Origin: Paracoccus suum
GTDB lineage: Bacteria; Pseudomonadota; Alphaproteobacteria; Rhodobacterales; Rhodobacteraceae
DNA: 32,000 nucleotides
Direction of reading: 5' to 3'
Assembly (NCBI RefSeq): GCF_003324675.1
Contig: NZ_CP030918.1
Span: 1,350,001 to 1,382,000, forward strand
Below, piece by piece: positions 1 through 32,000 of the stretch (position 1 is the stretch's first letter; every line of letters begins with the position of its first letter). Under the pieces are notes generated by a model. It saw nothing but the letters and a program-made list of their open reading frames with translations, was not told the DNA's origin and did not search any database. Made by a program: the position numbers and the translations under genes.

Positions 1-310
1 TCAGTTGCTCGTACCACCCTGTCGCAAGTCTCTCCCAATCCTCCTGGGTCGGTATCCGCTGACCGGGCAGAGAGGACAGGGCGGTCTCGATCTCTTTGAG
101 CGGCACCCCGGCGCGCTGCGCGACGCGGACGATGGCGATCCTTCTGAGGACAGAGCGGTCATAGCGTCGGTGATTTGCGGATGTGCGCCAGCCTTGGATC
201 AAGCCCTCCTGCTCGTAGAAATGAACGGTCGAGACAGGCACGCCGGCCCGCCTCGCCACTTCGCCCACGGACAGATCGCGCTTGGGAAGGCGCTGGGTTG
301 CCTGTTCCAT
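1..310 (-). CDS. soxR: MerR-family redox-sensing transcriptional activator, SoxR-like (N-terminal 103 codons; ORF runs off the left window edge)
   Basis: Not in the supplied ORF track because there is no stop in the window. Manual reverse translation from ATG 310-308 gives MEQATQRLPKRDLSVGEVARRAGVPVSTVHFYEQEGLIQGWRTSANHRRYDRSVLRRIAIVRVAQRAGVPLKEIETALSSLPGQRIPTQEDWERLATGWYEQL... This follows the E. coli SoxR HTH/dimerisation pattern (GEVA.R.GV.VS..HFYE..GLI..R....RRY.R.VLR..A.I..AQR.G.PL). The C-terminal Cys cluster for [2Fe-2S] would lie outside the window, so SoxR versus generic MerR is not fully proven. The gene is divergent from a sox-box promoter. Confidence 0.75.
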   Translation of the reverse strand, partial: MEQATQRLPKRDLSVGEVARRAGVPVSTVHFYEQEGLIQGWRTSANHRRYDRSVLRRIAIVRVAQRAGVPLKEIETALSSLPGQRIPTQEDWERLATGWYEQL

Positions 311-318
311 TTTTGCCC

Positions 319-349
319 TTGACCTCAAGTATAGTTGAGGTCCTATCAA
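319..349 (+). promoter_or_regulatory. SoxR/MerR-type promoter-operator: -35 TTGACC (319-324), 19-nt spacer, -10 TATCAA (344-349), with the palindrome CCTCAAgtatagTTGAGG (323-340) across the spacer
   Basis: The sequence reads TTGACCTCAAGTATAGTTGAGGTCCTATCAA. The inverted repeat CCTCAA/TTGAGG is perfect. An over-long 19-bp spacer is the hallmark of MerR-family activated promoters. The palindrome is near-identical to the E. coli soxS operator core as I recall it (CCTCAAGTTAACTTGAGG). It lies 30 nt upstream of the FMN reductase ATG and 9 nt from the soxR-like ATG. Confidence 0.75.
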
Positions 350-378
350 GTCATGGAACTGGTTAAAAGGACTGTTCC

Positions 379-954
379 ATGACTTCCTCCAAACTGAAGA
401 TAGGCGTGATCTATGGCAGCGCCCGCGAGGGGCGATTCGGCGATGTGATTGGCGCCTGGTTGCTGAGCCGGCTTGAAGAGCACCCCGATGTCACGATTGA
501 AATCATCGACCCACGAGAGATGGATACCTCGGTCCGGCACAAATCCGACACGCCTTCGGCCATCAAATTGCGTGAGGTTCTGGGCCGTTCCGATGGCTTC
601 ATCGTGTTGGTGCCGGAATATAACCGCAGCTATCCCGCCGCGCTGAAAGCGGCACTAGACCTGGCCTATGGTGAGTGGCAGGCGAAGGCCGTCGCCTTTG
701 TGTCCTATGGCGGTGTCTCGGGCGGATTACGCGCGGTCGAGCATCTGCGGCAGGTCTTCGCAGAGCTTCACACCGTCAGTATACGCGATGGGGTTAGCTT
801 CCCGAATGCATGGCAGTACCGGGAGGAGAACGGCCAGTTCAATCCGCCCGCGGAGGCGGAAACGGCGCTGGCCCTCATGTTGGACAAGCTTTTCTGGTGG
901 ACCCAGGCGCTGAAAGCCGCGCGCGCGGCCCAGCCTTACGACAAGGCGGCGTAA
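379..954 (+). CDS. NAD(P)H-dependent FMN reductase family oxidoreductase
   Basis: 191-aa ORF. The N-terminus KIGVIYGSAREGRFG and the motif LVPEYNRSYPAALK are typical of the flavodoxin-like FMN_red family. It is the first gene downstream of the sox-box promoter. Confidence 0.85.
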   Translation: MTSSKLKIGVIYGSAREGRFGDVIGAWLLSRLEEHPDVTIEIIDPREMDTSVRHKSDTPSAIKLREVLGRSDGFIVLVPEYNRSYPAALKAALDLAYGEWQAKAVAFVSYGGVSGGLRAVEHLRQVFAELHTVSIRDGVSFPNAWQYREENGQFNPPAEAETALALMLDKLFWWTQALKAARAAQPYDKAA

Positions 955-956
955 TC

Positions 957-2150
957 GTGGAGCAACATCGAACCGATCCATCCTGGGCCCTGAAAGCGAC
1001 GTTGTTGGCCGTGGCGACGCTGACCATCATGTCAGGAACGGTCGTCGCGCCCGCGCTTCCTGCGATACGGCAGGCGTTCGAGGGTCAGGCGAACGTCGAA
1101 CTGATGAGCCGCATGGTGCTGACCTTGCCGGCCATTTTCGTCGTGATCTCGGCTCCGATTGCAGGCGCGTTGGCCGACCGTTACGGCCGCAAACGCCTGC
1201 TGCTGGTCTCGATCCTGCTTTACGCGGCCGCCGGCCTGGCGGGCGGGGTTTCCCAAAGCCTGCTTGGCATCCTCGTAAGCCGTGCGTTTTTCGGCCTTGC
1301 GGTCGGTGCGGTCATGACGGTTGGAACCGCACTGGTCGGCGACAATTTCGAGGGAGAGGCGCGGTCGCGCTTTTTCGGCCTGCAACAGGCGTTCACCCAG
1401 ATCGGCGGCGTGATCTTTGTCGTGGGCGGCGGTTTTCTGGCCGACCTCGACTGGCGCGCGCCGTTTCTGATCTATGGGCTCGCCCTGCCGATAGCCGTCG
1501 CTGTCATGACGGTCCTGCGCGAACCGGCCAGGGCGCAGCGCGCCGCAACTTTTTCCGGCGGAATTGAGGGCGACCAGAACTGGCCCCTTCTGGCCGTGCT
1601 GTGCCTGACTGCCTTCCTCGCGAACGCGCTGTTTTATACCGTGCCGACCCAGCTTTCATTTTATCTGAAGGATCTCGGTTATCCCAGTGCGCGGACCGTC
1701 GGCATCCTGATCGGGATATTCAATCTCGTGGCGGCAATCGCAGCACTCTCCTACGGGCGGGTCCGCAACCGGGCGAGTACGGTCGAGGTCTTTGCCGGTG
1801 CGTTCAGCCTGATGGCAGCGGGCGCGGTCGCCCTGTCCTTCGCCTATTCCTTCGCAGGATTGGTGGCGAGTCTCGCGGTCATGGGCTGCGGCCTTGGGAT
1901 GATGATGCCGAACATCATGGCTTCGGCCCTGCAGATCGCCCAACTTCGCTTGCGTGCCCGCGTAACGGGCATGACCACCGCCAGTATGTTCTTCGGGCAT
2001 TTCATGTCCCCCATCCTAAGCCAGCCTTTAATTGGCCAGGTCGGGTATGACGGTCTTTATCGCGCGGTGGGGATTTTCTACGCCGCGCTCGCCGTTATCG
2101 CGCTGGGGATTGTGATCGCCAGCATGCGAAGCCAACAAAAGATGGGTTGA
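957..2150 (+). CDS. MFS transporter (probable drug/redox-compound efflux)
   Basis: In-frame GTG at 957 lies 2 nt after the reductase TAA (952-954). The protein is highly hydrophobic with multiple TM segments, and the loop motif GALADRYGRKRLLL matches MFS motif A (GxxxDRxGRK). The track ORF start at 810 overlaps the reductase and is not used. Confidence 0.85.
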   Translation: MEQHRTDPSWALKATLLAVATLTIMSGTVVAPALPAIRQAFEGQANVELMSRMVLTLPAIFVVISAPIAGALADRYGRKRLLLVSILLYAAAGLAGGVSQSLLGILVSRAFFGLAVGAVMTVGTALVGDNFEGEARSRFFGLQQAFTQIGGVIFVVGGGFLADLDWRAPFLIYGLALPIAVAVMTVLREPARAQRAATFSGGIEGDQNWPLLAVLCLTAFLANALFYTVPTQLSFYLKDLGYPSARTVGILIGIFNLVAAIAALSYGRVRNRASTVEVFAGAFSLMAAGAVALSFAYSFAGLVASLAVMGCGLGMMMPNIMASALQIAQLRLRARVTGMTTASMFFGHFMSPILSQPLIGQVGYDGLYRAVGIFYAALAVIALGIVIASMRSQQKMG

Positions 2151-2223
2151 GGGGCGGCCGGAGAGACAGTCGGAGGGGCGCAGGACGCCCATCGAAGAAA
2201 AACGGGCGGCGCTGTCAGCTCGC

Positions 2224-2260
2224 AAGAAAAAAGGGCCAAGGCAATTATGCCCAAGCCCTT
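2224..2260 (-). terminator. Intrinsic terminator downstream of tRNA-Arg
   Basis: The minus strand reads AAGGGCTTGGGCATAATTGCCTTGGCCCTTTTTTCTT. Outer stem AAGGGC/GCCCTT and inner stem GGCA/TGCC are followed by a T-run. It begins about 9 nt after the tRNA 3' end. Confidence 0.6.
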
Positions 2261-2268
2261 GTTTCAAA

Positions 2269-2345
2269 TGGCGGACCCGGAGCGATTCGAACGCCCGACC
2301 CTCAGATTCGTAGTCTGATGCTCTATCCAGCTGAGCTACGGGTCC
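2269..2345 (-). tRNA. tRNA-Arg (anticodon ACG)
   Basis: The minus strand reads GGACCCGTAGCTCAGCTGGATAGAGCATCAGACTACGAATCTGAGGGTCGGGCGTTCGAATCGCTCCGGGTCCGCCA. Acceptor stem is GGACCCG/CGGGTCC, with D-arm GCTC..GAGC, anticodon loop CT-ACG-AA and T-arm GGGCG-TTCGAAT-CGCTC. CCA is encoded. Confidence 0.95.
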
Positions 2346-2388
2346 GTCGGTGGCGGGATGTAGTGCTTGGCGCGGGGGGGCGCAAGGG

Positions 2389-3813
2389 CTAATCCACCGG
2401 GTATGTCGATTGCAGGTCGCGCGGCAGGTACAACATGAATTGAGTGCCTTCGGCGTCGCTGCGCGCAAGCTCCAGCCGGCCGCCATGGCCGCGCACCAGA
2501 TCGGCGGCGATGGCGAGGCCAAGGCCGGTGCCCCCCTTGCGGCCGCCCGCCGCGAAGGGCTTGAACAGGGCCTCGCGTGCCTTCTCCGGCAGGCCGGGGC
2601 CGGTGTCGCCGACGCGCATCCACCACAGCGCCTCGTCCTCACCGGCGCCGATCTCGACCGTGCCGGGCTTGCCGGTCGCCTCGATCGCTTGGCGGGCGTT
2701 GCGGGCCAGGTTCGACAGCACGCGATAGAGCTGGTCGCGGTCGGCGCGGATGTTCAGCCCTGCGGGCACGTCGGTCAGCACCTCGACGCGGCCATCGCTC
2801 GCGGCCAGCGATTCCGCCTCGGCGACCTCGGCGACAAGTTTGGCAAGGTTGAAGCGGGTCAGCGTCGGCGCGGGCTCCTCGGCCTTGCCATAGGCGAGGG
2901 TCGTCTCGCACAGGCTGATAGCCCGGCGGATCGAATTCACCAGCTTGGGTGCAGCCCGGCGCACCGCGGGATCGGCGCTGTCCTCCAGCCGGTCGGCAAA
3001 GATCTGGCTAGTGGCGAGGATGTTGCGCAGATCGTGGCTGATCTTGGCCACCGCCTCGCCGAGGTTGGCCAGCCGCTCGCGCTGGCGCAGCGAGGATTGG
3101 ACGTTGGTCTGCAATTGCGCCAGGGCGGTCTCTGCCTCGCGCAGCTCGGCGGTAGGGGCATCAGGACGGATGATCGCGTCGCTGGTGCCGGGTGCCTGGG
3201 CGAAGGCGACCATATGCGTGATGACGCGCCGCATCGGCACCAGAATCAGCCGCTGCGCCGCGAGGTTCAGCAATAGCGCCGTCAGGATCGAGAACATGGC
3301 CGAGATCGCCAGAACCCGCACGCCAAAGTCGATCATCCCGGTGCGCAGCGGGCCGCTGGGCATGGTGATTTCGATCAGTTGCCCGGCGCCGTTAACGGGG
3401 GCGCCGATGACGCGGATCACCTCCTCCTTCGAGGTGAGAAGGCGCAGCATCGCATCGCGCGCGCCGGTCCAGAACGAAGTGCGGCGCAGATCATACGTCG
3501 CCGCAACCGGCGCCGGGATGGGCGAGGACAGCACCAACTGGCGAACGTCATCGCGCCGCAGCACGACGTTATAGACGCCAGCATTCTGCAGCAGCTCCTG
3601 CTCCAGATCCGCGGCGAGGGCATCGTCGGTTGTCAGCAGGGCGAGGCTGGCGATCTGCGCGCGCTCGAGCCGCGATTCGAGGTAGTCGATCCGAAAATTC
3701 GACAGCGAGGGTATGAGGATCAACACCTCCGCCAGCATGACGAAGGCGGCGGTCAAAACCGCAAACCGTCCCGAGAGCGTGTTGAATCTCATCGTTCTCT
3801 GGCGCGTCTCCAT
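2389..3813 (-). CDS. Membrane sensor histidine kinase (HisKA + HATPase_c), no cognate response regulator nearby
   Basis: H-box ISHDLRNIL, N-box LSNLARNARQA, G1 DTGPGLP and G2 GGTGLGLAIA are all present. There are two hydrophobic segments: an N-terminal one (FAVLTAAFVMLAEVLILIPSL) and one before the HisKA domain. The track start at 3846 is a TTG. ATG candidates are 3813 (METRQ) and 3792 (MRFNT), so the start is uncertain. Confidence 0.85.
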   Translation of the reverse strand: METRQRTMRFNTLSGRFAVLTAAFVMLAEVLILIPSLSNFRIDYLESRLERAQIASLALLTTDDALAADLEQELLQNAGVYNVVLRRDDVRQLVLSSPIPAPVAATYDLRRTSFWTGARDAMLRLLTSKEEVIRVIGAPVNGAGQLIEITMPSGPLRTGMIDFGVRVLAISAMFSILTALLLNLAAQRLILVPMRRVITHMVAFAQAPGTSDAIIRPDAPTAELREAETALAQLQTNVQSSLRQRERLANLGEAVAKISHDLRNILATSQIFADRLEDSADPAVRRAAPKLVNSIRRAISLCETTLAYGKAEEPAPTLTRFNLAKLVAEVAEAESLAASDGRVEVLTDVPAGLNIRADRDQLYRVLSNLARNARQAIEATGKPGTVEIGAGEDEALWWMRVGDTGPGLPEKAREALFKPFAAGGRKGGTGLGLAIAADLVRGHGGRLELARSDAEGTQFMLYLPRDLQSTYPVD

Positions 3814-3885
3814 GGCACGCGGCTGCCGGGCCGTGGTGCCTTCCAAACTGCCGCGATCTCGCCCGGTTCCGGGCGGATGTCGCGC

Positions 3886-3914
3886 TTGACTTATCTGCGC
3901 CCTCTGACTATCTG
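3886..3914 (+). promoter_or_regulatory. Candidate sigma-70 promoter for rpmH: TTGACT (3886-3891), 17 nt, TATCTG (3909-3914)
   Basis: Hexamers with 17-nt spacing were read directly. Position about 120 nt upstream of rpmH. No experimental support. Confidence 0.35.
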
Positions 3915-3926
3915 CCGGGCTTCGTT

Positions 3927-3978
3927 TATTCGCGCCTGCGTGGGCGATCCCCTATTCGCGCCTGCGTGGGCGATCCCC
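3927..3978. repeat. Perfect tandem direct duplication, 2 x 26 bp (TATTCGCGCCTGCGTGGGCGATCCCC)
   Basis: Copy 1 (3927-3952) and copy 2 (3953-3978) are identical base for base. The repeat lies between the candidate rpmH promoter and the rpmH RBS (GGAG at 4021-4024). Confidence 0.95.
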
Positions 3979-4032
3979 AGTGGTCCATGCCCAGACCTCG
4001 CGCCGCCGCACTGAGTTACCGGAGTAAGACAG

Positions 4033-4167
4033 ATGAAACGCACTTTCCAGCCGTCGAACCTGGTGCGCGCACGCCGCCACGGTTTTCGCGCCCGCATGGC
4101 GACCAAGGGTGGTCGCCGGGTTCTGAACGCCCGCCGTGCCAAGGGCCGCAAGGTCCTCAGCGCGTAA
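4033..4167 (+). CDS. rpmH: 50S ribosomal protein L34
   Basis: 44-aa ORF, below the track size cutoff: [44 protein letters not shown]. This is the canonical L34 sequence. GGAG sits 8 nt upstream and the stop is TAA at 4165-4167. Confidence 0.97.
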
Positions 4168-4217
4168 GGCCTGCTGCCGAGCGGCCCCGTGCCCCGGCGC
4201 TGTCAGCGAGACAAAAG

Positions 4218-4643
4218 ATGCCCCCGATTCCGCCGCTCCATGCCGATGACCCCGAAGGTCCGGCTGGCCCGGCCGGAGCGGGGGCTTTCGCATTGACCAC
4301 CCTGACCATGCGGGCCGATTTCCTGCGCGCGGCCTCGGCCCGCCGGCAGGGGACGCCCGGTTTCCTGTTGCAGGCCAGGCAGCGCCGCAGCGACGAGGCT
4401 GCGGGAAGTGGCGTTCGGGTGGGCTATACCTGTTCGAAAAAGATCGGCAACGCCGTTGTCCGCAACCGCGCCAAGCGCCGCCTGCGCGAGATTGCGCGGG
4501 CGATCCTGCCGCGCGCCGGGCAACCGGGCTGGGACTACGTCCTGGTCGGTCGCCCCGGCGCGACGGTGGATCGCGAGTTTGCCGCCCTGCGCACCGATCT
4601 CGATACCGCTCTGGCACGCATCCACGGCGCGCCCGCGGCATGA
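4218..4643 (+). CDS. rnpA: Ribonuclease P protein component
   Basis: The C-terminal part is RADFLRAA...[27 protein letters not shown]...[10 protein letters not shown], containing the RNR motif (NAVxRNRxKRxxRE). It sits in the conserved position after rpmH. The ATG at 4218 is chosen, but the N-terminus is uncertain. Confidence 0.88.
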
Positions 4644-4879
4644 GCCCGCTCGCCCGTATCTTGGCCGCCCCGGTCCATGCCTACCGGCTGCTGCTGTCGC
4701 CGTGGCTGGGCCATGGCTGCCGGTTCCAGCCGACCTGCTCGGCCTATGCCCTCGAGGCGCTGCGGCTGCATGGCGGCCTTTATGGCGGCTGGCTGACCTT
4801 GCGGCGGCTGGCGCGTTGCAATCCTTGGGGCGGATCAGGGTTCGATCCGGTCCCGCCGCTTCGCAAGCCGGGGGCATGA
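4640..4879 (+). CDS. yidD: Membrane protein insertion efficiency factor YidD
   Basis: 79 aa: [31 protein letters not shown]...[18 protein letters not shown] is the YidD signature. There is an ATGA overlap with the rnpA stop. Confidence 0.93.
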
Positions 4880-5844
4880 TGGACGATCTGGCAGGCGATC
4901 TGGACGAGGGCAGGGGCGAGATTCACCCGCTGTTTCGCGGTGCCCCGACCTCGACCGAGTACCGCAAGCTGCGCAAGCGGCTGGTGCGCGAGGTGCGCTC
5001 GGCGATCGATACCTACGGCATGGTTCGCCCCGGCGATCGCTGGCTCGTGTGCCTGTCGGGCGGCAAGGACAGCTATACGCTGTTGGCGATCCTGCACGAA
5101 TTGCAGTGGCGCGGGGTCCTGCCCGTGGATCTGTTGGCCTGCAACCTCGACCAAGGCCAGCCCGGCTTTCCCGCGACCGTGCTGCCGGCGTTTCTGACCG
5201 ACCGCGGCGTCGCACACCGGATCGAATACCAGGACACCTATTCCATCGTCATGGACAAGATCGCGCCGGGCGGGACGATGTGCAGCCTGTGCTCGCGTCT
5301 GCGCCGCGGCAACCTCTACCGCATCGCCCGCGAGGAGGGGTGCGCGGCCGTGGTTCTTGGCCATCACCGCGATGACATCCTCGAGACGTTCTTCATGAAC
5401 CTGTTTCACGGCGGGCGGCTGGCGGCGATGCCCCCAAAGCTGCTGAACGAGGAGGGCGATCTGACCGTGCTGCGCCCGCTCGCCTTCGTGTCCGAGGCAG
5501 ATTGCGAGCACTTCGCCCGCGCGATGGGCTATCCCATCATCCCCTGCGATCTTTGCGGCAGCCAGGAGGGGCTCCAGCGGGTGCAGGTCAAGCGCCTGCT
5601 GGACGAATGGGAGGCGCGCACCCCCGGGCGACGTCAGGTCATGTTCCGGGCCCTGATGAACGTGCGGCCCTCGCATCTGGCCGACCCGTGCCTGTTTGAT
5701 TTCGCGGCGTTGATGGGCGCGGCGCAGCCCACGGCAGCGATGCCCGCCGGCAGTGACGGCCAAACTTCGCTTGACCTTCCGCCCCCCCTTCTGTTGAACG
5801 GCGCGGATTCCCCAGACATGAAGGCCGTTCGTCAGGATGGATGA
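4876..5844 (+). CDS. ttcA: tRNA 2-thiocytidine(32) synthetase TtcA
   Basis: PP-loop [12 protein letters not shown], Cys motifs [10 protein letters not shown] and CDLCGSQ, and the [20 protein letters not shown] block are present. ATG 4876 overlaps the yidD stop (ATGA). The track start at 4408 is an upstream over-extension. Confidence 0.9.
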
Positions 5845-7735
5845 CAATAACCGCAATCTGATCCTTGCGACCGTGCTGTCGTTTCTGGTGGTCGTCGTCT
5901 GGTACACGATGTTTGCCCCACAGACGCAGCCGCCGGTTCCCGCACCGACCCAGACCGCGCAGACCGCCGGGACCGAGCCTGCGGCGCCCGCAGCGACCAC
6001 CACTGCGGCACCCGGCACCGTTGCCGCGACCCCCGGCACCGTTACTGCCCCCGCCGGCGCAGCCGATCCCACGGCCACCGCACCGCGCGTGACCATCGAC
6101 ACCCCATCGCTCAGCGGCAGCATCTCGCTGGCGGGCGGGCGGCTCGACGACCTGCTACTCAAGAATTACCGCGAGACGCTGGATCCCAATTCGCCGCTGG
6201 TGCGGCTGCTCTCGCCGACCTCGGGCCCGCGCGAGCCTGCGGCCGTTCCGGCCCTGGCCCCCGATGCGCAGCCGGATGTGCCGCCGACGAAGCCCTACTA
6301 TGCCATCTATGGCTGGCTGCCGGGTCCCGGTGTCGATGCGGCTCTGGTGCCGAGCCCGGCCACTCTGTGGCAGGTCGAGAGCGGCAGCACCTTGGCCCCA
6401 GGCAAGCCTGTTACGCTGGTCTGGGACAACGGTGCTGGCCAGATCTTCCGCCGCACCTTCGAGGTCGATGACCGCTACCTGTTCACGGTCACGCAGTCGC
6501 TGGAAAACAAGGGCGATACCGCGTTCTCAGCCTCGCCCTACGGCATCCTGGCCCGGCACGGCAAACCCGACACGCAAAACTACTTTGTCTTGCACGAGGG
6601 CGCGGTCGGCATGGCCGATGGCGAGCTGATCGAGAAGAAATACAAGAACATCGTCAAGCTCGATCCGGTCGGCGCCGAGGGCCCGGCCGACGTGCGCGAA
6701 GTCAAAGAGAACGGCTGGATCGGCTTTACCGACAAGTATTGGATGACGACCCTGGCCCCCGCCCCGGGGCAGGGCTTCACCCAGGTGGTCAAATACGCGC
6801 CCGGCGCGGACATCTTCCAGACGGAGGCGCGGCTGCCGATGCTGACGGTCGAACCGGGGACCCGGACCGACAGTGCAGGCTATCTGTTCGCCGGGGCCAA
6901 GGTGGTGGACGTTCTGCGCGCCTATCAGGCCTCGCCCGGCATCGACCGCTTTGTCGATGCGGTCGACTGGGGCTGGTTCTTCTTCCTGACCAAGCCGATC
7001 TTTGCCGTCCTGCACTGGCTGCACGGCTTCATCGGCAACATGGGCTGGTCGATCATCGCCCTGACCTTCGTTCTGAAGCTGCTGGTCTTCCCCCTGGCGC
7101 GCAAATCCTACATCTCGATGGCGCGGATGAAGGAATTGCAGCCGCAGATGGAGGCGATCAAGGAGCGCACCGGCGACGACCGGATGAAGTATCAGCAAGA
7201 GGTGATGGCCCTCTACAAGAGCCAGAAAGTCAACCCGGCGGCGGGCTGCCTGCCGGTGGTGCTGCAGATCCCGATCTTCTTCAGTCTCTACAAGGTGATC
7301 TTCGTCACGATCGAGCTGCGGCAAGCGCCGTGGATCGGCTGGATTCGCGACCTGTCGGCGCCCGATCCCAGTTCGGTTCTGAACCTGTTCGGGCTGCTGC
7401 CCTTTGCCACGCCACAGCCAGGCAGCATGCTGCACATGCTGTCGCTGCCGGCGCTGGCCATCGTTCTTGGCATCAGCATGTGGGTGCAGCAAAAGCTGAA
7501 CCCGGCCCCGGCCGACCCGGCGCAAAAGATGATCTTTGCCTGGATGCCGTGGCTGTTCATGTTCATGCTCGGCAGCTTTGCCAGCGGGCTGGTGCTGTAC
7601 TGGATCACCAACAACACCATCACGATCCTGCAGCAGTACACGATCATGTCGATGCACGGGCACCCGCCGGACCTGTTCGGCAACATCTTCGGCAATCGCA
7701 AGAAAACCGCACCAGCCAAGGCACCCAAGAAGTGA
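5837..7735 (+). CDS. yidC: Membrane protein insertase YidC
   Basis: 632 aa. N-terminal anchor [19 protein letters not shown], a large periplasmic domain, and a C-terminal 60-kDa IMP core ([10 protein letters not shown]..., [55 protein letters not shown]). It overlaps the ttcA 3' end by 8 nt. Confidence 0.96.
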
Positions 7736-8499
7736 GCCTGCCGGCCGCCCGACTGGAACGGATCGCGCGCTATCCGGTCAAGTCGATCGGCGGCCAGACT
7801 CTCGACCGGGTGACGCTGACCGCCGGGCAGGCGCTGCCCGGCGACCGGCGCTTTGGCGTGCTGCATGCCGATGCCGCTAATCATCTGGATGGCGAGGTGC
7901 TGACCAAGTGGCTGCCCAAGTCAGCCTTTCTGCGCGGCGCGGCGAGCCCCGAGTTGCAAGCCATCCGCGGCGGCTGGGGTCCGGACGGCAGACTGCATCT
8001 GACCCATCCCGACCTGCCGCCGCTGGTCTTTGATCCCGATGGCGACGAGGCGCCGCTGCTGGCTTGGGTCGCCCCGCTGTGGGCGAGCACGGGCAAGGCG
8101 CCGCCCGTGCGCCTCGTCAGCGGGCCGCTGCCGCTGACCGACACCAAGAAACCCTGGCTGTCGCTGCTGTCGCTCGACAGCCTCGACGACCTTGAGGCGG
8201 GACTCGGCCGTCCGCTGGGTGTGGACCGCTGGCGCGCCAACCTGTGGGTCCGCGGCTGGCCGGCCCAGGCCGAGCGCGACTTGCGCCTGCATCAGATCCA
8301 GATCGGCCCGGTGCGGCTGAAGGTTGTTGAGCGGATCGGCAGATGCCCCGCAACCTCGGCCGACACGACGACGGGGCGGCTGGACGGAGACATGCCTGCC
8401 GCGCTGGAGGCCGAGTTCGGCCATCAGGACTTCGGCATCTATCTGGAGGTTCAGGCAGGCGGCGAGATCGCGCTCGGCGATTCGGTGGTAGTGCTGTGA
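7732..8499 (+). CDS. MOSC domain-containing protein (MOSC_N beta-barrel + MOSC; YcbX-like but without a ferredoxin domain)
   Basis: The N-terminus LERIARYPVKSIGGQ...GDRRFGVL is MOSC_N-like. The C-terminus has RWRANLWV...GPVRLKVVERIGRCPATSAD with the invariant MOSC cysteine. GTG 7732 overlaps the yidC stop (GTGA). Confidence 0.85.
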   Translation: MSLPAARLERIARYPVKSIGGQTLDRVTLTAGQALPGDRRFGVLHADAANHLDGEVLTKWLPKSAFLRGAASPELQAIRGGWGPDGRLHLTHPDLPPLVFDPDGDEAPLLAWVAPLWASTGKAPPVRLVSGPLPLTDTKKPWLSLLSLDSLDDLEAGLGRPLGVDRWRANLWVRGWPAQAERDLRLHQIQIGPVRLKVVERIGRCPATSADTTTGRLDGDMPAALEAEFGHQDFGIYLEVQAGGEIALGDSVVVL

Positions 8500-9146
8500 A
8501 GGTCGCCTTTCCTCTCGCGCCCCAGCCTGATCCCGCCGAGGAGGAGGCTGCGCGCCTGCTGTTCGCCGGGCCGGTCGATTTCGTCAAAGGTGTGGTCGCG
8601 ATGCCGGGCCTGCCGCCGGCAGACCGCCCCGAGGTCTGCTTTGCCGGTCGAAGCAACGTCGGGAAATCCAGCCTGATCAACGCCCTGACCGGCCGAAAGG
8701 GGTTGGCGCGCGCATCCAACACCCCGGGCCGAACGCAAGAAATCAACTACTTCGATCTTGGCGGGCGTGGCTTTCTGGTCGACCTGCCGGGCTATGGCTA
8801 TGCCAAGGCGCCGCTGCCGGTGGTCGCCAAGTGGCAGGCGCTGCTGAAGCAATACCTTGCGGGCCGTCCGACCCTGCGCCGCGCCTTTGCGCTGATCGAC
8901 AGCCGGCATGGCGTCAAGGATGTCGATCACGAGATCATGCGCCTGCTCGACCGCTCGGCAGTGCCGTTCCAGGTGGTGCTGACCAAGGCCGACAAGATCG
9001 GCCCCCAGGCAATGGCCCAGACCGTGGCGCAGGTCGAGGAGGCGCTGCAAAAGCACCCGGCCGCCTTCCCCGAACTGATCGTGACCTCGTCCGAGAAAGC
9101 CGACGGCCTCGCTACCCTGCGGGCGACCATCGCCAGCCTGCTGTGA
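8496..9146 (+). CDS. engB: Ribosome biogenesis GTP-binding protein EngB/YihA
   Basis: G1 GRSNVGKSSLINAL, G2/G3 PGRTQ...DLPGYGYA and G4 TKADK are present. GTG 8496 overlaps the MOSC gene stop (GTGA). Confidence 0.93.
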   Translation: MKVAFPLAPQPDPAEEEAARLLFAGPVDFVKGVVAMPGLPPADRPEVCFAGRSNVGKSSLINALTGRKGLARASNTPGRTQEINYFDLGGRGFLVDLPGYGYAKAPLPVVAKWQALLKQYLAGRPTLRRAFALIDSRHGVKDVDHEIMRLLDRSAVPFQVVLTKADKIGPQAMAQTVAQVEEALQKHPAAFPELIVTSSEKADGLATLRATIASLL

Positions 9147-9220
9147 CGGTTGCACCCCCCGCGGTGCGCCCCTAGGGTCCGGCCCCGATGCAAGGGGCAC
9201 CGGCGATGAAGGCTCAGACC

Positions 9221-10120
9221 ATGGACCGCGACTTTATCTCGACTGCGCGCACGCTTTCCGAAGCGCTGCCCCATATCCAGCGCTATGCGGATGCCGTGGT
9301 GGTGGTGAAATTCGGCGGCAACGCCATGGGCGATGACGAGGCCATGGCCGAATTCGCCCGTGATATCGTCTTGATGAAGCATGTCGGCATCCACCCGGTC
9401 GTGGTCCATGGCGGCGGGCCGATGATCAACGAACTGCTGGGCAAACTGGGCATCGAGAGCCGATTTGTCCGCGGCAAGCGCGTCACCACCCGCGAGACCG
9501 TCGAGGTGGTCGAGATGGTGCTGTCCGGCCTCGTCAACAAGCGCATCGTCCAGGCGATCAACGACGCGGGCGGCCGCGCTATCGGCATTTCCGGCAAGGA
9601 CGACGACATGATGGTCTGCGAGGCGGACGACCCCGAACTGGGATTTGTCGGCCGCCCGATCGAGATGAACGTGCAGATCATCCGCGACCTTTACCTCGCC
9701 GGCCTGATCCCGGTGATCGCGCCGGTGGCCACCGGAATGGCCGATAACGAGACCTTCAACGTGAACGGCGACACCGCCGCCGGCGCCATCGCTGGCGCGC
9801 TGCGGGCCGACCGCCTGTTGCTTCTGACGGACGTCGCCGGGGTCAAGAACGCCGAGGGCGAGGTCCTGACCCAGATGCACCCGGACCAGGTCAAGGCGAT
9901 GATCGCCGACGGCTCGGTGTCCGGCGGGATGATCCCCAAGACCGAGACGGCGCTGAAGGCGCTTGAGGACGGGGTGCGCGCAGTCGTGATCCTGGACGGC
10001 CGCGTGCCGCATGCCAGCCTGCTGGAACTCTTCACCGAGCAGGGCGCGGGCAGCCTGATCCGCTCGTCCGAGCCGCGCGCGAAGCCGCATGGGCTGCGGC
10101 AAGGGGACCGCGGGCTATAG
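9221..10120 (+). CDS. argB: Acetylglutamate kinase
   Basis: [34 protein letters not shown], and a GGMIPK..A terminal region are present. The start is ambiguous between ATG 9188, 9206 and 9221. 9221 ([17 protein letters not shown]) best matches the usual alphaproteobacterial N-terminus. Confidence 0.93.
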
Positions 10121-10299
10121 TCGCCCGGGCGCAGGTTTTGCCCAGTCGCGGGACGCGCAGCACCTCGGCGGTGGTCTCTATGGGTGGGTCCCTCATCGTC
10201 AACCAAAGCGTAACGCAGGGCGCGCTTGCCCCTTGGTGCGAGGCTGTGGCAGGCTCGCGTCTGCAAGCCATTTCTCTTCAACATGAGGCAGTTTGATCC

Positions 10300-10818
10300 A
10301 TGACCCCAGCCGGGCACCGCCGCCTCATCCTGACGCGCCACGCGAAATCCGACTGGGACGATCCCGCACTGTCTGATGAGGACCGGCCGCTGAACCGCCG
10401 CGGCGCACGGGCGGCCCGGGCGTTGGGTGACTGGCTGGCCAGCCGCGGCTACGAGCCGGAGGAAGTGCTGTGCTCGCCCTCGGCCCGCACCCGCGAGACC
10501 TGGGACGGTGTTGCCGCCGCTGCGCTGGGCGTGCTGCCTCAGATCCGGCACGAGCCCGCGCTGTATCTGGCCGACCCAGACACCATCCTGAACGTGTTGC
10601 GAACCGCCAGTGCACCGACCGTCATGGTGATCGGCCACAACCCGGGCATCGCCGCTTTCGCTGCCAGTCTGCCGGCGCGCCCGCCCATGGACCCTGACTT
10701 TCGCCGCTATCCGACCGCCGCGACGCTGGTGGTCGATTTCGAGGCCGAGGACTGGGGCCAGATCCAGCCGGGGCGGGGCAGCGTCCTCGATTTCGTGCGC
10801 CTTGATGAACGCGGCTGA
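10300..10818 (+). CDS. Histidine phosphatase superfamily protein (SixA-like phosphohistidine phosphatase)
   Basis: 172 aa. It has the catalytic RHG-type motif LILTRHAKS, then RPLNRRG, SPSARTRET and a late GHNPG. Confidence 0.8.
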   Translation: MTPAGHRRLILTRHAKSDWDDPALSDEDRPLNRRGARAARALGDWLASRGYEPEEVLCSPSARTRETWDGVAAAALGVLPQIRHEPALYLADPDTILNVLRTASAPTVMVIGHNPGIAAFAASLPARPPMDPDFRRYPTAATLVVDFEAEDWGQIQPGRGSVLDFVRLDERG

Positions 10819-10846
10819 CCGGCTGTGACCTGACTCCGCAGGGGCC

Positions 10847-11284
10847 CTAGTTCATCCGCTTCTTCGAGCGGAAGGGTAGCGGCATGACCGGCAGCCCCTC
10901 GGTGATCATCCGCCGCGCATCCTCGATCCGCGCCTCGCCATGGATCGGCCGCGGGTCGACGCGGCCTTCATGCATGGCCCGCGCTTCCTGGACAAAGCGC
11001 ATCCCGACATAGTCGGAATTCGCCTCCACATGGGCCCGCAGTTCGGACAGGGCCCGCTCGATCCGGTTCGCCGGCTCCGGGCTCGCGGCCTCCGGAGGGG
11101 CTGCTGGGGCGGCGGCAGCTTCGGCGGCGACGGCCGGGGCCATCAGCGCACGGTCGACCTTGGCGCCGCCGCAGTTCGGGCAGGTCACCTGCCCGGAATC
11201 GCGCAACTGCACGAATACGTCCGAGGACCGGAACCAGCCTTCGAAATCATGCCCATCGGGGCAATGCAGCGCATAGCGGATCAT
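10847..11284 (-). CDS. DUF1178 family zinc-ribbon protein
   Basis: 145 aa: MIRYALHCPDGHDFEGWFRSS...VTCPNCGG...FVQEARAMHEG is the typical DUF1178 pattern found in alphaproteobacteria. Confidence 0.8.
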   Translation of the reverse strand: MIRYALHCPDGHDFEGWFRSSDVFVQLRDSGQVTCPNCGGAKVDRALMAPAVAAEAAAAPAAPPEAASPEPANRIERALSELRAHVEANSDYVGMRFVQEARAMHEGRVDPRPIHGEARIEDARRMITEGLPVMPLPFRSKKRMN

Positions 11285-11345
11285 GACAAACCTGACTGGT
11301 CGGATAGTTGTCCATCATCCAGCTATCCGGCCGGCGGAACAAGCC

Positions 11346-12536
11346 TCAACCCGTGGCAAATGTGTCGATCATTTCAATCAATTGTGACGGATCGCCCGCG
11401 CTCTCGATCAGAATGGCGCGCGCCTTTGCGCCGAGACTTGTCTGCAGTTGCGGTTGGCCCAGCAGGCGCCCCAGAACGTCGGCGAGCGTTGCCGTCGTGA
11501 CCGGCACCGCCGCCCCCGCACCGTCGAGCGTCGCATAGTCGCCGGCGAAATTCGCGACATGCGGACCGTGCAGGATCGCGCAGGACTGGGCCGCCGGCTC
11601 CCACGGGGTGTGGCCGCCCTTTTCCACCAGAGAGCCGCCCGTCAGGCAGATGCCGGCTGCGGCGTACCATTGTGGCATCTCGCCCATGCTGTCCGCCAGC
11701 AGCACCGGCGCCTTAGGTCCCGCACCGGCAGAGCGGCGGGCCGGCGGCAGACCGCGGGCCGCCATCAGCGCCGTGACCTCGTCAAAGCGCTGCGGGTGGC
11801 GCGGCGCGACGATCAGGCGCAGTGGCACCCCGCGCGCGCGCAGCGCTGTAACGGCATCCAGGATCAGCGCCTCCTCGCCAGCATGGGTCGATGCCGCCAG
11901 CACTGTCAGTGCCCGCTCCGGACCCGGCGGCAGAGGCATGGTCTGCGCCGGCGCCATCAGCTTTAGGTTGGCGCGCGGCAGCAGGGCCGCGTGCGGCAGG
12001 CCCAGTGCCAGCAAGCGCGCCTCGGACGCGTAGTCCTGGACCGAGACAGCCTTAAGGCGCCCCAACATCGGCCGGATCAGGCCGTCCAATCTTGCCCAAC
12101 GCTGGGCTGAGCGTTGCGACAGACGCGCCCCAAGGACCACCTGCGGCACCCCCCGGCGCGCGAGGGCGGCCGAGCGATTAGGCCAAAGCTCGTTCTCGAT
12201 GGTGATCGCGAGGCGAGGTTTCAGGCGATCGAGAAAGGCGGCGACGGCTTGGGGAGTATCCAGCGGCGCGAGGCCTGCGCGGACCCCCAGCGCCAGCGCC
12301 GTATCCCAACCGGTCGGCGTGTTCGCGGTGACAAACACCTCGTGACGCTCTCGTAACCCCGCAATCAGGGTCGCCGCAGATGCGATCTCGCCGACCGAGG
12401 CGCCATGCAGCCAAATCCCGCCCGCAGGCAGGGCCGGCAGTCCGAGCCCCAGCCGCGCACGAAAATTTTCGCCCGCCACCGGCGCCAGCAGGCGCGCGCC
12501 CACACCGGCGATCTGCGTCAGGCTGCGGTAGATCAT
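11346..12536 (-). CDS. waaA: 3-deoxy-D-manno-octulosonic acid (Kdo) transferase
   Basis: The N-terminus IWLHGASVGEIASA...VTANTPTG and the C-terminal GGSL...GGHTPWEPA glycosyltransferase N/C pattern match WaaA/KdtA. ATG 12536 (MIYRS) is preferred over the track start at 12596. Confidence 0.9.
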   Translation of the reverse strand: MIYRSLTQIAGVGARLLAPVAGENFRARLGLGLPALPAGGIWLHGASVGEIASAATLIAGLRERHEVFVTANTPTGWDTALALGVRAGLAPLDTPQAVAAFLDRLKPRLAITIENELWPNRSAALARRGVPQVVLGARLSQRSAQRWARLDGLIRPMLGRLKAVSVQDYASEARLLALGLPHAALLPRANLKLMAPAQTMPLPPGPERALTVLAASTHAGEEALILDAVTALRARGVPLRLIVAPRHPQRFDEVTALMAARGLPPARRSAGAGPKAPVLLADSMGEMPQWYAAAGICLTGGSLVEKGGHTPWEPAAQSCAILHGPHVANFAGDYATLDGAGAAVPVTTATLADVLGRLLGQPQLQTSLGAKARAILIESAGDPSQLIEMIDTFATG

Positions 12537-12789
12537 TGAACCCCGGTCTGCTGCGTCCGCGGTTCGACCGGTAGTGGCAGCACCGGGGCAAAGCAAGCAT
12601 GGTCCCGGGTGGGAGGATTTAGGGGAATACGCCGGCGCTCGAACGTAGCGTCATTTCATGGGGGTGGGGAAGCGCACGCTGTGACCCCGTGTGGCAAGCC
12701 AAGCGACCCCATGGTCTGGGCATGCGGTGCAATGAAATCCACCGCGCTCACCGTGGCACTTTCAGGAGATCGCCAGAAAAGAAGGAAAT

Positions 12790-12863
12790 TGGAGGTGGGT
12801 ACCGGAATCGAACCGGTCTTCACGGATTTGCAATCCGGTGCGTAACCTCTCCGCCAACCCACC
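12790..12863 (-). tRNA. tRNA-Cys (anticodon GCA)
   Basis: The minus strand reads GGTGGGTTGGCGGAGAGGTTACGCACCGGATTGCAAATCCGTGAAGACCGGTTCGATTCCGGTACCCACCTCCA. Acceptor stem is GGTGGGT/ACCCACC, with anticodon loop TT-GCA-AA and T-arm ACCGG-TTCGATT-CCGGT. CCA is encoded and followed by a T-rich tract (ATTTCCTTCTTTTCT). Confidence 0.95.
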
Positions 12864-12880
12864 GCCGTCGAGGTGCGGCA

Positions 12881-12909
12881 CGGATAGAGGATGCACCGCC
12901 GCCTTGCAA
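12881..12909 (-). promoter_or_regulatory. Candidate promoter for tRNA-Cys: TTGCAA, 17 nt, TATCCG
   Basis: The hexamers were read on the minus strand, with the -10 ending about 17 nt upstream of the mature tRNA 5' end. Pattern match only. Confidence 0.3.
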
Positions 12910-13019
12910 GCGGACCTTGCACCTGTACCGAATTGTGGGCGCCGGAACCGTCCACCTTCCGTTGCCGACCCACGGAAGCTGTGGCACAACAGGGGCCGAA
13001 CTGCCGGAGACCGCGACCG

Positions 13020-13676
13020 ATGCTCGATTTCGCCCAGGCCCGCACCACCATGGTGGACACCCAGGTGCGGCCCAGTGACGTCACCCGCTTTCCGGTGATC
13101 GAGGCGATGCTGGCTATCCCGCGCGAGTTGTTCGTGCCCGCCCCGCGCCGATCAGTCGCCTATGTCGGCGAGAACCTGTCCCTGCCGGGCGGCCGGGTGA
13201 TGCTCGAGGCGCGCACGCTCGCCAAGATGATCGACGGCCTCGATCCGGGGCCCGAGGATCTGGTGCTGGATGTGGCCTGCAGCAACGGCTATGCGGCAGC
13301 CGTTCTAGGCCGGATCGCCGGCGCGGTCGTGGCGCTGGAGGACGAGGCCGGGGCTGTCGCCACGGCCGAAGGGGCGCTGCGCGAGGCGGGGGCCGAGACG
13401 GTCGCCGTGGTCCAGGGTCCGCTTACCGAGGGCTGGGACGCCCAGGCGCCCTATGACATCATGATCGTCAGCGGCGGCGCAGTCGAGGTGGTGCCCGATT
13501 CCTTGACATCCCAGCTGCGCGAAGGTGGCCGGATCGCCGCGCTGTTTCACCAGGGCGCCCTCGGGGTGGTCCGCATCGGCCTGAAATCGGGCGGCGAGAT
13601 CACTTGGCGCGATCAGTTCAATGCCCATGCACCGTTGCTGGCCGGCTTTGCCCGTCAGCGCGGCTTCACGCTGTAA
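13020..13676 (+). CDS. Protein-L-isoaspartate O-methyltransferase-like SAM methyltransferase (divergent Pcm paralogue)
   Basis: 218 aa from ATG 13020: [21 protein letters not shown]...[17 protein letters not shown] motif I is degenerate ([15 protein letters not shown]), followed by [28 protein letters not shown]. It sits in the conserved alphaproteobacterial position upstream of tolC. Confidence 0.82.
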
Positions 13677-13724
13677 CCGCGGCGAGGTCGCCCAGTGTCG
13701 CGACCCAGCGGAAAGGAAAGAACG

Positions 13725-15128
13725 ATGCCAGAAATCCGTCATCGGGTCGCCGGCGCGGCGCGCCGCCTGCGCAAGCTCGCCCTCGGGACGGCATTGGCCG
13801 TCGTGGCTGCGCTGCCCGCCAGCGCTGATAGCCTTGCCGATGCGATGGTTGCGGCCTATCGCCATGCTGCGCTGCTGGATCAGAACCGCGCCGTCCTGCG
13901 CGCTGCGGACGAGGATGTCGCCAGTGCCATGGCCGCCCTGCGGCCAGTCATTGGCTGGACCGTCCAGCATCAGTTCCAGGAAGTGCAGAACGCCGAGAGT
14001 CGTTCGTTGACCGCCAGCCTGGTGGCCGAAATGACCCTCTATGACTGGGGCCGCAGCCAGCTGGCCATCGACGCCGCGAAAGAACTGGTACTTGCCACCC
14101 GCGCCCAATTGATCAGCGTCGAGCAGAACATTCTGTTGCAAGCGGTCGAGGCCTATCTGAACGTGCGCAGCCAGCGCCAGCAGGTTGCGCTGCAGGAAAA
14201 CTCGGTCCGCGTGCTGTCCGAGGAGGAGCGCGCGGCGAACGATCGCTACGAGGTCGGGGAAATCACCGTGACCGACGTGTCGCTGGCCGAGGCGCAGCTG
14301 GCCCAGACGAGGGCCCAGCTTGCCACTGCAAAGGGCAATCTTGCCGTCGCGGTCGAAAGCTACAAGGCCGCGACCGGCAAGGCGCCGGGTGATCTCAGTG
14401 CCCCGCCCAAGCTGCCGACCCTGCCGAAATCGGTGACCGCAGCCCAGGCGATTGCCCAACGCAGCCATCCGGCCGTCGAATTTGCCCAGCGCAATGTCGC
14501 CGCGGCCGAGGTGCAGGTTGCAGCCGCCGCAGCCGAGCGCCGGCCCGAGCTGAAGGGCTCGGCCTCGGTTTATGCGCAGGATTCCTCGCAGTCGCGCGAT
14601 GACGAACTGATCAAGGGCGCCAATGTCGGGCTGACCCTTTCGCAGACCATCTATTCCGGTGGACGTCTGTCGTCCGCGCATCGCAAGGCAATGGCCAACC
14701 GCGATCGTGCGCGCGCCGCCCTGCTGCAAAGCGCGCGCGACGTCGCCCAGTCGGTCGGGGTCTCCTGGGCCAATATCGACGTGGCCCGTGCGCAGATCAG
14801 TGCCATCAACGAACAGATCGTCGCTGCGCAACAGGCCTATGAGGGCGTGCGCGAGGAGGCGACACTGGGCGCGCGGACCACTCTGGACGTGCTCGACAGC
14901 GAGCAATCCCTTCTCGAGGCGCGGGCGAACAAGATTACTGCAGAAGCCAACCTGCAATTAGCTCATTATCAACTATTGGCTGCTATGGGTCTGCTGACGG
15001 TAGAAAACCTGAAGCTGGGAATTCCCACCTATGACCCATCGGCCTACTACAGCGCGGTCCGCGACGCCCCCTACACCAGCGTGCAAGGCAAGAACCTCGA
15101 TCGAGTCCTGCGCGCCATCGGCAAGTAA
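13725..15128 (+). CDS. tolC: TolC-family outer membrane efflux protein
   Basis: Signal peptide LALGTALAVVAALPASADSL, then two OEP repeats (LADAMVAAYRHAALLDQNRAVLRAADEDV...; VEFAQRNVAAAEVQV...). ATG 13725 is preceded by GAAAGGAAAG. Confidence 0.9.
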   Translation: MPEIRHRVAGAARRLRKLALGTALAVVAALPASADSLADAMVAAYRHAALLDQNRAVLRAADEDVASAMAALRPVIGWTVQHQFQEVQNAESRSLTASLVAEMTLYDWGRSQLAIDAAKELVLATRAQLISVEQNILLQAVEAYLNVRSQRQQVALQENSVRVLSEEERAANDRYEVGEITVTDVSLAEAQLAQTRAQLATAKGNLAVAVESYKAATGKAPGDLSAPPKLPTLPKSVTAAQAIAQRSHPAVEFAQRNVAAAEVQVAAAAAERRPELKGSASVYAQDSSQSRDDELIKGANVGLTLSQTIYSGGRLSSAHRKAMANRDRARAALLQSARDVAQSVGVSWANIDVARAQISAINEQIVAAQQAYEGVREEATLGARTTLDVLDSEQSLLEARANKITAEANLQLAHYQLLAAMGLLTVENLKLGIPTYDPSAYYSAVRDAPYTSVQGKNLDRVLRAIGK

Positions 15129-15161
15129 TCCTGCGCTTCGTGTCACGCCCGGGTCGCGGGC

Positions 15162-15986
15162 ATGACCGAAGCTGCCGCGCCGCGCGGCCCCTCGGCCAGC
15201 CAGTTGTCCGAGAATATCGGTGACGTTCTGGCCTCCATCCGCAGCATGATTGCGCAAGACCCGGTGCCCGACACGGACCGGGCGGCCGTCCTCCGTTTGG
15301 AGGCGGTGGGCCCACGGCCGGCCGCGTCGCCCGAGGTTCCTTCCAGCCGATCCGGCCTCGGCTGGGTGAGCACGCCCCCCGTTCAAGCTGACCGTGACGA
15401 GCTTCTGGTGCGCGCGCAAAGCTGGACGCGCCGTCAACCGCCGGGCCCTGGGCCGTTGCGCCTGGGGCGCAGCGAATTGGTGGCGCCCTTGAGGGAGGTG
15501 GAGCGCGCGGGGGCGTCGGACCCAACGGAGTCTGATCAATCGGCGACCCTCCTCTCGACGCGGGAGGCCGCGGCGGAGGCCTCCGCGCAACTGGCTGATA
15601 CCAAAGATTGTGTCGAGACGATCGCGGATCGCCCAACCAATCCTTTGCACGGCGTCCCCCCGGCCGAATTGCCGCAGTTCAACAGCGATGCCCTGCACCC
15701 GTCCGTGTCCGCCGAGAGGGCGGCTGAGCCCATTCCCGCCCTGAGCGAAACCGTCTTGCTGGAGACTGCGATGAACGCCTATGCCCCCACCCAGCCGACC
15801 GGCGATCCAATCAACACGAACGGCGCCGAGACTGAAGATGCCGTGAGCGGTTCGATCCTTAGCGGCATGATCCGCGAGGTTATCCGTCAGGAACTGGTGG
15901 ATCCCGGGATGTCGCGCGAGCTGCGTGCCATGGTCCTGCGTGAGGTCGCCCGCGCCATCACCGGCGAGGCGAGCAAGGCGAGCTAG
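15162..15986 (+). CDS. popZ: DUF2497 / PopZ-like pole-organising protein
   Basis: The N-terminal helix DVLASIRSMIAQD resembles the Caulobacter PopZ N-terminus (EILASIRRIISED, from memory). It has a long Pro/acidic low-complexity middle and a C-terminal amphipathic region (ILSGMIREVIRQELVDPGMSRELRAMVLREVARAI). It sits in the conserved position after tolC. Confidence 0.7.
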   Translation: MTEAAAPRGPSASQLSENIGDVLASIRSMIAQDPVPDTDRAAVLRLEAVGPRPAASPEVPSSRSGLGWVSTPPVQADRDELLVRAQSWTRRQPPGPGPLRLGRSELVAPLREVERAGASDPTESDQSATLLSTREAAAEASAQLADTKDCVETIADRPTNPLHGVPPAELPQFNSDALHPSVSAERAAEPIPALSETVLLETAMNAYAPTQPTGDPINTNGAETEDAVSGSILSGMIREVIRQELVDPGMSRELRAMVLREVARAITGEASKAS

Positions 15987-16037
15987 AGGTATTCAGCCGA
16001 AAGGGAAAGGCGGCAGGGGAATATCCCCGCTCGCCAA

Positions 16038-17198
16038 TCAGCGCAGATAGCTTTCGGGATCGACGCTTTCAAAGCCCTGGCGGACCTCGAAATGCAGCAC
16101 GCCGCTCTTGCTGGACTTTCCGATCGCCTGACCGGCCGACACTTTATCGCCCTTGGCGACGCTCAGATTGTCGAGGCCGGCATAGACGGTCATCAGCTCG
16201 CCGTCGTGGCGCATCACCACGATTGGAACGCCATCGGTGTCACGGGTGATCGCGGCGACCGTGCCGCTGCCGGCGGCCTTTACGGGGGTACCGGTCGGGG
16301 CGGACAGATCGATCCCCTCGTTCTTGCCCTTGGAATAGGCCCGGACGATCGAGCCCGTGACTGGCATCTGCAGCTTGCCCTTGCCGCCGGATGCGGCTGT
16401 GCGCGTGGCGCCGAGGTCGGGCGCGCTCGGACGGTCCACCTTGGCCGAGGCAGGGGTCGTGTCCTCGCGCGGCAGCGCGCGCGACGCTGACGGCGGCCGC
16501 GGGGTCGGGCTGCCGACGCCGGGCGCGGTGACCTGGGCCGTCGTCGAGGCGGTGGCCGCGGCGCCGGGAATGGCCAGCTTCTGGCCCGTCCGAACTGTCA
16601 TCGTATCGGCTGGCAGCGCGTTGGCGCTGGCCAGGTCGTTGACCGACACGCCATATTTCCGGGCAATCGACCAGGCGGTCTCGCCCGCTGCAACGGTGTG
16701 GCTGGTCGGCGCCCGGCCCGGGGTGGTGGTCGTGGTCGTCGTGGTGGTGGTTGTCGCGGCGCCAGTGGGCGTCGTCGCGGCCGGCGTCGTCACAGTGGTC
16801 TTTGTCACGGTGCCGCCCTGTGGCACGTCGGGTTGCTTGACGCCCTGGCCGGCGAAGGGGTCAGTGACCGCACCCGTCGCGGCCGTGGCGCCCGCACTGC
16901 CTGCCGTGCTGAACGGCCCGCCAATTCGGCCGCGCAGGTCGGGGTCGACCCCGGCCGCGCCCGCACCGCTGAACGGATTGTTGAGGCCGGCGAACGGGTT
17001 TTGCAACCCAGCGAGCGGACCACCCGACGCGCCACCGGTCCCGGTGGCCGTTCCGCCGGCGCACGAGGCCAGCGCCATCGCCGCGCCGCCCGCCAGCAAC
17101 CAGCGGGAGAGGCGCGCACCGCCGGCGCCCAACGCCGGCGCGCGCGCCGCAGCGCGGCCCGCATCCAAGGCCCGAGAGGCCGTCCTGATCGCATTCAT
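16038..17198 (-). CDS. nlpD: NlpD-like lipoprotein: LysM domain + degenerate LytM (M23) domain
   Basis: ATG 17198 (MNAIRT). Lipobox LASC, LysM domain HTVAAGETAWSIARKYGVSVNDLASANAL...GQKLAIP, and a C-terminal M23 fold. The catalytic His residues are replaced (NEGIDLSAPTGTPV instead of HxGxD; VLHFEVR instead of HxH), as in E. coli NlpD. It is the last gene of a surE-pcm-nlpD operon. Confidence 0.88.
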   Translation of the reverse strand: MNAIRTASRALDAGRAAARAPALGAGGARLSRWLLAGGAAMALASCAGGTATGTGGASGGPLAGLQNPFAGLNNPFSGAGAAGVDPDLRGRIGGPFSTAGSAGATAATGAVTDPFAGQGVKQPDVPQGGTVTKTTVTTPAATTPTGAATTTTTTTTTTTPGRAPTSHTVAAGETAWSIARKYGVSVNDLASANALPADTMTVRTGQKLAIPGAAATASTTAQVTAPGVGSPTPRPPSASRALPREDTTPASAKVDRPSAPDLGATRTAASGGKGKLQMPVTGSIVRAYSKGKNEGIDLSAPTGTPVKAAGSGTVAAITRDTDGVPIVVMRHDGELMTVYAGLDNLSVAKGDKVSAGQAIGKSSKSGVLHFEVRQGFESVDPESYLR

Positions 17199-17229
17199 TT
17201 TCTGCCCGTCCTCGCCTCGTATCCGGGGG

Positions 17230-17904
17230 TCATGTCTGGCCCAACCCCTCGACCAGCGGCACGAAACGCACCTGCCGGAGTTCGTCATATTCGTAGCCGT
17301 CCGAATGACGGGTCACGCGCAGAAGCGTCTGCACGGCATCCGACTGCCCGACCGGCAGCACCATGATACCGCCGATCTTGAGTTGCGACAACAGCGGCCC
17401 GGGCGGGTCCTCCGCCGCGGCGGTCACCAGGATGCGATCGAAGGGCGCCTGCTCGGGCAGCCCGCGACTGCCATCGGCGACGCGCGCGGTGATGTTGGTG
17501 AGGCCCAGGGCCGCGAACTGCGCCTCTGCCTCGATCACCAAACGACGGTGGCGGTCGACAGTATAGACGCGCCGGCACAGCAGCGCCAGGATCGCCGCCT
17601 GATAGCCAGAGCCGGTCCCGATCTCGAGGACGGTATCGCGCGGCCCGACGGCCAGGGCCTGGCTCATCAGGCCGACGACCGAGGGTTGGCTGATGGTTTG
17701 GCCGCACGGGATGGGCAGCGGCGTGTCATCATAAGCCCGGTCCTCGAACAGCCCGCGCACGAAGCGGCCGCGGTCGATCCGCTCCATCGCGGCCAGCACG
17801 CGCGCATCCGTCACCCCGCGCGAGCGCAGGGTCAGCAAAAAGCGCATCCGCGCCTCCTGCGGATCATCCTGCAGATGGGGGGCGGGCTGCGCCTCGTCGG
17901 TCAT
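17230..17904 (-). CDS. pcm: Protein-L-isoaspartate O-methyltransferase
   Basis: 224 aa from ATG 17904: [13 protein letters not shown], canonical SAM motif [16 protein letters not shown], and [10 protein letters not shown]. There is an ATGA overlap with the surE stop. Confidence 0.93.
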
Positions 17905-18695
17905 GCGGGCTCCCACTCCCTTTGCAGCGCGGCCAAGCTGGGGTGGCAGGTCAGATCTGCGCGCATCGGGGTGACGGACACATAGCCGTCCATGTTCGCT
18001 GCGACATCGCTGCCCGGCCCCGCGGGCACATCCTGCGGACCGCCGCGCGCCCACAAGAACCGCCGTCCCGTGGGCGAGACGAATGGCTCGACCGAGAAAT
18101 TCGCACCCTGCCGCCGGCCCTGCGGGGTCAGGCGAATGCCACGCACCTTGTCGGCGGCGACAGCCGGGAAGTTGACGTTGTAGAACAGCGCGTAATCAGC
18201 GTTCAGATCCCACGGCGCGCGGTCGAGCAGGTTGCGGATCAGGGCCGGGCCGTGCTGGCGCGCTGCCTCGAACGGGTCCACGAGATCGCGGCTGCCCGGG
18301 CCCATGTATTGCGAGAGGGCAATGGCCGGTATGCCCTGCAGGGCGGCCTCCATCGCGCCGCCGATGGTGCCGGAATAGACCGCGTTCTCGCCCGAGTTAT
18401 TGCCGCGGTTGACGCCTGAAAGGACCAGGTCGGGGCGCAGATCGCCCATCGCGTCCGAGAGCGCCGCCATGACGCAATCGGCCGGGCTGCCCTCGGCCGC
18501 AAAGCGGCGCGGGCCGAGCGCCGCGATCATGGTCGGGTGGGTGTAGCTGATGGCATGGCCGACGCCGGATTGCTCGAATGCCGGTGCCACGACCCATATT
18601 TCCCCCTCGGGACCGGCGAGCTCGGCCGCAATAGCCTCGATCGCCGCCAGACCCGGGGCGTTGATGCCATCGTCATTGGTCAGAAGAATACGCAT
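17901..18695 (-). CDS. surE: 5'/3'-nucleotidase SurE
   Basis: [16 protein letters not shown]...SGVNRGNN...[11 protein letters not shown] is the canonical SurE sequence. Confidence 0.95.
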
Positions 18696-18780
18696 CGCTG
18701 GCCTTTCGTTGCCAAGGTGATACCGGCGCGGGCCGGTCCCGGCAACGGGCGATGCGGCCTTGGGCGCTAGCGAGCCCGCG

Positions 18781-19959
18781 TCAGGCGCGCGCCGCGATCA
18801 CCGCGGTTGCGGCGTCAAGGCCACCCTGCCCGTGGGCGATGCCAAGCGCGCGCATCCCCGCCTCCATCACCGCCAGCACGCCGAGCGTCATATGCGCCGA
18901 AGCATGGCCCATATGCGCGATCCGCAGCGCGTCATCCGGCCGCTCGGCGCCGATCGCAACGCCCAGCGTGACACCGGCCTTCGTCGCCGTCCACTCGCGC
19001 AGGGCCGCTGCGCCCGGCAGATGCGCGGCGGTCACGGGCAGGCCGCGCTGCGCCGGATCGGCGACGTTCAACGCGATTCCGTTGCTACCTGCGCCCCAGG
19101 CATCGAAGGCCGCCCAGACCGCGGCGGCAAGCCCCGCGTGGCGGGCGAATGCGGCGTCCAACCCCTCCTCGTCCAGGAGCAGGCGCAGGGCTTCGTCGAG
19201 CGCGAACAGCAACTGGACTGGCGGCGTGCCGCCCCAATAGCGCCAGGCCTCGCCTGGCCCGGCGCGCATCGACCAGTCCCAATAGGGCGTTGCGAGGTCG
19301 CTGCGCGGCAGTGCCGCCGCGCGCTCTGACTGCCAGACGAAGGCCATGCCGGGCGGCGTCATCAGCCCCTTCTGGCTGGCGGAAACGACAACGTCGACGC
19401 CCCAATCGCCCATCCGCATCGCCTCGGAGCCGAGCGAGGCGATGGCGTCGACCGCCAGAAGGGCAGGATGATTGCCCATTGCCGCGCGCAGCGCCGGGAT
19501 GTCGTTGCGCACGCCGCTGGCAGTGTCTACCTGGGTGACCAGAACTGCATGGATCGCCCCCTCGCGGTCCGCGCGCAGGCGGTCGGCAAGCCGCTGCGGA
19601 TCTGCGGCGCGGTTGTTGCCGAAGTCGATCATCTCGACGTCGATGCCAAGACTGCCAGCGCTCGCCGCCCAGCCCAGGCCAAACGACCCCGTGGCGAGGA
19701 CAAGGGCCTTTTGCCGGCGATTGAAGAGATTCGTATTGGCAGCTTCCCAGCCAGCATGGCCATTGCCGGCATAGCTCGCCAGCCGGGCGACCCCGCCCCC
19801 GCCCAGCCGGGTCAGTTGGGCGTGGACGCGCTGGACCAGTTCCTCAAGCTCGGCCCCGTAAATGTCTGGCGAGGCGCGGTGCATTGCGCGCAGCACACTG
19901 GCAGGAAGGGGGCTGGGACCGGGAATGGCAATAGCCTGCTGCCCTTGGGAAAAACTCAT
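18781..19959 (-). CDS. Class V PLP-dependent aminotransferase (serine-pyruvate / alanine-glyoxylate type)
   Basis: 392 aa from ATG 19959 ([19 protein letters not shown]). The PLP-lysine motif is [14 protein letters not shown]. Overall the layout is AGT/SPT-like. Substrate unknown. Confidence 0.82.
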
Positions 19960-20030
19960 CGACGCGCACCCCGTGAAACCGTTGGGGCAAGTCGTAATCC
20001 GGGGTTCTGGCGCCGGCAATGGCAGTTCGC

Positions 20031-20390
20031 TCAGTCGCGCAGGCCTTCGATCGGGCGCAGGATACTGAGGACCTTGAAACTTGATTTATCCACCCGCGCC
20101 AAGGTCTTGCCGATGACGGCATAGGCCTCGCCCGCAGGGGCATCGGTCAGGCCATAGCGGCCGGGTTCAGTTATGATATGCGCGTCAGGGTAGGTGTTTC
20201 CGACGATCACGCCCGCAGGCGCGGTGGCCACGTTTCCATCCTTGGCCGCGCAGGGCGCGCCGGCCTCGCAGGCGGGCACGCCGCCGCCAAGAAACGGGGC
20301 CACGACGCCGGTGTTGGCGGCGAGGGCCGGCAGCAGCACTCCAAAGCTCAGGGCCGCCGCAATGGCCGCTGGAACGGCAAGCTGGCGCAT
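20031..20390 (-). CDS. Small secreted protein of unknown function (possibly RcnB/YohN-like periplasmic domain)
   Basis: 119 aa from ATG 20390, with GAGAGG about 8 nt upstream. Signal peptide MRQLAVPAAIAAALSFGVLLPALA-AN. The C-terminal pattern Y..HII.EPGRYGL.DAP.GE.Y.VIG..L.RVD resembles RcnB-family proteins. The family assignment is weak. Confidence 0.6.
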   Translation of the reverse strand: MRQLAVPAAIAAALSFGVLLPALAANTGVVAPFLGGGVPACEAGAPCAAKDGNVATAPAGVIVGNTYPDAHIITEPGRYGLTDAPAGEAYAVIGKTLARVDKSSFKVLSILRPIEGLRD

Positions 20391-20463
20391 CTTTGTTGCC
20401 TCTCTTTCCAGCGAATGAACGTCCGCCGGACCATGACGTTCCCGCATGGCACCCTGCCCGGGT

Positions 20464-21831
20464 TCACGCGTGTCGCCGCGGATTGATGCGCAGCCGGATC
20501 CCATCGCGCCCCCGCACCGTCAGGCGCGCTGTGGGGACCGGGTCGACGCCGCCCCGTTCCAGATGCAGCGAACGGCAGATCATTGCCAGCAGCAGCGGCC
20601 CCTCGATCATGGCAAATCCCGCGCCGGGACAGACTCGCTGGCCGGCGCCAAAGGGGAAATAGGCCGTGCGGGCGCAGGTCTTGCCGTTGTCTGTGTCCCA
20701 ACGGTCGGGGTCGAATCCGTCCGGATCTTCCCACAGCCGCTGATGGCGGTGCAGGTGCCAGGGCGAGACAACGATCTGCGCGCCGCGCGGCACGGGCCGG
20801 TCGCGGAACGTCTCGGGGCAGGCGGCCTCGCGCACGAACATCGGCACCGGCGGATAAAGGCGCATCGCCTCGCGGAATACGGCACGGGCTGCTTTCAGGC
20901 GCCCGGCGGCGGCGAAGTCGGGGGCCTCGCGCCCTGGCCCCAGTTCGGCAAGCGCCTCAGCCGCGACACGGTCCTGCCAGTCAGGCGCGGCGGCCAGCAA
21001 CCACAGCGCCCAGGCGAGCGCCGAGGCCGAGGTCTCGTGCCCCGCCAGAAAAAATGTCGCGACCTGATCGACCATCTCGCGCGCGTCAAAGCAGGCGCCG
21101 GTCTGGGGATCTGGCGTGGTCATGATCTTGCTCGCCAGATCGTCCGGGGCGGTGCCGGCGGCAATGTCGCTTGCGCGCTGGCGCACGAGTGCCTCGATCA
21201 GCCCGCGGATGCGGGCGGCGCTGGCGCGAGTGCGGCGTGAATGCGGCCGGAACCATGCCGGTAGCGGCAGAATCGCCGCCAGGTTGACCAGCGGCTGCGC
21301 GTCCTGATGTGCGCGAAAGGCCGAAAAGACCTGCGCCGCCGTCCGATCCTCGATCGGCAGCGAGAACAATGTGCGAAAGATCACGTCGGCGGCGGCGTGG
21401 CTGGTCTCGGGCTCGACGTCGATCTCGGTTCCCGCCTGCGCGGCGAGGCGATCCTCGGCGGCGAGGCCGGCGGCCCACATGGCGGGGAATTGCTGGCGCA
21501 GGCGGCCGCCCTCGAAGGCCGGGTCGATGATCCGGCGTGCGCGCGCCCAGTCCTCGCCATTGGCGATGAACACGGAATTGCCGACAAGCGGCGCCAGGCC
21601 GGCCGCCAGACGGCGCGATTTAGGGAAATCATTCGGCCGGGTTTTCAGGATCAGCTCGACGAGCGAGGGATCGTTGCAGATGAAGCTGTGGATCACCGGG
21701 GTGCGAAACTCGGCCATCCAGGCGCGGAAAAGGCGCGTCGGCAAGGCCGAGAGCAAATCGCGCCGGAAGGCGCGCGCGAGGCCGAGGACCGTGCCCCGGT
21801 CGTCGCCGGTGACGGGTTTGGGCGGGATCAT
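20464..21831 (-). CDS. Cytochrome P450 (CYP4/CYP102-like sequence class)
   Basis: 455 aa. I-helix FFLAGHETSASAL, ExxR EAMRLYPPVP, PERF-like DPDRW and Cys-ligand loop FGAGQRVCPGAGFA. No ferredoxin or reductase gene is adjacent. ATG 21831 overlaps the upstream stop (ATGA). Confidence 0.93.
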   Translation of the reverse strand: MIPPKPVTGDDRGTVLGLARAFRRDLLSALPTRLFRAWMAEFRTPVIHSFICNDPSLVELILKTRPNDFPKSRRLAAGLAPLVGNSVFIANGEDWARARRIIDPAFEGGRLRQQFPAMWAAGLAAEDRLAAQAGTEIDVEPETSHAAADVIFRTLFSLPIEDRTAAQVFSAFRAHQDAQPLVNLAAILPLPAWFRPHSRRTRASAARIRGLIEALVRQRASDIAAGTAPDDLASKIMTTPDPQTGACFDAREMVDQVATFFLAGHETSASALAWALWLLAAAPDWQDRVAAEALAELGPGREAPDFAAAGRLKAARAVFREAMRLYPPVPMFVREAACPETFRDRPVPRGAQIVVSPWHLHRHQRLWEDPDGFDPDRWDTDNGKTCARTAYFPFGAGQRVCPGAGFAMIEGPLLLAMICRSLHLERGGVDPVPTARLTVRGRDGIRLRINPRRHA

Positions 21832-23054
21832 GGCGCTGGGGCCATGCCGGTGTGGCGGTTGACTGGCCGGGTGATGCGGCCCGGCGAGGGCGGCCGTCCG
21901 GCAAAGCGCGACGCCAGGCTACGCGGCCCGGCTGTGATCGCGAAGTAATCGTAATCGCCGGGCCGGTCGAAGGCACAGAGGTATTGGAAATGCAGCCGGA
22001 ACCAGCGATTTTTTAGCTCGGCCTGCCGCTGTGGCGACAGGGTCTGGGTGAATGCCGCCGACATGACCAGCGGAAGGTGTTGCGGGTCGGGGGCGACGCC
22101 ACAGACCGCAACCGGATCACACAACCCGAACGAGCAGGCGTCTCCCGGCGCGGTCACATCGACCCAGGCGATGTCCTGGCGCCCTGCCAGTTCATGCAGA
22201 TCGCGCCGCAACTGCGCCGCGCGCGGAAGGAACGCGGCCATGGGCACGACATGCCCCAATGTCAGCAGGCCCAGCGCCGGTCGCTCGGGCGGCGGCCCGG
22301 CACGCAGATGCGCCGCCATGACCGAGATGGCCAGATAGGCGCCGGACGAATGGCCGATCAACAGCACCTCGTCCCAATCCTCGGCCGCAATGGTGCCGAG
22401 GCGGTCCGTAAACCGGGTCAGCCGGTCCTGCAGGGCGGGGGGATAGGCGCCGCCGTCGCCCGCGGTGAAGGCGTAGTCATGCATCAGGTAATAGGCGAGG
22501 AGGCGGCCATCCAGCCGGCGAAACCCGGCCAGAATCCCCCATAGCGCGCCGGCCGCGGGGATGATGCCGATGGGCCAGAACCGAGGCAGGACGCGCGCCA
22601 CCAGCCACCAGACCACCCCCGCGACGATCAGCGCCAGCAGCAATTGCCCCAGCAGCACGGCGACGGGATAGAGCGCGGCGATCACCGGACCCCGCCGAAG
22701 GCGCATCAGCCGCCACAGCGCACCGCTGCCGATATAGGCCCAAGCCGTCTTGGCGAGTTGACCGTAGGTCGCGAGGATCGAGCGGCCCATCGAGGCTGCG
22801 ACCACGTCCGACCAGGCCAGAACCTCGATCTCGGCCTCGGTGATCTGGCCGTCGAATTTGCCTGTGACCCCCCAGCCGAAGCCGGTGCGATCACGGCGTG
22901 CACCGAGGGTCAGGGCATAGCCGCTGATCGCCGCCTGGTCGGCGCCCTCGCGCCGGTAAAGCTCGCGGTAGCGGCGCGGGGGGATCGGGTCATACCCCGG
23001 CAGGTACAGGACCTTGCGGCGGCGGACCGGCGCATCCGCGCCCGGCGGGATCAC
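21828..23054 (-). CDS. Membrane protein of unknown family with a serine-hydrolase-like GHSSG elbow
   Basis: 408 aa, GTG start at 23054 overlapping the sulfotransferase stop (GTGA). There are two adjacent hydrophobic helices (VIAALYPVAVLLGQLLLALIVAGVVWWLV; FWPIGIIPAAGALWGILAGF). The C-terminal domain has VLLIGHSSGAYLAI (GxSxG) and a Cys-containing segment APGDACSFGLCDPVAVCG. I cannot assign a named family. Confidence 0.7.
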   Translation of the reverse strand: MIPPGADAPVRRRKVLYLPGYDPIPPRRYRELYRREGADQAAISGYALTLGARRDRTGFGWGVTGKFDGQITEAEIEVLAWSDVVAASMGRSILATYGQLAKTAWAYIGSGALWRLMRLRRGPVIAALYPVAVLLGQLLLALIVAGVVWWLVARVLPRFWPIGIIPAAGALWGILAGFRRLDGRLLAYYLMHDYAFTAGDGGAYPPALQDRLTRFTDRLGTIAAEDWDEVLLIGHSSGAYLAISVMAAHLRAGPPPERPALGLLTLGHVVPMAAFLPRAAQLRRDLHELAGRQDIAWVDVTAPGDACSFGLCDPVAVCGVAPDPQHLPLVMSAAFTQTLSPQRQAELKNRWFRLHFQYLCAFDRPGDYDYFAITAGPRSLASRFAGRPPSPGRITRPVNRHTGMAPAP

Positions 23055-23947
23055 AGGACCGCCGCGTCGCCGTCGCCCCGTCCCTTCGGCTGACGTTTTT
23101 GCAGCCGGGCATCGCGGTGCGGGCGCAAGATCGCGTGGACATGGCTGTAGAGGGCAACGTCCAGCGGGTTTTTCTCGCGGATTCGGGCAACGATTTCGGG
23201 CGTGACCTCGACCTCGGTCTCGCGGGTCGCAGGCGTGCGGCGCAGATGTTCCCGCGGCATCCGGCCCGGGTTGCCGGTCAGGGCAAAAAAGGTCGTGAAG
23301 GAAAAGGCGTACATTTCCAGCAGGCCGATGAAGGCGAATTTCTCCATGGCGTTGCGCAGGACGGTGGCGCGGTCGGCCTGTGGGCCGGCCACGAAGCGCG
23401 CCATCTTGTCGTGCGAGGCCGGGTGCTCGACATAGCTCAGTAGGGTCGGAAACTGGGCGATGAACTGGCGATGCGGGGGATGCATCTCGGTGCGCTGGTA
23501 GCGGTAGTCCGAGACAACGCGCGCCACCGGCGCCCGCAGGATGGTCATCAACTGCAGCTCCGGGCGCGCGGCCTGGATGCGCGTTGCCAGCGGGAACGGG
23601 ATATGCCCCGAGGCCGACCGGACCCGCGCCAGATCCGGCGAGGCGATGAACTGGTCGACGCAGTCGTTCAGCTGCTGATCGTGGGTGCGATCGCGGTTGG
23701 TGTAGTCGATATGGACGTTCTTGTAGGGTTTAAGGACCGCGCGCAGTTCGTTCGAAAAGGACGAGCCTGCCGTCTTGGGGATATGGACAAAGAACCAGGG
23801 CGCGGCGGGCGGCGCCGCAGCGAGATAATCGTCCAGCGACTGGGTCTTGAGGTCCCCGAAACGCACATCCGGCCCCCTTGCGCCAGTGCCGCGCGACCTG
23901 CTGTCTGCGGCTGAATGGGGCTTAGCATCGCCGTTTCGCGCTGCCAA
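23051..23947 (-). CDS. Sulfotransferase family protein (Sulfotransfer_2-like)
   Basis: WFFVHIPKTAGSSFSNEL matches the PAPS 5'-phosphosulfate-binding loop (IPKTxGTS type) of family 2 sulfotransferases. The start is uncertain: TTG 23947 (track) or in-frame GTG 23866. There is no in-frame ATG before the motif. Confidence 0.8.
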   Translation of the reverse strand: MAARNGDAKPHSAADSRSRGTGARGPDVRFGDLKTQSLDDYLAAAPPAAPWFFVHIPKTAGSSFSNELRAVLKPYKNVHIDYTNRDRTHDQQLNDCVDQFIASPDLARVRSASGHIPFPLATRIQAARPELQLMTILRAPVARVVSDYRYQRTEMHPPHRQFIAQFPTLLSYVEHPASHDKMARFVAGPQADRATVLRNAMEKFAFIGLLEMYAFSFTTFFALTGNPGRMPREHLRRTPATRETEVEVTPEIVARIREKNPLDVALYSHVHAILRPHRDARLQKRQPKGRGDGDAAVL

Positions 23948-23966
23948 GCGCGGGCAGGCCGGCCGA

Positions 23967-24131
23967 TCAGGTCGCGCGGTCGATCAAGATGGTCACGAAC
24001 AACCCGACAAGCGCGAAGATGAGGGCGAAGACCAGGATGTAAAGCGCCCGGTCTTTGACGTTGCCACCCAGTGCCGCGGCCCGGCGCCAGCCGAGCAATC
24101 CACCGATGACGAGTGCTGCGAGAATGATCAT
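23967..24131 (-). CDS. Small (54 aa) two-helix membrane protein, unknown function
   Basis: ATG 24131: MIILAALVIGGLLGWRRAAALGGNVKDRALYILVFALIFALVGLFVTILIDRAT. Two hydrophobic helices are separated by a basic loop. It ends 19 nt upstream of the sulfotransferase ORF on the same strand. The longer track ORF (to 24227) adds an Arg-rich, unlikely N-terminus. Confidence 0.5.
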   Translation of the reverse strand: MIILAALVIGGLLGWRRAAALGGNVKDRALYILVFALIFALVGLFVTILIDRAT

Positions 24132-24206
24132 GCGGCGCGGTGTAGTCCGCCGCCGCCGCAAGCGAAAGCCCCCGTCGCACAAGGGCCGCCGCGCATGACG
24201 CGCCGC

Positions 24207-24248
24207 TTGATCCGCGCCTGTGGGCACACTAGTGTTAACAGCAACACT
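24207..24248 (+). promoter_or_regulatory. Candidate ppx promoter (TTGATC, 17 nt, TAGTGT) overlapping the inverted repeat AGTGTT-n6-AACACT
   Basis: This is the only AT-rich patch in the 137-bp divergent intergenic region. The -35 is at 24207-24212 and the -10 at 24230-24235. The inverted repeat is at 24231-24236 / 24243-24248. GGAGGG RBS at 24254-24259, ATG at 24269. Confidence 0.35.
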
Positions 24249-24268
24249 ACATCGGAGGGCGTTTCGGA

Positions 24269-25393
24269 ATGACGCCCATGCGTCCCGCGGGTGCGGACGC
24301 GTTCCCGAAACCTACGGTCGAGCCTGCCGCGACCCGCACATCTCCCGACGAGGGCGCGCTTTATGCCGCCCTCGATCTCGGGACCAACAGTTGCCGGATG
24401 CTGATTGCCCGACCTAGGGGCAGTCAGTTTCAGGTCGTGGACAGCTTCTCCAAACCGGTCCAGCTCGGGCAGGGCCTGGAAGCGTCTGGCCGGCTGTCGC
24501 GCAGCAGCATGGCGCGGACCGTTCACGCCCTGCAGGTGTGCCGGCGCAAGCTGGATCAGCACGAAGTGACACGCATGCGCCTGGTTGCGACCGAGGCATG
24601 TCGCCGCGCCCGCAACAGCCGCGATTTCCTGCGCGCCGTGCGGCGCGAGACCGGCCTGCCGCTGGAAATCATCGAGGCCGAGGAGGAGGCCCGGCTGGCC
24701 GTGATCAGCTGCGCCCCGCTGGTCAGCCTGCGGACCGAGCACCTGCTGGTGGTCGACATCGGCGGCGGCTCGACCGAACTGGTGTGGATCGACCTCAGCG
24801 AGGTCGAGCCGCGCGAGCGTCCGCGCTCGATCATGAAGCTGTCGGACGGCTTCACCAACGCGTTGCCGGGGCAGGCGCGGGTGGTCGACTGGATCAGCGT
24901 GCCGCTGGGCGTTGCTACCCTGCGCGACCAGTTTGCCGACGTCGAGGACGAGCCCGGCCGGTTTGCGCTGATGAGCTGGTATTTCGAGGAACGGCTGGCG
25001 AACTTCGCGCCCTACGCGCTGAACACCCCGCCCGAGGGGTTCCAGATCATCGGCACCTCGGGGACGGTGACCACGGTCGCTGCCAGTCACCTGGGGTTGC
25101 GGCGCTACGACCGGACGAAGGTCGACGGGCTGGTGATGACCACCGACCAGATCGACCGGGTGATTCGCGACTACCTGCTGCTGGGCCCCGAGGGGCGCCG
25201 TGCCGATCCCCGCATCGGGCGCGAGCGGCATGCGCTGATCATGTCGGGCGCTGCGATCCTGCAGACGCTGATGCGGGTCTGGCCGACCAATCGCCTGTCG
25301 GTCGCGGATCGCGGTCTGCGCGAGGGTATCTTATATGCGCAGATGGTGCGCGACGGGGTTGTGACGCCCGAAGGACTGGAAGGGGTGGCATGA
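24269..25393 (+). CDS. Ppx/GppA family exopolyphosphatase / guanosine pentaphosphate phosphohydrolase
   Basis: 374 aa. [14 protein letters not shown] (phosphate 1), [12 protein letters not shown], and [12 protein letters not shown] (phosphate 2), which is the ASKHA-fold Ppx/GppA signature. Confidence 0.9.
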
Positions 25394-26196
25394 TGCCGAC
25401 GACAGGAGGGCCGGGCAAACCCGGCGGGCGCAAGGGCGCGGCGGCGGGCAAGACGGCCTCGGGCCGGGGCGAGCGAGACCTGCGGGTGCGGGTCAAGACC
25501 GCCAAGGGCCGCAAGCTGAGCAGCACGCTGTGGCTCGAGCGCCAGTTGAACGACCCCTATGTCCAGCGGGCCAAGCGCGAGGGCTATCGCGGACGCGCGG
25601 CCTACAAGATCCTGGAGCTGGACGAGAAATATCGCTTTCTCGTGCCCGGCGCGCGGGTCGTCGATCTCGGCTGCGCGCCGGGCGGCTGGTGCCAGGTCGC
25701 CGTCGCACGGGTTAATGCGCTGGGCGAAAAGGGCGGCAAAGCGCGCGGCACCGTGCTGGGGGTGGACCTGCAGGAGGTCGATCCCATCGCCGGCGCCCAG
25801 ATACACCAGCTGGATTTCCTGTCCGAGGATGCCGACGTCAAGGTCAAGGCCTGGCTAGGCGGCCCGGCTGACGTGGTGATGTCGGACATGGCTGCCGCCG
25901 CCTCGGGGCACAAAGGCACCGACCACCTGCGCATCATCGCGCTGCTGGAGGCTGCGGCGGAGTTCGCCTTTGACGTGTTGGAGGAGGGGGGTACCTTCGT
26001 CGCCAAGGTGTTGTCCGGCGGCGCCGAGCAGAACCTGCTGGCGGTGCTGAAGCGCAATTTCGAGAAGGTCGTGAATGTCAAGCCGCCCGCGAGCCGCGCG
26101 GATTCTTCGGAGAAATTCGTGGTCGCCATGGGTTTTCGCGGGCGGCAGGGACTCCCCAACCGGACGCCAGAGGTCGAGGCTGACGAACATGACTAG
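25390..26196 (+). CDS. rlmE: 23S rRNA (uridine2552-2'-O)-methyltransferase RlmE (FtsJ)
   Basis: [38 protein letters not shown]-type N-terminus, SAM motif [20 protein letters not shown], and FVAKVLSGG...[14 protein letters not shown] 25390 overlaps the ppx stop (ATGA). Confidence 0.93.
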
Positions 26197-26294
26197 GCGC
26201 CACGGGCTTTAGCGGAGGTTAGTCTCACGCCTGCCGCCGTGAGGAAGGCCAACGTGGAAGGTCCAGGCCCCGAGTTGAGTGGGTTGCTCAGCGA

Positions 26295-27218
26295 CTAGAC
26301 CTCGACCGGCACCGGCGTCCAGTCACCCATCCGATTGCGAAACCAGCTGCGCTGCGCCTTGGCATAGCGGCGGGTCGCGATGATCGCCGCCTCGCGCGCA
26401 TCCGCCAGCGAGGTTTCGCCGCGCAGATGCGCGAGCAGTTCCGCTGCGCCGATCGCCCGGGCCCATTGCGCCTGCGGCTGCCAGATCGGGCGCAGCGCCG
26501 CGACCTCGGCCAGTGCGCCGCCAGTCAGCATGGCGTCGAACCGACCCTCGATTCGAGCGGCGAGGCGGTCGCGGTCGGCCTGCAGCACCAGCCGATGCAC
26601 CCCCGCAGGGTCGATCAGCGGCGGCGGCGTGTCGGCCTGCCAGTCCGCCAGCCCACGCCCCGTCGCGCGCAGCACCTCCCACGCGCGCTGTACGCGCATC
26701 GGGTTCAGCCGGTCCAGTCCCGCCACCGTGCCGGCGTCCACGCCTGAAAGAAGGTTGGCAAGGCCGTCCGGCCCCAGCCGGATTCTGTCGGCCTCGGCCC
26801 GGACCTCGGGGGGGACCGGCGGGATAACCGCCAGCCCTTCCGTGAGGGCGGTCAGGTAGAGGCCGGTGCCACCGGCGATAATTAGCCGCTCGCCGCCTGC
26901 CAGCAACTCGGCGATTTCGGCCAGCCATGTGCCAACGGAATAAGTCGTGCCGGGCGCGACATGACCATAAAGGCGATGCGGCGCCGCGGCCTCGTCCTCG
27001 ACGGAGGGGCGGGCGGTCAGTACGCGCCAGCAGGACCACACCTGCAGGGCGTCAGCGTTGACGATCAGGCCGCCCTGTGCCCGCGAAATCGCCAGTGCCA
27101 GGGCCGATTTTCCGGCCGCCGTCGGCCCCGCGATCAACACATGCCGCGCCGGGTCCAGCCCCGCGATCAGCGGTGCGAATTCCACCGTCATGACGGGTGC
27201 GGCTTGTGCGCTGTCCAT
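26295..27218 (-). CDS. miaA: tRNA dimethylallyltransferase MiaA
   Basis: P-loop [20 protein letters not shown]...LTARPS, PHRLYGH and IAGGTGLY. Start candidates are ATG 27260, 27218 and 27191. 27260 would leave only 29 bp to the divergent pyrH start, so an internal start is favoured but unproven. Confidence 0.9.
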
Positions 27219-27289
27219 GGCCACCAGCCCTCGGTTGTGCCCGCGGCTCTTTTGCGACATTCATCGCGGAAATGTAACTGCCGGGGGCC

Positions 27290-28072
27290 ATGATGACCGA
27301 AACCACCTCTTCCTCGGCCGGCGACGGCGTGCCCGCCCCGACCAAGCCGGTCCTCGCACCCGGCGTCAGCTACCGCCGCGTGCTGCTGAAGATCAGCGGC
27401 GAGGCCCTGATGGGCGACCAGAGCTATGGCCTGCATCCCCCGACCGTCGCCCGCATCGCCGACGAGGTCGAGGCGGTCTACAAGATGGGTGTCGAGATCT
27501 GCATGGTCATCGGGGGCGGCAACATCTTCCGCGGCCTGCAAGGCAGCGCCCAGGGGCTGGAGCGGACCACCGCCGACTACATGGGCATGCTGGCGACGGT
27601 CATGAATGCACTGGCGATGCAGGCGGCGCTGGAGGCCAAGGGCATTCACACTCGCGTCATCAGCGCCATACGCATGGACGAGGTGGCAGAGCCCTATATC
27701 CGCCGTCGCGCCGTCCGCCATCTGGAGAAAAAGCGAGTCATTATCTTCGCCGCCGGCACCGGAAACCCCTATTTCACCACTGATACCGCGGCGACCCTGC
27801 GCGCCTCCGAGATGGCCTGCGAGGCGATCTTCAAGGGCACCAAGGTCGACGGCGTCTATGACAAGGACCCCGCGAAGTACCCCGACGCGGTCCGCTATGA
27901 CACTGTTTCCTATGACGAAGTCCTGCAAAAGCACCTTGGCGTGATGGACGCCTCGGCGATCGCCTTGGCGCGGGACAACAACCTGCCGATCATCGTCTTT
28001 TCCCTGGACGAGCCCGGCGGCTTTTGCGGCATCCTTGCGGGCAACGGCACCCACACCCGCGTCGGCGACTGA
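27290..28072 (+). CDS. pyrH: UMP kinase
   Basis: [52 protein letters not shown] and [13 protein letters not shown]. Confidence 0.95.
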
Positions 28073-28173
28073 CGCGGGGGCGGCCCGCCGCCGTGCCCGG
28101 CCGAACCCTTTGCCATGTGCCGCGTTCGGCGCTAAGAGGCTGGAAAACACAGCGAGCAGAGGCAGGGGCAGGC

Positions 28174-28737
28174 ATGGCTGAGGCTATTGAGATCGACACC
28201 GACGACCTCGAACGTCGGATGAAGGGCGCGATGGAGTCCCTGCGTCACGAATTCGCGTCTCTGCGGACCGGCCGCGCCTCGGCCAGCATGGTCGAGCCGA
28301 TCACGGTCGACGCCTATGGCACCGTGACCCCGATTAACCAGGTGGGGACGGTCAACGTCCCCGAGCCGCGGATGGTCACCATCAATGTCTGGGACAAGGC
28401 GCTGGTGAACAAGGTCGAAAAGGCCATCCGCGAAAGCGGCCTCGGAATCAATCCGCAGTTGAACGGCACGATCATCATGCTGCCGATCCCCGAATTGAAC
28501 GAGGAACGCCGGCGCGAGCTGACCCGCGTTGCCGCGCAGTATTCCGAACATGCCCGTGTCGCGATCCGCAACGTCCGCCGCGACGGCATGGACCAGGTCA
28601 AGAAAGCCAAGGCCGCGGGCATGGCCGAAGACGACCAGAAGTTCTGGGAGCAGGCTGTTCAGGAGCTGACCGACCGCATGATCGCCGAGGTGGACAAGGC
28701 GCTCGAGGCGAAACAAGCTGAAATCATGCAGGTCTGA
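28174..28737 (+). CDS. frr: Ribosome recycling factor
   Basis: 187 aa from ATG 28174: [20 protein letters not shown]...INVWDK...[14 protein letters not shown]...[14 protein letters not shown]..., canonical Frr. Confidence 0.95.
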
Positions 28738-28741
28738 GGCG

Positions 28742-29488
28742 ATGGCCGAAACCGCGCTGGACCTCAACGCTGCCGCTGCCATCCCCTCGGGCACTGAGCA
28801 TCGTCCCCGCCATGTCGCCATCATCATGGACGGTAACGGCCGCTGGGCCACGCAAAAGGGCTGGCCGCGCCTCGTCGGACACCGCCGCGGCGCCGAGCGG
28901 GTCAAGCAGATCGTTCACGCGGCCCCGGACCTCGGGGTCGACTGGCTGACGATCTACGCCTTCTCGACCGAGAACTGGAAGCGTTCGACCGAGGAAGTGC
29001 TTGGCCTCATGGGTATTTTTGCCCGTTATATCGAGCGCGAGGCGGTCACCATGTCGCGCGAGGGCGTGCGTATGCGGTTTATCGGCGAGCGCGAACGGCT
29101 GAACTCGCGCCTGCGCAACCTGATGAACAGCATTGAAGATCGCACCGCCGGCAACACCCGCCTGAACCTGACGGTGGCGATCAATTACGGCGGGCGGGAC
29201 GAGATCCTGCGTGCTGCCCGCCGCCTGTCCGAACGCATGGCCCGCAACGAGGTCGATGCCATTACCGAGGAAAGCTTTGCCGCCTGCCTCGATACCGCCG
29301 GCCACCCGGAGCCTGACCTGGTGATCCGCACGTCGGGCGAGACGCGGGTCTCCAATTTCCTGCCCTACCAGGCGGCCTACGCGGAATACGAGTTCACGCC
29401 GGTGCTGTGGCCGGATTTCACGCCCGACCATCTGGCGGCGATCCTGGATCGCTTCGGGATGCGAGCCCGGCGCTTCGGGGGCGCATGA
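28742..29488 (+). CDS. uppS: Isoprenyl transferase (undecaprenyl diphosphate synthase)
   Basis: HVAIIMDGNGRWA, LTIYAFSTENWKR, and DLVIRTSGETRVSNFLPYQAAYAEYEF. Confidence 0.95.
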   Translation: MAETALDLNAAAAIPSGTEHRPRHVAIIMDGNGRWATQKGWPRLVGHRRGAERVKQIVHAAPDLGVDWLTIYAFSTENWKRSTEEVLGLMGIFARYIEREAVTMSREGVRMRFIGERERLNSRLRNLMNSIEDRTAGNTRLNLTVAINYGGRDEILRAARRLSERMARNEVDAITEESFAACLDTAGHPEPDLVIRTSGETRVSNFLPYQAAYAEYEFTPVLWPDFTPDHLAAILDRFGMRARRFGGA

Positions 29489-30372
29489 CGCCCCCGGCCG
29501 GCGAGCCGGCGGGCGATCTGCCACCGCCTCCACCGCGCAGATCGTCGGCCCCGGCCGCCGGTAAGTCGGGCGGAGGGGCTTGGTCCGACCTGTCGCGGCG
29601 CGTGGCCTCGACCGTGGTTTTGCTCGGTATCGGCGTCGCGATTGCGCTGGCGACGGGCATCTGGCTGCGCCTGTTCATCTCGGCCATCGTGGCGATCACC
29701 TTCTGGGAACTGGCCCGCGTGACCGGATGGCGCCACCCCGAGATGCACGCGACCCTTTTCGGTCGCATGCGCCCTGTCGTGCTGGCGTTGCTTGCCGGCC
29801 TGACCCTGATGGCGGTGCTGACCGGCGGTGCGCCGGGGATGCTTGCTATCCCTATCGTCATCGGCCTGATCGGCGCCGCCGACCGCGACCGGGTCAGTTA
29901 TGCAATCTTTGGTCTCGCAATCCTGCTGGTCGGCGACGGGTTGGTCCATCTGCGCGAGGGCCTCGGCCTCGGCGCGGTGCTGTGGACCATGGGTGTTGTC
30001 GTCATCTCGGACACGCTGGGTTATTTCGTCGGGCGCACCGTCGGCGGCCCGAAGTTCTGGCCCGCACTCAGCCCGAAAAAGACCTGGTCCGGCACCATCG
30101 CTGGCTGGATCGGAGCGGCGCTGTTCGGTGCGCTGCTGGTGGCGCTGGCGCGCGGCGGAATACAGCTGATATTGCTGTCGCCGTTGGTCGCGCTGGCCGG
30201 GCAGATGGGCGACATCGCGGAAAGCTGGCTGAAACGCCGGGCGGGGGTCAAGGACAGCTCGAACCTGATCCCCGGTCATGGCGGGTTCATGGACCGCTTT
30301 GACGCGGTCTGCGGCGCGGTGCTGATGGTCAGCCTGCTGGACCTGGTCGGCCTGGTTCCGATCGAAGGATAG
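29485..30372 (+). CDS. cdsA: Phosphatidate cytidylyltransferase
   Basis: Polytopic membrane protein with the CTP_transf_1 signature SDTLGYFVGRTVGGPKFWPALSPKKTWSG...GD..ES..KR..GVKDSSNLIPGHGGFMDRFD. ATG 29485 overlaps the uppS stop (ATGA). Confidence 0.92.
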   Translation: MTPPAGEPAGDLPPPPPRRSSAPAAGKSGGGAWSDLSRRVASTVVLLGIGVAIALATGIWLRLFISAIVAITFWELARVTGWRHPEMHATLFGRMRPVVLALLAGLTLMAVLTGGAPGMLAIPIVIGLIGAADRDRVSYAIFGLAILLVGDGLVHLREGLGLGAVLWTMGVVVISDTLGYFVGRTVGGPKFWPALSPKKTWSGTIAGWIGAALFGALLVALARGGIQLILLSPLVALAGQMGDIAESWLKRRAGVKDSSNLIPGHGGFMDRFDAVCGAVLMVSLLDLVGLVPIEG

Positions 30373-30375
30373 CCG

Positions 30376-31542
30376 ATGCGAAGCGTGACGATCCTCGGCG
30401 CAACCGGCTCGGTCGGTGAGAGCGCGTTTGACCTGCTGGTTCGCGCCGGCGGGGCAGGGGCGTTGCGCACCGTTGCGCTGACCGGCGGACGGAATATCGC
30501 GCGCCTCGCGCAGATGGCGCGCACCCTGCGGGCCGAGGTTGCCGTCACCGCGCATGAGGACGAATTGCCCGCCCTGCGCGCCGCGCTTGCGGGCAGCGAC
30601 GTAGCTGCCGCTGCCGGAGTCGCCGCGCTGGTCGAGGCTGCCGCCCGTCCTGCCGACTGGACGCTGTCCGCCATCGTGGGGGCCGCCGGCCTCGCCCCCG
30701 GTCTGGCCGTGCTGGAACGCGGCGGAACTCTTGCGCTTGCCAACAAGGAAACGCTCGTCGCCGCCGGCCGCCTGGTGATGGCCACCGCTACCCGCACCGG
30801 TGCGCGCATCCTGCCGGTTGACAGTGAACATTCGGCGATCTTCCAGGCCCTTGGCAATGACGATCTGGCCTCGGTCGCGCGGGTGACGATCACCGCCTCG
30901 GGCGGGGCGTTTCGCGATTGGCCGATGGAACGGCTGGCCCGGGCAACGGTGGCCGAGGCCTCGACCCACCCCAACTGGGCCATGGGCCAGCGGATCACCA
31001 TCGACAGCGCCAGCATGTTCAACAAGGCGCTGGAAGTCATTGAGGCGCATGAGTTCTTTGACCTCGCGCCAGACAAGATCGCAGTCCTGATCCACCCCGA
31101 AAGCATCGTGCACGCCCTGGTCGCCCATATAGATGGCGGCGTCATCGCCCACCTTGGCGCGCCGGACATGCGCCACGCCATCGGCTATGCGCTGAACTGG
31201 CCGGCCCGCGCTCCGCTGCCGGTGGCGGCGCTGGACCTGGCCGCGCAAGGCAGCCTCAGCTTTGCCGCGCCCAGCGAAGAGCGCTGGCCCGCCCTGCGCC
31301 TTGCGCGCGAGGTGATGGCGTCAGGGGGCGCCGCCGGGACCGTGCTCAACGCCGCCAAGGAAGAGGCGCTGGACCAGTTCATCGCCGGCCGCCTCACCTT
31401 TCCCGCCATGGCCGATGCGGTCGAGGCGGCGCTGGCCGCCGCCGCCGGGCAGGCCGGCTTTGCAGACAGCCCAACCGACCTCGACACCGTTCTGCACTGG
31501 GACGCCTACGCCCGCCGCATTGCCGCAAAGGCCCTTTCATGA
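30376..31542 (+). CDS. dxr: 1-deoxy-D-xylulose 5-phosphate reductoisomerase
   Basis: ILGATGSVGES, LANKETLV, PVDSEHSAIFQ, SGGAFRD, HPNWAMGQRITIDSASMFNKALEVIEAH. Confidence 0.96.
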   Translation: MRSVTILGATGSVGESAFDLLVRAGGAGALRTVALTGGRNIARLAQMARTLRAEVAVTAHEDELPALRAALAGSDVAAAAGVAALVEAAARPADWTLSAIVGAAGLAPGLAVLERGGTLALANKETLVAAGRLVMATATRTGARILPVDSEHSAIFQALGNDDLASVARVTITASGGAFRDWPMERLARATVAEASTHPNWAMGQRITIDSASMFNKALEVIEAHEFFDLAPDKIAVLIHPESIVHALVAHIDGGVIAHLGAPDMRHAIGYALNWPARAPLPVAALDLAAQGSLSFAAPSEERWPALRLAREVMASGGAAGTVLNAAKEEALDQFIAGRLTFPAMADAVEAALAAAAGQAGFADSPTDLDTVLHWDAYARRIAAKALS

Positions 31543-32000
31543 CCGACCTGCTTCCTGCCTTTGGCAGCACGCTGCACACAGTGCTGGCCTTTGTCATTGC
31601 CCTCAGCGTGATCGTCGCGGTGCACGAGTTCGGCCATTACATCATCGGCCGTTGGTCGGGCATCCGCGCCGAAGTGTTCTCGATCGGCTTCGGGCCGCGC
31701 CTTGCGGCGCGCCGCGACCGGCACGGCACATTGTGGCAGATCGCGGCGGTTCCGCTGGGCGGCTATGTCCGGTTCCTGGGCGATACCAACGCCGCGAGCG
31801 CCGGCACGGCCAAACCGGTGCCCGGCCGCGCGCGGGAGACGCTGGAGGGCGCGCCGCTCTGGGCGCGGATGGCAACGGTCGCGGCCGGGCCGGGCTTCAG
31901 CTTTCTGCTGGCCATCGTGATTTTCGCCAGCTTTGCCCTGATCCGCGGCGTGCCGCTGGACCAACCAACCGTCGGCGCGCTGTCGCCAGTCCCGCCCGGG
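31539..32000 (+). CDS. rseP: RIP zinc metalloprotease RseP (5' part; runs off the right window edge)
   Basis: MTDLLPAFGSTLHTVLAFVIALSVIVAVHEFGHYIIGRW... contains the HExxH motif in TM1, then PLGGYVRFLGD. ATG 31539 overlaps the dxr stop (ATGA). It continues the conserved uppS-cdsA-dxr-rseP order. Confidence 0.92.
   Translation, partial: MTDLLPAFGSTLHTVLAFVIALSVIVAVHEFGHYIIGRWSGIRAEVFSIGFGPRLAARRDRHGTLWQIAAVPLGGYVRFLGDTNAASAGTAKPVPGRARETLEGAPLWARMATVAAGPGFSFLLAIVIFASFALIRGVPLDQPTVGALSPVPPG

Follow-up and report, generated by a model that had tools for sequence, protein, structure and literature searches.

A conserved hydrolase-like–P450 gene pair with a lineage-specific sulfotransferase in Paracoccus suum: a candidate module for editing membrane lipids or glycolipids

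The locus described here raises the question of whether three overlapping genes, encoding a sulfotransferase, a membrane protein and a cytochrome P450, constitute a single pathway for hydroxylation and subsequent sulfation of a lipid or envelope molecule, as proposed in a preliminary description. The genes lie in a window of 32,000 nucleotides (the whole stretch of DNA that was analysed) from the Paracoccus suum chromosome, and all three ORFs are present on the minus strand where they had been described. They encode, from upstream to downstream, a predicted PAPS-dependent sulfotransferase of the carbohydrate-type Sulfotransfer_2 family (23051..23866, 271 aa from GTG 23866), a membrane-hairpin-anchored alpha/beta-hydrolase-like protein (21828..23054, 408 aa, locus tag DRW48_06695) and a cytochrome P450 (20464..21831, 455 aa, Pfam p450). 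Two 4-nt start/stop overlaps are read from the minus strand, GTGA (23051..23054) between the sulfotransferase and hydrolase-like genes and ATGA (21828..21831) between the hydrolase-like and P450 genes, which, together with the common orientation, upholds the predicted translational coupling of the three genes. The five motifs quoted in the preliminary description were likewise located, all on the minus strand: HIPKTAGSS in the sulfotransferase (23759-23785), GHSSG in the middle protein, and AGHETS in the I-helix (21028-21045), the ExxR motif EAMR (20860-20871) and the heme loop FGAGQRVCPG (20623-20652) in the P450.

The conservation, homology and context of these genes are, like their structure, matters of observation. 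In Rhodobacterales, 82 loci with the middle gene were compared; the P450 gene is found immediately downstream in 78 of them, and a 4-nt overlap is available between the two genes in 68 of these 78 (62 ATGA and 6 GTGA), far beyond chance expectation; the ATGA overlap is also found in Zobellella and Campylobacter jejuni. A sulfotransferase gene is present in none of the 82 loci, so that a conserved three-gene pathway is not borne out. Apart from P. suum, the trio was found in a single close relative of about 83% nucleotide identity, which (contigs L083 and L085) keeps a GTGA-type 4-nt overlap between the sulfotransferase and hydrolase-like genes. The preliminary description had held that a lack of synteny would count against its proposal, and across the related genomes surveyed the trio is indeed not syntenic. 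Judging from these gene neighbourhoods, the predicted conserved functional unit is the hydrolase-P450 pair, not the trio, and the sulfotransferase is, on the same grounds, a lineage-specific addition to the operon. Other Paracoccus carry VWA_CoxE (VWA/CoxE) and Peptidase_M48 genes at its position.

Within Rhodobacterales, the pair sits among housekeeping genes (RNase E, CcdA, ppx and rlmE), and its neighbours include neither a dedicated regulator or transporter nor a redox partner. It recurs in Beta- and Gammaproteobacteria and in Campylobacterota, usually beside capsule genes of the KpsS/KpsC type. Such PF05159 genes adjoin the pair in Zobellella, Sulfuricurvum and C. jejuni, and the Polaromonas pair is adjoined by glycosyltransferases and by a gene which is, by annotation only, a capsular polysaccharide biosynthesis protein. 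No KpsS/KpsC homolog is present near the Rhodobacterales pairs, the window included. In the distant pairs (Zobellella, Rahnella, Sulfuricurvum, Polaromonas and C. jejuni) the hydrolase-like proteins share about 23-35% identity and the P450s 33-43%. Across 28 pairs, the divergence of one protein tracks that of the other (r=0.88).

The middle protein had been described as lacking a nameable family, and this stands, as no Pfam or NCBIfam family is matched above threshold. Sequence comparison assigns it to a large family without a Pfam model, with homologs in more than 6,700 clusters when grouped at 90% identity and in 1,284 when grouped at 50%. Ser236 (of GHSSG), Asp305 and His355 are invariant among 46 diverse members of this family, as are H235 and G238 of the nucleophile elbow G-H-S-S-G (22341..22355, minus strand). 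In the AF2 model (pLDDT 91.4), the elbow is placed between strand 229-235 and helix 238-251, and the Ser, Asp and His come after predicted strands 229-235, 295-301 and 329-332, respectively, the canonical alpha/beta-hydrolase order. A two-helix hydrophobic hairpin (residues 121-181; 22512..22694, minus strand), whose position is kept across the family, is the predicted membrane anchor: its Kyte-Doolittle maximum is 2.55, with hydrophobic stretches at residues ~122-160 and 159-178, and its helices span residues 121-155 and 157-181 in the AlphaFold model. Hydropathy and model thus bear out the two transmembrane helices proposed earlier, and the hairpin and the invariant Ser-Asp-His set support a membrane-anchored, serine-hydrolase-like protein. 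It resembles alpha/beta-hydrolase lipases and esterases (Lipase_3, LIDHydrolase, Abhydrolase_6) in its G-H-S-x-G elbow between strand and helix, although its domain is interrupted by a helical insertion of ~140 residues that includes the hairpin. Weak matches of the family, seen for 13-14 of the 46 members, go only to families of the alpha/beta-hydrolase clan, lipases included; for the query protein itself no Pfam match reaches E<=0.05, and the sole ones, like those of its C. jejuni homolog, score under the curated cut-off. Comparison of the model with PDB folds gave no significant match (best E=0.11, TM about 0.2), and the top non-significant ones were the chloramphenicol-metabolising EstDL136 and a pyrethroid hydrolase. 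In divergent members of the family other partner genes stand beside the hydrolase, encoding a GT1/GT28-type glycosyltransferase or an ICMT/PEMT-type methyltransferase, which are also lipid-acting enzymes.

The third gene was readily recognised as that of a P450 (Pfam p450, E=5e-66), and its best PDB matches (7wzl, CYP97A3/LUT5, CYP102 and CYP4B1) support the CYP4/CYP102/CYP97-like class, the solved relatives of which are matched at E=1e-29 to 1e-49. The substrates hydroxylated by characterised members of these families are long chains, aliphatic or isoprenoid. The P. suum enzyme has all the canonical P450 motifs in common with CYP4, CYP102 (P450 BM3) and CYP97, but it has no fused or adjacent reductase and is, unlike those families, an obligate partner of a hydrolase-like membrane protein. 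No ferredoxin or reductase partner is found among the conserved neighbours, in agreement with the preliminary description. Hydropathy reveals no transmembrane segment in the P450, its maximum being the buried L-helix only. In terms of identity, this P450 is closer to Cj1411c-type P450s than to any CYP4, CYP102 or CYP97.

Cj1411c belongs to the C. jejuni pair, which shows the same gene order, hydrolase-like gene followed by P450 gene, with the ATGA overlap. The ORF upstream of Cj1411c, which we take to be Cj1412c in the NCTC 11168 numbering, encodes a full-length homolog of the P. suum hydrolase-like protein (BLASTP E=8e-27; profile probability 100%, E=2e-54); the small membrane protein gene downstream of Cj1411c is presumably Cj1410c. 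Cj1411c and the P. suum P450 are 33% identical end to end (267 bits, E=4e-89), with identical AGHET and heme-loop patterns, an identity that would place them in different CYP families by the 40% convention. The loci also differ: the C. jejuni cassette closes the kps capsule locus, directly after kpsS, whereas the window has no KpsS/KpsC homolog; it includes a third small gene of very high conservation (65-81% identity across classes) that is not found in the Rhodobacterales versions; and it lacks the upstream sulfotransferase. Experimental data concern the C. jejuni P450 only (PMC3784454). Cj1411c was reported to be 83% membrane-bound, an inner-membrane fraction induced a spin shift in it, and its deletion lowered capsular polysaccharide as judged by Alcian-blue staining, in a single study (PMC3784454). 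Neither P450 has a membrane anchor of its own, and the hydrophobic anchor of the hydrolase-like partner could account for the membrane association reported for Cj1411c. The earlier remark that such an architecture had not been described for any bacterial pathway is true of the trio, but it passes over the homology of the pair to the Cj1411c pair with its published capsule phenotype.

Regarding the sulfotransferase, all its homologs begin with M-x-F-G-D-L, which aligns at V28 of the listed ORF, and its true start is for this reason almost certainly GTG 23866, preceded by AAGGGGG, rather than TTG 23947, a poorly supported start that would add 27 residues. RefSeq holds the 271-aa form and GenBank a 298-aa form. 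The proposed PAPS-dependent activity gained support from the match to Pfam Sulfotransfer_2 (PF03567; 29.9 bits, cut-off 22), and both PAPS-binding motifs, H-x-P-K-T-A-G-S-S and R-x-P-x-x-R-V-x-S, are invariant in the homolog alignment. The nearest match in the profile search was HS6ST (E=4e-7), and the predicted fold came nearest to heparan sulfate 6-O/2-O/3-O-sulfotransferases (E=8e-6 to 8e-4, TM about 0.5), with cytosolic SULTs fitting far worse (E about 1e-2, TM about 0.33). From sequence and predicted fold, the enzyme is thus classed as a carbohydrate-type sulfotransferase, nearest to the heparan-sulfate O-sulfotransferases. This weakens the analogy previously drawn with eukaryotic phase I / phase II metabolism (a P450 followed by a SULT), which has in common with this locus a P450 encoded alongside a PAPS-dependent sulfotransferase; the P. 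suum combination is, moreover, restricted to one narrow lineage. The relatives at 44-48% identity lie in glycosyltransferase-rich islands (GT2, GT4, GT8 and GT61, with methyltransferases) that have no P450 or hydrolase gene. The P. suum gene shares PAPS motifs and Pfam match with such carbohydrate O-sulfotransferases and bacterial Sulfotransfer_2 genes, but it is coupled to the hydrolase-P450 pair instead of being embedded among glycosyltransferases. Its GC content is 65.4%, compared with ~70% in its neighbours, and its GC3 is host-like (83.8%).

Taken together, we consider it probable that the pair is a module editing a membrane lipid or glycolipid, with the sulfotransferase as a lineage-specific addition. 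The divergent alpha/beta-hydrolase-like enzyme, with its putative Ser236-Asp305-His355 set, would be anchored by its two-helix hairpin to the inner membrane, on the cytoplasmic side, and would recruit the soluble-type CYP4/CYP102/CYP97-like P450, whose translation would be coupled to its own through the ATGA. The hairpin protein may present a membrane lipid or edit it by deacylation or transacylation; the P450 would next hydroxylate an aliphatic chain of that lipid, and the product would enter the assembly of an envelope glycoconjugate or glycolipid. In the P. suum lineage, the sulfotransferase gene would have been inserted directly upstream of the pair, at the site of the VWA/CoxE and M48 genes of other Paracoccus, and become translationally coupled to it; adjacency suggests that the enzyme may sulfate the product of the module or an attached sugar. 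We infer the membrane topology, the lipid substrate, the order of the reactions and whatever part is played by the sulfotransferase, whose functional link to the pair is suggested solely by the 4-nt overlap in two closely related lineages. The envelope role foreseen in the preliminary description is supported as probable, although the role of the Rhodobacterales pair may differ from capsule assembly, because it has neither a nearby KpsS/KpsC homolog nor the third small gene.

The part played by the sulfotransferase could be read differently. It is possible, albeit short of probable, that a functionally unrelated glycan sulfotransferase landed upstream of the pair, displaced the VWA/CoxE and M48 genes, borrows the expression signals of the operon and sulfates an unrelated exopolysaccharide or LPS. 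Its distribution (0/82 loci), the VWA_CoxE and Peptidase_M48 genes in its place in other Paracoccus, the glycan-island setting of its relatives, its carbohydrate-sulfotransferase-like predicted fold and its lower GC all point this way, while the precise GTGA coupling upheld in two lineages argues against it, as do the ties of the pair to glycan and capsule loci elsewhere, given which an adjacent glycan sulfotransferase need not be coincidence. Conversely, the three genes might form a dedicated pathway in which the P450 hydroxylates the hydrolase-handled lipid and the sulfotransferase O-sulfates the new hydroxyl, yielding a sulfated hydroxy-lipid of the P. suum lineage. Overlaps at both junctions and a layout kept in the relative of ~83% nucleotide identity would fit this; the intact PAPS motifs and host-like GC3 do so too, and therefore speak against a recent, unadapted insertion. 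A GT1-type glycosyltransferase for lipophilic acceptors adjoins the hydrolase in Polaromonas and Methylorubrum, suggesting that the product of the module can accept a polar head-group. We nonetheless regard this pathway as unlikely: all 82 loci lack the sulfotransferase, its relatives occur without P450 or hydrolase, the nearest solved ones sulfate sugars and not aliphatic hydroxyls, and a rough look through the ORFs of the window, only a minority of which were scanned against family libraries, turned up no gene for PAPS synthesis.

Other substrates have also been considered for the pair. The plant carotenoid hydroxylase CYP97A3/LUT5 is the second-best solved relative of the P450 (E=2.5e-41), terpenoid oxygenases are its top sub-threshold NCBIfam matches, and many Paracoccus and roseobacters produce carotenoids, all in favour of a CYP97-like ring or chain hydroxylase and a product esterase acting on an isoprenoid (carotenoid, quinone or hopanoid-like). 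This is improbable, since CYP4 and CYP102 fatty-acid hydroxylases fit the P450 about equally well, no isoprenoid-pathway gene is found among the conserved neighbours, and the pair also occurs inside capsule or glycan loci of C. jejuni, Sulfuricurvum, Rahnella and Zobellella. Least credible is a cassette with which an exogenous ester or xenobiotic would be broken down or detoxified, even though esterases and P450s are commonly combined in catabolism and the top non-significant fold matches of the hydrolase are the xenobiotic esterases mentioned above; the housekeeping setting, the lack of a dedicated regulator, transporter or redox partner close by, the predicted membrane anchoring of the hydrolase and the capsule phenotype in C. 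jejuni all stand against it.

Two small genes flank the operon, both on the minus strand. Directly downstream, DRW48_06685 (20031..20390) encodes a small predicted secreted protein of 119 aa with a signal-peptide-like N-terminus, its start being preceded by GAGAGG. It has no homolog in any of the 82 Rhodobacterales loci and forms a singleton cluster in a collection of 15 billion proteins; it is specific to P. suum, and its tie to the module is doubtful. Upstream, a small membrane protein is encoded at 23967..24131 (54 aa from ATG 24131). The same relative position is kept in many Paracoccaceae, with tblastn matches upstream of the pair in ~25 loci, and in L002 and L085 it is called as a gene of 54-58 aa.

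The three-gene arrangement of the P. suum window is a lineage-specific variant of a hydrolase-P450 module that is widely distributed and essentially uncharacterised, with one phenotypically studied relative. In the window, three minus-strand ORFs encode a sulfotransferase (23947/23866-23051), a hydrolase-like middle protein (23054-21828; 100% identical to hypothetical protein DRW48_06695) and a cytochrome P450 (21831-20464). They are joined by a GTGA overlap at the sulfotransferase/hydrolase-like junction and by an ATGA overlap (21828-21831) at the hydrolase-like/P450 junction, as the preliminary description had reported, and all the motifs quoted there were found and their exact coordinates fixed. 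The three ORFs exist with one change of extent: the start of the sulfotransferase is moved from 23947 to the GTG at 23866, because the 12 homologs of this protein, all of which have M-x-F-G-D-L as their N-terminus, begin at the equivalent of residue 28 of the long ORF. This GTG is preceded by an AAGGGGG Shine-Dalgarno, and the resulting 271-aa form is the RefSeq annotation. A promoter and terminator consensus scan gave match counts no higher than the shuffled level. On the 3' side of the P450, positions 20031-20390 (minus strand) encode a 119-aa protein with a signal-peptide-like N-terminus, which is a singleton among a collection of 15 billion proteins and carries the implausible UniRef name 'Excinuclease ABC subunit A'.

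The pair and the trio differ sharply in their conservation. P. zhejiangensis and P. denitrificans both have the middle gene joined to the P450 gene by a 4-nt overlap, with VWA_CoxE and M48 peptidase genes upstream and no sulfotransferase there. A scan of one genome per species, seeded with a 12-sequence alignment of the closer homologs since the 46-sequence alignment of the middle protein is too divergent for this use, yielded 80 further loci, all from Rhodobacterales and including Paracoccus, Ruegeria, Sulfitobacter, Jannaschia, Rhodovulum, Thioclava and Roseovarius. These and the two Paracoccus loci form a set of 82, for which synteny counts were taken from tblastn because the greedy ORF picker undercounts genes in high-GC DNA, where shadow ORFs occur. 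A P450 ortholog (57-73% identity) lies directly downstream of the hydrolase-like gene in 78 of the 82 loci, the other four being one truncated contig and three Rhodobacter species, and an ATGA/GTGA overlap of the hydrolase-like stop with an in-frame P450 start is possible in 68 of the 78. By the same method, no sulfotransferase homolog was found within +/-6 kb of the hydrolase-like gene (0/82 loci). The complete trio was otherwise found only in L083 and L085, metagenomic contigs of one close relative (82-85% protein identity, ~83% nucleotide identity) that is collinear from ppx through the P450. A conserved three-gene operon is therefore not supported; the observation behind it is confirmed and its interpretation is supported in part. 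The other neighbours of the pair are housekeeping genes that depend on the lineage, such as RNase E and CcdA in roseobacters and VWA/CoxE and M48 in Paracoccus.

Most Paracoccus loci (L001, L002 and others, in the stretch from about -850 to -3000 counted from the hydrolase gene) show the order small TM protein, VWA_CoxE, M48 peptidase, hydrolase and P450. P. suum lacks the VWA and M48 genes at this position and has the sulfotransferase in their place, with the small TM protein at 23967-24131. The loci of Rhodobacter lacus, R. capsulatus SP36 and R. maris (L040, L057 and L066) keep the hydrolase-like gene without any P450 gene at a distance of up to 6 kb; the R. capsulatus gene is followed instead by an opposite-strand M32 carboxypeptidase gene, and here too an M48 peptidase gene lies directly 5' of the hydrolase. 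The organism label of locus L079 (CP059262.1, 'MAG: Exiguobacterium profundum isolate SSD5 chromosome') looks wrong, because its GC content is 67.6% and its hydrolase and P450 genes are Rhodobacterales-like (58% and 64% identity to P. suum, respectively).

Judged from sequence and predicted structure, the middle protein appears to be alpha/beta-hydrolase-like and a member of no described family, in line with the earlier failure to name one. An exhaustive representative search placed it in a family of 1,284 clusters at 50% identity, 320 of them below E=1e-30, mostly in full-length alignments of ~400 aa. Residues R13, G20, P23, W81, E229, H235, S236, G238, W297, D305 and H355 are invariant in 46 diverse members (27-58% identity), and a second alignment (A3) has the same invariant core. 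Among these, H235, S236, G238, D305 and H355 provide the G-x-S-x-G elbow and the Ser/acid/His order by which alpha/beta hydrolases are recognised. In the AlphaFold model (pLDDT 91.4, pTM 0.91), Ser236 sits at an elbow of the strand-turn-helix kind, with Asp305 and His355 behind the strands that follow, again in the alpha/beta-hydrolase order, and a helical insertion of ~140 residues holds the hairpin corresponding to a hydrophobic two-helix segment (residues ~121-181). The cautious suffix '-like' is used because significant matches were found neither in the PDB nor in Pfam, where there were only weak clan-level ones. For the P. suum protein, Pfam returned no family at E<=0.05 (best LIDHydrolase, 13 bits against a cut-off of 27), and no NCBIfam model fits. 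Against the PDB, the sequence search gave nothing significant, nor did the profile, which matched alpha/beta hydrolases at the elbow only (E>=0.04), and a Foldseek search with the model gave nothing at E<=1e-3 (best matches esterases, E=0.11, TM about 0.2). Other members of the family have weak clan-level Pfam matches (best E about 3e-5), those to Abhydrolase_6, LIDHydrolase and Lipase_3 each occurring in 13-14 of the 46.

The third gene was rightly called a P450: its product matches PF00067 with 223.7 bits (cut-off 22.8, E=5.3e-66) and carries the heme loop FGAGQRVCPG (residues 394-403), the I-helix AGxET motif as AGHETS (263-268) and the ExxR motif as EAMR (321-324). Its 33% identity to Cj1411c, the capsule-locus P450 of Campylobacter jejuni (454 aligned residues, 267 bits), scores above any solved P450 compared, and its best PDB match is 7WZL. 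As the CYP nomenclature convention asks for more than 40% amino-acid identity within a family, this value places the P. suum enzyme outside the family of Cj1411c, which we take to be CYP172A1. The best identity to a hydrolase-linked P450 beyond Rhodobacterales is 43% (Polaromonas). Literature searches under the names CYP172A1, 7WZL, Cj1410c or 81-176 locus tags found nothing. In the clustering at 90% identity, the P. suum P450 (455 aa) falls into a cluster represented by a Serratia fonticola 'hypothetical protein' of 48 aa, with Pantoea fragments of 40-46 aa as further members, which looks like a clustering artefact or contamination in those assemblies.

C. jejuni has a lone P450, adjacent to kpsS. 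Cj1411c has been described as 83% membrane-bound, its spin state is shifted by inner-membrane fractions, and strains deleted for it have less capsular polysaccharide and are less serum-resistant and less invasive (PMC3784454). On the C. jejuni contig (L092), retrieved via a published native-sequence primer, a 373-aa hydrolase-like ORF with the family motifs (L092:573-1694) lies directly upstream of Cj1411c (L092:1691-3052), the start of which overlaps it by ATGA. Cj1411c shares a further 4-nt overlap with the gene of a third, small membrane protein of 139 aa (L092:3049-3468), and the C-terminus of a PF05159 protein is present as a fragment upstream of the hydrolase-like ORF. The alignment between the middle protein of the window and the C. 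jejuni ORF spans 378 residues (E=8e-27), and the family profile matches this ORF at 100% probability. The window and C. jejuni thus share a hairpin hydrolase-like gene directly 5' of a P450 gene with an ATGA overlap, but differ in the third small membrane protein, which was absent from the window and the 82 Rhodobacterales loci in tblastn searches with four orthologs (E<=0.01).

This small protein is also encoded at L089:8564-8911, L090:8512-8871, L091:8528-8911 and L093:9591-9935, the last of which, from Polaromonas, was counted by position and size only. It belongs to no Pfam family, carries the motifs HFVNAS-FNGYAWES-SSHAWRER and DHC-RANKREQP, and is 65-81% identical among Zobellella, Rahnella, Sulfuricurvum and C. 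jejuni (Gammaproteobacteria vs Campylobacterota), its neighbours being far less conserved.

A search seeded with a distant member recovered homologs of the middle protein in Oceanimonas, Zobellella, Oceanisphaera, Rahnella, Enterobacter and Sulfuricurvum. The P450 gene again comes directly after the hydrolase-like gene in Zobellella, Sulfuricurvum and Rahnella, with a 115-127-aa ORF behind it, and PF05159 (KpsS/KpsC-type) genes flank the cassette in Zobellella and Sulfuricurvum. On a Polaromonas plasmid, the hydrolase, P450 and small-ORF genes are accompanied by glycosyltransferases, a gene annotated for capsular biosynthesis, a further glycosyltransferase of GT1/GT28 type and a second paralog of the hydrolase. 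No complete E. coli genome has the hydrolase-P450 cassette. In a comparison of eight species, the identities of the hydrolase rise and fall with those of the P450 (r=0.88). Members of the family that are more divergent still have another partner, with a 4-nt overlap in each case: Methylorubrum has a glycosyltransferase of GT1/GT28 type, and Pararhizobium a methyltransferase of ICMT/PEMT type. Searching with four PF05159 proteins (tblastn) revealed no KpsS/KpsC-type gene near the pair in the 32-kb window or the Rhodobacterales loci; the window differs in this lack of beta-Kdo transferase genes from ABC-transporter-dependent (group 2-like) capsule loci, and the role of the pair in Rhodobacterales may for this reason be a more general lipid modification.

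The second hydrolase-like copy of Polaromonas sp. JS666 plasmid 1 (L093:9947-11149; 400 aa), located just 3' of the cassette, is divergent and has weak Lipase_3/Thioesterase matches. In Methylorubrum extorquens CM4 pCMU01 (L094:5944-8504), the coupled partner is EryCIII/UDPGT-like GT1/GT28 and not a P450, and in Pararhizobium qamdonense p2 (L095:5992-8391) the membrane methyltransferase is accompanied by a second small hydrolase, which adjoins a two-component system and pstS.

The sulfotransferase is predicted to be an intact PAPS sulfotransferase of carbohydrate type. It matches Pfam Sulfotransfer_2 (PF03567) with 29.9 bits (cut-off 22), and its PAPS motifs P-K-T-A-G-S-S (5'-PSB) and R-x-P-x-x-R-V-x-S (3'-PB) are invariant in the 12 homologs. 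The carbohydrate-type assignment follows from profile and AlphaFold-model matches that favour heparan sulfate sulfotransferases over SULTs: the best profile match is heparan sulfate 6-O-sulfotransferase (E=4e-7), followed by 3-O- and 2-O-sulfotransferases, and the model (pLDDT 85) matches the 6-O/2-O/3-O enzymes with probability 1.00 (E=8e-6 to 8e-4, TM about 0.5), whereas cytosolic SULTs match it worse (E about 1e-2). A word-indexed search detected only 212 relatives. The gene is an established, not a fresh, acquisition: its GC content (65.4%) is below that of its neighbours (~70%), but its GC3 equals theirs, and a very recent foreign insertion was rejected on this ground. Relatives at 44-48% identity lie among GT2, GT4, GT8 and GT61 glycosyltransferases and methyltransferases, and never beside a P450 in the islands examined. 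The target of the enzyme may be the module product or a sugar attached to it; alternatively, the enzyme may belong to glycan metabolism unconnected with the pair and use the operon.

As for the pair itself, a hydrophobic anchor is missing in the P. suum P450 and in Cj1411c, where the hydropathy maxima correspond to the buried L-helix, and present in the hydrolase-like partner. The two genes are tightly coupled in translation, their products co-diverge and Cj1411c is reported to be membrane-associated, which suggests that the two proteins form a complex, in which the hairpin protein would hold the P450 to the inner membrane on its cytoplasmic side. A membrane lipid or glycolipid is the putative substrate, judging from the Ser-Asp-His signature, from the alternative partners, which act on lipids (GT1, ICMT), and from the P450 class, that of chain hydroxylases. 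The repeated occurrence beside KpsS/KpsC genes and the phenotype in C. jejuni are consistent with a pair that would feed envelope glycoconjugate assembly. To our knowledge, the origin of the lyso form of the capsule phosphatidylglycerol is not settled. A 2025 review of capsule attachment makes no mention of lyso-lipid origin, P450 or hydrolase, and a literature search joining KpsS with cytochrome P450 returned unrelated physiology papers only. KpsS and KpsC make the Kdo linker on (lyso)phosphatidylglycerol (PMC7694667). A bolder proposal, which we consider rather improbable, is that the pair serves as a general device for editing lipid anchors, deacylating and hydroxylating an inner-leaflet glycerophospholipid into an acceptor for the building or decoration of envelope glycans. 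Decoration would then be supplied by KpsS/KpsC capsules in Campylobacter and Zobellella, by GT1 glycolipids in Polaromonas and Methylorubrum, and by sulfation in P. suum.

Were this proposal true, it would account for the long-unassigned role of Cj1411c and its membrane association, have implications for the synthesis of the (lyso)phosphatidylglycerol terminus in ABC-transporter capsules, and mean that P. suum makes a new sulfated hydroxy-lipid or glycolipid. The middle protein represents a large unnamed enzyme family, present in at least four bacterial classes, with no Pfam model and no significant structural relative, that in nearly all cases shows translational coupling with a P450 and appears in the searchable literature, through the ORF upstream of Cj1411c, in one GWAS-table entry only. 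Only one P450 of the group has been studied, and it has an effect on the capsule and virulence of a major food-borne pathogen; an obligate hydrolase-like partner would be a simple explanation for a P450 reported as the first membrane-bound one in bacteria. In Rhodobacterales, the pair would be the sign of a core-genome function that modifies membrane lipids in an oxygen-dependent way, and the P. suum sulfotransferase variant could serve as a natural experiment on the polar group that can be added to the module product. The M48 protease of Paracoccus and the ICMT-type methyltransferase of Pararhizobium bring to mind the two enzymes that process CAAX proteins after prenylation, perhaps by coincidence.
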